Assembly: GCA_038209745.1 (NCBI GenBank)
Contig: JBBQXJ010000015.1
Span: forward strand, 1 to 64,000
Length of the DNA stretch: 64,000 nucleotides
Origin: Verrucomicrobiota bacterium
GTDB taxonomy: Bacteria > Verrucomicrobiota > Verrucomicrobiia > Limisphaerales > CANJSG01
Reading direction: 5' to 3'
Shown: positions 1 through 64,000 of the stretch, one piece after another
Numbering within the stretch: the stretch's first letter is position 1
How the letters are laid out: the number at the start of each line of letters is the position of its first letter
Notes under the pieces: model-generated
Told to the model about the DNA's origin: nothing
What the model saw: only the letters and a program-made list of their open reading frames with translations
Databases searched by the model: none
Made by a program: the position numbers and the translations under genes

Positions 1-63
1 GCTCGCTTGGCCGATCATTGGGTTCTTCTCCTCGCAACGCCCCATTCCCGAATCCTAGCCGTT

Positions 64-1413
64 ATGAACACCATCACCATCGCCCCACCGCCGAAGACCG
101 CTGGACCCCCGATCCAGAAGGAAACCACCGCAGGAAACTACTTCGTCGCGAACTATCCGCCGTTCGCCTTCTGGAAGGAGGAGGCGATTCCCGACTTCCA
201 CGCCGCGCTGGACCGTGCGCCGGCGCCGGGCGTGCCGCTGGGGCTCTACACCCACATCCCCTTTTGCCGGAAGCGCTGCCACTTCTGCTATTTCCGCGTC
301 TACACCGACAAGAACGCCGAGGACATCAAGGGCTACATCGACGCGCTGCTGAAGGACCTCGCCTTCTACGCGAACAAGCCCGTCATCGGCGGTCGCAAGC
401 CCAAGTTCCTCTACTTCGGCGGCGGCACGCCCAGCTACCTTTCGCCCGACCAGCTCCGCTTCCTCACCGAGGGGATGAAGAAGCAGTTGTCGTGGGACGA
501 GGCGGAGGAGATCACCTTCGAGGGTGAACCCGGCACGTTGACCGACCACAAGCTCCGCGCCATCCGCGAGATGGGCGTCACGCGCCTGAGCCTCGGCATC
601 GAGCACTTCGACGACCACATCCTGGAGATCAACGGCCGCGCGCATCGTTCCAAGGAAGTCCATCGCGCCTACTCCTTCGCCCGCGAGATCGGCTTCCCGC
701 AGATCAACATCGATCTCATCGCCGGCATGGTGGAAGAGACCGAGGAACTGTGGAAGGAGACCGTGGCCAAAGCCGTCGCGTTGGATCCCGATTCCGTGAC
801 GATCTACCAGATGGAAGTGCCCTACAACACGGGCATCTACAAACAGATGAAGGCCGACGGCAAACTCGTCGCGCCCGTGGCCGACTGGGAAACCAAGCGT
901 CGCTGGGTGGACTACGCCTACCGCGAATTCGAGAAGGTCGGCTACACCGTCACCAGCACCACGACCGTGGTGAAAGACCCGAAAAAGGTGAAGTTCGTCT
1001 ATCGCCAGGGCCTGTTCTCCGGCGCGGACATCCTCTCCATCGGCGTGGCCAGCTTCGGCCATCTGAACGGCATCCATTACCAGAACCACCACGACTTCCA
1101 GCCCTACGTCGACGCGGTCAACGCCGGCCAACTGCCGACCCATCGGGCCTACGTGGTCCCGGAAGACGAGCGGTATCTCCGCGAATTCATGCTCCAGCTC
1201 AAGCTCGGCAGCGTCTCCGTGAAACCCTTCATCGAGAAGTTCGGCAAAGACCCGCGCGAAGAGTTCGCCGCGCCGTTGGCCACGCTCCGCGAATGGGGCC
1301 ATCTCGTGGAAGCCGGCCACACCATCGGCCTGACCCGCGACGGCCTGCTCCAGGTGGACCGACTGTTGCAGGAGTTCTTCAAGCCGGAGCACAAGACGGG
1401 TCGCTACGCCTGA
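64..1413 (+). CDS. HemN-like (class C) radical SAM enzyme, neither canonical HemN nor HemW
   Basis: HIPFCRKRCHFCYF CxxxCxxC motif, YFGGGTPS, RLSLGIE, NIDLIAG; start placed at ATG 64. Confidence 0.85.
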   Translation: MNTITIAPPPKTAGPPIQKETTAGNYFVANYPPFAFWKEEAIPDFHAALDRAPAPGVPLGLYTHIPFCRKRCHFCYFRVYTDKNAEDIKGYIDALLKDLAFYANKPVIGGRKPKFLYFGGGTPSYLSPDQLRFLTEGMKKQLSWDEAEEITFEGEPGTLTDHKLRAIREMGVTRLSLGIEHFDDHILEINGRAHRSKEVHRAYSFAREIGFPQINIDLIAGMVEETEELWKETVAKAVALDPDSVTIYQMEVPYNTGIYKQMKADGKLVAPVADWETKRRWVDYAYREFEKVGYTVTSTTTVVKDPKKVKFVYRQGLFSGADILSIGVASFGHLNGIHYQNHHDFQPYVDAVNAGQLPTHRAYVVPEDERYLREFMLQLKLGSVSVKPFIEKFGKDPREEFAAPLATLREWGHLVEAGHTIGLTRDGLLQVDRLLQEFFKPEHKTGRYA

Positions 1414-1433
1414 GAAACCCCAAGTCGTTCAAC

Positions 1434-1997
1434 ATGTCATCCCAGCCTCCCGAGTCGGCGCAGCCCACCGTGTCGCCAATGGTCTATCCGTTGGACGACT
1501 TCTATGCGGTGGCGCATCGGCCTCTGCCGGCGATCGCGCCGGTGGCCGGTGACGAGGTGCCCGAGCCCTACCGGCATCTGCTCGTCCACGACAGCGACAT
1601 GACCTCCACCTTGGCGGCCTTCCACGGCGAACCCATCGCGCTCGACGTGTTGAGCCGCGAGGTCCGAAACGACGCCTATCTCCGCGAGGTGATCCTGCGG
1701 ACGCGCGATTCGAAGAAGCCCGTCGAGTTCGGCGCCATCCGGATCAACCTGCACCGCTTCGACCCAGAACCGCGTCGCCGCATCCTGAACGAGGCGGCTC
1801 CGCTGGGACAGATCCTGGCCGACTGCGGCGTCCGCTATCAGAGCCGGCCGAAGACCTTCCTGAAGATCACGGCGGACGAGTTCATCGGCGGCCTGCTCGG
1901 AGTCGCCGTCGGCACCGTGCTTTATGCCCGCCGCAACACGCTCTCGGATCCGCAACAGCGCTCGTTGGCCGAGATCGTGGAAATACTCCCCGTCTGA
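1434..1997 (+). CDS. chorismate-lyase/UTRA-fold (UbiC-like) hypothetical protein, 187 aa
   Basis: ATG 1434 within ORF 750..1997; DMTSTL..FHG, REVIL, PVEFGAIRI, PLGQIL, ARR, IVEILP pattern resembles the chorismate lyase fold. Confidence 0.6.
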   Translation: MSSQPPESAQPTVSPMVYPLDDFYAVAHRPLPAIAPVAGDEVPEPYRHLLVHDSDMTSTLAAFHGEPIALDVLSREVRNDAYLREVILRTRDSKKPVEFGAIRINLHRFDPEPRRRILNEAAPLGQILADCGVRYQSRPKTFLKITADEFIGGLLGVAVGTVLYARRNTLSDPQQRSLAEIVEILPV

Positions 1998-2239
1998 GGC
2001 GCTTCAACGCGTCGCGGCCACGGGCCGCCACGGGGCGTCCGCTTCGATCGCCTGATCGCGGATGACTTCCTGGCAAAGAAGGGGCTCGGCGGACGGGCGC
2101 ATCGGCTCGACCCGACCCGGCATCACCCGAACGAGCGACGCGGGTTCGGGCGTCAGCCTCAAAAGCAGCGTGGCGTGGGACCACGCCGGAAGTTTGGAGA
2201 GCCGTTCGACCTCCTCTGATCGGCACGGAAAGCCCGGTC

Positions 2240-3385
2240 TCAGGTCAGCGCCACCAGCGGCATCCCACCGCACTCGGCACAGGTCTCCGCCGACTCGATG
2301 AACTGGGCTTCGCAGCGGGGACAATAGCGTCGATGCGCCGGATCGCTCCGGGGCGGGGGAGCTTCCAGATCGGCGACCGCCACCCCCCGGACGTTCAACA
2401 ACGCGGCGATCTGCTCGACCTGCTTTCTCCGGTGCCATTCCACAATTCGCCGGGTGGACGTTTCCAAAGGGGCGTTGGGCCGACGCGGGTGTTTCAGATC
2501 CCGCCAATAACCGCGAGCCAAAGCCGGAGCGCTCTCCGGATCCAAGGCGAACGCCAGGGCCAACGGGTGGAAGCTTCCCACCAGGGGGCGAGAGAGCAGG
2601 GCCACCGCGCGGATCGAGACCAAGGGAGCGAGCCAGCCGAGCAGCGTGAGCTTGAACCGTTCGTCGCGGGCCTCCGGATAGAGGCGCCGATGGTTGCGCC
2701 GGAGCAGTTCCCCGATGGAGCCGGTCAACAGGTAGAGCGCGGGGACCAGGAACCACAGCGCCGGCAGCCAACCGAAACGCCAGACCACGACCGGCGCCAC
2801 CAGGAGCAGCATGCCGAAGAGCGCATGCACCAGACGCTTCATCCAGACCATGCGCGTCCGGAAATCCGCCACCGATCGAGCGACCGTGTCCGGATCGAGC
2901 CGGCGCCGCAGTTCGCGCTCGATCGCGGCCGGGCGTGAGGAGGGATCGGTCCGGGCAAGTTCCCGCAGGGTGTTTGCGAGCTGGTGCGGGGAATGGACGT
3001 TGTCCGCGCGCCAGCAGACGGCGCCTTGGATCCACAGCGTCTTCTCCTCCGCCCGGATCTTCTTCAGTTCATCCCACGAAAAGGACCGGCCGCTTCCGAC
3101 CGGAACCTGCGCCCCGGGGAAGTTCTCCGTCTGGCTGAAATGGACGCCGTCGGGCGACAAGGCGCACGGCCAAGGGCTCCCGCTGAAGACTTCGCCGAAA
3201 GGCGGCAATGGCCCGAGAAACGCAATCCCGCCCCGGCTGTTGCCGATGAGATCGCCCACGGGCGTCCGCCGGAAGCGGCCCCCAAAGGTCCGACGCAGCA
3301 CCAATCCACCGTGCTGGAACCACTGCGCGCCCTCCACGACGTGGAGCGTGACGAGGATCGCCAGCAGTGTTTCCCGCTCGGTCAT
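2240..3385 (-). CDS. hypothetical membrane protein with C-terminal zinc ribbon
   Basis: hydrophobic segments; terminal YCPRC..TCAECGG; start overlaps the stop of the upstream gene. Confidence 0.7.
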   Translation of the reverse strand: MTERETLLAILVTLHVVEGAQWFQHGGLVLRRTFGGRFRRTPVGDLIGNSRGGIAFLGPLPPFGEVFSGSPWPCALSPDGVHFSQTENFPGAQVPVGSGRSFSWDELKKIRAEEKTLWIQGAVCWRADNVHSPHQLANTLRELARTDPSSRPAAIERELRRRLDPDTVARSVADFRTRMVWMKRLVHALFGMLLLVAPVVVWRFGWLPALWFLVPALYLLTGSIGELLRRNHRRLYPEARDERFKLTLLGWLAPLVSIRAVALLSRPLVGSFHPLALAFALDPESAPALARGYWRDLKHPRRPNAPLETSTRRIVEWHRRKQVEQIAALLNVRGVAVADLEAPPPRSDPAHRRYCPRCEAQFIESAETCAECGGMPLVALT

Positions 3386-4311
3386 GAGTCGGTGGACGAT
3401 CCGTCCGAAGGCGGACGCCGGCCCCCGAAGAGGTTGCCGAAGAATTTTCTGATCCCCGCGACGAGCGCGACGATGCCGGCGATGATGACCTTGGCGAACT
3501 TCTTGAAGGCGGCGAGCACCATGCCGAAGAACCCGACCTTGTAGCCCACGGCCGCCGCCCCGCCCAGAATGAGCGCGCTCAGACCGTATTCGGAGATCTT
3601 GTCGCCGGCTTTGAACTCCGAATAGGACTCGCCCGTCTTGTAGTTGAAGTGGTCCAACAGATCCCGGAACGCCGGTAAACTGGCGTCCACCTGGTCGAAG
3701 TCCTCCATCAATGTGGCTTCCGTGATCCCGTTCCGGCCAAGCAATCGGACGTTGTAGTTCACGATGCGGCGCCCACGGCTTTCAGCCAGGACGGACCATT
3801 CCAAGTTCTTCGTCTTGTCGTTGTAGCGGGGCTCCACGTGCCAGCCGATGACGTCGATGGGATCCAAGCCGTTCTTCCGGCGGTACTCGTTACCGGCCTC
3901 GTTGCCTTTCTTGATCGAGGCCAAAAGCTTCTTCGCGTCCAGCTTGTCCTTGTCGTCGTCCTTCACGTAGCCCACATCGGAGAACTCGAAGATCACCGCC
4001 CAGCCTGATTTCTCGTTACGGACAAAGCCAATCTCGTTGCCGCTCGGCTGGTTGCCCATGAGGGACATCAACCTGGCCGCGTCGCTGGCCCCAAGGAAAC
4101 GGAACCCCGCAGGCACTTTGAGCTTGGCCCGGCCGCCCAGATCGCCCTCGGCCGGGCCGTCCTGCCAGGCGAACTTCTCGGCGGGAGCCTTCTGTTCGGG
4201 CACAACGGCCGGGGTCTTGTCGGAATCCGCCGCGACGAGCGGCAGCGCCAGACCCAGAAGAAGCGCACCGATCAGCGTTCGGATGGGCGCCAGTGCGGAA
4301 TGATACCTCAT
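3382..4311 (-). CDS. DUF2167 family membrane-anchored protein
   Basis: signal peptide; GYVKDDD, GW..EPRY, NYNVRLLGRNG, GDKISEYGLSALILGG motifs; C-terminal TM segment. Confidence 0.85.
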   Translation of the reverse strand: MRYHSALAPIRTLIGALLLGLALPLVAADSDKTPAVVPEQKAPAEKFAWQDGPAEGDLGGRAKLKVPAGFRFLGASDAARLMSLMGNQPSGNEIGFVRNEKSGWAVIFEFSDVGYVKDDDKDKLDAKKLLASIKKGNEAGNEYRRKNGLDPIDVIGWHVEPRYNDKTKNLEWSVLAESRGRRIVNYNVRLLGRNGITEATLMEDFDQVDASLPAFRDLLDHFNYKTGESYSEFKAGDKISEYGLSALILGGAAAVGYKVGFFGMVLAAFKKFAKVIIAGIVALVAGIRKFFGNLFGGRRPPSDGSSTDS

Positions 4312-4454
4312 GCGGCAGATGTCGCCCGAGGGGAGTGGTCTCGGTCAAGCCGCGTTTGCCGAAGAAGGGGGCGGGCGATCGTTGGGCACCCCGGCCTCCA
4401 GCCTGCGGTCGCAGTTCCCCGAACGGGCGAAGTCACCGCGATCCCGGCCGACCC

Positions 4455-5447
4455 TTACCCGACCGGTGAGTTCTCGAGGAGGTCGCCATCCAGCGCGGCC
4501 CGAAGGGCGGCCCCGAGCAGGGCGCACTTTTCGTTCAAGATCACGCGGACCGGGATGCGCTGCAGCAGCCCCCGCATCCGGCCCTTTTCCAGGAAGGCCG
4601 ACATGAAGAGCGGTTCGCGCAGCTTGGAAATGATCTTCGGCGCGATGCCGCCCCCGATGAGCACCTCGCGCGTCGCCTTCATCTTGAGGGCCAGATTCCC
4701 CGCCTCGGCTCCGTAGACGGCGGTGAACATGTCCAGCGCCAGCACCGCCCGGCTCGACGAACCGCTGAGCGCAGCCTGGGAAATGGCGGACGCCTGTAGA
4801 TGAGAGGCCAGTTCTTCGGAGGCTTCGCCCCGGCCGGTGGCCTGGAAGAACTCATAGATGTTGACCAGACCGGGTCCCGACAGGACGCGTTCGTAGCTGA
4901 CGTGGCCGAACTTCCTCCTAAGGAACCGCACCATCTCGTCCTGGAGTTCGTCCTGGGGGGCGAAGGTGACGTGACCGCCCTCGCTGGCGAACGGCCGCAA
5001 GCGCGTGCCGTCATAGTAGAAGCCCGCCTGGCCCAGACCGGTGCCGGCCGAGATGATGCCCGCGTTGCCGTTCGGATCGGGAGTCCCGACCTGGAGCGTC
5101 TCGAACTCGGAATCCTCCAGCACCGTCGCGCCATAGGCGTTCGCTTCGAGATCGTTGATCAGGATGACGCGCGAAAGTTTCAGGCCCGAAGCGAGCGACG
5201 AGGCGCGGATGTGCCAAGGGAGGTTCGGCGTGATCACTTCGCCGTCCTGCACCGGGCCGGCGATGCCGAAGCAGGCGTGCGTCACCTTTCCGGGGTGGTG
5301 GGCGAGAAACTTGGCCACGATGTCTTCCAGCCGCGAGTGGGCCGAACTGGAAAAGGTCTCGACCGCCGTCGCGTGGGGCCGGTCGTTCTGGATGTCGAAC
5401 AGGCCCAGCCGTGAGCCGGTGCCGCCGATGTCGCCTGCTAGAAGCAT
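4455..5447 (-). CDS. glk: glucokinase (E. coli Glk type)
   Basis: LAGDIGGT, IAGPV, LINDLEA, AGTGLG, SEGGH, ERVLSGPG, GGGIAPKI. Confidence 0.92.
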   Translation of the reverse strand: MLLAGDIGGTGSRLGLFDIQNDRPHATAVETFSSSAHSRLEDIVAKFLAHHPGKVTHACFGIAGPVQDGEVITPNLPWHIRASSLASGLKLSRVILINDLEANAYGATVLEDSEFETLQVGTPDPNGNAGIISAGTGLGQAGFYYDGTRLRPFASEGGHVTFAPQDELQDEMVRFLRRKFGHVSYERVLSGPGLVNIYEFFQATGRGEASEELASHLQASAISQAALSGSSSRAVLALDMFTAVYGAEAGNLALKMKATREVLIGGGIAPKIISKLREPLFMSAFLEKGRMRGLLQRIPVRVILNEKCALLGAALRAALDGDLLENSPVG

Positions 5448-5487
5448 GGTGGTGGGTGGAGTCTGGAAGGGTTCGCCGGGGAGAAAA

Positions 5488-6174
5488 TCAGGGCTGGGGC
5501 GCTTTGTCCCACCATTTCGAAAGGCGCGCCTTGGGCGGCGGCGGCAGATCGAGGCCGTTGTCCGCGTAGTGCGCCACGTCGTTGAAGAGCATCAGCCGCG
5601 CGTGGGCCGGATCCTTGAAGTCGAGGATGTTCAGGCAGGCCGGATTCTGGTCGAGCCGATCACGATAGGTGCGGGGATCAAACCCAAGCATCACGCAGAG
5701 GAGCAGGCGGATGGTCGCCTTGTGCGACACGATCGCGATCTGCTGGTCCGGGTGCGCGGAAACGATCTCACGCAGGATCGGCAACGCCCGGGCCACGACC
5801 GCGAGGCCGGTCTCGCCGCCGACCGGCGCAAAGGTGAACGGGTCTTCCTCCCACCGGGCGTATTCGTCGTCGAACTTGGCCTCGACCTCGGCCCGGGTGT
5901 GCTGTTCCCAACGGCCGTGGGAAATCTCGCGCAACCCATCCCGCGTCAGGATGGAAAGACCATGCGGTTCGGAGATCGCACGGGCCGTGGCTTTGGTCCG
6001 CTCCATGGGCGAGGCATAGACGGCGGTCAGCGGGATCCCGGCGAGACGGGCGCCAAGGCGCCGCGCCTGGTCATGGCCGAACTCGGACAGCGGAACGTCG
6101 ATTTCGCCGGCGAAACGATCCTCGGCGACGAGAGGGGTGGCTCCGTGGCGGATGAGATGGACTCGGGTGGACAT
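5488..6174 (-). CDS. histidine phosphatase (phosphoglycerate mutase superfamily)
   Basis: LIRHGAT, SPMERT, LREISHGRWE, GGET, IVSH. Confidence 0.9.
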   Translation of the reverse strand: MSTRVHLIRHGATPLVAEDRFAGEIDVPLSEFGHDQARRLGARLAGIPLTAVYASPMERTKATARAISEPHGLSILTRDGLREISHGRWEQHTRAEVEAKFDDEYARWEEDPFTFAPVGGETGLAVVARALPILREIVSAHPDQQIAIVSHKATIRLLLCVMLGFDPRTYRDRLDQNPACLNILDFKDPAHARLMLFNDVAHYADNGLDLPPPPKARLSKWWDKAPQP

Positions 6175-6532
6175 GGCGAATGGAGTAGGATCGGGGTTGG
6201 GCGGAGCACGACCGGTGCCGCCGATGTGGCCGCAGCGGGATAGGTGTGGTCAAGCCGCGTTTCCCAAAGGCAGTACCGTGGCATCAACAAGACGAACCAA
6301 AAATCATTGGGTGGCGACTGTCTTCAAGAAACGGGGAAAAGGAGGTAGGCGATATACGGAGCGCCCTTGTTGGAGCGGCTTCATCGATGTCATAGCCGTG
6401 GGTCTATGGCTTCAAGGGCGCTGTCAATCTGGCGCAGATGAAGTGCCCTCGGTTCGTCTCGGCAATTCATGGAGTGATCTTTGAGCGAAACGGTTTTCGG
6501 GACACATGGACCACAAGATTGGCTGTTTCGCT

Positions 6533-8281
6533 TCAGAGCTTCAGATCCGCGTCCGTCACGGCGCCTTCGGAGGCGGTGCTGACGAGGTGGGCATACTTGG
6601 CGAGGACGCCGGAGGTGTAGCGGGGCTTGATGCCTTTCCATGCCTTCTGCCGGGTCTTCAGTTCGGTCGCGGAGACCTTCGCGGTGAGTTCCTTCTTCTC
6701 GCCGTCGATCACGATGGTGTCGCCGTTCTTCACCAGGGCGAGCGGGCCGCCGAGGTAGGCTTCGGGCGTGATGTGGCCGACGACGAAGCCGTGGGTGCCG
6801 CCGGAGAAACGTCCGTCGGTGACGAGCGCCACGTCCTTGCCGAGGCCGAGACCCATGATGGCGGCGGTGGGTCCGAGCATCTCGCGCATGCCGGGTCCGC
6901 CCTTGGGCCCTTCGTAGCGGATGACGATGACGTCGCCCTTTTTGATCTTCCGGCCGAGGATGGCCTTCATCGCGTCGGGCTCGGAGTTGAAAACCTTGGC
7001 CTTGCCTTCAAAGCGCAGGCCTTCCTTGCCGCTGATCTTCGCGACGGAACCTCTGGGGGCGAGGTTGCCGTAGAGGACGCAGAGGTGGCTGTCCTTTTTG
7101 ATCGGGTTGTCGAGCGGGCGGATGATCTCCTGGCCTTTGATATAGGGCGGAACGTCCTTCAGCGTCTCGGCCATGGTCTGGCCGGTGACAGTGAGGCAGT
7201 CGCCGTGGAGCAGGCCGCCATCGAGGAGCATCTTCATCAGGGGCCGGATGCCGCCGATCGCGACGAGCGCGCTCATGACGTATTTGCCGCTGGGCTTGAG
7301 GTCGGCCAGCACGGGAACGCGTTTCCCGATGCGGGAGAAGTCGTCGATGGTGAGCTTCACGCCGGCGGCGCGGGCGATTGCGAGGAGATGGAGCACGGCG
7401 TTGGTGGAACCGCCCAGGGCGATGACAACGGTGATCGAGTTTTCGAACGCCTTCTTCGTCATGATGTCGCGCGGGCGCAAGCCGATCTTGAGCATGTTGA
7501 CCACGGCTTCGCCGGCGCGGCGGGAGTCTTCCTTCTTGGCCTTGGAGATGGCGTTCTGCGCAGAACTGTTGGGCAGGCTCATGCCGAGCGCCTCGATGGC
7601 GGAGGCCATGGTGTTGGCGGTATACATGCCGCCGCACGATCCGGGTCCGGGGATGGCGCAGGACTCGATCTGGTCGAGCTCGTGGTCGTCGATCCGGCCA
7701 TTGGCGTGGGCGCCGACGGCCTCGAAGACGGAGACGACATCGAGCTGCCGCTTCTGAGGATCACCGGTAATGCAGCCGGGGAGAATGGTGCCGCCATAGA
7801 CGAACACGGCCGCGCGGTTCATGCGGGCGATGGCCATCAGGCAGCCGGGCATGTTCTTGTCGCACCCGCCGATGGCCACGAAGCCGTCCATGCCTTCGCA
7901 GCCGACGACGGTCTCGACGGAGTCGGCGATGATCTCACGGGAGACGAGGGAATACTTCATCCCTTCGGTGCCCATGGAGATGCCGTCGGAGATGGTGATG
8001 GTGTTGAAGACGATCGCCTTGCCGCCGGCCGCGTTGACGCCCTTCTCGGACTCCAGCGCGAGCTTGTCGATGTGCATGTTGCAGGGCGTGACGTTGCTCC
8101 AGGTGGAGGCGACGCCGATGATGGGCCGGGCGAAATCCGCCTTGGTGAACCCGACGGGATAGAGCATGGCGCGACTGGGCGCGCGGTCCGGTCCGTCGAG
8201 CATGGGGCCGGAGAAGGGACGGAGCGGATCCGTGCCGATCTGGTCGTTGCGGCCGGGCACGGGAGCGAATGGCTTTTTCAT
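6533..8281 (-). CDS. ilvD: dihydroxy-acid dehydratase
   Basis: [53 protein letters not shown]; start at MKKPF. Confidence 0.95.
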
Positions 8282-8467
8282 AGACGGTCCACGAGCGTGG
8301 ACTGGAAGGCGGGCCAATGACAAGAGGCGGAAGTGCCTCCCGATGCTCGAAAGCAGTCGCGCCAAATCCAAGCACGGGAAGAATTAATATGAGGGACCTC
8401 TCGCCGAATGGGTAGCCGCCCACAATTCCCTTGCGGCCGAGGTATCAGTCCGGCTTTTTCACCCCGG

Positions 8468-8791
8468 ATGATCGAAGTCTTCGGTGCAATAGCAGGATCG
8501 ATTGCGTTCAGGCGGGAGGCCACCGGGAGGAACTGTCATCCGGGGCATGCCACGCGCTTCCCTCTGATCAAGGGTTCGTTGATCTTCGCGGCCAGCACAG
8601 TTGTCCAACTCCTGTTTGGATCTGTGTTTCCGAGAGTTGGAACTTCGACGGTTTTGGCCGAGGCATTGGGCTGGGGCGCCAGTCTTTTCTTTGTCGTCTT
8701 GTATTTCCTGGTGCTTTCCAAGAACTGGCGGGCGATCCGTAAACTTCCGCTGAAATTCTCCAACGCTGCACCGGCCTCGTCGGACAGCTGA
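8468..8791 (+). CDS. small hypothetical membrane protein
   Basis: ORF with two hydrophobic stretches in the gap between ilvD and the M13 peptidase; start uncertain. Confidence 0.4.
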   Translation: MIEVFGAIAGSIAFRREATGRNCHPGHATRFPLIKGSLIFAASTVVQLLFGSVFPRVGTSTVLAEALGWGASLFFVVLYFLVLSKNWRAIRKLPLKFSNAAPASSDS

Positions 8792-8863
8792 TTTCCGATT
8801 ACCCGCGATTTCCAAGGTAGAGCTTCCCGCTTGCGAGCGGCACGTCTTCGGCAAAACTGGGTC

Positions 8864-10873
8864 ATGCGCAAACGCACCGTGTCCGCTGTCTTGGCATCGT
8901 TGTTCCTCACGTTCGGCCTTCGTGCCGGGATCGATCCGAAGGACTTCGACACCTCGGTCAAGCCGCAGGACGACTTCTACGAGTTCGCCAATGGCCGCTG
9001 GTTGAAGACCAACCCGGTTCCCCCTGAATACAGCAGTTGGGGCGCGTTCAACGAACTGGACGAGCGCAACAAATTGGCCCTGCGCAAGATCCTGGACCAG
9101 GCCGCCGCCGCCAAAACGCCGGATGCGAACCAGAAGCTGGTCGGCGATTTCTATGCGAGCGGCATGGACATCACCGCGATCGAGGCCGCCGGCACCCGGC
9201 CGCTTCGCCCGGAGTTGGACCGCATCGCCGGACTCAAGACGGCCACGGATGTTCAGGCCGAGATCGCGCGGCTGCATCTGATCGGCGTGCCGGTATGTTT
9301 TGGCTTCGGCTCGGAGCCCGATCCCAAGAATAGCGACGTGGTGATCGCCGCTGCGGGGCAAGGCGGGCTTGGTTTGCCGGACCGCGACTACTATCTGCGC
9401 GACGACGAGAAGTCCCAAAAGCTGCGCGAGCAATACATCACCCACGTGGCCACCATCCTACGGCTCGGCGGCGAATCGATCGAAGGCGCGATGGAACAGA
9501 CCCGCGCCGTGATGCGGATAGAAACCGCTCTGGCAAAAGGCTCAAAGACGCGCGTAGAACTCCGTGATCCGGTCGCCAACTACCATCGGATGACCGAGGC
9601 GGAGTTGATGGGGCAAACCTTGCATTTCGACTGGCCGGTTTATTTCGCCGCCATCGGAGTGACGAGCCCGGGCGACATCGACATCGGGCAACCCGAGTTC
9701 TTCAAGACCTTGGATGGACTTCTCGGCACCACTCCGTTGGCGGACTGGCAGGCGTATCTCCGCTGGCACCTGTTGCACGACGCGGCCTCGAGTCTTGGCG
9801 CCGATTTCGTGGACGAGAACTTCGACTTCTACGGCAAGACATTGACCGGACAGCAGAAGCTACGCGAACGCTGGAAGCGCGTTCTGGGCGTGGTCAACGG
9901 AATGGTCGGCGAAGCACTGGGCCAGCTCTACGTCGGGCAATATTTCCCGCCCGAATCCAAGGCGCAGATGTTGAAGCTGGTCCACAATCTCGAGGAGGCG
10001 TTGCGCGACCGGATCAACAAGCTCGAATGGATGGACGAGCCGACCCGCAAGCTGGCGCTGGCCAAACTGGACGCCTTCACGGTGAAGATCGGCTACCCCG
10101 ACAACTGGCGGGATTATTCGGCGCTGAAGATCGACCGCGGGCCGTTCGTGTTGAACGTGCAGCGCGCCTCCCTGTTCCTCTTCCAGCGGGATCTCGCGAA
10201 GATCGGCAAGAGGGTAGACCGCACCGAGTGGAGCATGTCGCCGCCGACGGTGAACGCCTACTACAACCCGCAGATGAACGAGATCGTCTTTCCTGCCGGC
10301 ATTCTCCAACCGCCGTTCTTCGATCCGAAAGCCGACGACGCGATCAATTATGGCGGCATCGGCGCGGTGATCGGCCACGAGATGACCCACGGGTTCGACG
10401 ACCAGGGCCGACAGTTCGACGCGAAGGGCAACCTGACCGACTGGTGGACATCGCAGAGCGCGACGAATTTCCAGGCGCGGGCGAAGGGCATCGTCAAGCA
10501 GTTCGACGACTACGTCGCGGTGGACGATCTCCATGTGAACGGCGCACTGACCACGGGCGAAAACATCGCGGACCTCGGCGGGCTGAAGATCGCGTATGCC
10601 GCGCTCCAGCAGGCGTTGGCCGAAAAGCCGGCTCCGGACAAGATCGACGGTTATACGCCGACCCAGCGTTTCTTTCTCAGTTGGGCCACGGTCTGGCGGA
10701 CGAATCAACGGCCCGAAGTCGCCCGGCTCCGCGCCCAGACCGATCCACATTCTCCGCCACGTTTGCGCGTGCTTGGCCCCCTCTCCAATCTCCCGGAGTT
10801 CATCGACGCGTTTGATGTTCCGGAAGGGTCCCCGATGCGCCGGGCTCCGGCGGATCGCGTAGAGATCTGGTAG
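8864..10873 (+). CDS. M13 family zinc metallopeptidase (neprilysin/PepO-like), secreted
   Basis: signal peptide; PQDDFY, VNAYY, HEMTH zinc motif, GENIAD, DPHSP. Confidence 0.95.
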   Translation: MRKRTVSAVLASLFLTFGLRAGIDPKDFDTSVKPQDDFYEFANGRWLKTNPVPPEYSSWGAFNELDERNKLALRKILDQAAAAKTPDANQKLVGDFYASGMDITAIEAAGTRPLRPELDRIAGLKTATDVQAEIARLHLIGVPVCFGFGSEPDPKNSDVVIAAAGQGGLGLPDRDYYLRDDEKSQKLREQYITHVATILRLGGESIEGAMEQTRAVMRIETALAKGSKTRVELRDPVANYHRMTEAELMGQTLHFDWPVYFAAIGVTSPGDIDIGQPEFFKTLDGLLGTTPLADWQAYLRWHLLHDAASSLGADFVDENFDFYGKTLTGQQKLRERWKRVLGVVNGMVGEALGQLYVGQYFPPESKAQMLKLVHNLEEALRDRINKLEWMDEPTRKLALAKLDAFTVKIGYPDNWRDYSALKIDRGPFVLNVQRASLFLFQRDLAKIGKRVDRTEWSMSPPTVNAYYNPQMNEIVFPAGILQPPFFDPKADDAINYGGIGAVIGHEMTHGFDDQGRQFDAKGNLTDWWTSQSATNFQARAKGIVKQFDDYVAVDDLHVNGALTTGENIADLGGLKIAYAALQQALAEKPAPDKIDGYTPTQRFFLSWATVWRTNQRPEVARLRAQTDPHSPPRLRVLGPLSNLPEFIDAFDVPEGSPMRRAPADRVEIW

Positions 10874-11017
10874 AGCGCACCGCGGAAGCGAACGTCTAGA
10901 CTTCTTACTTTGCGTCGTGAAACTTGGCTATTAGGTCAAATCCGCCTTTAGGAAACAGTTTACTGAAAAGCGGGTGAAGACCGGTTCGGAACTCTCGCGG
11001 CAGCAGTGTTCGGAGCG

Positions 11018-11577
11018 ATGAAACAACCGTTTTCCAGAGCTGTCTAACCGACCAACAATTGGCCTGGATCGACCCCCGTTAGGTCAAGCTCTCGAAGAAT
11101 GGAAGCACCCGCACCAATGTCGAGAGATGCCGACGAACTTCCCGCTCTGGCAAACCGTCTATCATGTCTTTCTCCGCTGGCCTAGGACGGCACCTGAGCC
11201 TTCATCAAAGCCCGGTTCCGCGCGATGGTGAGCAACCCCGTCGAGAAGAACTGCCAACCCTAGGCCGGGCGTGCTCGACAGCCAGAGCCTGAAGATCGCC
11301 CCGCACGACGGCGCCGTCGGCTACACCGACGAGGACTTCGCCCAACAGGCCGCCAGCGCCGTCCCGCGCTAGAGGTCGAGGTCGCCGCCGGCTTCGTGGT
11401 GCAGCTCCAGCGCTGGCTCGCCGAACAAACCGTCGGGGGGCTCATGCAGAACAGACGCCTCGTCCGAGACCACTCAATCCAGCGCCGAAGCCTTCGTCTA
11501 CATCGCCATGCTCCGCCTCATGCTCAACCGACCCGCCTGATCGTCTCCATGTAATCCGTTTTTTTCAGACGGGCTCT
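11018..11577 (+). mobile_element. degenerate IS5-family (IS1031/IS427-like) insertion sequence remnant
   Basis: broken frames read (S)CLTDQQLAWIDP, MPTNFPLWQTVYHVFLRW, GVLDSQSLK, GFVVQLQRWLAEQTVGGLMQNRRLVRD, AFVYIAMLRLMLNRPA-stop(11540); right-end IR-like TTTTCAGACGGGCTC at 11562-11576. Confidence 0.8.
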
Positions 11578-11754
11578 AAAGAAAACCAAGCCAATCGCCT
11601 CGGCCTTGGTTCTCGATTTGGACAACGCCGCCAACACGCAGGCCTGCGAGAATGGCGATAGTCGCAATCACCAACGGAAGCCAATCCAAGTGAAACCTGA
11701 TCCGATTCAGAGATGCGCTGAGATTGGGATGATCCTGGTTCATCGAAAATCAAC

Positions 11755-14088
11755 TCACTTCACCAGCCGATAGTACCTCACGGCCTCATTGGCAGCCACC
11801 TCAACGATGAACTCAGTCCCCACTTGTTGAGGCACGCCTTGGATGTCGAGCCACTGGGTTGGAGAACCGAGCGTAGCGGTGCTCTGCAAGCGGTAGCCCG
11901 TCTGGACCGAGGACCAGGAGAGTTGCACCTTATTATCCGGAATCCACGCTACTTTGAGCAGGGCAGGCGTGACAGCCGAATTTAGAGTCGCCCCGAGGAG
12001 ATAAATCTCGTTGGCGCCTGACGCTGGATGGCGGCTCGGCAAGGCGATGGCCGAAAGAAGCTTGTTGCCGTTCAACGCATAGCGCCGATGGATGATTCCA
12101 GCCCCTAAACCGGTGACGGGCGGACCGCCATCTATTGTCGTTTTCAAATCGTTGAAAACCAGTCGGTCCCCCTGGATGTCGATTTCGCCGGAATAGACCG
12201 CCATCCAAAAGATGCCCGGCCCCGAGCCGTCGGTGGTGCTCCCATCGGTGAACTTGACGAGCACTTCCTTCGTGGGGTTGTTGCTCAGCGTCGAAGTAAG
12301 ATCGATGGTGTAATACTTTTTGCTTGGACCGCTTTTGACGTCTTGCCCATATATGTCCTGGGAACTCAACACGGGTTTAAATACAGGATCGCTTCCTGAT
12401 ACAATGGAGATGCGCTTTAAGAACGGGCCCCATCCGTCCGAAGGCACTCCATCCCTTAGACGCAGTTGCACGATCTTGGATGGGTTGTTGATCAGGTAAG
12501 GGGCCAGGTCAACATTGTAGTCGCCCAGATTGCTGTTGTCGGTCGTTGCCAAGCCGGTCTCGGCGAACCAGTCCTTTTCAACCCGGAACTCGCCGCTCGT
12601 GCCGGCGGCCGCCTCGATAACGAACTGATTGGCGACGAAAACCCGGGCAATGGCGTTCGTGACGTTGTCGGGAAGGTCGAACTGATAGACCATGTAGCCC
12701 GTGCCATCGGCGAAACGGAAACCATCCCCGAGATTGCTCCCCCCGGCATCGACCAAGTAGTCGCCTTCATTCGTCGTTCCCGGGGTGACGGTATGATAGC
12801 GGATGACATCACTTGGCCCGGACAACGACACTACAAAGTTATTGTTCATATCTAGCGTCATTTTGGCGGTCGTCACATCGTCTGGCAGGTCAATGCGGTA
12901 GGTGATCGACTGGGTGGCGTCCGCAAACCGGTGCCGTATATTGGAAGGGCCCGAGCCGCTGTTGTCGTAGAGGTGCGCGAGGTCATTGGTGGTGCCGTCG
13001 GTCCGGAACATGGTGTAAACCGTGGCCCTCGATGTGTCCACGGTGGGTTGCAGATCTGCTTCGAAGTTGGTTGGTGTTCCGGTGAACAGCCTGATGCGTT
13101 GCACGAACGGCCCCCAGCCGTCCGACGGGCTGGCGTCGGTCAAGAGGATGTACAATTCTCCAGATCCTTGGGCGAGGTAGGATGAAATATCGAAGTCGTA
13201 CTGCTTCAAGTTGACCAGGGCGTGATGATCAAGCCCGTTGTAAAGTTCCATCGAATTGGCGATGACCGTAAATCCATTGGTGATGGGGACAGAGGGGTCG
13301 TCCACGAAATGGGTCGCCAGCGAAATAACAAAATTATTGCCCACTGTAACGGCCAAAGTGGCTTGCGTGAGAGCCGCGAGATCGCCGATCCGATAGACGG
13401 CAAACCCGTTTCCGTCGATGAAACGGTTCCCGCCCGAGTTCCCGTTGCCACTTTGCGTAACCAGGTAATTCGCCTCCTCGGCTCCGAAGTCCGTGGGGAA
13501 GTTTTGCAACGTCTGAACCTGGCTGTTGTCCGTGAAACGAAAAAAGACGTTCTCAAAATCGGTTGGGCTGGTCAGCAGCCCGGCGAGCGGCCCAAGCCGC
13601 TTTGCCTCCTTCGATCCGTCGGCGTAGCGGAGTTCGATCTCCCTAAATGGGTTCGCGGACGATCCCGGTGCCGAAAGCATTGCCAGGTCGAGGGACTCAT
13701 ATTTGCCCTCGGGCACGACAATGACCTGTCCCGTGACCACCAGGGCGTCGAGGGAGGACTGCTTGAACGGGGCGAACTGGAACTTCGCCCGTCCATCCTG
13801 GGTGGTCATTGGCGAACCATCCACGTAATTGCCGGGCAGCGTACCAGCATCGATTCTCCGGCCTTCCCCATCCAGCCCGGTGCCGAGACCTGCGCCGCCA
13901 GTTTCGAGGAACGTGTCGGCGTCGAATTGGGGTTTCAGATCGATGTAAGTCTGAGCCGAAACCATCGACACGCTGGTGATCAGCAGGCACACAACGATAA
14001 TTATTATTCTGAATCTGGACATTTGTGCGGAGCAGTCTCCATGCGGAGAAGGCCTGCCGGAAGAATCTTGCAATAAGGTCGTGTTCAT
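11755..14088 (-). CDS. large secreted beta-rich repeat protein (putative carbohydrate-binding) with C-terminal YYRL tail
   Basis: signal peptide after MSRFRIIII (alternative start 14022); three RF(A/I)D..Y..N(N/Q)FV..DG(W/S)GP repeats; the provided 1061-aa ORF is over-extended into the AraC gene. Confidence 0.8.
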   Translation of the reverse strand: MNTTLLQDSSGRPSPHGDCSAQMSRFRIIIIVVCLLITSVSMVSAQTYIDLKPQFDADTFLETGGAGLGTGLDGEGRRIDAGTLPGNYVDGSPMTTQDGRAKFQFAPFKQSSLDALVVTGQVIVVPEGKYESLDLAMLSAPGSSANPFREIELRYADGSKEAKRLGPLAGLLTSPTDFENVFFRFTDNSQVQTLQNFPTDFGAEEANYLVTQSGNGNSGGNRFIDGNGFAVYRIGDLAALTQATLAVTVGNNFVISLATHFVDDPSVPITNGFTVIANSMELYNGLDHHALVNLKQYDFDISSYLAQGSGELYILLTDASPSDGWGPFVQRIRLFTGTPTNFEADLQPTVDTSRATVYTMFRTDGTTNDLAHLYDNSGSGPSNIRHRFADATQSITYRIDLPDDVTTAKMTLDMNNNFVVSLSGPSDVIRYHTVTPGTTNEGDYLVDAGGSNLGDGFRFADGTGYMVYQFDLPDNVTNAIARVFVANQFVIEAAAGTSGEFRVEKDWFAETGLATTDNSNLGDYNVDLAPYLINNPSKIVQLRLRDGVPSDGWGPFLKRISIVSGSDPVFKPVLSSQDIYGQDVKSGPSKKYYTIDLTSTLSNNPTKEVLVKFTDGSTTDGSGPGIFWMAVYSGEIDIQGDRLVFNDLKTTIDGGPPVTGLGAGIIHRRYALNGNKLLSAIALPSRHPASGANEIYLLGATLNSAVTPALLKVAWIPDNKVQLSWSSVQTGYRLQSTATLGSPTQWLDIQGVPQQVGTEFIVEVAANEAVRYYRLVK

Positions 14089-14269
14089 AACGTCGATGCT
14101 GTTTTGATTTTTTGGGTGTGGATCAATTTGACGGGAAGGAGTGCCGCAGGCTACGCCGTGCGTCTCAAATGCTGGCACTTCAGCCTCAAGCCGGTGTTCC
14201 CTCCTTTTGAAATTCCCCGCTTTTGAATGGGATTTGCTGGCGTCATTGTTCCGGCCCCAATGAAGAGCC

Positions 14270-15184
14270 ATGTCCGTCCACGTTGAGACCATCGAGTTGC
14301 CCGTGGGGCAGTCTTTCCGCCTGCTCCGCTGGCGGGACAATTTGCACGACGTCGAGCAGTTCGACGCCGTAGGCCGCGCCGTGCCCCTCGACGGCGCTGG
14401 CGAGCGTTGGCACTTGCACCGCGAAATGGAACTGACCCTGATCGAGTGCGGCAACGGACTGCGAATCGTGGGCGACCACGTCGCAGCCTTCGCCGGGCCG
14501 GAACTGGTGCTCTTGGGGCCGCACCTGCCGCACTGCTGGCACGGGTTGCACCATTCAACGGGTTTTTCCGTCCAATTCCAGTGGCCGCTCGAACACCCTC
14601 TACGCTTGCTGCCGGAGTTCGCGGAGTTGCGCCGGCTCTGGGACGACGCGAGGCGCGGGTTGCTGTTCGCGGGGCCTACCCGTGAGCGGGTCTCCCGCCG
14701 ACTCGCGGTCATGCCGGGACTGCCGGCTGCGGCACGACTTGGCCTGCTGGTGCAGGTTCTGGCCGAGTTGGCGGCGGCGCCCGGCCAGGTTACGGCCTTG
14801 TCGGGTTTGGATTTCAGCGTGCGGGAGGGCGCGCGGCACCAAGCGGGCATCGAGCGGGCCATTTGTTGCATTCTCGAGCGATTTTCCGAGCCGCTGACCG
14901 GGGGCGAAATTGTGCGGTTGGCCGGCATGAGCAAGGCCACCTTCGAGCGCGAGTTTTCCCGCTACACCGGGACGACGTTCACCGCGTTCCTCAATCGCGT
15001 GCGGCTCGGCAGCGCGCGGCAAAGGCTGATCGAGAGCGACGAATTCGTAAGCTCCATTGCCTTCGCCGTCGGCTTCAACAATCTCTCTCACTTCAATCGC
15101 CTCTACCGTCGCGCCTACGGCACGGCACCGAGCGCCGACCGCCCTCTCGTAAAGGAGTCTAATATTGTAAATCCGGCACAGTGA
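14270..15184 (+). CDS. AraC family transcriptional regulator
   Basis: N-terminal cupin WHLHREMEL..GDH..LPHCW; C-terminal HTH GMSKATFEREF..FLNRVRL..IAFAVGFNNLSHFNRLY. Confidence 0.92.
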   Translation: MSVHVETIELPVGQSFRLLRWRDNLHDVEQFDAVGRAVPLDGAGERWHLHREMELTLIECGNGLRIVGDHVAAFAGPELVLLGPHLPHCWHGLHHSTGFSVQFQWPLEHPLRLLPEFAELRRLWDDARRGLLFAGPTRERVSRRLAVMPGLPAAARLGLLVQVLAELAAAPGQVTALSGLDFSVREGARHQAGIERAICCILERFSEPLTGGEIVRLAGMSKATFEREFSRYTGTTFTAFLNRVRLGSARQRLIESDEFVSSIAFAVGFNNLSHFNRLYRRAYGTAPSADRPLVKESNIVNPAQ

Positions 15185-15895
15185 CAGGGCCGCCGTGCGG
15201 GTTTGTGCGGCGATGAAACGAGACGGACGGAACAGTAGGAAGGAGCAGCAAACCGAGGTGCGGCAGCAGGCCTTGATCCTGGTCGAGAAGAGGTGGCAGG
15301 ACCGGAACGGTGTCGTAGCCATTGAGGTCGAGAGACTCGGCGAACATCTTGAACGGCTTCGACCGATCGCTCCTCGGATGAAGGATGACCCCTGGCAGAG
15401 CCGTGGAGAATTCCCCGGGGCAGGTGTCCGCGGGGATCTACGCGCATCGAAAGTGGAATGGACAATGCAAATTGTTGCGAGGATCTGCTGGATCCGGAAT
15501 CGACCTCATGAATCCACTGGGAATTCTCCCGAAGCAAGAGTTCGGATCCCCCGTGAAGCCAACGAGACGGCAATCCCTGGAGCCCAACGGATTGGTTGGC
15601 AACCGAATCGCCACGTGGTTCTTCAAAGGGGTGATCGGTGGGCTGAGCGGTGTCCCTGGTTTGTTGCTCATGGCCCTGCTTGAGCGGGTCGATGTGGGTT
15701 CCCGCGATTGGAGGAGTGGTGGCTATCGTGAGCGCGTTTCCAACCGGTCGAGGAGGCGCTGGCACACGGGCCTCTTTTCTTGCGGGAGCCGGCATCACAA
15801 TGCTGATGGTCGGTGGGGCCCTCGCGCGGATCTCCTCTTCATTGCCCGGTTGCTGATCGTCGCTCGTCCGGCGACCAATCCGGCGGGTTGGAGTC

Positions 15896-16228
15896 TCAGT
15901 CCGCCAATTCTGCCAACGCCTGCTCCATCTCGGCCAACGGTCCTTCGTGGTTTTGCTCGATGGCCAATTGGCGGGCCCGCTCGAAGGCCGACTTGGCGGC
16001 CGACTTGTCCCCGAGCGACAGGTCGCACTTTCCGATGAGGATCTGCACCACCATCCAGTCCGGCTTCTTGGCCAAGGCAACGGCAAGCTGCTCCTTGGCT
16101 TTGGCGAAATCGCCAAGATTGAAGAGCGCCTTGCCAAGACTGAAACGGGCCAGTTCGTTCTCGGGACTCTGCTCGACCATTTTCAAGGGGCGTTCCAAGG
16201 ACGGATGGATGGACGGCGAGTCGCTCAT
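15896..16228 (-). CDS. small tetratricopeptide-repeat protein
   Basis: PENELARFSLGKAL, KPDWMV..LIGK, A.AAFERA..LA..QNH TPR pattern. Confidence 0.8.
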   Translation of the reverse strand: MSDSPSIHPSLERPLKMVEQSPENELARFSLGKALFNLGDFAKAKEQLAVALAKKPDWMVVQILIGKCDLSLGDKSAAKSAFERARQLAIEQNHEGPLAEMEQALAELAD

Positions 16229-16499
16229 GGCGGCTATCTATCGCAGGCGACTCCAGTCTCGTGAATTTGAATCTTCATGATGACCGGTCCCGCCGGCGCA
16301 GATGAATTTTTTCTGCCTGCAGTTGAAACGGCTTTCCACCCTTGGACAACTCCGCATGAAACCGGTCACGCTCGAGGCTTCAACCCCGAACGCCAAAGTT
16401 CAATCTGGGACCGCGTCAGGGAAGGGGGATGAGGCACGTAGGTTGGGAGGGGAACGAAGCCAAGAGAGTGCGCCCACAAACCCGCCGACGCGGCGTTCC

Positions 16500-16850
16500 C
16501 TCCGGGGTTCGGCGGGGCCAAGCTCGTGCTGGGCGAGACGGCGAAGGCGATGACGCCGTTCGGCGGCTTGAGCGGTTTCTTCGCGTTCCTCGCGCGGATC
16601 GGGTTCGGCGCCCGGATGATGCCGGCGATGCCCTTCCCGGCCCCGACGACGACTTCGCCCGACGGGATCCCGCTGGCGCCCACCTTCACCGCGTTTCTCT
16701 ATGCCGTGGCGACCGGGACCGGCCGCTTTGCGCACGCCGACCGGTTGCACGGCGACCTGGCCGTTGCCCGCGAACTAGGGGCTCAAGCGGTTTCCCGGGA
16801 GAATACCGTGTGGAAATTTTTCCGGCGCGTCACCCAGCGCCTGTTGCTTC
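16500..16850 (+). mobile_element. IS1380-family transposase N-terminal fragment (pseudogene)
   Basis: TAKAMTPFGGL..F..RIG..TSPDGI..TFTAFL.AVATGTGRFAHADRLHGD..ENTVWKFFRR resembles IS1380 transposase N-termini; truncated. Confidence 0.6.
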
Positions 16851-17207
16851 AAAAGTTATGACACCGGGACGGGTTGGCATGGGAGCGTTAGCAGGCGCCG
16901 TTGTCGGAGTAGACGCGCTTGTGGGTCCGGACGCCGTTCTTGTGGATGAACTCCAGAGAAACATGGAGGAAGGAGACGGCGCTCCGGGCGGTTTCGTCCG
17001 GGAGGAGCCGTTCTCAACGCCGGCGGCGGCCTCCGCGACCGGTTGTTGGAATTCATTGATGAGTCGGACCACTCCGGCTCGCCTCAAGGCCCTCAGCTTG
17101 GCTCTCCTGTGCGGGCTCATGCGGTGGAGATGGTTGGACCGGTGTTGACTTCACAAATCCATCGTTCCAGCTCCGCCCCGCAAGGAGAGCCTCGTGAGCC
17201 TCCAAAA

Positions 17208-18128
17208 CTAGTGGATCATTGTGAGGCCGGCGACTCCCGCCACGGCGATGACACCTCCCAAGACGGACCTCAGCGTGGGTCGGTCTCCATCGATCCACCA
17301 CGAGAACGGGATCACGACAATGGGCGCGGTGGCGACGATCGGGAGGACGAGTCCGGTGGGATGGTTCTTCAGGGCCCACTGGAAGCAGCTCACGCCCAAG
17401 GCAGGACCGGCCAACGCGTTGAGCACGACCCACGGTGCGATGGTGCGCAAAGGGGGGCGCTTGTTGAGCGACGGAGGAGGAGCCTCGCGGGCGATGCCGG
17501 CCGCGATGTGGTGGCGCTTGAACCACAGCAGCAGCAGACCGCTCAAAGCGACCCCGGCGACGATGCGTTGAAAGGCCGCGGTGACGCCGTCGAGCGGATC
17601 CCCGGCCGCCGCCGCCACGGCGAACGCCTTTCGGCTGACCACGGCGCCTGCGCCCTGGGCCACCGAGGCCACGAGCCCGAAGGCGAGACCTTTGGAGAAT
17701 TCAGGCCCGGGCGGTTGGGCGCCTTTCTTCGGTGCCACCGCGAGGGCGACCCCGCTGAGAATGACGGCGGAGCAGAGCATCTGCAGCGGCGTCAGGGTCG
17801 TGCCCAGCCAAGCCCAGTCGATGAACGAAGCGACCGGGGCGGCGATGCAGTTGACCAGCAGCAACCCGAGCCGGGATCCGATCCGGGGCAGCGCTTGGAA
17901 CCAGGCCAAGTCGCCGATACCGAAGCCGATGAAGCCTGAAAAAAGAAGCCAAGGGAACGCGGCGCCCTCAAGCCCGTTGCCTAACGAGAAGGCGAAGAGT
18001 CCGAGGAACAGCGTCCCGACACTCAGACGCCAGAAGTTGGCCTCCGTGCCGCCGATCATTCGGCTCACCCGTCCGCCAAAGATGGCGGAGAGCGAGAACA
18101 GGACGGTCGTCAGAAGGGCCGGCAGCAT
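17208..18128 (-). CDS. DMT/EamA family transporter
   Basis: about 10 TM segments in two EamA halves; FSGFIGFGIGD, GPALGV, ATAPIVVIPF. Confidence 0.88.
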   Translation of the reverse strand: MLPALLTTVLFSLSAIFGGRVSRMIGGTEANFWRLSVGTLFLGLFAFSLGNGLEGAAFPWLLFSGFIGFGIGDLAWFQALPRIGSRLGLLLVNCIAAPVASFIDWAWLGTTLTPLQMLCSAVILSGVALAVAPKKGAQPPGPEFSKGLAFGLVASVAQGAGAVVSRKAFAVAAAAGDPLDGVTAAFQRIVAGVALSGLLLLWFKRHHIAAGIAREAPPPSLNKRPPLRTIAPWVVLNALAGPALGVSCFQWALKNHPTGLVLPIVATAPIVVIPFSWWIDGDRPTLRSVLGGVIAVAGVAGLTMIH

Positions 18129-18282
18129 GAGCGGCCGACGGTGCCGCAACCGGCCGGGAAGTCACGCGGGGAGTGGGTGATGAGCGCGGAGCATCGCTCC
18201 GCAAGGCCGTGGTCACACGGCAGGCGTATCGAAAACAAGGTTGTTTCTGGTGGTGGAAGGGCTCGACCCAGGGAGCGCACCC

Positions 18283-18370
18283 TTGGAGTGCGCCGGCTCG
18301 GCGGCGCTTTGGAGCGGCCTGAACCGACGGGGTAACTGCTCCAAAGCGGTGTCCAGCCACCGCACTCCAA
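18283..18370. repeat. REP-like nested palindrome
   Basis: TTGGAGTGCG(18283)..CGCACTCCAA(18370) outer arms enclosing GCTTTGGAGC..GCTCCAAAGC inner arms. Confidence 0.75.
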
Positions 18371-18444
18371 AACCTGGCGGTTCGGAGGACGTCGCCCAAC
18401 CTTCTTCGACCCCGCAGTCGTCGGAGAGGCACCCCATCGACATG

Positions 18445-18477
18445 AAAAACCCCGTTCCGCCGAAGCGAAACGGGGTC
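18445..18477 (-). terminator. rho-independent terminator after the ThuA-like gene
   Basis: ACCCCGTT.CGC-CGAA-GCG.AACGGGGT stem followed by a U-tract on the minus strand. Confidence 0.65.
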
Positions 18478-18497
18478 GGAGTCCTGCGGAAAGGAAA

Positions 18498-19424
18498 CTA
18501 CTTCTTCGCCGGCAGCTCGAACTTGCCCTTCTTCGGGTCGAGGTTCAGCACGACTTCATCATCGGTCACCGGCGCGGAATCGATACCGCCTTTGGGCACG
18601 TCCATCTTGGCCAGCCAAACCAAGCCGTTGAGCACGACGCGCCGGAAGTTCTCGTTCTGCCAGTTGACATGGAAATGGCCCCCGGTGAATCCCATGCCGC
18701 GTCCGCCGTCGGGACGTTCCACGGCCCACATCATGGTTTCATCGCGGCCTTTGGCTGCCTGGATGTGCGGATAGGGTCCCGGCGGATAGACATAGGGTCC
18801 GTTGCGCACGGCGTCGGACGGTTTGGCCACGAGGATCGGAGTGACGGAGGACATGTCGTCCCGGAAGCGCAGGTTGAAATACCACTCGTCCTTGGCCTCG
18901 AACGGCTTCACGCCCCGAGTGATCGGGTGCGTGGGGAAGTGGGCGTAGGTCGGTTCCCAGATCGGATTGCAGGAGAACTGGTGTTCATAGTAGCCGCCGA
19001 TCCAGTTTTTGAATTCGGGGCCGCCCTTGCCCGCCTCCACTTCGACGCCGTAGTGGCCGCAGCCGAGGCTCACGCCCTTCTTCATCAGGGCACCTAGGAT
19101 CTCCAGATGGTTCCCCTGCACCGCTGGATGGCCGCCGCCACCGTCGGCATAGATGAAGACCGCATCGGCGCCTTCGAAGACGCTGTTGTCATCCACTGTC
19201 TTGCCGTCCACGACCTTGGTGGGCCAGCCGTTCGACGCGAGGACGACGGTCAGACCCGGCACCTCCTGAAGCCGCTTCTGGAGGAGGAGCGAGCCGGCCC
19301 GGAACTCATGCATTCCCGGCGGATGGCTGGGCCTTCCGGCGATCATGACCAGCTTGTGGTCGGCGGCTCCCGCTGTGGTCAGGCCCAGGGCCAACAATCC
19401 AAGAACAATGGAGAAGGTCTTCAT
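18498..19424 (-). CDS. ThuA-like (class I glutamine amidotransferase-like fold) secreted protein
   Basis: signal peptide; AGRPSHPPGMHEFRAG, YADGGGGHP, HPITRGV, DEWY, GFTGGHFHVNW. Confidence 0.82.
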   Translation of the reverse strand: MKTFSIVLGLLALGLTTAGAADHKLVMIAGRPSHPPGMHEFRAGSLLLQKRLQEVPGLTVVLASNGWPTKVVDGKTVDDNSVFEGADAVFIYADGGGGHPAVQGNHLEILGALMKKGVSLGCGHYGVEVEAGKGGPEFKNWIGGYYEHQFSCNPIWEPTYAHFPTHPITRGVKPFEAKDEWYFNLRFRDDMSSVTPILVAKPSDAVRNGPYVYPPGPYPHIQAAKGRDETMMWAVERPDGGRGMGFTGGHFHVNWQNENFRRVVLNGLVWLAKMDVPKGGIDSAPVTDDEVVLNLDPKKGKFELPAKK

Positions 19425-19432
19425 GGTGTCCG

Positions 19433-20530
19433 TTACTTGGTGACGCGTTTGTAGACCGCGAGGATGCGATTGGAATCGGCCTCGGAGGAATATTCCTTGG
19501 GCCTTGCATCGGCGCCGTAGCAGATACGGAGCGTGTCGCCTTTGAGCTCATAGATGGCGTAGAACTTCTTCACGTCTCCATCGTCCATCTCCACGTCCAT
19601 CGTGCCCGCCCCGGAGTCGATCTTGACCGACCCGCGCATGTCGCGTTCAGGGGTGGTGACCACGAACCGTTTGCCGGTGATGTTCATCTGCAGATCCTTC
19701 AGGAAATCCGCGTCGGCGGGATTGCCATTGAAAACCAACTGGGTGCCCTTCCAATCCCCGTCAAGATTGGCCGCGGCCATGGTGCCGCCGGTGAGCTGGC
19801 GAATGCGGAGGTCGCGGAACTCGACGGTCATGGGTCCGCCGGCATGGAGCTGGAGGGCGAGGATGCCGGTCTTGGGCGCGTTGGCGGCGTCTTCGTCCAG
19901 CACTTCGGAGGTCACGCGGCCGTTGATGATGTGGCGCGTCTGGTTGCCGTGGACGTAGACCACGTAGTCGTTCCAGTCCTCGGACTTGATGTTGGCCTGC
20001 AGTTCCTCCGTGGTGCCGACGCCTCCGACCACCTCGATCTTGGGGCTCGTCGGGTTCGCGGCATTGGGATGGAGGATCGTGACTTGGCCGCGCTGGGCGA
20101 GGATGCCGCGACCGCGTTCCTCATAGAGAATGCCGGAGTAGGTCTTGCCGGCCTCGAAGTCGGCCTGATACCCGCCGACGATCGGGCCGAAGGGCCCCTG
20201 CTCGACCACGCGGCTCCGATACTGGACGCCGGAATTGGCGAAGCCGTCGGGGTTGTTCGGGGTGATCTTGTAGGAGAAGCGCAGCTCGAAGTCGGAGAAC
20301 TCCTGGTTCGTGTAAACGAGGAAACTGTTGTGGGTGAGGATCGACTTCTTGGGGTCTCCTTTGCTGGGCGGGGTCTGTCCATGGATGACGCCGTCCTTGG
20401 CGGACCAGAGGACCGGGTTCCCGGTCCAACCGGAAAGGTCCTTGCCGTTGAAGAGCGGGGTGAAGCCGCCATCGGCGGCGAGGAGATTCAGACTGGAGAG
20501 GGCGATGACTAGGCCGGCGGCAGTTTTCAT
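19433..20530 (-). CDS. DUF1080 (3-keto-disaccharide hydrolase-like) protein with C-terminal TIGR03067 domain
   Basis: LFNGKDLSGW, NSGVQYRS, GYQAD, WNDY, GILALQLH, FRDLRI; C-terminal LDGDW..AIYELKGDTLRICY..RPKEY. Confidence 0.88.
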   Translation of the reverse strand: MKTAAGLVIALSSLNLLAADGGFTPLFNGKDLSGWTGNPVLWSAKDGVIHGQTPPSKGDPKKSILTHNSFLVYTNQEFSDFELRFSYKITPNNPDGFANSGVQYRSRVVEQGPFGPIVGGYQADFEAGKTYSGILYEERGRGILAQRGQVTILHPNAANPTSPKIEVVGGVGTTEELQANIKSEDWNDYVVYVHGNQTRHIINGRVTSEVLDEDAANAPKTGILALQLHAGGPMTVEFRDLRIRQLTGGTMAAANLDGDWKGTQLVFNGNPADADFLKDLQMNITGKRFVVTTPERDMRGSVKIDSGAGTMDVEMDDGDVKKFYAIYELKGDTLRICYGADARPKEYSSEADSNRILAVYKRVTK

Positions 20531-20668
20531 GGATAGATAAAGATAAGGTGGACGGTGCTGGAAGTCCGCAGATTCAGGCAGGCCGGAGGCGCGTTGTCAC
20601 GAACGGGCTTGGTCTGGAACACCCCCAAATGTTGGGTCCGGCCCGGTGAACTCAAACGATGGAGCCGC

Positions 20669-21130
20669 ATGGGCCAAAAAAAATCGCAGAGCCGCCTCTT
20701 GTCGGTCGTCGCGCTTTCAGCCTGGTGCGTGACCGGACCAACGGCGGGCCGCTCGGCCGAAACGGCAATTGCCAAAGGTGTCCCCAGAACCGAAGAGAAC
20801 TCCCGCATCGCGCACGGAGAACTGCTGACCAAGGCGAAGCCGGGCCGGATCGGCCTCCACTTTGAGGACGACTCGAAAACACGGCGTTGGGGATGCAGCG
20901 ATGCGGCCTATCGGGGCTGGTGAAGAACTGGACGACGAACTTCCCCGGGTGGAACGCGGGCGATTTTGGGTCGAGCGGAGACCGGATGGAGAACGTTCTT
21001 TGGCGCCTGCAAAACGGCGAGCTCGACGGTGTGAATCGTCTGGCGGACGCGGGTGGCAAACCGCTCGATGGAATGACGGTCGATGGTCTCCACCTTTCGG
21101 CGAAAGGCTACCAGGTCTGGGCGGACGCGC
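20669..21130 (+). pseudogene. SGNH/GDSL acetylhydrolase-like pseudogene
   Basis: PRTEENSRIAHGELL..FEDDSKTRRWG (degenerate GDSIT); frameshift to WNAGDFGSSGDRMENVLWRLQNGELDGVN, joined directly to DGLHLSAKGYQVWADA; GxN block missing. Confidence 0.72.
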
Positions 21131-21539
21131 CGAGGCCGACCAAGCTCCGCCCCCTTCGAGCGATCCGAGTGCGGGGCGGAAGTAGGCCGGTCTCCACCGC
21201 CTCCTCGCCCGCGTCCTTCCTCCCCCTCCCCAGCCCCATCGCAGCCGTTCCTTTGCCGATCACATCTGGCTGGGAGCCTGAGCCACGGGAGGTGGAGGTT
21301 CTGAAACGTTTCGATCACCGCTCCGGCTCACACGGTTGAGTGATTCCCTCCAGACTTCGATGGGCGGGGAGGATGCCCGTTCTTCGGAGGCCTTCGACCC
21401 GTCAAGTCGTGTTTGCTACTGCATCTTTCCTGCTGAATCCGCCCTTGAAAACCCAAGACACGACACCCAAAACACATCGCCACGTCACTCTGGGCCGGGC
21501 TCTTCCACTGGTGATCAATGCAGCGCAATTGGAAACACC

Positions 21540-21790
21540 CTTGCGCTCCGGCACCAGTTCACCGGCGGCACGGACGAAGACCCGCTAGGCTATGGCACGT
21601 CCGACGGGTGGCGCTTTTCGGACCCATTCCTACTCCTACAACGGCGAGCTCGACGGTATGAACAAACAGGCCACCGCCGAAGGGACTCTGAATGCCATGA
21701 TCGAAACCGATGCCGTCACCTTCTACCTCGGCTTGAACGGCAACTTGTATCTCGGCCGCAAACGCCAAGGGGTCCATAGGAGATGAACCG
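21540..21790 (+). pseudogene. possible remnant of a GloVer-type beta-propeller tandem-repeat gene
   Basis: fragments HQFTGGTD, SYNGELDG and LGLNGNLY lie in different frames; weak resemblance only. Confidence 0.25.
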
Positions 21791-22215
21791 GGATTGGACT
21801 GTGTGGGCAAATACGAAGTCCGTCCCTCCCGCTCCGGCGGCATCACCAACGCGAGGATCGACACTGCCCTGGCCAACGACCGTCAAACGATCCAGAAGGA
21901 CGCGGACAATTTTTCTTTCTACCCCGTGCTCCAGCTCAGCCTCGGCTGCTCATGCTGAGTCTCCGCCAATCTGGGAGCGAGGGTTGCACCCAGAGGACAC
22001 AGGATTCTGCGGATGCGAAGAAACGGCCAGTTCGCGGGTCTTTTTTCGTTGATGGATGTTGGTCCGGGGAAGGTGAAGCTGGTCGGAAGTTCCACCGGAT
22101 CGGAATTTGCGAGCCTTCATTGCTTCGGATCAGGCGGGTCGAAACAAGGCTTTCGGCATTTGCCCTTGAAATGACCTGATCAATGGGGCGAAATCCGCAG
22201 GCCCTGAATGTTGAT

Positions 22216-22683
22216 ATGACTTTGGCCGACATTCTTAACCGTGAGCAGATCATTTCGGAGATGCGTTCCACCGACAGGTGGCAGGCCATCGACGAGCTGA
22301 TCGACAACCTTGTCTCCACGGGAAAGATCAAACCCGAACATCGCGAGTCCATCGCCGCTGTCGTGAAGAAGCGCGAGACCTCGATGAGCACCGGCATCGG
22401 CTTCGGGATCGGCATCCCCCACGCCTCAACCGACCTGATCCACGACGTGGTCGGCGCTTTCGGCCGCTCCAAACCGGGTGTGAACTTCGACGCGTTGGAC
22501 AACCAGCCCGTGCATCTCGTCATGCTGTTCCTCGTGCCGCAGGGGCAGTTCCAGAAGCACCTGCACACGCTGGCCGGGATCGCTAAGCTGCTTCACAACA
22601 AGGAATTCAGGCAGTCGCTGGAACAGGCTCCCGATGGCGATGCCATGCATCAGATCATCCGAAGCCATGCCGGCGCCAAATAA
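22216..22683 (+). CDS. PTS EIIA (fructose/mannitol/nitrogen type) domain protein
   Basis: KRETSMSTGIGFGIGIPHA with phosphorylatable His; FDALDNQPVHL; HLHTLA. Confidence 0.9.
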   Translation: MTLADILNREQIISEMRSTDRWQAIDELIDNLVSTGKIKPEHRESIAAVVKKRETSMSTGIGFGIGIPHASTDLIHDVVGAFGRSKPGVNFDALDNQPVHLVMLFLVPQGQFQKHLHTLAGIAKLLHNKEFRQSLEQAPDGDAMHQIIRSHAGAK

Positions 22684-22762
22684 GCGCGGCCCGTCTTTCC
22701 GTCTCATTTCCACCGGTTCAGCTTCCGGCTCCATGTTTGTCCACGTCCACTGAGGTATTCCC

Positions 22763-24520
22763 GTGCTCCATTCCCTGCTCAAACTGCGTCTCCAGACCGC
22801 CGTCCTCTCCGTCCTGCCGGAGGCGGACGTGTCCTCCGTGCTGGTCCGTCCATGTCCCGACGTGAAGTTCGGCGATTATCAGACGAACGCGCTAATGGGA
22901 TTGGCCAAGACGCGAAAGATGAATCCGCGCCAGCTCGCCGCCGACGTGATCGCGAAGCTCGAGGTGGCCGATCTGTGCGAGACGGCCGACATCGCCGGCG
23001 CAGGGTTCATCAACTTCAAGGTGCGGTCAGAGGTCATGGCGCGCATCACGTCGGAAGCGCTGCGCGGAGAGCATCTGTTTTTCCGGCCCACGGCGAACCC
23101 TCGCACGATCGTCGTCGATTTCAGTTCGCCCAACATCGCGAAGCCGATGCATGTCGGGCACATACGGTCGACCATTCTGGGAGACTCTTTGGCCCGGGTT
23201 TTTCGGGCATTGGGGCATCGCGTCGTCACGGACAACCATATCGGCGACTGGGGCACGCAGTTCGGCAAGCTGGTCGTCGGCTGGAAGGAATGCCTCGACG
23301 AAGCGGCCTTGGCCTCCGACCCGATCGGCGAAATGGAGCGGCTCTACAAAAAGATCAACGCCGAGTGCGACGTCGACGAGAAACGCCTCGAACAGGCCCG
23401 ACAGGAGCTGGTCAAACTCCAGAACGGCGACGCCGAGAATCTGGCGATCTGGCGGAAGATGATCGAACTGTCGCAACACCAGTTCGACACGATCTATGGA
23501 CGTTTGGGCGTGGTGTTCGACCACGCGCTGGGCGAGAGCTTCTACAATTCCCGACTGAAGGGGGTCGTGGATGAACTCGTCGCCAAGGGCATTGCCCGGG
23601 AGAGCGAGGGGGCGAAAGCCATCTTCTCCGACGGCACCTTGCCGCCGAAGGAAGACCCGTTCCTCATCCATCGTGACGGCGAGTGGTTGCCCAATCCCGC
23701 TCTGATCCAGAAGACCGACGGAGCCGCCAACTATGCGACGACCGACTTGGCAACGCTGGCTTATCGGTGGGAGACGTGGCAACCCAGCGAGATCGCCTAT
23801 GTGACGGATGGCCGGCAACAGCTCCACTTCCGACAGATCTTCGCGGCCTGGAGCCGCTGGCAGCCCGAATTGGCGGCGAAGACGAAGCTCGCGCACGTCT
23901 GGTTCGGCTCGATCCTGGGAGACGACGGAAAGCCGTTTAAGACCCGAAGCGGCGAGACGGTCAAACTGAGTGATCTCCTCGACGAGGCCGAAGAGCGGGC
24001 TCTCACGACGGTAACCGAGAAGAATCCGGATCTTCCAGAGGCACAGCGCCGGGAGATCGCGCGCGTCGTTGGTTTGGGGTCGGTGAAGTATGGCGATCTC
24101 TGCCAAAATCGGCAAAGCGACTACGTCTTCAGCTGGGAAAAGATGCTGGCGCTGACGGGCAACACGGCGCCGTATCTCCAGTACGCCTACACCCGAGTTT
24201 GTGGTATTCGCCGAAAGGCTGGTGAGGTGTCAGTTCCGGAAACGTTAAGCTTAACGGAACCCGAAGAAGTGGCGGTCATGCGACAACTGCTCAACTTCGG
24301 ATTAGTCTTGGAAGCCGTCGGAGCGGACTATCGGCCGAACTACCTCTGCGCCTATCTCTATGACTTAGCGGGACTTCTCTCCAGATTCTACGAGCGATGT
24401 CCTGTCTTGACGGCCGAAGAGCCGCTTCGCTCCAGCCGGTTGGCATTGTGCCGGATAAGCGGGCAGGTTCTGCAGAATGGGTTGAATCTGTTGGGGATTG
24501 AGGTCACGGACGTGATGTGA
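22763..24520 (+). CDS. argS: arginine--tRNA ligase
   Basis: FGDYQTN, DFSSPNIAKPMHVGHIRSTILGD, NHIGDWGTQFG, FKTRSG, GNTAPYLQYAYTR. Confidence 0.97.
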   Translation: MLHSLLKLRLQTAVLSVLPEADVSSVLVRPCPDVKFGDYQTNALMGLAKTRKMNPRQLAADVIAKLEVADLCETADIAGAGFINFKVRSEVMARITSEALRGEHLFFRPTANPRTIVVDFSSPNIAKPMHVGHIRSTILGDSLARVFRALGHRVVTDNHIGDWGTQFGKLVVGWKECLDEAALASDPIGEMERLYKKINAECDVDEKRLEQARQELVKLQNGDAENLAIWRKMIELSQHQFDTIYGRLGVVFDHALGESFYNSRLKGVVDELVAKGIARESEGAKAIFSDGTLPPKEDPFLIHRDGEWLPNPALIQKTDGAANYATTDLATLAYRWETWQPSEIAYVTDGRQQLHFRQIFAAWSRWQPELAAKTKLAHVWFGSILGDDGKPFKTRSGETVKLSDLLDEAEERALTTVTEKNPDLPEAQRREIARVVGLGSVKYGDLCQNRQSDYVFSWEKMLALTGNTAPYLQYAYTRVCGIRRKAGEVSVPETLSLTEPEEVAVMRQLLNFGLVLEAVGADYRPNYLCAYLYDLAGLLSRFYERCPVLTAEEPLRSSRLALCRISGQVLQNGLNLLGIEVTDVM

Positions 24521-24630
24521 GTCTCATAGAGGGACACTTAATTGGCCGTAGTGTCTACATATACGACATTGGGCCTTGCCTCGGGCATTAGGGTCGGGTA
24601 TCAAGAGGACAACGAATCCCAATAAAGCCC

Positions 24631-25218
24631 ATGAAATGGCCGGAAATTCAAAACCCAGATCTTCATTATATCAATGCAGCTACGGGGTGGCTGGAGCTGG
24701 GGGCTCCGGACGAGGCGTTGGCTGAAATTGAAAAACTCGACTTCTTGGTCCGATACCATCCCGACGTGCTGATCGTGCGCTGGAAGGTGAGTGCCCGGAT
24801 GCGGCGCTGGGAGCAGGCTTTGGATTTGGCCCGGTCGATGGTGAAGATCGCCCCGGACCGCCCGGCAGGTTGGATTTGTCTCTCCCATAGTCTCTACAAT
24901 AATCAGCGGACGCTCGAAGCCCTGACAGAACTTCAAGTTGCGGCCCGCCGGTTTCCGTCAACGAGCGCGATCTTCTACTTTTTGGCGCGGCTGTCGTGCC
25001 GATTGGGACACAATGCGGAGGCCAAGATGTGGCTCACACGTTGGAAAGACATGGTGGATGAGACCGCCATTCGAAACACGGTGAACGACGACCCCACGCT
25101 CGCGCCGATCTGGAAGGAGCTTGGAATCTCAGTGGAAGCGGCCCCTCAGGCGGACCGGGCCCCCACCGAACCTCCGAGCTTGGTGCCGGCCAACGCGAAG
25201 ACGATCAAGCGCGGTTGA
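24631..25218 (+). CDS. TPR-like helical repeat protein
   Basis: HYINAATGWLELG..EA, APDRPAGWI..S.SL, FYFLARLSCRLG..EAK.WL. Confidence 0.75.
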   Translation: MKWPEIQNPDLHYINAATGWLELGAPDEALAEIEKLDFLVRYHPDVLIVRWKVSARMRRWEQALDLARSMVKIAPDRPAGWICLSHSLYNNQRTLEALTELQVAARRFPSTSAIFYFLARLSCRLGHNAEAKMWLTRWKDMVDETAIRNTVNDDPTLAPIWKELGISVEAAPQADRAPTEPPSLVPANAKTIKRG

Positions 25219-25235
25219 CGGAAAGTGGCCCGAAA

Positions 25236-25270
25236 GCGGCTGCCCTTGCGAAAGCTCGGGCGGCTTTTTT
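25236..25270 (+). terminator. rho-independent terminator
   Basis: GCTGCCC..GC-GAAA-GC..GGGCGGC stem followed by TTTTTT, between convergent genes. Confidence 0.6.
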
Positions 25271-25272
25271 GC

Positions 25273-25725
25273 TTACCAGAGGTAAGACTTCTGCTCTGCG
25301 ATTTGGCGGTCGGCATCCCACAGGGAGACATGCCACGCGAGGACAGAGCCCAGTTTCTCGAACGCTTCACCCTCGATCTTCAACGATTGCCAGCGGCCTA
25401 TGAAGCCGGTCCGGCTGACGGAGGCCACGCGGGTGCTATTGGTGACCTGACCCTCCTTGTTGCAACGGAGTTCGATCCGCAGCTGGAGGTTGGTCGAAGC
25501 CGAAGCGGTCTTGAAATGAACATCCATTCGAAGGGCTTTCCGCAGTTTGGGATCGTGCTTCAAAAGAGCTTGGTAGGCGTCGCGCTCATACAGGCTCGGT
25601 GAAAGGGCGTTGCGGCCTTTGGCGTCGAGGTAGAAGGGCAGGACCTTGAGAATCTTGCCCTCGGCGGCATGCAGCGGAAGGCCAGCCAGCAGGAGCAGCA
25701 GGGCCAAGGCGGTGCGGACGTTCAT
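25273..25725 (-). CDS. hypothetical secreted protein
   Basis: signal peptide; SPSLYERDAYQ, AWHVSLW, EQKSYLW; 11 nt after the stop of the upstream AsmA-like gene. Confidence 0.75.
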   Translation of the reverse strand: MNVRTALALLLLLAGLPLHAAEGKILKVLPFYLDAKGRNALSPSLYERDAYQALLKHDPKLRKALRMDVHFKTASASTNLQLRIELRCNKEGQVTNSTRVASVSRTGFIGRWQSLKIEGEAFEKLGSVLAWHVSLWDADRQIAEQKSYLW

Positions 25726-25736
25726 CAGGGACGAGC

Positions 25737-28700
25737 CTAGGGACGGGAGGGTAGCTCGTCCACCTTGGGCTTTGTGCCGGGGGAAGCTTGTCTTGCCGGG
25801 TCCGGCGCCATGTTTCCTGGGTTTTTCAATGCATCCAAGGGCGACAACAACTTCATCAGGACCGAGGGAACGTAGATCGGTTCCATCTTCGGTTCAGACA
25901 AGGTGCCGGTGACCCGATACTCGAAAACCCTGGAAAATGGAGTCAGTGCCAGGCTCAAGAGCGGACCGACGAGCCATGTGTCGCGGAGCAGGGTGGCTTC
26001 GACCCTGGCATTCAGAACATGGTCGAAAGTGACGGAGCCCCGGTAGTTGAGCCGGACGGTGGCGGCGCGAATTTCCAGCTTGTCGGTGAAGATGACGCTG
26101 TTGGTGATGTAGTAGTCGCCCCGGGCGCTGCGGGCGGCGTCTCTCCCGGTGCCGGGCGCAATGGTCTCCACAATCGGGGAGAGGAAGGCGAAGACCGGGT
26201 AGTCCCAAATGAAGCCGTTGGTGAGATCGGCGTGGCCATACCCGTTCCAACCGGTGGGTCGATAGGAGGAGCCGTCCGTGATGACGAGACTGCCGGACAG
26301 GCTGCCTTGCACCCGGTTGGTCACGCCGAGGTCGTTGAGGACGGTTTTCAGGTTCAATCCGTCCACATCCGACCGGAACCGAAAGTCCACCGGGCCCTCT
26401 TCTTGGAAGGCGAAGCGTGCCCAGCCACCGACAGTGCCGGAGTAGGCGTTCGCTTCCAGATTGGTGAGTTCGAGGCCGTTTCCGGTCCAGCGGGCGTCGC
26501 CTGTGAAGCGGTCGATGTTGAAGAATTTCCAGCGGAACCTCTGGGCGTTGATCTTGAAGTGGAGGTCGGCCTTGGGCCGGTCTTCTTCGTGGACGGGTGT
26601 GATGCCGTTGATCTCGACCAACGGCGGATCGAGGAACTCGTATGCGGAGAGCATTCCCCATGTTTTCGGGCCGATGATCCGGCCGACAGGTTCGATATCG
26701 GCTTGGGCCGTGCCGTTGGAGATCGAGAGCATCTGGTCGTCCAGATTGAAGAGCATGAGCGGTGCGGCCAGCCACTGCGTGCCGCGCTCGATCCGGATGT
26801 TTTCAAACCGCACCCACGGCCACTCGACGGCCACGCCCGCTGAAACGAGGCCCGTATCCACATCGCGGACGTGCACATTGGTGGTGGCGATGCGTCCGAA
26901 AAAGGTGCTCCGTTTCAGCTCGTCGCGGAAAATCTCGGCGGTGCCCTCGATCAATGGAGGTTTGGGGAAGCGGACCATCTCGAAGACTTTGTCCGCGTGT
27001 TCGCCCATCAAGGGTTTCAGCGCTTCGGGGTCGATGGTGCTGAGGAGGCGGATGGTCTGATGGGCGCCTCGGTCTTGGCTCACGAGATCCAGCTGGAGGC
27101 CGCCTTCCGGCCGGGTCAACCGGGCATCGTGGACGTGCCAGACTCGATTTGAGTGGGTGACGGTTCCTGCGACTTGGTCGAAATGGATTTTCTGGAAGCC
27201 AACCCGATCGACAGCGAACGTCCCCGACAATTGCAGCCCCGGCTGAATGTCCTCGCTCCATGACTCCACGGCATTGGTCCAGACTGGCAAAACAAGACGA
27301 GCACTGCCGGCGATGTTCGGAGGCGCGGTCCATTGGAACTGGTCCAGCCAGTTCCGGCCGGACGGAGCCAGGAGATCCCGGGCGGTGGACAGGTCGAAAT
27401 CCGACTTGAGCGAAACGGTCACGGTGTGTTCCGGGACATCGAGCACGCCGGAGACGGATGCCCGCCCGCTGGGCATGGTTGCGTCGAGTCGCGACAGGGT
27501 CAGGAGCGGACCGCTCCAGTTGAGCTCCGCTCCGAGGGAAAGGAAGTCGACTCCCAGCACGCTCAGCCGCGACGCGTCCACTCCGAGCTCCAATCGATGC
27601 GGCAGGAGGTTGGTCCACATCGCCAAGGCCGTCGTGTTCGTCGGGGCCATCCAAGTGCGGGTCTCCTCCGTGCGGGAGATTCTCACGGCCAAAGCCGCAG
27701 CATGCGCCCACCGGGAGGTGGGACCGGTCGCGGCGAGATTGGCGTCGAAGCGGGTCGGCCAAAGGGCTCCGATCCGGAAGTGCGCCTGGCCGTCGAGCTC
27801 CATGGAATCCGCCGCCACAACTGCGGTTCTTGGTCTGGCCAGGGAGGCCCGGAAGCCGGCCTGCCATTCGCTCGCATCGTCGGTGGTCGGCTTGAACTCG
27901 ACGGTCGTGTCCACGGTTCCTGCCTGGCCCCATGGGGTTTCGGCCCCGTCGGCGGTCAGCTTCAAGGTGGCGGTCTCGCTTTGAGGAGTGCTGCGGATTT
28001 CGAGGCTGAGATTGGTAACCGTGCCCCAAGGAGTTGCCGCTCCCGGGACGGTCAGGGCGAACACGGCGGTCAGGTCCAGGGGTTTCGCGGCGTCGCCGGC
28101 CATCACGATGCGGAGGCTGGGGGCGCCCTTGAGATCCAGTTTCGACAGGGCGAGAGCGATCCGGTCGACCTGATTGGTCAAGGAACGGCGACCCGTCGAT
28201 GGCGTGGACCCTTTGGTCCACAGCCCGGCCATCGCGCCGAGATTTGTCGCCGTCATCTGCATGGAGAAGATCCCCGAGCGCCAGCGGCCTTCGAGATGGT
28301 CCAGGGAGACGACGTTGGTCTCGGGGAAGGAGACCCGGCCCTCCAGTTCGTGGACCATGATGGGATCCAGGCTCCGGTCTTCGGGGGTGAGGGAAAGATC
28401 CGCGTGGTGCAGGGCAAGCGACTTGAGACGCAGGCGCCGATGCAGCAGCTCGTCTTGGTCGAGATCGAGGACGACGCGTTCCGCTTTGAAAGAGCCCGGC
28501 AGTCCGTCGCCTTCGACGACGGCATTGTCCACCGTGATGCCCTGGAGCCAGTGGAGGCGCATCGAGGCGAAAGTAAGGCGGACGCCTTGTGCTTGGGCGG
28601 CGGCGACAATCCGGCTTTTGGCCCATTCTGGCAGGCCCGCTTCTCCCAGATAAATGGCCAGACAGAGGGCGATAAAAAGGGCGGACAATGCCGCGATGCG

Positions 28701-28763
28701 GCACCACCGGAAGCACACCCGGCATCGCCGCAGCCACTTTCGCCTGGTCGCCGGTGCCTTCAT
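25737..28763 (-). CDS. AsmA-like (TamB/YhdP superfamily) protein
   Basis: N-terminal TM anchor; long beta-rich body; C-terminal FEYRVTGTLSEPK typical of the AsmA-like C-terminus. Confidence 0.78.
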   Translation of the reverse strand: MKAPATRRKWLRRCRVCFRWCRIAALSALFIALCLAIYLGEAGLPEWAKSRIVAAAQAQGVRLTFASMRLHWLQGITVDNAVVEGDGLPGSFKAERVVLDLDQDELLHRRLRLKSLALHHADLSLTPEDRSLDPIMVHELEGRVSFPETNVVSLDHLEGRWRSGIFSMQMTATNLGAMAGLWTKGSTPSTGRRSLTNQVDRIALALSKLDLKGAPSLRIVMAGDAAKPLDLTAVFALTVPGAATPWGTVTNLSLEIRSTPQSETATLKLTADGAETPWGQAGTVDTTVEFKPTTDDASEWQAGFRASLARPRTAVVAADSMELDGQAHFRIGALWPTRFDANLAATGPTSRWAHAAALAVRISRTEETRTWMAPTNTTALAMWTNLLPHRLELGVDASRLSVLGVDFLSLGAELNWSGPLLTLSRLDATMPSGRASVSGVLDVPEHTVTVSLKSDFDLSTARDLLAPSGRNWLDQFQWTAPPNIAGSARLVLPVWTNAVESWSEDIQPGLQLSGTFAVDRVGFQKIHFDQVAGTVTHSNRVWHVHDARLTRPEGGLQLDLVSQDRGAHQTIRLLSTIDPEALKPLMGEHADKVFEMVRFPKPPLIEGTAEIFRDELKRSTFFGRIATTNVHVRDVDTGLVSAGVAVEWPWVRFENIRIERGTQWLAAPLMLFNLDDQMLSISNGTAQADIEPVGRIIGPKTWGMLSAYEFLDPPLVEINGITPVHEEDRPKADLHFKINAQRFRWKFFNIDRFTGDARWTGNGLELTNLEANAYSGTVGGWARFAFQEEGPVDFRFRSDVDGLNLKTVLNDLGVTNRVQGSLSGSLVITDGSSYRPTGWNGYGHADLTNGFIWDYPVFAFLSPIVETIAPGTGRDAARSARGDYYITNSVIFTDKLEIRAATVRLNYRGSVTFDHVLNARVEATLLRDTWLVGPLLSLALTPFSRVFEYRVTGTLSEPKMEPIYVPSVLMKLLSPLDALKNPGNMAPDPARQASPGTKPKVDELPSRP

Positions 28764-28797
28764 CTCGGGAGATCGATCGCGGGCTTGATCTTTGGGA

Positions 28798-30597
28798 TCA
28801 CAGGGTTCCCGTTTTGAACGGGCTGAGGAACTCGCGGATAAAGTTGTAGTGCAGCTCCAGCGGAAACTCGAAGACCATCGGTATCCCGTTCACCACCGTC
28901 ATCGCGTAGGGATTGTGATAGGGCGAGGGTCCGCCGAGCGCAAGGGCGGGAAGCAAGCCGGTCTTGAGCTCGATCGTGAGGGTGTAGTCCTCCGCGTCGA
29001 ATCCGAAGTTCTTGCGGGATCGGTCGTCGGCCTGCTGGGTCCAGAATTCGGCCTGCAGGTTCCCGAGACGGGTCACGGCTTCTTCAACCCCGAAAGGATT
29101 TATGATGTCGGCGGCTCCCTTTTCCACCCGCCATTCCCCGGGTCCGTCCCGGGCCAGCTTCCGCGTGGTTCCCTTTTGTTGGACGCTCACGGAGACCACG
29201 TCTTCCGGCTTGAAGGACCAGATCCGGCGATCCTGGAACTGCCAGGCGGACTGGGGCAGGCGCAGGAAGTCGGCCGGGGCGATGATCTTGACCGCGTCCT
29301 CATCCGCGCGGTGAACGTAGAAGACCCCGTTGGTGCCGACGCCGAACCGGGCGTCGACGATGCGGTTCGTTCCGGCCGGAGTGGCGACCGTGATCTCGTA
29401 TTCGAGGAGAGGCTGGTCGAGCCCGTAGGGCTTGAAATCCGTGACGACCGCTTTCTCGAGCTCGGTGTTGTCGGAAGTCAGGATGGCGAAGGCGTCGCCG
29501 AGGAGACCGGTGTCGGCCTTGAGCAAGCCCCGGCCCGCGATCGTCCAGGTACCGGCGGGGTCCACCGAGACCCGCACCTTGGGTCGACCATCGCCGGAGA
29601 CTTCAACGGCCCGGATATCGAGTGGTTTGGCGTCGACGATCCGGCGGTCGAGGAAATCCTTGGGCAAACCCCGCCAAGCGGACATGGCGTCGGCCGGGAC
29701 GAGGAAGACGCTGTCGACGCCCGGCCTCGCGGCGTGGATCAAGGGCGGGACATTGGTGGTGGCGGAGCCGAAGGAGAGGCCGCGGTCCAAACGCGGTCCG
29801 GAACCGACGAGAACTTCCAGCACGGGGGTCTGGAGGCCGAATGGCTGCAGGTCCGTTACTCCGTCGGCGGCGAAGCGGCGGATAAAGTTTGTCCGCCACG
29901 AATCGATCGCCGCGCTGATGCGGCCGTTGTCCGCCCGGGCGTTCCACGGGGAGGTCATGCGCCAGGCGCCGTTGGTGCCGGGGCGTTCCAGCTCCACAAG
30001 GCCGGTGGTCGAGCGCACCTGCACCCGCGTGACGTCGGCGAAGCTGCCTGGAAACAGCCTCCGGCTGCGCCATGTGGCGGCGTCTCCGGGAATGAGCCCG
30101 AGCAAGTTTGGTGAGACCAGATAGACGTCGCCCGCTCCGGCCTGCCGGACATACACCTGATCCCCGGCCGCGCTGTTGGTGCCGATGAGCAGTTGGAGCA
30201 TTCCCCCGCCGAGACGCAGGGAAAGGGTGGCGCGCGGTTCGGCCAGCCCGAACTCGCGCATCGTCTCAGGCCGGCCGTCGAACTCGGAGGCCTTCAGCCG
30301 GTCCTCCCAGCGGAGCGCCGCCAAGTTGGTGAGAAGATTGTTGATCCAGAACGCCTCGGCCGGGCGCCGAATCGGCTTCGTCAGTTCCCACGTGGAATTG
30401 GTCCGTTCGACGCGGAGGACGGTCCTGCCCGGGATCTGCACCTCGACGGCGCCGATGGCCGAGGGCTGCAGCGCGGGGAAGATCCGTGTGTCTGTGATCG
30501 CCAGGCGGGCCTCGCGCAGAGGCCGCTCCACGAACCCGATGAATGCGGCGAGAGCGCCGGCGACGACGAGCAGGACGAGTGTCTTGCGTGGGCTCAC
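28798..30597 (-). CDS. DUF4340 domain protein (GldAFG-associated)
   Basis: N-terminal TM; repeated W.(L/M/I)..P...A/AD..(F/Y)GL..P units; GTG start 30597 assumed. Confidence 0.8.
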   Translation of the reverse strand: MSPRKTLVLLVVAGALAAFIGFVERPLREARLAITDTRIFPALQPSAIGAVEVQIPGRTVLRVERTNSTWELTKPIRRPAEAFWINNLLTNLAALRWEDRLKASEFDGRPETMREFGLAEPRATLSLRLGGGMLQLLIGTNSAAGDQVYVRQAGAGDVYLVSPNLLGLIPGDAATWRSRRLFPGSFADVTRVQVRSTTGLVELERPGTNGAWRMTSPWNARADNGRISAAIDSWRTNFIRRFAADGVTDLQPFGLQTPVLEVLVGSGPRLDRGLSFGSATTNVPPLIHAARPGVDSVFLVPADAMSAWRGLPKDFLDRRIVDAKPLDIRAVEVSGDGRPKVRVSVDPAGTWTIAGRGLLKADTGLLGDAFAILTSDNTELEKAVVTDFKPYGLDQPLLEYEITVATPAGTNRIVDARFGVGTNGVFYVHRADEDAVKIIAPADFLRLPQSAWQFQDRRIWSFKPEDVVSVSVQQKGTTRKLARDGPGEWRVEKGAADIINPFGVEEAVTRLGNLQAEFWTQQADDRSRKNFGFDAEDYTLTIELKTGLLPALALGGPSPYHNPYAMTVVNGIPMVFEFPLELHYNFIREFLSPFKTGTL

Positions 30598-30599
30598 GT

Positions 30600-32108
30600 T
30601 CAACGCCTCCGTCTCAGCCACACCAGGCCGCCGAAGAGCAGGGCGCTACCGGGCATTCCCGCCAACAGGATCCAGGTGAGCTGCCGTTGCTGGGTGTTGC
30701 TCATGATGAGCCGGTATTCCTTCACCGGCTTGGGCGGGATCTGGAGCATCGCCTGGGGCCGGTCCAGCAGCCAATTGACGATGAACCCGGCGAAGTAGCG
30801 GTTGGCCGCGGAGTCGAGCATCTGGTTGTTGAAGCAGTAGGTGTCGCCGATGACGACCAAGCGGGTGGTCCCCCGGTCCGCGCTGACCCCGGCGATGCCG
30901 CCCTGCTCGACGGCCACCGCCATGGGCAGAGGTTGGTTGGACAGGCTTTCTTCCGGGACAATGAACTCTTCCCGTCCGCGCGGCCCGGTGGTGACCAGCG
31001 TCTCCACCCGGATGCCGTTGGCGGAGGAGGCGGCGAGGGATGGACCGACGACCCGGGGAAGGACCAGTTGGACGGGCATCGGATCGCCCGTGGCCAGGGG
31101 ACGGGTGGTCGGATGGTTCGGGTTCAGCCGGTCCGTCACGACGTCGGTCAAATCCTTCGACGAAGAATGTTCCGGATCTGTGACGCGGCCCCAGCGGGCC
31201 ACCACGTTCCAGTTGGTCAAATAGATCTCCAGTCCGGTCGGCCGTCCGAGGTTCATGTTGTTCATCATGAACAGCGCCCGCCCGCCATGGCGCAGAAAGG
31301 CGTCCAGCTTGTCGAGTTCCGCCGGGCTGAACTGCAGCTCGGAGGCGCCGGCGACGACGAGCAGCGCGAAGTCGGACAGGCTGTTGGTGCCGCGCAGGCT
31401 TATCTTTTCCCAGGGCACGTTGGCCTCTTCCTTGATCATGGACGCGAACTTCCCGTAGCCGGTATCGCCGACGAAGTTCCCGGGATCCATCTCGCCGTGG
31501 CCGGTGACGAAGCCCGCCTTTTGCTGGCGCGGATAGGTGACGGCGAACAGCGCGGAGCTGAAGGCCAGTTCGCCCTTGAAGGCGACGCGCTTGAACTCCA
31601 ATTCCCCGGTGACGGTGGATCCGTTGTCGTAGCCCGAGAGCTCCCGGGCGAAGACCACGCGGCGGCGGCCCTCGCAATTGAACACGATGAAATTCTTGGG
31701 CGACCGGCTGTCCTTGAGCGTGGCGAGCTGGTTGGTGGCGATGACTTTGGCGGCCGTGCCGGGGGATCGGGTGGAATCGACGGTGGAGACGTGGATGCGG
31801 GGGTTTCCGTGCTCGTATTGCTCGAGCAGGGAGCGGGTCCAACCATAGATCTCTTCCTCACCCCGAGGGTCGAAACAGACGACGACGTCGACTTCGTTGG
31901 TGATCGTCTGGAGCAGGCGCTCGGTCATGGGTGAGAGCGCGAAGCGCCCACCCTGCGACCAGTCCCAACGCCGATACCAGCCGGCCCCGAGGTAGTTCAC
32001 CATCACGACGATGGCCAGCAGGCAAGCGATGCCGACGACGGAGGTCGCGCCTTGGCCGAAGCGGCGGCTCCGGGAAAACGTCGGGGAATCTGGGTTCGTT
32101 TCCGCCAT
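30600..32108 (-). CDS. GldG-like ABC transporter auxiliary protein
   Basis: RWDWSQGGRFALSPMT, FVTGHGE, RLVVIGD, N.YF....VNWL; C-terminal TM followed by WLRRRR. Confidence 0.85.
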   Translation of the reverse strand: MAETNPDSPTFSRSRRFGQGATSVVGIACLLAIVVMVNYLGAGWYRRWDWSQGGRFALSPMTERLLQTITNEVDVVVCFDPRGEEEIYGWTRSLLEQYEHGNPRIHVSTVDSTRSPGTAAKVIATNQLATLKDSRSPKNFIVFNCEGRRRVVFARELSGYDNGSTVTGELEFKRVAFKGELAFSSALFAVTYPRQQKAGFVTGHGEMDPGNFVGDTGYGKFASMIKEEANVPWEKISLRGTNSLSDFALLVVAGASELQFSPAELDKLDAFLRHGGRALFMMNNMNLGRPTGLEIYLTNWNVVARWGRVTDPEHSSSKDLTDVVTDRLNPNHPTTRPLATGDPMPVQLVLPRVVGPSLAASSANGIRVETLVTTGPRGREEFIVPEESLSNQPLPMAVAVEQGGIAGVSADRGTTRLVVIGDTYCFNNQMLDSAANRYFAGFIVNWLLDRPQAMLQIPPKPVKEYRLIMSNTQQRQLTWILLAGMPGSALLFGGLVWLRRRR

Positions 32109-32109
32109 G

Positions 32110-32862
32110 TTATTTCCAGCGTCGGCTCTCGACGACGCGGTGCGTTAAGAAAAGAAACAGGACGGTGCCGGACAGGTAGAAGGTGACCCAGCGGGAATCG
32201 ACGATGCCGCGCGAAAATTCCTGGATGTGGTCCACCAGGCTGACGAGTTGGACGGTCGTCCCCAGCCAGGTGCCGGGCGCGGCGAGCTGTTCCGCGAGAG
32301 AGCTGACCACGAACAGGCCCATCACGAAGGCGAAGCTCGTCATCGCTGCGACGATCTGGTTCCGCGTCATCGCGGAGGCCAGACAGCCGAACGACAGGAA
32401 AAGGCAACCCAGTAGGAAAATGCCGAAATAGGTGCTGGCCAGGACACCGATGTCCAAAGCGCCCGGATCGCTCGAATAGCGGCGCAGGAGCAGCATGCTG
32501 GCGAGGAACGGGAGCCACATGACCAGATAGAAAACGAGGGAGGCGCTGAACTTGGCCATGACGACCTGCAGGTCGGAAACGGGCGCGGTCATGAGCGCCT
32601 CGAAGGTGCCGGAGGATTTCTCCAGCGCGAAGAGCCGCATGGTGATGATGGGCGCCGTCAGCAGCTGGATGATCCAGAAATACGGGGTGATGAAGAACAG
32701 TTCGGTCAGCGACATCGGCAGCGGCGTGCCCTTGGCCGCGCCGACGATGCCGGCCAGGCTCAGCCCCATCGTCAACAGCGCCAGCGCGATGATGATGTAG
32801 CCGGTGAAGGACACGAAGTAGCTGCCCAGTTCCCGGCGCAGCAAAGTCAGAAAGACGCGCAT
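32110..32862 (-). CDS. ABC-2 permease (GldF-like)
   Basis: RRELGSYFVS, ITMRLFALEKSSGTFEALMTAPV, SAMTRNQIVAA, FSRGIVD. Confidence 0.88.
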   Translation of the reverse strand: MRVFLTLLRRELGSYFVSFTGYIIIALALLTMGLSLAGIVGAAKGTPLPMSLTELFFITPYFWIIQLLTAPIITMRLFALEKSSGTFEALMTAPVSDLQVVMAKFSASLVFYLVMWLPFLASMLLLRRYSSDPGALDIGVLASTYFGIFLLGCLFLSFGCLASAMTRNQIVAAMTSFAFVMGLFVVSSLAEQLAAPGTWLGTTVQLVSLVDHIQEFSRGIVDSRWVTFYLSGTVLFLFLTHRVVESRRWK

Positions 32863-33827
32863 CAGGAAGCCTCCTCCTCGGTAGGACGCCGGGTGACCCG
32901 CAGGTAGATGTCTTCCAGGCTGAACTGCGTCCGCGAGAGTTCGCGCAGCCGCCATCCCCTTTCCTTGGCCAGATCGAAGACGATGGGCCGGAGATCGGCG
33001 CCGTTGCGCGGCTTCAAGGTGCACCGGACGTATTCGCCGTCCACCTCCGCGACATCGAAGTCCTCGATGGCCTCCAGATCCTCGAGCCCTTCCCGCACCG
33101 ATTGGAGCGGCGCGGCGATTTCGGCGACGACCTCCTGGCCGGAGTGCATCTTGCGGCGCAGTTCATCGGGGGTGTCCGCGGCCAGGATCTCCCCTTGCCG
33201 CATGATCAACACCCGGCTGCAGGTCAGCTCGACTTCGGGCAGGATGTGGGTGGACAGGAGGACGGTGTGCCGGCCCCTGAGGTCTTTGATCAGCTTGCGC
33301 ACCGAGCGGAGCTGCTCGGGATCGAGGCCGCTGGTGGGTTCGTCGAGAATGATCAGCGCGGGTTCGTGTACGAGCGCGTCGGCCAAGCCGACCCGCTGAC
33401 GGTAGCCCTTGGAGAGGTGGCCGATGACCTTTTTGGAAACGTCTTCCAAGCCGCACTGCGTGAGGACGGTGTCCACCCGCTCGCGGGAGCGGCGCCATGC
33501 CAGCCCTTTGAGCCGGGCCCGGAACTTCAGATACTCGCGCACCCGCATCTCATGGTAGAGCGGGTTGTTCTCCGGCATGTAGCCGATGCTGCGGCGGGCT
33601 TCGAGGGACTGGGTAAAGACGTCATAGCCCGCGACTCGCGCCGTCCCCGAAGAGGCGGGCAGATAGCCGGCGAGAATCCGCATGGTCGTGCTCTTGCCGG
33701 CGCCGTTGGGCCCGAGAAAGCCGACGATCTCCCCGCGTCCGACGGAGAACGTCAGGCCGGAGATGGCGGCGCGCCCGGCATAGCTCTTGGAGAGCCCGGA
33801 CACCTCGATCATTGCATCGGAAACCAT
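32862..33827 (-). CDS. ABC transporter ATP-binding protein (GldA-like)
   Basis: GPNGAGKST, LSKGYRQRVG, ILDEPTSGLDP, LSTHIL. Confidence 0.93.
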   Translation of the reverse strand: MVSDAMIEVSGLSKSYAGRAAISGLTFSVGRGEIVGFLGPNGAGKSTTMRILAGYLPASSGTARVAGYDVFTQSLEARRSIGYMPENNPLYHEMRVREYLKFRARLKGLAWRRSRERVDTVLTQCGLEDVSKKVIGHLSKGYRQRVGLADALVHEPALIILDEPTSGLDPEQLRSVRKLIKDLRGRHTVLLSTHILPEVELTCSRVLIMRQGEILAADTPDELRRKMHSGQEVVAEIAAPLQSVREGLEDLEAIEDFDVAEVDGEYVRCTLKPRNGADLRPIVFDLAKERGWRLRELSRTQFSLEDIYLRVTRRPTEEEAS

Positions 33828-33903
33828 GTCTTGAATGGACCGTGATTGTGGGGGCGGCGTTGAAGCGTGGGCGAACAAAAAGTAGGGCCACACTGGAGCG
33901 GGA

Positions 33904-35277
33904 TCACTTGAGTTCCAAGAGGAACTGCTGGGTTTCCCAGTCTCTCAGTCGCACGTAGGTCGTCACGAGAAACGCGTCTCCCGGGCGGCCGTTCCAGAGC
34001 GCGCTCGCTGCGGCCAGAAAATTGGGCGTCTTCAATGGCTGCCGCCCGGCTCGGGGAATTCTGAGACTGCCGAGGATCATCCCCGGTCGGATTCCGACTT
34101 TGGCGGCGGAACTGTCCTTTTCGACGGATGCCACAAACAGTCCCGCACCCACTGGCACAGACAACTGGTCGGCGAGGCGGGGATCGATCTCACGGACGCC
34201 GAGGCCCGTCTTGGCCGCGATCAGATCGGCCAAGGACTTGTAGCTCACGGTGACTTTCGAGGACTTGCCGCTCCGGAGGAAGGTCAGGTCCACCTTCTTG
34301 TCATTGGCCGCCATCATGGCGTAGGCGTCGTAGCGATCCTTGGGTTCCGCGCCGTTGATCCGGGTGAGCACGTCCCCGGGGCGGATACCCGCTTCGTCTG
34401 CGGGACTATCCGGATGAACGGCGCTGACCGTGAACTCACGCTCGTTCGAGGGTTTGAAGCGCAGGCCCAGCCAGAGCTGGTTCATGGCCTCGGGTGTGAA
34501 GCACTCCGAAACGGCGGCCGAGACCTGGCTGACTGGAATGGCGAAGCCAATGCTCTGGCCCTGGCTGGACATGGCCACGTTCAGTCCGATCATATCGCCC
34601 TTGAGGTTGATCAATGGGCCGCCGCTGTTGCCAGGGTTGATCGGCGCGTCGATCTGCAACCAGTCCGGGACATCGAGATAGTCGTTCGTCGATACCGCAC
34701 GGCGCGGTTTGGCACTGAGGATGCCCCGCGTGACCGAACTGCCCAAACCGAGAGGATTCCCCAACGCGATGACGGTTTCCCCGAGCAGGAGATCGTCGTC
34801 TGGCGCCATCTTGATCGGGCTGAACTTTTGGCCCGGGGCGGCCTCCAGCTTCAAGACGGCTACATCCGTCCCCGGGATTCCTACCAATGCCCTCGCCCGG
34901 ATGGGAGGGGTGTCGTCCCAGAGCTGGACCCAGATTTCATCGGCCACCTTGTCGTCGTCCAGGATGACGTGGACGTTGGTCAACACATAGCCGACTTCGT
35001 CGACAATGACGCCCGAGCCCGCACTGCGTCGGTCTTTGAGCCGTTCCGGGATGTCGATGACGCCGCGCCACCAGTCGAGCACCCGACGATGGACGATCTC
35101 GCCCCGGGTCTTGGTGGCGATGTTGACGACGCTCGGGGCGGACCGCTCGATCGCGGCTACGGTGGCGTCGCGACGGGGGTCTGTCTGGGTGGGAGTGGCC
35201 GGGGTGTCACTGGCGGGTAGGATGTGCGGAAAGAGACACAGGGAGGCGGTCCAAGCCGCTACGGCGAATCTTTTCAT
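33904..35277 (-). CDS. HtrA/DegP-like serine protease with PDZ domains
   Basis: signal peptide; GSGVIV, TNVH, DVAVLK, INPGNSGGPL catalytic triad; two PDZ-like regions. Confidence 0.92.
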   Translation of the reverse strand: MKRFAVAAWTASLCLFPHILPASDTPATPTQTDPRRDATVAAIERSAPSVVNIATKTRGEIVHRRVLDWWRGVIDIPERLKDRRSAGSGVIVDEVGYVLTNVHVILDDDKVADEIWVQLWDDTPPIRARALVGIPGTDVAVLKLEAAPGQKFSPIKMAPDDDLLLGETVIALGNPLGLGSSVTRGILSAKPRRAVSTNDYLDVPDWLQIDAPINPGNSGGPLINLKGDMIGLNVAMSSQGQSIGFAIPVSQVSAAVSECFTPEAMNQLWLGLRFKPSNEREFTVSAVHPDSPADEAGIRPGDVLTRINGAEPKDRYDAYAMMAANDKKVDLTFLRSGKSSKVTVSYKSLADLIAAKTGLGVREIDPRLADQLSVPVGAGLFVASVEKDSSAAKVGIRPGMILGSLRIPRAGRQPLKTPNFLAAASALWNGRPGDAFLVTTYVRLRDWETQQFLLELK

Positions 35278-35564
35278 AATACTTTGAACACTGCGTCGGC
35301 CGAAGGGTTGCTGGAAGAACCACATTCACAGCGTTCTCCGAATAATGAAAACAACACGGTCTCTTCCTGGAGGTGCCGGAAACCTCAACAGATCGTAGCC
35401 TACAGCAACCAAGTGAGACGCACCGGATTCTTGACCTGATTCACTTAAAATCTAAAAAGGACTTGTCCACCGTAACGAAGGCAAAATGCCGTGAAGGGAG
35501 GTGGGATGTCGTCACCCTTCTTTGCCCGAGCATCAATAAAAACAAGCATTCAGAAGGCATCCGT

Positions 35565-35777
35565 ATGGCCAACGGCAAAGTCAAGTGGTTCGACAACCGC
35601 AAAGGGTTCGGGTTCATCGTTCAAGAGGAATCCGGGCGCGATGTGTTCGTCCATCACACGTCCATCGAAGGCGAGGGCTACAAAACCCTTAAAGAAGGCG
35701 AAACGGTCAACTTCGATCTGATCGAAAGCGACAAGGGCCTCAAGGCGCAGCACGTTTTGCGGGCGACCTTCATCTAA
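35565..35777 (+). CDS. cold-shock protein (CspA family)
   Basis: GKVKWFDNRKGFGFI, DVFVHH, GYKTLKEG, KGLKA. Confidence 0.95.
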   Translation: MANGKVKWFDNRKGFGFIVQEESGRDVFVHHTSIEGEGYKTLKEGETVNFDLIESDKGLKAQHVLRATFI

Positions 35778-35851
35778 ATCATTCCGGCGCCGAGGCGGGC
35801 CGGACAATTTCCATGGTCAGCGTCGCGGCCCGGACTAAGGTCCTGGTCGCG

Positions 35852-37036
35852 ATGTCGTTTTTAGATCCCGTTCGAAGCCTTTACGTCCACGTCCCGTTCT
35901 GTGCCCATAAGTGCGAGTATTGCGCCTTCTACTCGGAGACGAGCAAGGGCGAGATCGTCAACCGCTATGTGGGAGCGCTCATCCGCGAGTTGGAGCTGGT
36001 GGCGGACAGTCTCCAGCCCCGGACCATCTTCTTCGGCGGCGGCACGCCCTCTCTTCTGACCCTTGCCCAGTGGGAGCGGGTCTTCGATGCCATGGATCGG
36101 CTTCACCTCTCGGGAGCCGCGGAATGGACGGTTGAATGCAACCCGGCCACCGTCTCCGAGGACAAGGCGCGTCTCCTTCGCAACCGTGGGGTCAACCGCA
36201 TCTCCATGGGTGTGCAGTCGTTGGACGAGGCGCTGCTGGACCGTCTTGGCCGGATCCATAGTCGCGACATGGTCTTCCGTTCGTTCGATATCCTGCGTCG
36301 GGTTGGCTTCGACAATGTCAACGTGGACCTCATGTTCGCCATCCCCGGCCAGACGATGGAGACGTGGCGTTCGACCTTGCGCGAAGCCACCGCGTTGGGC
36401 AGCGAGCATCTGTCCTGCTACGAGGTGATCTACGAAGAAGACACGCCGTTGTTCGAGCAGCTCAAGGCGGGGCAATTCGACGTGGATGAGGAGCTGGCGG
36501 CCAACATGTATGAGGAGCTGTTGGACTTCTCCGCTGCAAAAGGTTTCCACCAATACGAGATCGCCAATTTCGCGCAGAACCCGGTGCCCGCCTCGGCGCC
36601 CGACGATCCGATGTTTGCCGACGTCCCCAGTCGGGCCTGCCGGCACAATGTCACCTATTGGCGTGGTGGTTCGTGCCACGGCCTCGGGCCGGCGGCCTCG
36701 GGTTATGTAGGGGGCTCGCGCTCGAAGAACTGGTCCAACACGACGCTCTACTGCGAACAGCTGGAGAAGGGAAAGAGGGCGGTGGAATTCTCCGAAACGC
36801 TGTCGCCGGCGGGGCGGACCGGGGAACTTGCAGCCTTCGGTCTGAGAATGGCGGCCGGTTGGCCGCTGGAGCTCTTCAGACGCACCACCGGGGCCGATCT
36901 GGCCGCCGAGTGGCGTGAGCCGATCGAGCGACTCGTCGGTTTGGGCTATGCTGAGCTCACGCCCGAACGCTTTCACCTCACTCGGCAAGGACTACGCTAC
37001 GCCGACTGGGCGGCGGAACTTTTCCTCCGAACCTGA
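35852..37036 (+). CDS. hemW: radical SAM heme chaperone HemW
   Basis: YVHVPFCAHKCEYCAF, FGGGTPS, RISMGVQS, YEIANF, HNVTYW (HNxxYW signature). Confidence 0.85.
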   Translation: MSFLDPVRSLYVHVPFCAHKCEYCAFYSETSKGEIVNRYVGALIRELELVADSLQPRTIFFGGGTPSLLTLAQWERVFDAMDRLHLSGAAEWTVECNPATVSEDKARLLRNRGVNRISMGVQSLDEALLDRLGRIHSRDMVFRSFDILRRVGFDNVNVDLMFAIPGQTMETWRSTLREATALGSEHLSCYEVIYEEDTPLFEQLKAGQFDVDEELAANMYEELLDFSAAKGFHQYEIANFAQNPVPASAPDDPMFADVPSRACRHNVTYWRGGSCHGLGPAASGYVGGSRSKNWSNTTLYCEQLEKGKRAVEFSETLSPAGRTGELAAFGLRMAAGWPLELFRRTTGADLAAEWREPIERLVGLGYAELTPERFHLTRQGLRYADWAAELFLRT

Positions 37037-37208
37037 TGGGGCGTGTCGTCGAGCAAACCAAATGAGCCGGGATTCAGGCGGAGTGGTGGCGCGACGGAGC
37101 TGATGGGCATTGCCCGATCGCCGCAGCGTTCCCGATAAAATCACTTGCTGGCCCGGCTTCGTATCCCCTTAATACCGGGCCTCCGGCGTCAGTGCCGGAA
37201 CCGATCGT

Positions 37209-37293
37209 GCCCGCGTGGCGGAATTGGCAGACGCGCTAGATTCAGGTTCTAGTGGGTAACTCCTTACAGGTTCAAGTCCTGTCGCGGGCACCA
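37209..37293 (+). tRNA. tRNA-Leu(CAG)
   Basis: GCCCGCG/CGCGGGC acceptor stem, D-loop GGAATTGGCAGAC, anticodon arm CTAGA-TTCAGGT-TCTAG, variable arm, GTTCAAGT T-loop, encoded CCA. Confidence 0.96.
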
Positions 37294-37511
37294 CGGCTTT
37301 CTTCGATGGCAGCATCTCGCTGATCGGGTCCAGTTGTTCTAGGATCATTCCTAGCGAAGAATTCTTTCTGATTCCGGGCTACTTGGGCATTTCCCTGCGC
37401 TGGGGGATATCATTGATCCGTGGTGGTCGTTTATTGAATCCCTGATCTCCGACGGCTCCTGCTTCGGTTGCTACCGGTTCTGTCACGCCTGCCCCACAAC
37501 GGATTCCAAAT

Positions 37512-37733
37512 ATGAAGCTGATCAACGTGGTCCCCATCGGCAGCGAATACCGCCTGGTCGTCATGACTCCCGACGGCGATCCGTCGCCCGTTCTGGCTCT
37601 TGGCCTGACGGATCTCGGTAAACTTGTCCCAATCGTCTTCGATCCCCGCCGCAATGCGTTCGTGCCCGTCGCCCAGGATGAGGGGATCATCGGCCAGGAC
37701 ATCGAGGCTGAGGATTCGGGCGGGACGGTTTGA
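37512..37733 (+). CDS. small hypothetical protein (73 aa)
   Basis: ATG after an AT-rich leader; GC3-rich codons; protein-like composition. Confidence 0.55.
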   Translation: MKLINVVPIGSEYRLVVMTPDGDPSPVLALGLTDLGKLVPIVFDPRRNAFVPVAQDEGIIGQDIEAEDSGGTV

Positions 37734-37845
37734 GCTTCGGGAAAGCCAACTTTGAGGTCACCGCTCCGTTTCCGGCTCTCCACAAAGCTGTCGGAGTGGC
37801 TTAGCTCCTGGTCTTCGGCTGCCGATGGAGCCAGAAGTGCCCGCG

Positions 37846-39450
37846 ATGTCTTCAATCATCCGACGTGCCACGGCCGATGATGCGGTGCCGTGGATCGATT
37901 TGCTACTGGCCTCGTTGGGAACGGACTACGTCGCCCGCGAGATATACGACCCGACCTGGGTGGCGTCGCAACTCGGGGCCGGATCCGGGAGCGAGACTTG
38001 GATCGTCGAAGAAGCCGGGCGAATCTTGGCCGCTGGATCCATCCTGCCTCCCAATTGGCCGAGCTTGAACCCGATCTGCAACATCGGCCGCGTGCTCATC
38101 AGGGTAGAGTCCTATGAGGACGGCACGGCGAACGGTTTGTTCGACAAGCTGCGATCTTTGGCCGACGAGCGGGGACAGACGATCGTCACCCGGGTCGCCG
38201 CTTCGGACAACGCCCAGCAACTCGTCCTGGAACAGCTCGGATTCGTCTGCGCCGGCTACCAGCCGATCAAGCATCTGGTCGGCTCCCGTGCGGCGATGCT
38301 GTTCTACACCCGGCCCTCCCGCTCGCTCTTGCGCGAGAGGCAGACTGTATCCGAGTCCCTTTCCCAGATCAGCGAGTTGTCGATCGCCGTTTTGACGTTG
38401 ATGGGTGTGCCTCCTCCGAGACTGATTCGTGACGGGGTCACGGGGTATCCGTTGACGGCAGGAACTGCGAAGCCCGAAGAAGTCACGTTCGAGGACTACA
38501 AGTTTTGCCGGGCTCAGCTCCGTCAGAAGAATCCGACTGTGGAGATCTCGGGAGGATTCCATCTGGGTTTCGGTCTCATGAGGGTCGAAGTCAACGCGCC
38601 CATCCGTGCTTTGCTGGCGCGAGCGAACGGCAAGACGACCGCCGGGTTGGCCTTTTACTTCGACGAACACGACCGGGGGGCCCGGCTGGTGGACAGTTTC
38701 TGCGTGGACGACGCGGCGATCGGGGGGCTTATCCAGCAGGCGGTCTGCATCGCACAGGAGACCTTTCAGGCGATTTATGTGGAGGTGGATCTGCTCGTCA
38801 ATGCACCAAGGATTCTCAAGACCGCCGAACAAGCGGGCTTCGTGCCGGTGGCCTATCTCCCCGCATTCTATAGCCACAATGGCCGCAGGGAGGACGTGAT
38901 CAAGATGGTGAAGATCAACGTTCCCTATGATTTTGAGGGAGGACAGTTCACCATCCAGGCCAAGACCATCGCGGCCGTGGTGGACCGCTGCTTCGAGGAC
39001 ATGAAGGTCGGCATGGCGACGGTCGGTCTGTTGCGTGGCTTGCCGATCTTCAGCGGACTGGGCGACGGGGAACTCCGCAAAATGGCCCGTCTTTTCCAGC
39101 AGCGCCTCTACCGGCAGGGAGAAACAATCTTTTCCAGAAACCAGCCGGGGAACGAGGCCTTCGTCGTTATGCGGGGAGAAGTGGGGATTTTCCTCGATGA
39201 AGATTTGGGACCGGTCGCCAACCTGGGTCCGGGCAAGATCATCGGCGAGCTGGCCTTTTTGGACGGGGCGCCCCGAGCCGCGAAGGCCGTGGCAAAGCAG
39301 GCCAGCATTCTCCTTGTGTTGCACCGCGACGCCTTCAACCGCCTCATCGCGAGCGAACCGCACCTTGGCATGCTCGTCATGCGGAACATCGCGGTCGACC
39401 TCAGCTCCAAGCTGCGTCTGACCAACGCCTCTCTCCCGGGCCGGCATTGA
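37846..39450 (+). CDS. tandem GNAT-like domains plus C-terminal cyclic-nucleotide-binding domain protein
   Basis: IRRATADD..NIGRVLI..LEQLGFVCAGY; second unit ..AEQAGFVPVAYLP; cNMP domain LPIFSGL..GETIF..GELAFLDGAPRAA. Confidence 0.82.
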   Translation: MSSIIRRATADDAVPWIDLLLASLGTDYVAREIYDPTWVASQLGAGSGSETWIVEEAGRILAAGSILPPNWPSLNPICNIGRVLIRVESYEDGTANGLFDKLRSLADERGQTIVTRVAASDNAQQLVLEQLGFVCAGYQPIKHLVGSRAAMLFYTRPSRSLLRERQTVSESLSQISELSIAVLTLMGVPPPRLIRDGVTGYPLTAGTAKPEEVTFEDYKFCRAQLRQKNPTVEISGGFHLGFGLMRVEVNAPIRALLARANGKTTAGLAFYFDEHDRGARLVDSFCVDDAAIGGLIQQAVCIAQETFQAIYVEVDLLVNAPRILKTAEQAGFVPVAYLPAFYSHNGRREDVIKMVKINVPYDFEGGQFTIQAKTIAAVVDRCFEDMKVGMATVGLLRGLPIFSGLGDGELRKMARLFQQRLYRQGETIFSRNQPGNEAFVVMRGEVGIFLDEDLGPVANLGPGKIIGELAFLDGAPRAAKAVAKQASILLVLHRDAFNRLIASEPHLGMLVMRNIAVDLSSKLRLTNASLPGRH

Positions 39451-39462
39451 GGCCCCGGCCCG

Positions 39463-39999
39463 TCACCAGTCAACCGACACGGTGATCTTCCGTCCTTGGC
39501 GGTTGTTGAAGAACAGCCGCCCGTTCGCGACGCCGTATTCGTGGACCATCTTCGTGATCTTCACGTCGAAGCAGCAGTATTCCGCGATCTCCAACAGCTT
39601 GCCCTCGCGCCACCAACGGACGGCCTGCAGCCCTTCGCTGGTCTTTTCCAGGCCGAGAGTCGCGCTCGCCACGGAGTCCAAAGAGACGCGGTGCCCGAGC
39701 ACCCGTTCCATCTCCAGCATCATGTCGAGGGAGCGGACCTGTCCTGCGTCGAAGAAGTCGTTGTAGCCCTGCAGCACCGTGTAGTCGAAGCCTTCATGGT
39801 TGAAGCCGACCACGAGGTCTGCGCGGCGCAGCTCTTCGATCAGCTCGTTGACCTTCTTTTCAGGGTAGACAAGGTAACCGCCCCGGGTCGTGCTGAAGGT
39901 CACGCCGAGGCTCATCTTGAGATCACGGATGTTCCCTCTCCCTCCGACTTCATCGAAGGACTTCTGCGTTTCCAGATCGAAATAGACGATGTTTTTCAA
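39463..39999 (-). CDS. RNase H-like (YprB/RNase_H_2) 3'-5' exonuclease-fold protein
   Basis: YFDLETQ, GFNHEGFD, SLDSVA, YCCFDV acidic motifs; TTG start assumed. Confidence 0.85.
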   Translation of the reverse strand: MKNIVYFDLETQKSFDEVGGRGNIRDLKMSLGVTFSTTRGGYLVYPEKKVNELIEELRRADLVVGFNHEGFDYTVLQGYNDFFDAGQVRSLDMMLEMERVLGHRVSLDSVASATLGLEKTSEGLQAVRWWREGKLLEIAEYCCFDVKITKMVHEYGVANGRLFFNNRQGRKITVSVDW

Positions 40000-40108
40000 C
40001 GTGCCCGGCTCTTGTGACGCAAGGCACCGGTTCAAACCAGCGCAAAGACCCGGCGAGAGGAAGGTCTTTGTGATTGCCGCCTCACGGTAGTTTGGAAACG
40101 GTTCCCTC

Positions 40109-40996
40109 GTGACCGGGGACCGACTTGATCGTGGCGTCCGCGTGACCCTTGCAGGGCTCGCGGTCAACACCCTGTTGGCCGGTGGCAAGTTCGTCGCGGG
40201 CGTCGTGGGCCATTCGCACGCCCTGGTCGCGGACGCAGTCGAATCGATGGCCGACATCGTCAGCTCCCTGGTGGTGTGGCGCGCCTTGGTCGTGGCCTCC
40301 GAGCCGCCCGACGAGGATCATCCCTACGGCCACGGCAAGGCCGAACCCATCGCGGCGGCCATCGTGGGCCTGTTTCTGCTGGCCGCCGCCGGGTTGATCG
40401 CGGTCCGGGCGATCGCGGAGATCATGACCCCGCATACCGCCCCGGCGCCGTTCACCCTGGTTGTGTTGATCGGCGTGATCGTGATCAAGGAAGGCATGTT
40501 CCGCTTCGCGCTGAAACGGGCCGATGAGCTGTCCAGCGCGGCCGTGCGTTCGGACGCCTGGCACCATCGAAGCGATGCGCTGACCTCGCTCGGTGCCGGC
40601 ATCGGCATTGCCGTCTCTTTGATTGGCGGCCACGGCTATGAGGCGGCCGATGACGTTGCGGCGCTCCTCGCATCGCTGCTCATCGCCTGGAACGGATGGA
40701 CGTTGGCGCGGCGGGCGGCCTCGGAGTTGATGGATACCGTCCCGGGAATCGGACTGAAGGCCGAGATCGCCGCCGTCGCCGCGGAGGTGACATTGGTCCA
40801 TTACGTCCAGAAATGCCTCGTCCGGCAGGCCGGCTACCACCTTTTCGTGGATATGCACGTGCATGTGGATCCAGAGATGAGCGTGCGCGAAGCCCATATC
40901 ATCGCCCATCGAATCAAGGACCGGGTCCGCCAACGCTTCCCCCGCGTGCATGATGTGCTCATCCACATCGAACCGGCCGAAAGGGCCGGGAGATGA
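40109..40996 (+). CDS. cation diffusion facilitator (FieF-like) transporter
   Basis: SHALVADAVES, PPDEDHPYGHGKAE, DAWHHRSD, AH.IAH..K, DVLIHIEP. Confidence 0.92.
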   Translation: MTGDRLDRGVRVTLAGLAVNTLLAGGKFVAGVVGHSHALVADAVESMADIVSSLVVWRALVVASEPPDEDHPYGHGKAEPIAAAIVGLFLLAAAGLIAVRAIAEIMTPHTAPAPFTLVVLIGVIVIKEGMFRFALKRADELSSAAVRSDAWHHRSDALTSLGAGIGIAVSLIGGHGYEAADDVAALLASLLIAWNGWTLARRAASELMDTVPGIGLKAEIAAVAAEVTLVHYVQKCLVRQAGYHLFVDMHVHVDPEMSVREAHIIAHRIKDRVRQRFPRVHDVLIHIEPAERAGR

Positions 40997-41011
40997 GCCG
41001 CAGGGTCTCTT

Positions 41012-41737
41012 TCAGTGGCCGTGCTGCAAGCCCTTAGAGTGCTGCCATGCGTGGATAACCGCGCCCAGGATCTCGTCCAGCCCGACGCCATGTTTGACTT
41101 GAGCGAAGACAATGGGGCCGTCGCCGCGCATCTTGCGGGCGTCGCGATCCATGACGGCCAGATCGGCCCCCACAGTGGCCGCGAGGTCGGTCTTGTTGAT
41201 GACGAGCAAGTCGCTCTGGGTGATGCCGGGGCCTCCTTTGCGCGGGATCTTGTCGCCGCCGGCCACGTCGATCACCTGGATGGTGAAGTCGGCCAGTTCG
41301 CGGCTGAAGCAGGCTGCGAGATTGTCGCCTCCGGACTCGATCAACAGGAGGTCGGGACGGAACTTCCGATGGAGTTCCTCCAACGCGAGCAGGTTGGCCG
41401 AAATGTCCTCCCTGATCGCCGCATGAGGGCAGCCGCCGGTTTCCACCGCGCGAATCCGATCCGCTTCCAAGGCGCCATTTTGGACGAGAAACTCGCCGTC
41501 TTCCCTGGTGAAAATATCGTTCGTTACCGCCGCGATCTCCATTGTCCTCCGCAGTCGTTGGCAGAGCTGCAGCATCAACGCGGTCTTCCCGCTGCCCACG
41601 GGGCCACCGACGCCGACGGTGAAGGCGCGATGATCATAGTTGCGCGCGTGCGCGGACTCTCGTTCCTCGAAGTGACCGGGATGTTCGAGGGGTTCGTGCG
41701 TGTGGCCGTGGGGCCCGTGTGAATGCGTGTGGTTCAT
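41012..41737 (-). CDS. ureG: urease accessory GTPase UreG with His-rich N-terminus
   Basis: [37 protein letters not shown]. Confidence 0.95.
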
Positions 41738-41751
41738 GGACGAGAGGCGGT

Positions 41752-42420
41752 TCAGCTTTGGAACAGTCGCGAATAGAGACGGTCCTGTGTCCCCTGGAAA
41801 ATATCCAAAAGAGGCGCGGTCTGCGCGATCTCTCCGGTCGAGCGCTGCGCGTTCCCTGCCGCGACCTCCTCGGCGACGGCGGAAAGGCGGTGCTGCAAGG
41901 CCTGTGCGGCGATGGGCCCGGCGATGCCGAGACGCACGGCGGCGCTGACTGCGCCGCGAAGTTGCTGGAACAGATAAAGGCGAAGCGCAAGCGAGCGCTG
42001 GATTTCCAATAGACGCGTGACGACGCCAAATACCGGCGCGAAATGTCCGTTCATTTCGCGAACCTGGGAGCGCAGCTCGCTCATCGCGCCCGAGGGGAAC
42101 GCTCGTTCGACCGACGACAGGAACGCCTGGCCCAGCGCGCGGCTGGCGCGGTTGGCGACATGATTGGCCGTGAACACATCGCAAAGCAAATCGAGTTCCA
42201 TGAGCCGTTGCGGATCGCGATGGGCATCGTTCACGAACGGCATCGCGGCCTGGCCGAACTGATGCAACGAGGCTTCAAGGAACCCCGCGAGTTGCGTCTC
42301 GGTGCGCACTTCGCCGAGTTGCCACGCGGCTTCGAGCCCGCCGGAGTGGCCGAAGCCTCCCGCCGGAAACGCAGAGTCGGCCAGTTGCCAGACGAGCCAG
42401 TCTTGCCGCGGATTCGGCAT
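41752..42420 (-). CDS. ureF: urease accessory protein UreF
   Basis: [26 protein letters not shown], terminal YSRLFQS. Confidence 0.92.
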
Positions 42421-44135
42421 CAGAAGAGGAAGTAGCGTTGCGCAAGCGGCAAAGAGGTCGCCGGTTCGCACTGGAGCAGTTCGCCATCGGCTGTCACCCG
42501 ATACGTCTCGGGATCGACGGTGATGAACGGCGTTGCATCGTTCCATTTCATGTCGCGCTTGGTAAGCTTCCGGCAACCACGCACAGCTTCGATGCGCTTG
42601 TTCAAACCGTAGCCGGCGGCGACCCCCATGTCGCGACAGAGCGCGCTGACGAAGGCGATGGAAACCGGTCCCGGTGCGGAACCGAACGCGCCGAACATCG
42701 GCCGCATGGAAACCGGCTGCGGCGTGGGAATGGATGCGTTCGGATCCCCCATCTGCGCCCAGGCGATGATGCCGCCTTTCAGAACCATCTCCGGTTTCGC
42801 GCCGAAGAACGCCGGCTTCCACAGCACAAGATCGGCGAGCTTCCCGACCTCGATCGAGCCGATCACATGGGCCATGCCGTGCGAGATGGCGGGGTTGATC
42901 GTGTATTTCGCGACGTAGCGCTTGATGCGGAGATTGTCGTTTTCACCGCGTTCTCCCGCCAGCCGTCCTCGTTGCTGGCGCATCTTGTGCGCGGTCTGCC
43001 ATGTGCGCGTGATCACCTCGCCCACGCGTCCCATCGCCTGTGAATCAGAACTCATCATGCTGATCGCGCCGAGATCGTGAAGGATGTCCTCGGCAGCGAT
43101 CGTCTCGCCGCGGATGCGGCTCTCGGCGAACGCGACGTCCTCCGGCAGGTTCGGATCGAGATGGTGGCAGACCATCAACATGTCGAGGTGTTCGTCGAGC
43201 GTGTTGACCGTGTAGGGTCGGGTCGGGTTCGTGGAGCTCGGCAGCACGTTCATCTCACCGCAGACCCGGATGATGTCCGGTGCATGGCCGCCGCCGGCAC
43301 CCTCGGAATGATAGGTGTGGATCGTGCGCCCCTTGAACGCGGCGATGGTGGCCTCGACGAAGCCCGACTCGTTTAGCGTGTCGGAGTGAATCGTGACCTG
43401 GACGTCGTGCTCGTCGGCGACCGTCAGACAGCAGTCGATCGCCGCAGGCGAGGTTCCCCAGTCCTCGTGCAGCTTGAGGCCGACGGCGCCGCCAAGGATC
43501 TGCTCGGACAACCCCTGCGGCATGGAGGTGTTTCCTTTGCCGGTGAAACCGAAATTGAGCGGCAGCCCGTCCGTGGCCTGCAGCATCATCCGCAGATGGT
43601 GCGCGCCGGGGGTACAGGTCGTCGCGCTCGTGCCCGTAGCCGGGCCTGTCCCGCCGCCGACGAACGTCGTGAGGCCGCTCGCAATGGCCTCATGGGCCTG
43701 TTGCGGGCAGATGAAGTGGATATGCGAATCGATGCCGCCCGCAGTGACTATCAGGCCTTCGCCCGCGATGACCTCGGTCGTGACGCCAAAGACCATCCCC
43801 GGCGTGACGCCGGCCATTACATCGGGATTGCCAGCCTTGCCGAGGCCTGCGATGAGGCCGTTCTTGATGCCGATGTCGCACTTGTAGATGCCTGTGTAAT
43901 CTACGACGAGCGCGTTGGTGATGACGCAATCGAGCGCCCCGGCTTGACCCACGCCTGCTGCCTGGCCCATGCCTTCGCGCAGCACCTTTCCGCCGCCGAA
44001 TTTGCATTCGTCGCCGAACACGGCGAAATCCCTCTCCACTTCCAGCACGAGGCCGGTGTCGCCGAGGCGGACTTTGTCGCCGGTCGTCGGGCCGAACATG
44101 TCGGCGTAGTGGCTTCGCTTCATGATGTGCGGCAT
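42420..44135 (-). CDS. ureC: urease alpha (catalytic) subunit
   Basis: [59 protein letters not shown]. Confidence 0.97.
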
Positions 44136-44137
44136 GG

Positions 44138-44902
44138 TCAATTCTCCTTGTTCGCGAAACCGGCGGTCTTGATCCGCTCGAGAGCAGCCTGCCTGCCCGC
44201 TTCCGATACCGGGCCGCTGGCCAGATTGTTGCCGCCTCGGATCACTTTGGCGCCGGCGATCTCGACCAACGCGACCGTCTTTGTCTCCCCGGGTTCGAAG
44301 CGCACCGCCGTGCCGGCCGGAATATCGAGGCGTTTGCCGTAGGCGCTTCCGCGGTCGAATTGAAGCTGTGAGTTCGTCTCGACGAAATGGTAGTGGCTGC
44401 CGACCTGGACCGGACGATCGCCCAGATTGGTGACCGCCAACGAAACACCCGGACGGCCCTCGTTCAACGTCAGCTCGCCCTCTCGCACGGTCATGGCTCC
44501 CGGGGCGGGTTCCTCGGCCTCCGCCGCGGCTTTGAACAGCGAAAGTTCCGGCACCGAAATGAAGCTGCCGTACAGCGCGAGCCCCAGATCGCCGTCCTCG
44601 GAAGCGATCGGGTGATGTACGGTCACGAGCTTCGAGCCGTCCGGAAACGTGCCTTCGACCTGCACGTCTTCGATCATGGAAGGAACGCCGGGCATGACCT
44701 GGTTCCGGCCCAGAAGCTTTTTCCCGAGATCCATCAGCTCGGCGACACGGCGGCCGTCACGGATGAACTCCAACAATTGCGTGGCGATGAGCGCCACCGC
44801 CTCCGGATGGTTGAGACGCCGGCCGCGCGCGAGACGCTTCTGCGCGAGGAATCCGGCGTTGTGGAGCATCAACTTGTCGATTTCGCGCGGGGAGAGATGC
44901 AT
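44138..44902 (-). CDS. ureAB: fused urease gamma/beta subunit
   Basis: [28 protein letters not shown] (gamma) followed by [30 protein letters not shown] (beta). Confidence 0.95.
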
Positions 44903-44929
44903 GGAAGGAAGGCGAGTTGAGATTTGTCG

Positions 44930-45799
44930 TCACCATTTGCGCGCCCAAGGATCATCGCCCAGCAACGCTGCCACGAAACGCAGGCGGCGGCAGAGTTCGT
45001 GGCCAACCTGCTCGGTACCGGCGCCCGCCATCCGGAGCAAGGCGCCGCCGGGCACCGGACTCGCCGAACACACAAGACCACTGCGGCGGGAAATGGGCAA
45101 CGTGGCAATCTCGGCGAGCAGACATTCCGCGTTGGCGCGCATGGGTTCGCCCATCAGCAGCAGGAGCGCGACACAATTGAACCTGCCCATGCGGGCAGGA
45201 TCCGAGAGGACCCCGTCTCGTGGGTCCAAGGAAACGGAATCGATGAGGACGGGTTTGCCGTCCACGACGACATCGGTGCGGCTGCAATAGCGGGAGAAAT
45301 CCCACCGTTCGCCGCACGCGGCGCGGCCCGAACCGAGCCAGTCCACCAGCACGAGCCCGGAACTGGACGCCAGTTCGATGCGCTGCCGCTGTTCGTAGAT
45401 CGATTTCGCGAAGCATTGCACCGGATCGGGCGCGAGCACGAGCACTGCGTCCGGACCCGACGAGGCGAGCAGGTCATGGCGACAGGGGAATCCGTCCGGA
45501 TTGCGATAGATTTTTGTCGAGGACTGGGTTCCAAGGAAACAGCGCGCACCCTCACCGACAATGACTTCGAGGCGGGTTTGATCGCCCGCGACATAGCCGC
45601 CGCCGAGGCCGCTCGTGTAGGCCCACACGCTCGGGCCGCGCGGTTTCGGTACAAGGATCTTCAGAGGACTGAGCGCACGGACGCCCGTCGCGGCGCTCAA
45701 GCCGGAGACGAGCCGGACTTCAAGTCGACCGGCGCCGGCGCCGGAGGTTTCAGGGGCTGGAACGAAGCCCGCCGTCGGGTTCAAGGATGCCGTCCCCAC
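44930..45799 (-). CDS. ureD: urease accessory protein UreD
   Basis: SPLKIL, GGGYVAGDQ, TQSSTKIY, PDPVQCF, GRAACGERWDF; start uncertain (ORF open to 45868). Confidence 0.88.
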   Translation of the reverse strand: MGTASLNPTAGFVPAPETSGAGAGRLEVRLVSGLSAATGVRALSPLKILVPKPRGPSVWAYTSGLGGGYVAGDQTRLEVIVGEGARCFLGTQSSTKIYRNPDGFPCRHDLLASSGPDAVLVLAPDPVQCFAKSIYEQRQRIELASSSGLVLVDWLGSGRAACGERWDFSRYCSRTDVVVDGKPVLIDSVSLDPRDGVLSDPARMGRFNCVALLLLMGEPMRANAECLLAEIATLPISRRSGLVCSASPVPGGALLRMAGAGTEQVGHELCRRLRFVAALLGDDPWARKW

Positions 45800-45938
45800 G
45801 GGATAGTGCCGGTGTCCAACAGGTCGCGGGCAAGGCGTGAAACGGGGGGGAACGAGCCAACCAGGCAAGCTACGCGCTGATCGGGCCAGGAGATGGAACC
45901 GGATTTTCGGGCAACCTGGAGGACTTGCATGGTTTGAC

Positions 45939-46634
45939 TCAGACCGTGAGATGTCGGCGGACGGTCTCGTTGTTCAATTCTTTCATCGGACCCGATGCGA
46001 CCACCGCGCCGCGATCCATGATGTAGAAGCTGTCGCCGACGCCGAGGCAGAAGTCGAGATACTGCTCGACCAGAAGGATGCTGATCTTTCCCTCGTTCTT
46101 GATCTTCACGAGGGTCTCGCCGATCAGGTCGATGATGTTCGGCTGAATGCCTTCGGTGGGTTCGTCGAGAATGAGGATCTTGGGATCGGTCAACAAAGCG
46201 CGGGCGATGGCGAGCTGCTGCTGCTGGCCGCCGGAGAGCACACCGCCTTTGCGCTGGAGGAATTCCTTGAGGATCGGGAACAGCTCCAATACGCGGTCGG
46301 TCTGGCCCGCGTCCTTCACGCCATGGACGACCCTGCTGATCTTCAGGTTTTCCCAGACCGTGAGGTGCGGAAAGATGTCGCGCCCTTGCGGCACGTACCC
46401 TAGGCCAGCGCGGGAACGGCCGTCGGCTTTCATACCATCAAGAACCCGCCCTTCGAGCGACACCTGTCCCTCGTCGACCGGGACCAGTCCCATGATGGCC
46501 TTGAGCGTGGTGGTCTTGCCGACGCCGTTGCGGCCCATGAGACAGACGAGGCTGTTCTTCGGCACGGTCAGGTTGACCCCGCGCAGGATGCGGGAGCCGT
46601 CGTAGGACACCGAAATGTCGGAAAGGGTCAGCAT
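45939..46634 (-). CDS. urtE: urea ABC transporter ATP-binding subunit
   Basis: GRNGVGKTT, YVPQGRDIF, LSGGQQQQLAIARAL, DEPTEGIQP, VEQYLDF. Confidence 0.92.
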   Translation of the reverse strand: MLTLSDISVSYDGSRILRGVNLTVPKNSLVCLMGRNGVGKTTTLKAIMGLVPVDEGQVSLEGRVLDGMKADGRSRAGLGYVPQGRDIFPHLTVWENLKISRVVHGVKDAGQTDRVLELFPILKEFLQRKGGVLSGGQQQQLAIARALLTDPKILILDEPTEGIQPNIIDLIGETLVKIKNEGKISILLVEQYLDFCLGVGDSFYIMDRGAVVASGPMKELNNETVRRHLTV

Positions 46635-46707
46635 CGGGGAGAGGAGTAATGGAGTTTTGTTTTGTGCAGCAACCCAACACTCCAATACTCCCTTGGGCCA
46701 GGGGGAC

Positions 46708-47472
46708 TCATCCGTGCTTCTCCTTCTTCTTCCGGCCGAGATAGACCTCGATCACCCGCTCGTCGTTCTGGACCTCGTCCACGGAGCCTTCGCAGAGGAC
46801 GTGGCCCTGGTGGAGCACGGTCACCTTCCGCGCGATCTGGCGGACGAAGACCATGTCGTGCTCGATCACGACGATGCTGTGTTTGCCGGCCAGGCTCATG
46901 AGGAGCTCTCCCGTCTTGGCCGTCTCCTCATCGGTCATGCCGGCGGCCGGCTCGTCGACGAGGAGGAGCTTAGGATCCTGCGCCAGCAGCATGCCGATCT
47001 CGAGCCACTGCTTCTGACCGTGGGCCAGCGAGCCGGCCTTCACCTTGGCCTTGGAGGCCAGGCCGACGGTTTCGAGAACTTCCTGGATCCGGTCCCTCTG
47101 CGCGTCCGTTATCCTGGAAAACAGGGTGGACCAGACGCTTCGACTCCCCCGGAGCGAGAGGAGGAGGTTCTCGTGGACGGAGTGGTCGACATAGACCGAG
47201 GGCGTCTGGAACTTCCGCCCGATGCCAAGACGGTTGATCTGATACTCGTTAAGCCGGGTCAGGTCGGTATCCGCCTCGAACTCGATCTTGCCGGCATCGG
47301 GACGGGTGCGACCGGTGATCAGGTCCAGGAAAGAGGTCTTGCCTGCGCCATTCGGTCCGATGATCACGCGCAGCTCGCCCCGGTCCATATAGAAGTTCAG
47401 GTCCGAGATGGCCTTGAAGCCGTCGAACGTCTTGGTGACGCCCTCCACGGCGAGGATGAATTCCTTGTTCAT
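46708..47472 (-). CDS. urtD: urea ABC transporter ATP-binding subunit
   Basis: [46 protein letters not shown]. Confidence 0.93.
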
Positions 47473-49007
47473 TCTTTGGTGGAGGATTCCAGCTCCGGCT
47501 TGGCCGCAGCCGGCGGTGGAGCCGTGGGCTTCTTGGACAGCTTCTTGATGATGGCCCGGAGCTGGCTGGGCAGGCCGATGATCCCCCGGGGCATGAAGAG
47601 CGTCACGAAGACGAACAGGCCGCCGAGAATGTAAGGCCACTGTTCGGCGAAGTTGTGCGTCGCGTAGCTCTTCAGCGAGTTGATCCCGATGGCGCCGAGG
47701 ATCGGCCCCAGGAGATTGCCGCGTCCGCCGACCGAGACCCAGATGACCGCCTCGATGGATTTCTCCGGCGACATTTCACTCGGGTTGATCCCGCCGATCT
47801 GCGGCACGGAGAGCGCCCCGCCAAGCGCCGCGATCACGGCCGCGACGACGAAGACGAACAGCTTGAAGTCGGCCGTGGCGTAGCCCGAGAAGAGCACGCG
47901 GTTTTCCGAGTCGCGGACCGCCCGTTGGATCAGTCCGAAACGTGTCGAAGTGAGCCATCGGCAGAAGAGATAGGTGAGCAGCAGCAGGACGCCGGACGCG
48001 ATGTAGAGGGCGCGTTTGGTCGATGGATCGTTGATGATGTAGCCGGTGAATCCCTTGTGCGTGACAACCCCAGGATAGGCTTCTTCGAGCAGCTGCCGAT
48101 TGAGCTTCAGCATGTCGGCGTCGCGCGGTGTCTCCGCGATCCTTGCTTTGGCAGAGTCGGAAAGGGCGATCCCGGCGAACCGTTGCTCGCTGTAGATTGG
48201 CGACGTGGCCATCGTCCGGTTCAGCTCGTCGGCCACGACCTGCTCCATCTCGGCGGACTTGCCGGCGGCGGCCAGTTCGGACACCCGGGTTTGGTTGGTT
48301 GGACCGAACTGGCTCCAGAGATATTTCGACACGCCATCTCCACCCTTCTCGAGTCGGTTGGCGAAGGCGACGGGATCCTTGATCTCGCCGACTGCGAGCG
48401 AGGGCGTGCCGAGCATGAACTTGAAGTCGGTCAGTCCGTTGTTCCCGCCGAAGGTGAAGTCGTTCCTGAAGAACATCAGGCAAGCCGCGTAGGTCAACGC
48501 TTGGCTGAGGATGGAGAAGTAGACGCCCTTGATCCGTGAGCGGAAGGCGAGAAACCCGAACCCATAGGCGAGGATCGCGGGCACAAGCACCATGGCTAGC
48601 AGCGCGACCCATAGATGTTTGAAGGGAATCCAATGCGACGGGAAGCCACCGGTGGCGGCATACTTGGTCTGGTATTCCAGGAACACCATGAAGTCCGGCA
48701 CGGCCTCGTGATACTGGCCGAGCCGGCTAATGTTCATCATTAGATACATGCCGAATGCGTAGCCGCCGAGGGAGAAGAAGAGGCACTGGCCGAGGCTGAG
48801 CAGTCCCGTGTAGCCCCAGAGGAGATTCACGCCGAGGGCGAGGACCGCGTAGGTGAGATACTTGCCGTAGCGGTTGAGGGAAAGATCCGTGACGTGGAAC
48901 CACGAGCCGGAGGGAACGAAGGCGTTGAGGCAGGGCAGCACGACGAGACCGATCAACGCCGCCAGGGCGATGAAAAGCAGTTCGCGTTTCGTGAAAGGTC
49001 CAGCCAT
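47469..49007 (-). CDS. urtC: urea ABC transporter permease UrtC with inserted soluble domain
   Basis: [61 protein letters not shown]. Confidence 0.9.
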
Positions 49008-49720
49008 CAGGGTGTGCGTTGCGCGGGTGCGGCCTGCGAACGGCAGCGGTGATGGAGCGTGTCCTTCCAGTTCCAGGGCAGCGCGGGGCATTCGGACAAC
49101 GCCTTCGCTCCGGCGATGTCGCCTTTTTCGTGGTGCATGATCCGGGTGCTCCGCGAGACCGTCCACTCCGAGTGCGGACGCCGGACGAGGCTGAAGGGTT
49201 GACCCGCCCGGACCGATCCGTGACCCAGCGGGCGGAAATAGAAGCCGGTGCGGCCGGTCTGGAGAATGCCGTTGGCGAGATCCTTTGCTTTCCAGCGGCG
49301 CGAAAGTTTCCAGCACGGTTCGCGCGGTTGGCTCACCTGCAAGATTGCCTCGCCGATCTCGAAGACGTCGCCGACGCAGACTTCGTCTTCCAACGGGCCC
49401 AAAGTGGTGATGTTCTCGCCGAAGGCTCCGAACGGAAGCGAAGGCAGCCCGAGCTCACCGCGCCAAAAAGCATAGTGCTCAACCGGGTAGACGCAGACCG
49501 CCTTGTCCATGCCGCCGTGAACCCGCAGGTCGGCCACGCGGTCGCCTTCCAATCCCAGGGGGCCCAGCCAAACGTCGCCTGCGAACGACTCCTTGAAGAT
49601 ACCAGAGGTCCATTCCTTGTCCCACCATTCCTCCGATCCTGCGGGCGCCGCGGTGCCAGGCGTCCCCAGCTGAAGGGAGGCCAAGATCGAAGCGGCTGTT
49701 TTGGTGGTTGAACCGTTCAT
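49007..49720 (-). CDS. MOSC-domain molybdoprotein (YiiM-like, with 3-alpha domain)
   Basis: [43 protein letters not shown] (Moco Cys), TGRTGFYFR; 1-nt overlaps with both urtB and urtC. Confidence 0.92.
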
Positions 49721-51444
49721 CAGCCGTCGAGGCTCCGGCTGCGGGTGACGAAGATCCCGTTCGGGCGCCATTGCAGGAAGAGGATGATCGCAACCAGCAC
49801 GGCGATCTTTCCGAGGACGGCGCCCATCCAGGGTTCAAGGATCTGGTTGGCGACGCCCACTCCGCCGGAGGCCGTCACCGTGCCCACGATGTTTCCGACA
49901 CCGCCGAGCACCACGACCATGAAACAGTCGATCACGTAGCTCTGGCCGAGGCTGGGACCGACGTTCGCGATCTGCGAGAGGCAGGCGCCCGCCATGCCAG
50001 CTAGGCCCGAGCCGAGGGCGAAGGTCATCATGTTCACCCGGTCGGTGCGGACGCCGATGCACGAAGCCATCGCGCGGTTCTGCATGACCGCGCGGATCTG
50101 GAGGCCGAGCGACGTCTTCGTCAGCAGCAGATAGGTGCCGTAGACGATGGCCACGGCGAAACAGATGATGAAGATCCGGTTGTAGGCGAACCCGACGTCG
50201 TTGACCACGACGCTGCCGGTCAGAAAGGAAGGCGCGGACACGTCGACGTTGGCCGCGCCAAAGGTATGCCGGAAGAGCTGCTGGAGAATCAGGCTCACGC
50301 CCCAGGTGGCCAGGAGCGATTCCAGCGGACGTTTGTAGAGGAAGCGGATGACGGTGCGTTCCAGGATGAGACCTAGGAGGGCGCCGGTGACGAAGGACGC
50401 AACGAGCGCGACGATAAAATAGAGGTCGAAGGCGCCGCCTTTCAGTCCCATGCCGCCCACCGAAACCGTCTTGCCGAAGAGGGAGAAGAGGAAGCCGCCG
50501 CCGAAGATCCCCTGCAAGGCGAACGCGGTGTAGGCGCCGACGGCCATGATCTCTCCATGGGCCATGTTGATGACGTTCATCAGCCCGAAAGTAATGGCGA
50601 GCCCAAGCGCCGCGACCAGCAGCACCGCCGAGAGACTGAGACCGCGGAACAGGGTTCCGACGAGGTTGCCCCACCAGAGGTAGTTGTCGATCGACTGGAC
50701 GGCGGAGCGCAGGGTCTTCGGAGTCTCCGGGCCAAATTTTCCAGGATTGGCTTTGCACTCCTGCTCCATGTCGCGGAGCAGGGAGACCCCGTTGACCGAA
50801 CGCATGTCTCCCAGGTTTTGGATGGCGGCATTGCGGACGGCGGGATCGTCGCTGGCGGTGAGGGTGAGCGCGATCGCCTCGTGGAGGGCCTTGATGGCTT
50901 CGGCATTCTTTTCAACCTTCAACCGGGCTTCGAAGTTCGGTAGAAACTCGGGGTTCCGCTGCTGGCCGAGCTTGGTCGCGGTGTCGCGGCGCATCTTCGG
51001 CAACGGGTGGGCCAGGGCGAAGAGGTCGAGCGTGGTCTTGATGGCACGGCGGAGCTTGGACGTGTTGTCGGCCGGGGTGAGATCCGACACGGCGAAATGC
51101 AGCTCCTTGCCGGAGGCGTCGGTGATGAACTTGCCGTCGCGGATGCGGATGCCCTTTGCCTTGCCGTCGGTGTCCAGCTGGGTGTCGAGGACGATGGGCG
51201 AATTGGTTCCGCCCGGTGATTCGTAGAGGTAGAGCTCGCTGAGACGCCAAGCGATCAAGCCTCGTTCCACGAGGTCGTCTCCGGAGTCGACGAGCTGCTG
51301 CACCATCTCGCTCTGCTTCGAGGCGTCTTGCTCGAGCACCGCGTCGGCCAGGACGACGCGGTAGTCTGGCGCCGTTGCTTCCGCCCCGCAGGACGGGGCG
51401 ATCACGGCGAAACAAAAGACGAGCAGGCTGAGAATGCGTTTCAC
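49720..51444 (-). CDS. urtB: urea ABC transporter permease UrtB with periplasmic HEAT-like N-terminal region
   Basis: GLAITFGLMNVINMAHGE, LYKRPLESLLATWG, RAVMQNR, FMVVVLGGVG, QWRPNG. Confidence 0.92.
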   Translation of the reverse strand: MKRILSLLVFCFAVIAPSCGAEATAPDYRVVLADAVLEQDASKQSEMVQQLVDSGDDLVERGLIAWRLSELYLYESPGGTNSPIVLDTQLDTDGKAKGIRIRDGKFITDASGKELHFAVSDLTPADNTSKLRRAIKTTLDLFALAHPLPKMRRDTATKLGQQRNPEFLPNFEARLKVEKNAEAIKALHEAIALTLTASDDPAVRNAAIQNLGDMRSVNGVSLLRDMEQECKANPGKFGPETPKTLRSAVQSIDNYLWWGNLVGTLFRGLSLSAVLLVAALGLAITFGLMNVINMAHGEIMAVGAYTAFALQGIFGGGFLFSLFGKTVSVGGMGLKGGAFDLYFIVALVASFVTGALLGLILERTVIRFLYKRPLESLLATWGVSLILQQLFRHTFGAANVDVSAPSFLTGSVVVNDVGFAYNRIFIICFAVAIVYGTYLLLTKTSLGLQIRAVMQNRAMASCIGVRTDRVNMMTFALGSGLAGMAGACLSQIANVGPSLGQSYVIDCFMVVVLGGVGNIVGTVTASGGVGVANQILEPWMGAVLGKIAVLVAIILFLQWRPNGIFVTRSRSLDG

Positions 51445-51485
51445 GATCGGTCAGTCTCGCCACGGGGCGAACCAGGGAAAAGCGG

Positions 51486-51590
51486 GGAGCGCGGGTCCAG
51501 GCCGGCGACGGTTCCTCCACCCAACAAAAAACGGAATCCGACAGGCTGGCTTCCGGTGCTGGCATTCCGCCGACCGGATGCCCGCGCTCC
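51486..51590. repeat. REP-like inverted repeat in the urtA-urtB spacer
   Basis: GGAGCGCGGG(51486)..CCCGCGCTCC(51590) arms. Confidence 0.5.
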
Positions 51591-51619
51591 AAAAGGGGAT
51601 CTCCGGTTGTTCAGGAGCC

Positions 51620-51653
51620 GGAAGGAGCGGACCCCGCAGGATCCGCTCCTTCC
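51620..51653 (-). terminator. strong hairpin immediately after urtA (partial terminator or mRNA stabiliser)
   Basis: GGAAGGAGCGGA-N10-TCCGCTCCTTCC perfect 12-bp stem. Confidence 0.6.
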
Positions 51654-51665
51654 TTCAGACAAAGC

Positions 51666-52898
51666 TTACTTCAGGAACTTCGCGCTGAAGGGCTCGGCGG
51701 CGACCTGCCTAAAGGTCTTGATGACCTTGAACTGTCCGGTCGGAAGGGTCTCTCCGATGAACACGTCGTTGATCAGGTGATGGTTCGCCTGCATCGTGAC
51801 TTCGGCCACGGGGCCCTTGAACTTCTGGCCGATGAGGGCGGGGCGGACCTTGTCCACCTCGAAGCTGCCCGCCTTCTCGACCGCCTGTTTCCAGAGATAC
51901 ACACCCATGCGGGAGAGGTTCATCGGGGAGCAGGTGACGCGGCCCTTGGGATCGACGCCGGAGACGGTGTAGTCGATGCCATAGATCTTCGGATCTTGCA
52001 CCCAAGAGAGGAAGTCGCCCACGAACTTCGTGTTCTCAGGCGTCTTGATGGACATGAAGTAGGTCCAGCAGCCGAGGTGGCCCGCGAGCTGCTTTGCGGG
52101 AAGGCCGCGGAACTCGTCTTCGGAAATCGAGAAGGAGACGACCGGACAATTCTCGGAGGTAAGGCCCGCGTTGGCGAACTCCTTGAAGAACGGGACGTTT
52201 GTGTCGCCGTTCAGCGTGGAGATGACGGTGGCGTTGCCGCCAGCGGCAAACTTCTTGATGTCCGAGACAATGGTCTGGTAGTCGGTGTGGCCGAAGGGGG
52301 TGTAGATCTCGACGATGTCGGAATCGGGGATGCCCTTCATCTTGAGATACTGCTTCAGGATCTTGTTCGTGGTGCGCGGATAGACGTAGTCGGATCCGAG
52401 CAGGAAAAACTTCTTCTTCCCTTCCCCGAGCATGTAGTCGACGGCGGGGATAGCCTGCTGGTTCACGGCTTCGGCGGTGTAGAAGATGTTCTGGGAAAGC
52501 TCCTCGCCCTCATACTGCACCGGGTAGAAAAGCAGGCCGTTGTGCTGTTCAAACTTGGGCAGCGCGAACTTGCGGCTCACCGAGGTCCAGCAGCCGAAGA
52601 CGACCGCGACCTTGTCCTTCACCAGCAGCTCCTCGGCCTTCTCCGCAAATGTGGGCCAGTCCGACTTCGGATCAACCACGACGGGCTCAATCATCTTGCC
52701 CATGACCCCGCCGGATTTGTTGACCTCGTCGAACGTGAACAGAAGAACGTCTTTCAGCGAGGTTTCGCTGATCGCCATAGTGCCGCTCAGGGAATGCAGC
52801 ACGCCCACTTTGACCGTGTCAGCGGCATGGAGAGGGCCAGTCAGACCGACAGCGAGACAGGCCAAGGTTGAAAGTGTTGTCTTGAAGATTGATATCAT
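51666..52898 (-). CDS. urtA: urea ABC transporter substrate-binding protein
   Basis: signal peptide; [54 protein letters not shown]. Confidence 0.93.
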
Positions 52899-53028
52899 AG
52901 GTGAAATGGCGATAGAGTGGTGGTTTTGCTTGTCTGTGTTCAGTCGGTTTGGGGATGGGTTGGACCGAAGCCATAGGGCGAGAGAAATCGAATTGCGCTC
53001 GGAGTCACGCCAATCATATCTCTTGATT

Positions 53029-53044
53029 AGCATCTGAGATGCCA
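53029..53044 (-). promoter_or_regulatory. sigma-54 (-24/-12) promoter of the urt-ure cluster
   Basis: minus strand TGGCATCTCAGATGCT fits GG-N10-GC, about 130 nt upstream of urtA. Confidence 0.65.
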
Positions 53045-53557
53045 CCACTCCGCTCCAGTCGGTGCATCAACAGAAGTTGGCCATAAATCCGCCAAAGACC
53101 TCCGAAGAGTTCATTCAATCACCGCGCCCGACCGCCAAGTTTGGCTCAAGCCGTCCAGAACCTAGCAGCGAATTGGGCTGGTTGTTCAATTCGCCGCACC
53201 CACAAGGCAGTCGGAAGAAAGCGGTGCTGAATCGGCGGCGCAAGCCACGCCCGCCAAGCGATCCGCTCGCGGCCCCTCTCACGACAAAATCACCCAGAGA
53301 CGATTTGAAGGAGTTCCTGCCTGATAGCCGAAAGGCCGGAGACATCGCCGCCTGATCTGTCCCCTGGCCGATGTGACCATATGTCGCTCCACGTCATGAC
53401 CAATCTCCAAGGTGCCGGAGTCCTAGGGAGGCCCGCCGAACCAATTGCCCGAGATCAACCCTGCTGGAACCCGGGGGATTGGCGCCACCTCTCAAGCCAA
53501 TAATCCATCCACCGATAACCTCCTGACGCTCGCCCGTTCAACGTGCGCCGCAGACTA

Positions 53558-54853
53558 ATGAAGAAAATCCTCATCATCGAAGACGACACCATCACGGCGA
53601 ACGTCTATAGCAACCGCTTCCGCGTCGAGGGCTTCCAAGTCGAGGTCGCGGCGGACGGCGAAGCGGGCTTGGCGGCGGTCCGGAGTTTTCAGCCCGACGT
53701 TATCACCTGCGACCTGATGATGCCGAAACGCAACGGAGTCGAGGTCATCAGGGCCATCCGGGCGGATCCGTCGATCTCTTCCATCCCCATCATCGTCTTC
53801 TCGAACTCCTATCTGAGCACGATGATCAAGGATGCCTGGGCGGCGGGCGCCTCCAAGTGCCTTTCCAAGGCCGACTGCACCCCGAAACATCTCATCGAGA
53901 TCATCCAGAACCTGATCGCGACCCAGGCGGGTGGGGGCAGAGCGGTTGTCCCCGGACCGCCCGGCCAGACGCATGTCATGGCGAGGGCCCAGGCGGTCGT
54001 CGGTGCGACTGCGTTCGTTTCCAGAACGCCCCATCAGCAGAACTCCGGCACGCAGTTCCTGCGGGCCGGAGGGACGAACGGCGGCGCGGCGGCCGGCGAC
54101 AAGAGCGACGCCGAGGTGGCGATGCAGGGTCTGCTCAGGAAGAATTTCTTCGAGACCGCCCCCAAGGAGATGACCGTGTTCCGATCGATCATGTCGTCGC
54201 TGGGCAAGAGCGAGGATCTGGCCGCCCGTCCCCAGGCGATGACCGATCTGGCTCGTCGAATGAAAACACTGGCCAGCGCGGCGGGTATGCTTTCGTTCCG
54301 CACCTTCGCCACTTTGACTTCCGCCATGGAGGCCTTTGCCCGCGAGCTCACCGAGAAGCCGGAACAGATCAACACCTCCAGTCTTCGTACGTTGGTCCAA
54401 GCCGTCGACTTTCTGCCGACCCTTTTGGAGAAGTGCCTTCTGCCAGAGGCGACTAACAACCTCTCGCCCCACATCCTGGTGGTGGATGACGAACCGTTGT
54501 CGCGCCGGGCGCTGGTCACCGCCCTGAGCCGGGCCGATCTGCGCAGCATCCAGATCGACGACCCGACCATCGCCTTGCGGCTGGTCGAGCAGAATCAATT
54601 CGACCTGATCTTCACGGACGTCGATATGCCGGTCCTAAGCGGATTCGATCTGTGCACCAAGATCCGGGCACTGCCCGACTCGGCCCGCACCCCGGTGATT
54701 TTCGTGACAAGCAACACGGACTTTTCCAGTCGGGCGAAGTCAACACTGAGCGGTGGAAGCGACTTCATCGGAAAACCGTTCCTCTTCATGGAGGTGGCGG
54801 TGAAGGCCCTGACCCATCATCTGCGCGCGATGGACGCCGGGACCGCTCGGTAG
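53558..54853 (+). CDS. response regulator: REC - HPt-like - REC
   Basis: KILIIEDD..CDLMMP..SK; central helical domain; HILVVDDE..TDVDMP..GKP. Confidence 0.88.
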   Translation: MKKILIIEDDTITANVYSNRFRVEGFQVEVAADGEAGLAAVRSFQPDVITCDLMMPKRNGVEVIRAIRADPSISSIPIIVFSNSYLSTMIKDAWAAGASKCLSKADCTPKHLIEIIQNLIATQAGGGRAVVPGPPGQTHVMARAQAVVGATAFVSRTPHQQNSGTQFLRAGGTNGGAAAGDKSDAEVAMQGLLRKNFFETAPKEMTVFRSIMSSLGKSEDLAARPQAMTDLARRMKTLASAAGMLSFRTFATLTSAMEAFARELTEKPEQINTSSLRTLVQAVDFLPTLLEKCLLPEATNNLSPHILVVDDEPLSRRALVTALSRADLRSIQIDDPTIALRLVEQNQFDLIFTDVDMPVLSGFDLCTKIRALPDSARTPVIFVTSNTDFSSRAKSTLSGGSDFIGKPFLFMEVAVKALTHHLRAMDAGTAR

Positions 54854-54889
54854 AGTCCGGTACCGCTAGCCGGGTCTTCACCTGCAAAG

Positions 54890-54921
54890 AAAAACCCCTT
54901 CCGGAGACCGGAAGGGGTTTT
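54890..54921. terminator. bidirectional rho-independent terminator
   Basis: AAAACCCCTTCCGG-AGA-CCGGAAGGGGTTTT between convergent genes. Confidence 0.85.
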
Positions 54922-54937
54922 GCGCGTCCGAAGACGA

Positions 54938-56149
54938 TTAGAACAGATAGATGATGTTCGCGGTGACCGAGACGGCGTCGTGGTCGGTGGACGGCTTGCC
55001 ACCAGCAACCGTACCACCGAAAATCCCATCAGGGGAGTGGTCCCAGCGGAGTTCACCGCGGCTGATGACGTTCTTCCAGAGCGAGTAGTCGCCCGTGAAG
55101 GTGAACGAGTAGAGCTGGTCGTTGTTTCCGGGAGTGTTGCCGGTTCCGAACGCGTTCTGCGTGCCGGTGGCGACATCGAAGCGGCCGTTCAGCTTGAACT
55201 TCTCGGTGGCCTGATAGGACAGGTAGACCGCGACGGCTTGGGCCCAATCCTTGTCGCCGGCGGCGGTCTTGTATTGCTGGCCGGTGGTGTAGTCCCATGC
55301 GAGCCCGAGGCTCAGGCCCGTGACGGGCAGCGGGATGCTGGCGCCGACGTAGTAATTCTCCTGGATACGGTTGGCGACCGTGTTGTAGAGGCCCTGGGTG
55401 GCATCGCCTTCGGTGTAACCGAGGGTGAGGGTGGCACCATGGAGGAAACCGAAGCTCTCAGGCGCGATCAGGTTGATCATGCCGAGATAGGCCTTGCGGG
55501 ACTCGCTGGTCTGCGAGGCATCGACCTGGTTGTTGTAGCCCGCCGTATTGCCGACACCTGCCATCACGCTGAGGAAGTCGGCCACCTGGTAGCTGGCGGA
55601 CACGCCGACATGGGCCGAGGACTCGATGTAGAAGCCGTAGGAGCGGCTCCAGTTCGGGTTCTTGTAGGTATCGTAGGCTTCGTAGCCGTTGTAGGTGCCG
55701 AACTGGCCGACTTTGAAGTCGATGCCGTTGCCCACGGGGACGCGAAGCGCGACGTAGGCTTCGTTGAAGCCGATATCGCCGGCCGAGCCGCCGAGAAGCG
55801 ATCGGGTTCCGCGCTTGACCGCGCCGGGCCCGATCAGGGTCTGGACATGGTAGCCGGCGGACCACTGGTTTTCGTCGAGGGGCTTGTCGAGCGTCAGGCT
55901 GACGACATTCAGGTTGAAGCCATCCTGGTTGTAGCTGCCTGCTCCGCCGTCATAGACGCGGCCGGGCATGGCCCGGTCGCCGGTCCCAAACTTCCAAGTG
56001 CCGGTCACATCCACGTAGCCGCTCAGGGTCGTGCTGGCGACCTTGGTCAGCACGGGGGAGAGCATCATCTTTTCTTCGGCATGGCCGACCGACGCGAGGC
56101 CGACCACCCCGAGGGAAGCCAGACCGAGTGTCCATTTGTTAACGTTCAT
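54938..56149 (-). CDS. outer-membrane beta-barrel porin (BBP2-like)
   Basis: AGGAGG RBS; signal peptide; LSGYVD, FNEAYV, GQFGTYNGYE, NPNWSRSY; terminal IIYLF beta-signal. Confidence 0.85.
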   Translation of the reverse strand: MNVNKWTLGLASLGVVGLASVGHAEEKMMLSPVLTKVASTTLSGYVDVTGTWKFGTGDRAMPGRVYDGGAGSYNQDGFNLNVVSLTLDKPLDENQWSAGYHVQTLIGPGAVKRGTRSLLGGSAGDIGFNEAYVALRVPVGNGIDFKVGQFGTYNGYEAYDTYKNPNWSRSYGFYIESSAHVGVSASYQVADFLSVMAGVGNTAGYNNQVDASQTSESRKAYLGMINLIAPESFGFLHGATLTLGYTEGDATQGLYNTVANRIQENYYVGASIPLPVTGLSLGLAWDYTTGQQYKTAAGDKDWAQAVAVYLSYQATEKFKLNGRFDVATGTQNAFGTGNTPGNNDQLYSFTFTGDYSLWKNVISRGELRWDHSPDGIFGGTVAGGKPSTDHDAVSVTANIIYLF

Positions 56150-56351
56150 ATCGTAGTTCCTCCTGCGTATGGTTGTTGTTGTGTGCGTTGTTTTGCGGGC
56201 AAAAAAATCTGCCCAGTCGTGGCAGAACGCCACGCATTGGGGGAGTAGATAGGTCAACGGCGCTCCGGTTGACAATACCTTTTTGGACCTTGGAACCTTA
56301 AGTCCCGAGGCCGGATTGCCGATCCTGATCGGATGATCCGACGTCGGATCG

Positions 56352-58899
<2,548 letters not shown>

Positions 58900-58917
58900 G
58901 GGGAATGGTTTCGGGGG

Positions 58918-59421
58918 CTAGGCCACTTCCCGGGCGGAGCGCATGAGTTCGCCCTTTACCTTGTCGAGGATGCCGTTGACGAACTTGCCGCTGTCGTCGG
59001 TGGAGAACTTCTTCGCGATGTCCACCGCTTCGTTGATGCTGACGATGGGGGGAATGTCCTCCCGGTGGAGCATCTCGTAGATGGCCAGCCGGATGATGTT
59101 CCGGTCGACGATGGCCAATCGATGGATGTCCCAGTTCTTGGCCACCTTGCGGATCCAGTCGTCGGCCTCGTTCCGGTGCTCGATGGCGCCGCGGATCAAG
59201 GGTTCGGAGAAGAGGCGAAGCTCGGATTCAGCATCCGAGGGCGGGGGCAGCGCGACGACCTCGCCGTAAGTGGCCTTGCCGATCTTGTCGGCGGCGAGCA
59301 CCGACTTGCGCTGTGAATCCCAGAACGCGTTCAACGCCTCGTCGAGATTCTCCGACGGGTTGACATCATACTGAAACAGAAACTGCACGGCCCGTTCCCG
59401 GGCCTCGCGTCGCATTCCCAT
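58918..59421 (-). CDS. nusB: transcription antitermination factor NusB
   Basis: RREARERAVQFLF, VDRNIIRLAIYE, INEAVDIAKKF, FVNGILD. Confidence 0.95.
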   Translation of the reverse strand: MGMRREARERAVQFLFQYDVNPSENLDEALNAFWDSQRKSVLAADKIGKATYGEVVALPPPSDAESELRLFSEPLIRGAIEHRNEADDWIRKVAKNWDIHRLAIVDRNIIRLAIYEMLHREDIPPIVSINEAVDIAKKFSTDDSGKFVNGILDKVKGELMRSAREVA

Positions 59422-59524
59422 GCAACAAGGATGTCACAACCCGCGACCGGACGGTAAAGGATTTTGCCGGGAAATGCCCTCGGCGATTCGCCTTGGAGAG
59501 CTGCCGTTGGCTCCCAAAACAGGC

Positions 59525-59553
59525 AAGGAGGATCCCGAACCGGGATCCTCCTT
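59525..59553 (-). terminator. hairpin/terminator after the glyA fusion gene
   Basis: AAGGAGGATCCCG-AAC-CGGGATCCTCCTT perfect stem. Confidence 0.6.
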
Positions 59554-59577
59554 CCTGTCAGACGTTGTCGTCGCTTT

Positions 59578-61740
59578 CTAGTAGGGCAGCGGGAACCGCC
59601 CGGTCAGCTCGCGCACGCGCTGGCGCACCGCGTGGGCGGCCTCGACGTTTTTGATGTCCATCAGCACCTCGGCGATCATGTCGGCGATGGCGGCCATTTC
59701 GGATTCCTTCATTCCTCGCGTGGTCACGGCCGGGGTGCCGAGCCGGATGCCGGATGCTTGGAACGGCGAACGGGTCTCGAAGGGGATGGTGTTCTTGTTG
59801 CAGGTGATGCCGGCTTCATCGAGCGCGAGCTGGCATTCCTTGCCGCTCAGGCCCTTGGCGTCCACGTCCACCAGCATCAGATGGTTCTCGGTGCCGCCGC
59901 TGACCAGGCGGAAGCCGTTGCGCTTCATGCCTTTGGCCAACGCGGCCGCGTTCTTCACGATCTGTTCCTGATACGACTTGAACGACGGATGGAGCGCTTC
60001 GAGGAAACACACGGCCTTGGCGGCGATGACGTGCATCAACGGCCCGCCCTGGATACCGGGGAAAACTTGGGAATCAATCACCTTGGCGTATTGCTCCTTG
60101 CACAGGATCAGGCCGCCACGAGGACCGCGCAGCGTCTTGTGCGTGGTGGTGGTGACGAAGTCCGCGTGGGCGATCGGGCTCGGATGGATGCCCGCCGCGA
60201 CGAGACCGGCGATGTGCGCGATGTCGGCCAAAAGGAGCGCGCCGACTTCCTTGGCGATCTCGCCCATGCGCTTGAAGTCGATGATGCGCGGGTAGGCGGA
60301 GGCGCCGACCGTGATCATGTTCGGCTTGTGCTCGCGGGCCATGGCGGCGAGCTGGTCGTAGTCCAGCCGCTCGTCTTCCTTGCGGACGCCGTAGTGGACG
60401 ATCTCGAAGAATTTGCCGGAGAAATTGGCCTTGTTGCCGTGGGTGAGATGGCCGCCGTGGGACAGATCCATGGTCAGCAGCTTGTCGCCGGGCTTCAGCA
60501 TGGCGAAGTAGACCGCCATGTTGGCGCCGGAGCCGGAATGCGGCTGGACGTTGGCATGGTCCGCTCCAAAGAGCTTCTTGGCGCGGTCGATGGCGACCTG
60601 TTCGGCCACGTCGACGTTTTCGCAGCCGCCATACCAGCGCTTTTTGGGATAGCCCTCGGCGTATTTGTTGGTCAGCACGCTGCCCTGCGTTTCCATGATC
60701 GCCGGGCTGGTGAAGTTTTCCGAGGCGATCAGCTCGATGTTTTCCTGCTGGCGCTGCCGTTCGAGGGAGACGACGTCGGCGATCTCGGGGTCGACGGAGC
60801 GGAGGCGGAGGTGGGCCGGGGGCATGGGTGATTCCATCTTGCGAACGCGGCGTTCATGGCGGCCACCGGCGAAATGGGCCGCAATAAAGGCGTCGACGAT
60901 TTTGACGGCCACCTCGGGCGAGGTCTGTTTCTGCCCGAGGCAGACGATGTTCGCGTCGTTGTGCTCGCGGCAGATCCGGGCCATTTCCTCGTTGAAGACG
61001 AGGGCTGCACGGGCGCCGGGCACTTTGTTGGCCGCGATGCTCATGCCGATGCCGCTGGTGCAGACCAGGAGGCCGAGTTCCGCGCGGCCGTCGACGACAT
61101 CTTGCGCCACCATTTGGGCGTAATCCGTGTAGTCGGTCGACTCCGTGCCATGGGTGCCACGGTCCTCGAAGCTGATCCCGGCGCCCGCGAAGTGCTTCGT
61201 CAGGGCCTCCTTCAACTGGAGGCCGCCGTGGTCGCAGCCAACGGAAAGGACGATCTTGCGGGAGGAGGGTGAACCAGGCGGGGTATTTTGCTCGATGAAG
61301 TTCAAAGTGGTGACGATGCCTTTGGCGATCTGGTCGCGGCAGGCTTTGTAGACCTCGATCGGACCGCCGATCGGATCGCTGATGTCTTTCTCGTAGTAGT
61401 CGAGCGAATCGTCGAACTCACGGAGCAGGAACGATTTTTCCGCCGCCTGGGGGTAGAGCAGGCTGATGGAGTCGACGTGGCTGCGGGTCATCCCGAGGAT
61501 GAGATCCGCCTGGTCGACCAGTTCCGCCGTCAACATCCGGCTGCGCTGCTTCGAAATATCGATGCCCAGCTCGCGCATGGTCCGGACGGCGTGGGCGCTG
61601 GGGCTCTGCCCGTCGATGGCCCCGACGCCGGCGGAAAGCACGCAGAATACCCCGCGCCCGTCGACGGCATGACGAAACAGCCCCTCGGCCATGGGGCTGC
61701 GGCAGATGTTACCGGTGCAGACAAAGAGGATCGTCTTCAT
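59578..61740 (-). CDS. glyA: triple fusion: LMW protein phosphatase - ribose-5-phosphate isomerase B - serine hydroxymethyltransferase
   Basis: [69 protein letters not shown], all in one 720-aa frame. Confidence 0.93.
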
Positions 61741-61807
61741 TCCATTCCAACCAAGTGGGCTGGCAAAGTGCGGGGATCGTTTCAGAGCGTCAATTTTGAA
61801 ATCGGTT

Positions 61808-62845
61808 TCACCCGTTGCGCCGAGGCTGGACCACCGCCAAACCCTTGATCAGATCCAGAGCCCGGGCCAAGGCCGGGTCCTGGAGGGTGGCGGCCGGAGG
61901 ACCGTCGGATTCCGGGGCGGGGGCGAATTCAGGCAGGTCTCCGATGAAGCCGGTTTCCCGCTGTTGCCGGACCAGGGTGGCCTCGTTCAGCCGTCGGCGG
62001 GGACGGGAGCTGGCGGCGGGCGCACCTGTGCCGGCGGAAGCCAGTCGTTTGAAGGGGTTTTCGAGCCATTCTCGTTCAAGGGCGCGATCCACCGGGACCG
62101 CGATGTCGGGCTGGACGGGCTGGTCCAAGGCGTCGCCATTCCCGAGTTTGACCGCGTCTCCGGCGATCCAGACAGATTGGCCGGACGGCAGACGATGTTC
62201 TTCCATGACTCGTGCTTGGCCGCTGGTGGTTTCTCCCAGAACCAATCCGACGTGGCCCCGGCGCAACACGGCCGCCAAAGCTTCGGCCGCGCCCCGGGTC
62301 CGCCCGTTGACGAGGATTGAGACGGGAAACAAGTAGGCGTTCGACTTGGCGGATGAGGCGGCTTTGCCGTCGGTCCAAGACAGCAACGGGTGTTCGGTGG
62401 AAAAGAACCGGTCCGCGATGGCTCCGGCAGCGGTGTAATCCCGGCCTTCGGTATCACGCAGATCGAGGATCAAGCCCCGGATTCCGTTCGAGGCGACCAA
62501 TCTGGAGACGGCTTCCGCAAACGCCGCCGATGTCGTCCCGTCGATCCTAGCGAGCCGGATCCAGCCAAAATCGCGGTCGATCGCCTGGGCTTTCGCCACG
62601 GCGTTGGTCGCGGTCGTTCCCTCCACTTCGAGCCCCGGGACGATCAACCGTCCCTCCAGTTCCCGGACCAGCCCGACGAGAGCGGCGCGGTTCAGCGCCT
62701 CGGCATCGAGGCCTGGAGGCGCCTTTTCGAGCAGCTCGTAGACCTCCCGGATCGGCGGCAGCGGGGCGGCCGCCGCGGACGAGGCCAAGAAAGGAACGGC
62801 TCCGGCCAGAGCGGCGCACGCCAAACGGATTGCCACAGTCGTCAT
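61808..62845 (-). CDS. S41 (tail-specific protease) family protein, probably catalytically inactive
   Basis: signal peptide; [44 protein letters not shown]. Confidence 0.75.
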
Positions 62846-62956
62846 CAGGAGGCACTCTACGGCCCGGATCCGACCAAAGGCAAATACCCCGCGCGTCGCG
62901 GGCTCCGCTAAAGAGCCGATATTTGCCAAGATCGTCCAATTGAGAGCCCTGCCGTT

Positions 62957-63292
62957 ATGCTGAAACCCGGAGAACGCATCCACGTCATCCATCGCCGTTA
63001 TTTCGACAAGGACATCCGCCGCCACTTTTTGGCCGAGGTGGATGAATACGAGGACGGGGTCGTCCGGGCCTCCGGCTACGTTTTTGCGGTCGATGAAAGC
63101 CAGGGACACAACTTCGTCCGCCGGCCCGAAAAGCGCACCCGATTGATCTCCGTCCACGACGGCTCCCTCCTGGTGAACATCATCCCCTTGACCGTTCAAC
63201 TGGACAAAGTCGTCTACGAGCGGCACGCCGGCGGCCTCCGGGTGACCGACGGCACTTGGACGATGGAGATCAAGGAATTCGGCGTCGTCTGA
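62957..63292 (+). CDS. hypothetical protein (111 aa)
   Basis: GC3-rich ORF; HVIHRRYF..RRHF..EV, terminal IKEFG. Confidence 0.7.
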   Translation: MLKPGERIHVIHRRYFDKDIRRHFLAEVDEYEDGVVRASGYVFAVDESQGHNFVRRPEKRTRLISVHDGSLLVNIIPLTVQLDKVVYERHAGGLRVTDGTWTMEIKEFGVV

Positions 63293-63309
63293 GCCCGGGA
63301 TCCGACGGT

Positions 63310-64000
63310 TTGATTCCCCAGCCAGATCCTTCCCCCACCGAGGGGGGTCGACCGACGGTGCATTTCATCGTCAACGGCATCTATTGCAGCCACGTCTCGG
63401 GGGGCGACATCCACTGCTTCCAGCTCGCGCGCGGCCTGGCGGCCCGGGGGTGGAAAGTGGCGTGGTTCGGCGGGTCGGCGTTCAAAGGGCTTTTGGACAA
63501 GTTTGACCTGCCCAAGGACTTCACGCTCACGGATCGAGGCTCCATCCCCAAGGCGAACGAAGCCGAGATCTCCGGGCAGGCGGCGCTGTTCTGGGACTAC
63601 TTCAAACGGTTCGTCCGGATCATTCCGAGGCTGGGCCGCATCGGCCGCGGCGACATCGTCTACGCCGTCAGCGACTATTGGTTCGACGTCATTCCGGCCG
63701 TGCTCTCCAGGGCCCGGCGCAAGGTCATGGTGCTCCACATGGAATGCCCGACCTTTGGTGAAATCCTGCGCCGCAGCCGACCCGACGTTGCCGCCAACCG
63801 CCTCTCTTCGATCTACTACTGGCTCAGTCAAAACACGTCGCTGCGCCTGTTCCGATGGGTGAAGCGCAAGCGGATGGTCTACCTGCATCCCGCGATGAAG
63901 CCCCGCCTTCTGGGGCTCGGCTATCGCGAGGAGGAGCTGCACTTTGTCTCCTATGGGCTGGAAACGGCCGCCGCCGCCGCCGCCCAACCGGGCCCGAAGG
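63310..64000 (+). CDS. GT4-like glycosyltransferase, N-terminal part (runs off the window)
   Basis: open frame absent from the ORF track: VHFIVNGIYCSHVSGGDIHCFQLARGLAARGWKV..LLGLGYREEELHFVSYGLE; TTG 63310 or GTG 63358 start. Confidence 0.65.
   Translation, partial: MIPQPDPSPTEGGRPTVHFIVNGIYCSHVSGGDIHCFQLARGLAARGWKVAWFGGSAFKGLLDKFDLPKDFTLTDRGSIPKANEAEISGQAALFWDYFKRFVRIIPRLGRIGRGDIVYAVSDYWFDVIPAVLSRARRKVMVLHMECPTFGEILRRSRPDVAANRLSSIYYWLSQNTSLRLFRWVKRKRMVYLHPAMKPRLLGLGYREEELHFVSYGLETAAAAAAQPGPK

Follow-up and report, generated by a model that had tools for sequence, protein, structure and literature searches.

What does a gene for a YiiM-type MOSC enzyme do between urtB and urtC, the permease genes of a high-affinity urea transporter, upstream of urease, and does this position disclose the compounds on which the enzyme acts? 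The question is of more than local interest: for bacterial MOSC/YiiM proteins the physiological substrates are not known, and the passages available from two reports describe no more than resistance to base analogs that are artificial or rare (PMC10637980, PMC5818509), so that the present locus is among the few contexts that hint at a concrete candidate substrate class. The original prediction proposed that the operon imports urea-like N-hydroxy compounds and that the MOSC enzyme reduces them, thereby feeding urease or protecting it from inhibitors.

Organization of the locus

Profile matches combined with ORF reading in the window (the whole 64-kb stretch of DNA analyzed here) give the order urtA-urtB-YiiM/MOSC-urtC-urtD-urtE-ureD-ureAB-ureC-ureF-ureG, all on the minus strand. 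The transporter part begins with urtA (51666..53048; TIGR03407 504.1 bits, cut-off 492.75; Peripla_BP_5 2.8e-134) and the permease gene urtB (49720..51444; TIGR03409 377 bits, cut-off 250.3, residues 264–570), whose product is extended at the N-terminus by ~260 aa. The YiiM-family MOSC gene follows (49007..49720, 237 aa), and then the second permease gene urtC (47469..49007, 512 aa; TIGR03408 377 bits, cut-off 296.2, in two stretches), which carries an insert of ~112 aa at residues ~203–318. The ATPase genes are urtD (46708..47472; TIGR03411 376.7 bits, cut-off 304.1), with a likely ATG start at 47472 that shares bases with the urtC stop (ATGA), and urtE (45939..46685; TIGR03410 308.6 bits, cut-off 285.8). 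Thus UrtA, UrtB, UrtC, UrtD and UrtE, all from one operon, score above their NCBIfam equivalog or exception cut-offs. The urease part comprises ureD for an accessory protein (44930..45868; PF01774 4.1e-48), a fused ureAB for the gamma and beta subunits (44138..44902; NF009671 331.9 bits, cut-off 243), ureC for the alpha subunit (42420..44141; TIGR01792 963.8 bits, cut-off 680), and ureF followed by ureG within 41012..42420. The exact starts of the last two genes are not fixed; UreF (PF01730, 1.4e-28) matches residues 172–313 of the long ORF 41752–42822 and cobW/UreG (PF02492, 1.8e-37) residues 189–359 of the ORF 41012–42184, both of which are listed with starts too far upstream.

The MOSC gene is joined to both neighbors by one nucleotide. 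The A of the urtB stop TGA (49722–49720) is shared with the MOSC start ATG (49720–49718), and the A of the MOSC stop TGA (49009–49007) is shared with the urtC start ATG (49007–49005), each time as TGATG. The frame between these points is free of stops, encodes 237 aa and contains the motif QPREPC. The intact YiiM-type gene with its Moco cysteine, the TGATG overlaps on both sides and the urease genes downstream are therefore present as originally described. An assembly artefact was considered and rejected, because contigs from public runs of two studies span both junctions (X1 and X3 bridge 49007; X2, X3 and X4 bridge 49720) and because the same architecture occurs at five other loci. A scan of 40900–53700 for promoters and terminators gave one promoter-like and 10 terminator-like sites, which does not exceed the level of shuffled sequences (1.7 and 9.6) and carries no information on internal signals.

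The enzyme and its cofactor

The 237-aa protein matches the MOSC domain (PF03473, 115.7 bits, cut-off 22.7) over residues 64–175 and the C-terminal YiiM_3-alpha domain (PF03475, 35.2 bits, cut-off 22.7) over residues 186–225, and a Pfam scan at E <= 0.001 found nothing besides these two. Enzymes of the mARC/YcbX type have an additional N-terminal MOSC-associated beta-barrel domain. Residues 36–229 match the solved YiiM structures (PDB 5yhh_A, E 9.3e-48; 5yhi_A, E 8e-36), with Cys136 of QPREPC aligned to the cysteine of VSQPRQPC in 5yhh and of VSQPRSPC in 5yhi. This position is invariant in 108 other homologs, and its counterpart has been named C119 in gsYiiM and C120 in ecYiiM (PMC5818509). 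Among 26 positions conserved in the family (at least 90% in the 108 other homologs), the copy in the window keeps 25. It reaches 148.7 bits against the NCBIfam model of the 6-hydroxyaminopurine reductase equivalog (NF008577), below the cut-off of 294; the 11 matches from the Verrucomicrobiota phylum sample all fall short of it too. By the NCBI threshold, the predicted protein is a member of the YiiM family and no equivalog of the E. coli enzyme.

A docking model of E. coli YiiM places Moco in contact with R55, A56, N87, Q115, R117, S118, S200 and W201 (PMC5818509). When these modelled contacts are mapped by hand, A74, N103, Q131, R133 and W218 are identical, and K73 replaces R55, E134 replaces S118 and N217 replaces S200. 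Changes specific to the embedded copies are few in comparison with the 108 other homologs; one concerns position 164, which is occupied by Val in 99% of those homologs but by Pro or Thr within the clade of embedded copies. Together with Asn217 at the modelled S200 contact, this change leaves room for some functional shift of the embedded YiiM.

The proposed activity presupposes Moco biosynthesis in this genome, and MoaA, MoaC, MoaE and MoeA are indeed all encoded there, which makes a supply of cofactor for the enzyme plausible. The genome has two MOSC matches. The second is a 218-aa stand-alone MOSC protein without the 3-alpha domain; the embedded gene is thus the sole YiiM-type gene found. 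The gene between urtB and urtC is predicted to encode an ordinary cytoplasmic YiiM-type molybdenum-cofactor enzyme.

Distribution of the embedded gene

Our survey covered 160 loci of YiiM-type homologs (genomes and metagenomes) and 50 urt loci of one phylum. A MOSC gene within the urt operon is found at five of the 160 homolog loci (L001, L093, L094, L095 and L131), which are also the closest homologs of the copy in the window and group with it in one clade; the linkage therefore extends beyond this genome, as the original prediction required. No urt genes were found near the other 155 loci, and no independent recurrence of the embedding was seen among the 160, which come from many phyla. The neighbors scanned at 24 non-embedded loci are unrelated or of the detoxification type: a divergent HxlR regulator stands beside YiiM at four of five loci titled as cyanobacteria, EamA exporters at two of the 24, Moco genes in Paenibacillus, and housekeeping genes at the rest.

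The reverse search, starting from the transporter, agrees with the assumption that urtABCDE is normally contiguous. The 50 urtC places examined in 47 other Verrucomicrobiota genomes all have urtB directly adjacent, and none has a MOSC match. The same contiguity is seen in G002 and G005, the two genomes of the same genus that have urt, and in the related genome G033; no MOSC gene was found in the urt operons of these three. In L179, from another Verrucomicrobiota genome, the urtB-urtC junction holds a gene for a four-helix-bundle protein (23S_rRNA_IVP) on the opposite strand. Within the genus, YiiM itself is patchy (two of seven genomes). In the phylum sample UrtC accompanies YiiM in 7 of 10 YiiM-positive genomes and occurs in 43 of the 390 others (Fisher p 3e-5), an association that weakens to p 0.067 under within-family permutation. 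At the loci surveyed, the embedding is confined to one small lineage of uncultured Verrucomicrobiota.

Evolution of the embedded copies

A tree with 114 rows groups the four full-length embedded copies together (SH-aLRT 84) and places their clade within a wider one (support 98) that also includes the non-embedded YiiM of G002 and G033; a single origin of the embedded copies is shown at the level of this tree. The copies span three deep lineages with 28–40% amino-acid divergence, and the embedding has outlasted the saturation of synonymous sites (dS >1.3). dN/dS among them is 0.14–0.20 (0.19 at dS 0.18 for the pair L001-L093), and purifying selection is shown by codon comparison. For the overlap between the MOSC stop and the urtC start, the window shares TGATG with L094 and L095, and L001, L093 and L131 have ATGA. 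At the three loci that hold the other junction (L001, L093 and L094), the urtB stop lies ~10–15 nt ahead of the MOSC start.

Among the transporter proteins, the split of the window, G002 and G005 from L001, L093 and G033 is supported by 7 columns of UrtA and 24 of UrtB, whereas a split by presence of the MOSC gene is supported by 2 and 7, respectively. The presence of the gene therefore departs from the Urt protein tree, which implies repeated loss or transfer. We found no sign that the flanks arrived together with the MOSC gene: the UrtB C-terminus of the window is 97% identical to that of G002 and 82% to that of L001, and the UrtC N-terminus 72% to G002, 68% to L001 and 60% to L094, so that both are closest to G002, which lacks the insertion. 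A search of the window's genome for the non-embedded YiiM locus of G002 (L088) returned only the MOSC gene and short ABC-ATPase matches, so that no translocation was traced. UrtA is 85–92% identical whether the MOSC gene is present or absent, and of the 227 columns compared just 2 distinguish operons that carry it from those that lack it, too few to be interpreted as a specificity signature.

Possible function

The best explanation, which we hold to be about as probable as all others together, is that the operon for urea scavenging captured, in a single lineage, a generic N-hydroxy-compound reductase. The YiiM-type enzyme would act on N-hydroxylated compounds as a reductase (R-N-OH to R-NH). 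Its gene, which in one lineage of uncultured Verrucomicrobiota came to lie between urtB and urtC, would share transcription and translation with the genes of the urea ABC transporter and urease by means of the tight stop/start coupling on both sides, and the enzyme would be produced whenever the cell turns on urea scavenging. The position would confer the regulation of the operon, with some presumed benefit, and no new substrate; as the sole YiiM-type gene in the genome, it most likely keeps the broad detoxifying or salvaging job of its family. A generic function leaves the tight coupling across three lineages as divergent as these unexplained, and the co-occurrence of YiiM and UrtC in the phylum sample counts against it as well. 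A neutral alternative is that the YiiM gene hit the urtB-urtC junction by chance and that its position has no adaptive meaning, the gene persisting as the only YiiM copy of the cell because clean excision is rare. The junction does take foreign genes, as L179 illustrates, and both the patchiness of YiiM in the genus and the conflict with the Urt protein tree fit such a history. Neutral persistence is nevertheless rather unlikely in our opinion, since an arrangement that has outlived synonymous saturation and keeps tight junctions in three deep lineages indicates selection for co-expression.

A more specific proposal is that N-hydroxyurea and small hydroxamates such as acetohydroxamate, entering via Urt or otherwise, are reduced by YiiM to urea and amides, which would feed urease and/or protect the nickel urease and ribonucleotide reductase. 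The superfamily offers a precedent for this chemistry. N-hydroxyurea and hydroxamic acids are among the compounds reduced by human mARC1, whose type of N-reduction YiiM and YcbX share (PMC10637980). Moreover, a review lists both hydroxyurea and acetohydroxamic acid among the inhibitors of urease (PMC6737895). An enzyme made in fixed step with transporter and urease, in a position kept under purifying selection, with Moco at hand, with YiiM and UrtC co-occurring in genomes and with clade-specific changes at V164 and N217, would suit this role. On the other hand, N-hydroxyurea shows a strong preference for mARC1 over mARC2, and it is mARC2 to which E. coli YiiM has been likened in redox potential (PMC10637980). 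In the literature we found no report of N-hydroxyurea activity for any YiiM; the available passages of PMC10637980 assign it to mARC1 alone. The protein of the window lacks the mARC architecture at the Pfam threshold used, its nearest relatives G002, G005 and G033 run urt-ure without a MOSC gene, as do the 50 Verrucomicrobiota loci, UrtA carries no specificity signature, and the embedding does not recur independently among the 160 homolog loci. The hydroxyurea/hydroxamate pathway is plausible, and the comparative data add nothing to it; we regard it as improbable. The same low probability applies to the stronger form, in which the embedded YiiM would be a dedicated N-hydroxyurea/short-hydroxamate reductase forming a module with Urt and urease for import, reduction to urea or amide, and hydrolysis.

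Should a dedicated reductase nevertheless be correct, Verrucomicrobiota of sediment and soil would survive and feed on natural inhibitors of urease and ribonucleotide reductase, and the first physiological substrate of a bacterial MOSC protein would be at hand. Even then it would be a niche adaptation and no general nitrogen pathway: the arrangement is limited to a few uncultured lineages, their closest relatives do without it, and the YiiM gene is an addition to the urea operon in one small group only.

Comparison with known systems

The arrangement had been put forward as undescribed, and our literature search likewise found no printed account of a MOSC gene within an urt operon. The closest known relatives are the YiiM proteins of Escherichia coli and Geobacillus stearothermophilus (5YHI, 1O65, 5YHH), Moco-dependent proteins of 6-N-hydroxylaminopurine resistance, with which the protein studied here shares the MOSC domain, the C-terminal 3-alpha bundle and the QPRxPC cysteine. 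Those genes stand alone, whereas this one lies inside a urea-transporter operon and its substrate is predicted from the family. Human mARC1 is likewise a molybdoenzyme of the MOSC superfamily, but of another subfamily than the present protein, with its two Pfam domains at E <= 0.001. Its system draws electrons from cytochrome b5 and the reductase of the latter, while the partner of YiiM is not known (PMC5818509). E. coli YcbX combines MOSC with a 2Fe-2S ferredoxin domain and works with CysJ; YiiM shares its reaction class and the phenotype of base-analog detoxification (PMC5818509), but the Pfam scan of the window's protein revealed no ferredoxin domain. Finally, the operon resembles the canonical urtABCDE plus urease in having all five Urt parts in the usual order, followed by ureD-AB-C-F-G, and differs from it in the extra enzyme gene between the two permease genes and in the 112-aa insert of UrtC.

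The MOSC gene and its place in the operon

Between 41.0 and 53.0 kb the minus strand of the window carries a single tightly packed gene row, urtA-urtB-MOSC-urtC-urtD-urtE-ureD-ureAB-ureC-ureF-ureG. The products of urtA (51666–53048), urtB (49720–51444), urtC (47469–49007), urtD (46708–47472) and urtE (45939–46685) pass their NCBIfam cut-offs, the urease cluster (ureD, ureAB, ureC, ureF and ureG) occupies 41012–45868, and the MOSC gene (49007–49720) encodes a protein of 237 aa with the Pfam MOSC and YiiM 3-alpha domains. The original prediction, a MOSC gene between urtB and urtC with 1-nt TGATG overlaps on both sides and urease genes downstream, proved right in every detail when the sequence was read: one A is common to the stop TGA (49722–49720) of urtB and the MOSC start ATG (49720–49718), another to the MOSC stop TGA (49009–49007) and the urtC start ATG (49007–49005), and urtC and urtD overlap similarly (ATGA at 47472–47469). 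An alternative, longer MOSC frame begins at the ATG at 49771; the start at 49720 is the likely one, since homologue alignments begin only at residue 13 of the 237-aa protein and the MOSC genes of relatives start 3' of the urtB stop. We rejected an assembly artefact, because both junctions are bridged by contigs from public runs of two studies (sets X1–X4 of matching contigs; urtB/MOSC: X2 record 15, X3 record 22, X4 record 30; MOSC/urtC: X1 record 3, X3 record 20) and because the gene order recurs in independent records.

Several other features of the region were noted. The urease gamma and beta subunits are fused in ureAB, and no ureE was found among the scanned ORFs between ureC and ureF. 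UrtB has an N-terminal extension of ~260 aa with a hydrophobic start (residues 1–260, 50665–51444, minus strand) and a sub-threshold HEAT_2 match (23.7 bits, cut-off 27.7), which according to tblastn is present in most examined verrucomicrobial urt loci. UrtC carries an insert of ~112 aa between membrane segments (residues ~203–318, ~48054–48400, minus strand), which is not of low complexity and matches no Pfam family; only the same-genus genome G002 shares it (UrtC identity about 78–79%; 78% across the full 512 aa), and it is absent from G005 (same genus), G033 (same order), the loci L001, L093, L094 and L131, and all 50 other examined Verrucomicrobiota urt loci. Upstream of urtA lie a divergent gene whose product combines an Hpt domain with two receiver domains (53543–54853, plus strand) and, beyond it, a BBP2/OmpL-like beta-barrel porin gene (54938–56275, minus strand); these two may serve the urea system as regulator and as a way in through the outer membrane, respectively.

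The MOSC protein

The gene had been called a YiiM-type MOSC with a QPREPC cysteine, and domains, structures and alignment agree. Pfam reports the MOSC domain (115.7 bits) and the C-terminal YiiM-specific 3-alpha bundle (35.2 bits), and the protein matches, within residues 36–229, the YiiM structures from Geobacillus stearothermophilus (5YHH, E 9.3e-48) and Escherichia coli (5YHI, E 8e-36). Cys136 of the QPREPC motif aligns with the invariant cysteine of the solved YiiM proteins, C119/C120, which adjoins the molybdenum according to passages of the structure paper (PMC5818509). Compared with 108 other homologues, the window copy retains 25 of the 26 positions with a conservation of 90% or more; it departs only at position 164, where 99% of the others have Val, the window has Pro and the three other embedded copies have Thr. 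Position 74 is Ala in the window and all others and Ser in three other embedded copies. Further embedded-specific changes are few, for instance Asn217, which by hand mapping from the alignment falls on S200 of E. coli YiiM, a residue modelled in the same passages (PMC5818509) as contacting the Moco phosphate. The NCBI equivalog model for 6-hydroxyaminopurine reductase gives 148.7 bits, under its cut-off of 294; together with the domains, structure matches and conserved positions, this makes the protein a YiiM-family member without certified equivalog status to the E. coli enzyme.

Moco can be made in this organism, as its genome (92% complete) encodes MoaA, MoaC, MoaE and MoeA, the biosynthesis genes whose presence it had been proposed to check. 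The embedded gene is the sole YiiM-type gene found there; the one further MOSC match is a stand-alone protein of 218 aa lacking the 3-alpha domain, encoded beside glycosyltransferase genes.

Distribution of the embedded arrangement

We searched for relatives of the MOSC protein in a species-genome collection (best 80 of 119 taken) and in metagenomes (best 80 of 146 taken), comparing the window's Urt and urease proteins with the species-genome loci by tblastn over flanks of up to 6 kb, many contigs being shorter. Among the 80 species-genome loci one, L001 from a Verrucomicrobiota MAG, shows urtA-urtB-MOSC-urtC-urtD, its MOSC being 63% identical to that of the window; within the available flanks of the other 79 no urt genes were found, five of them having merely distant generic ABC ATPases (24–29% identity). 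MOSC is directly followed by urtC in four of the 80 metagenome loci (L093, L094, L095 and L131), an order absent from the remaining 76. MOSC genes do lie inside urt operons elsewhere, and among the relatives taken from both scans these five loci hold the closest ones (59–66% identity), homologues of at most 58% identity all being sited elsewhere. At the DNA level L093 and L131 are 99.97% identical and represent the same population; identity is 93% between L001 and L093, 94% between L094 and L095, and 78% between L001 and L094. Counting the window, the arrangement is represented by five different genotypes, which fall into three deep lineages; it is conserved yet narrow.

Most urt operons examined lack the gene. 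A homologue of the MOSC protein at E <= 1e-10 occurs in three of 60 relatives (G002, G033 and, as a distant one, G032). When the window's UrtC was searched in five same-genus genomes, only G005 matched; G002 is likewise urtC-positive. G005 has urtA-B-C-D-E-ureD-AB-C, with urtB adjoining urtC and MOSC absent. G002, the closest relative by Urt identity (UrtA 92%, UrtB 78%, UrtC 79%), has urtA-B-C-D with urtC directly after urtB, and its YiiM gene, 53–54% identical to the window's MOSC, is on a separate contig; in G033, too, no MOSC separates urtB from urtC. UrtC was found in 50 of 400 other genomes drawn evenly from the phylum, and in all 50 urt places examined (of 54 matched, from 47 genomes, those of G104, G302 and G333 being left out) urtB adjoins urtC and MOSC matches are absent. 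The sole interruption, at L179 (genome G452), is an opposite-strand gene for a 125-aa 23S_rRNA_IVP four-helix-bundle protein (859–1236, minus strand) between urtB (ending at 787) and urtC (starting at 1411). Unrelated genes have entered the urtB-urtC junction on at least two occasions.

Origin and maintenance of the embedded gene

In a quick maximum-likelihood tree of 114 rows (the window copy and tblastn segments covering at least 170 query residues, a limit that excludes L095 and L131 among others) all four full-length embedded copies group together (SH-aLRT 84), and their clade is nested in a six-row clade (98) with the non-embedded YiiM of G002 and G033. The embedded gene therefore derives from the local verrucomicrobial YiiM stock, and its embedding happened once. 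The embedded copies are under purifying selection, with pairwise dN/dS of 0.14–0.20; for L001 and L093 dS is 0.18 and dN/dS 0.19, and in the other pairs synonymous sites are saturated (dS >1.3). Coupling to the neighbouring genes is also conserved: the overlap of MOSC stop and urtC start is ATGA in L001, L093 and L131 and TGATG in L094, L095 and the window, and in the three relatives whose sequence spans the urtB/MOSC junction urtB stops ~10–15 nt ahead of the MOSC start.

The window, G002 and G005 are grouped by seven diagnostic columns in UrtA and 24 in UrtB, against two and seven for a split by MOSC presence, and the 3' end of the window's urtB and the 5' end of its urtC are nearest to G002. 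The window's MOSC is nearer to its embedded counterparts in L001 and L094 (60–63%) than to the YiiM of G002 (53%). We infer either an old embedding, cleanly lost in G002 and G005, or gene transfer between related operons; under both histories the gene would be an accessory dispensed with by close relatives. That it is a neutral hitch-hiker we consider rather doubtful.

Possible function

The neighbourhoods of non-embedded homologues were analyzed by a Pfam scan of 72 ORFs from 25 loci, picked from 158 listed ORFs; 70 of them flank the homologue in 24 loci, and the other two are the MOSC ORFs themselves at L013 and L088 (the latter from G002). A divergent gene for a 119-aa HxlR-family regulator lies ~300–400 nt upstream of the YiiM homologue in L005, L007, L008 and L010; of the five loci titled as cyanobacteria only L006 lacks it. 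An EamA transporter follows downstream in L006 and L007. These surroundings suggest that this group of YiiM genes is part of a regulon for stress response or detoxification. In the Paenibacillus locus L014 the neighbours are a molybdopterin oxidoreductase, a MobA-like protein and MoaA, verrucomicrobial and planctomycete loci have housekeeping neighbours, and no nitrogen-assimilation genes were found among the flanking ORFs scanned from the 24 loci. The picture is one of an enzyme of the stand-alone, detoxification type.

A YiiM-type match at E <= 1e-15 is rare in the phylum sample (10 of 400 genomes). UrtC is present in seven of these ten vs 43 of the 390 others, and none of the ten has the two genes close together. 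A naive Fisher test of co-occurrence gives p 3e-5, and exact permutation within taxonomic families p 0.067 (5.0 expected vs 7 observed); the signal is weak, with lineage and probably genome size as confounders.

Hydroxyurea can arise from hydroxylamine and cyanate and is an intermediate in D-cycloserine biosynthesis, and hydroxamate siderophores can give rise to acetohydroxamate-like compounds, so natural exposure to such compounds in soil or sediment is conceivable. The original prediction had Urt importing N-hydroxy urea analogues and the MOSC enzyme reducing them, feeding or protecting urease; this is chemically reasonable but an extrapolation from a different MOSC subfamily. Passages of PMC10637980 state that YiiM and YcbX, like mARC, reduce N-hydroxylated compounds, and that mARC1 substrates include N-hydroxyurea and hydroxamic acids; urease inhibitors include hydroxyurea and acetohydroxamic acid (PMC6737895, in part). 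According to the same passages of PMC10637980 N-hydroxyurea strongly prefers mARC1 to mARC2, and E. coli YiiM, whose redox potential is mARC2-like, leaves N-oxides unreduced; the electron donor of YiiM is given as unknown in part of the structure paper (PMC5818509). A dedicated hydroxyurea/hydroxamate function seems to us unlikely. There is about an even chance that the embedded gene encodes a generic YiiM reductase that has acquired the operon's regulation.

In the full-text literature covered, which excludes subscription journals, urt operons with a MOSC gene are not described. The protein family is known; new are this protein as its member and a lineage-restricted form of the urt-ure operon.
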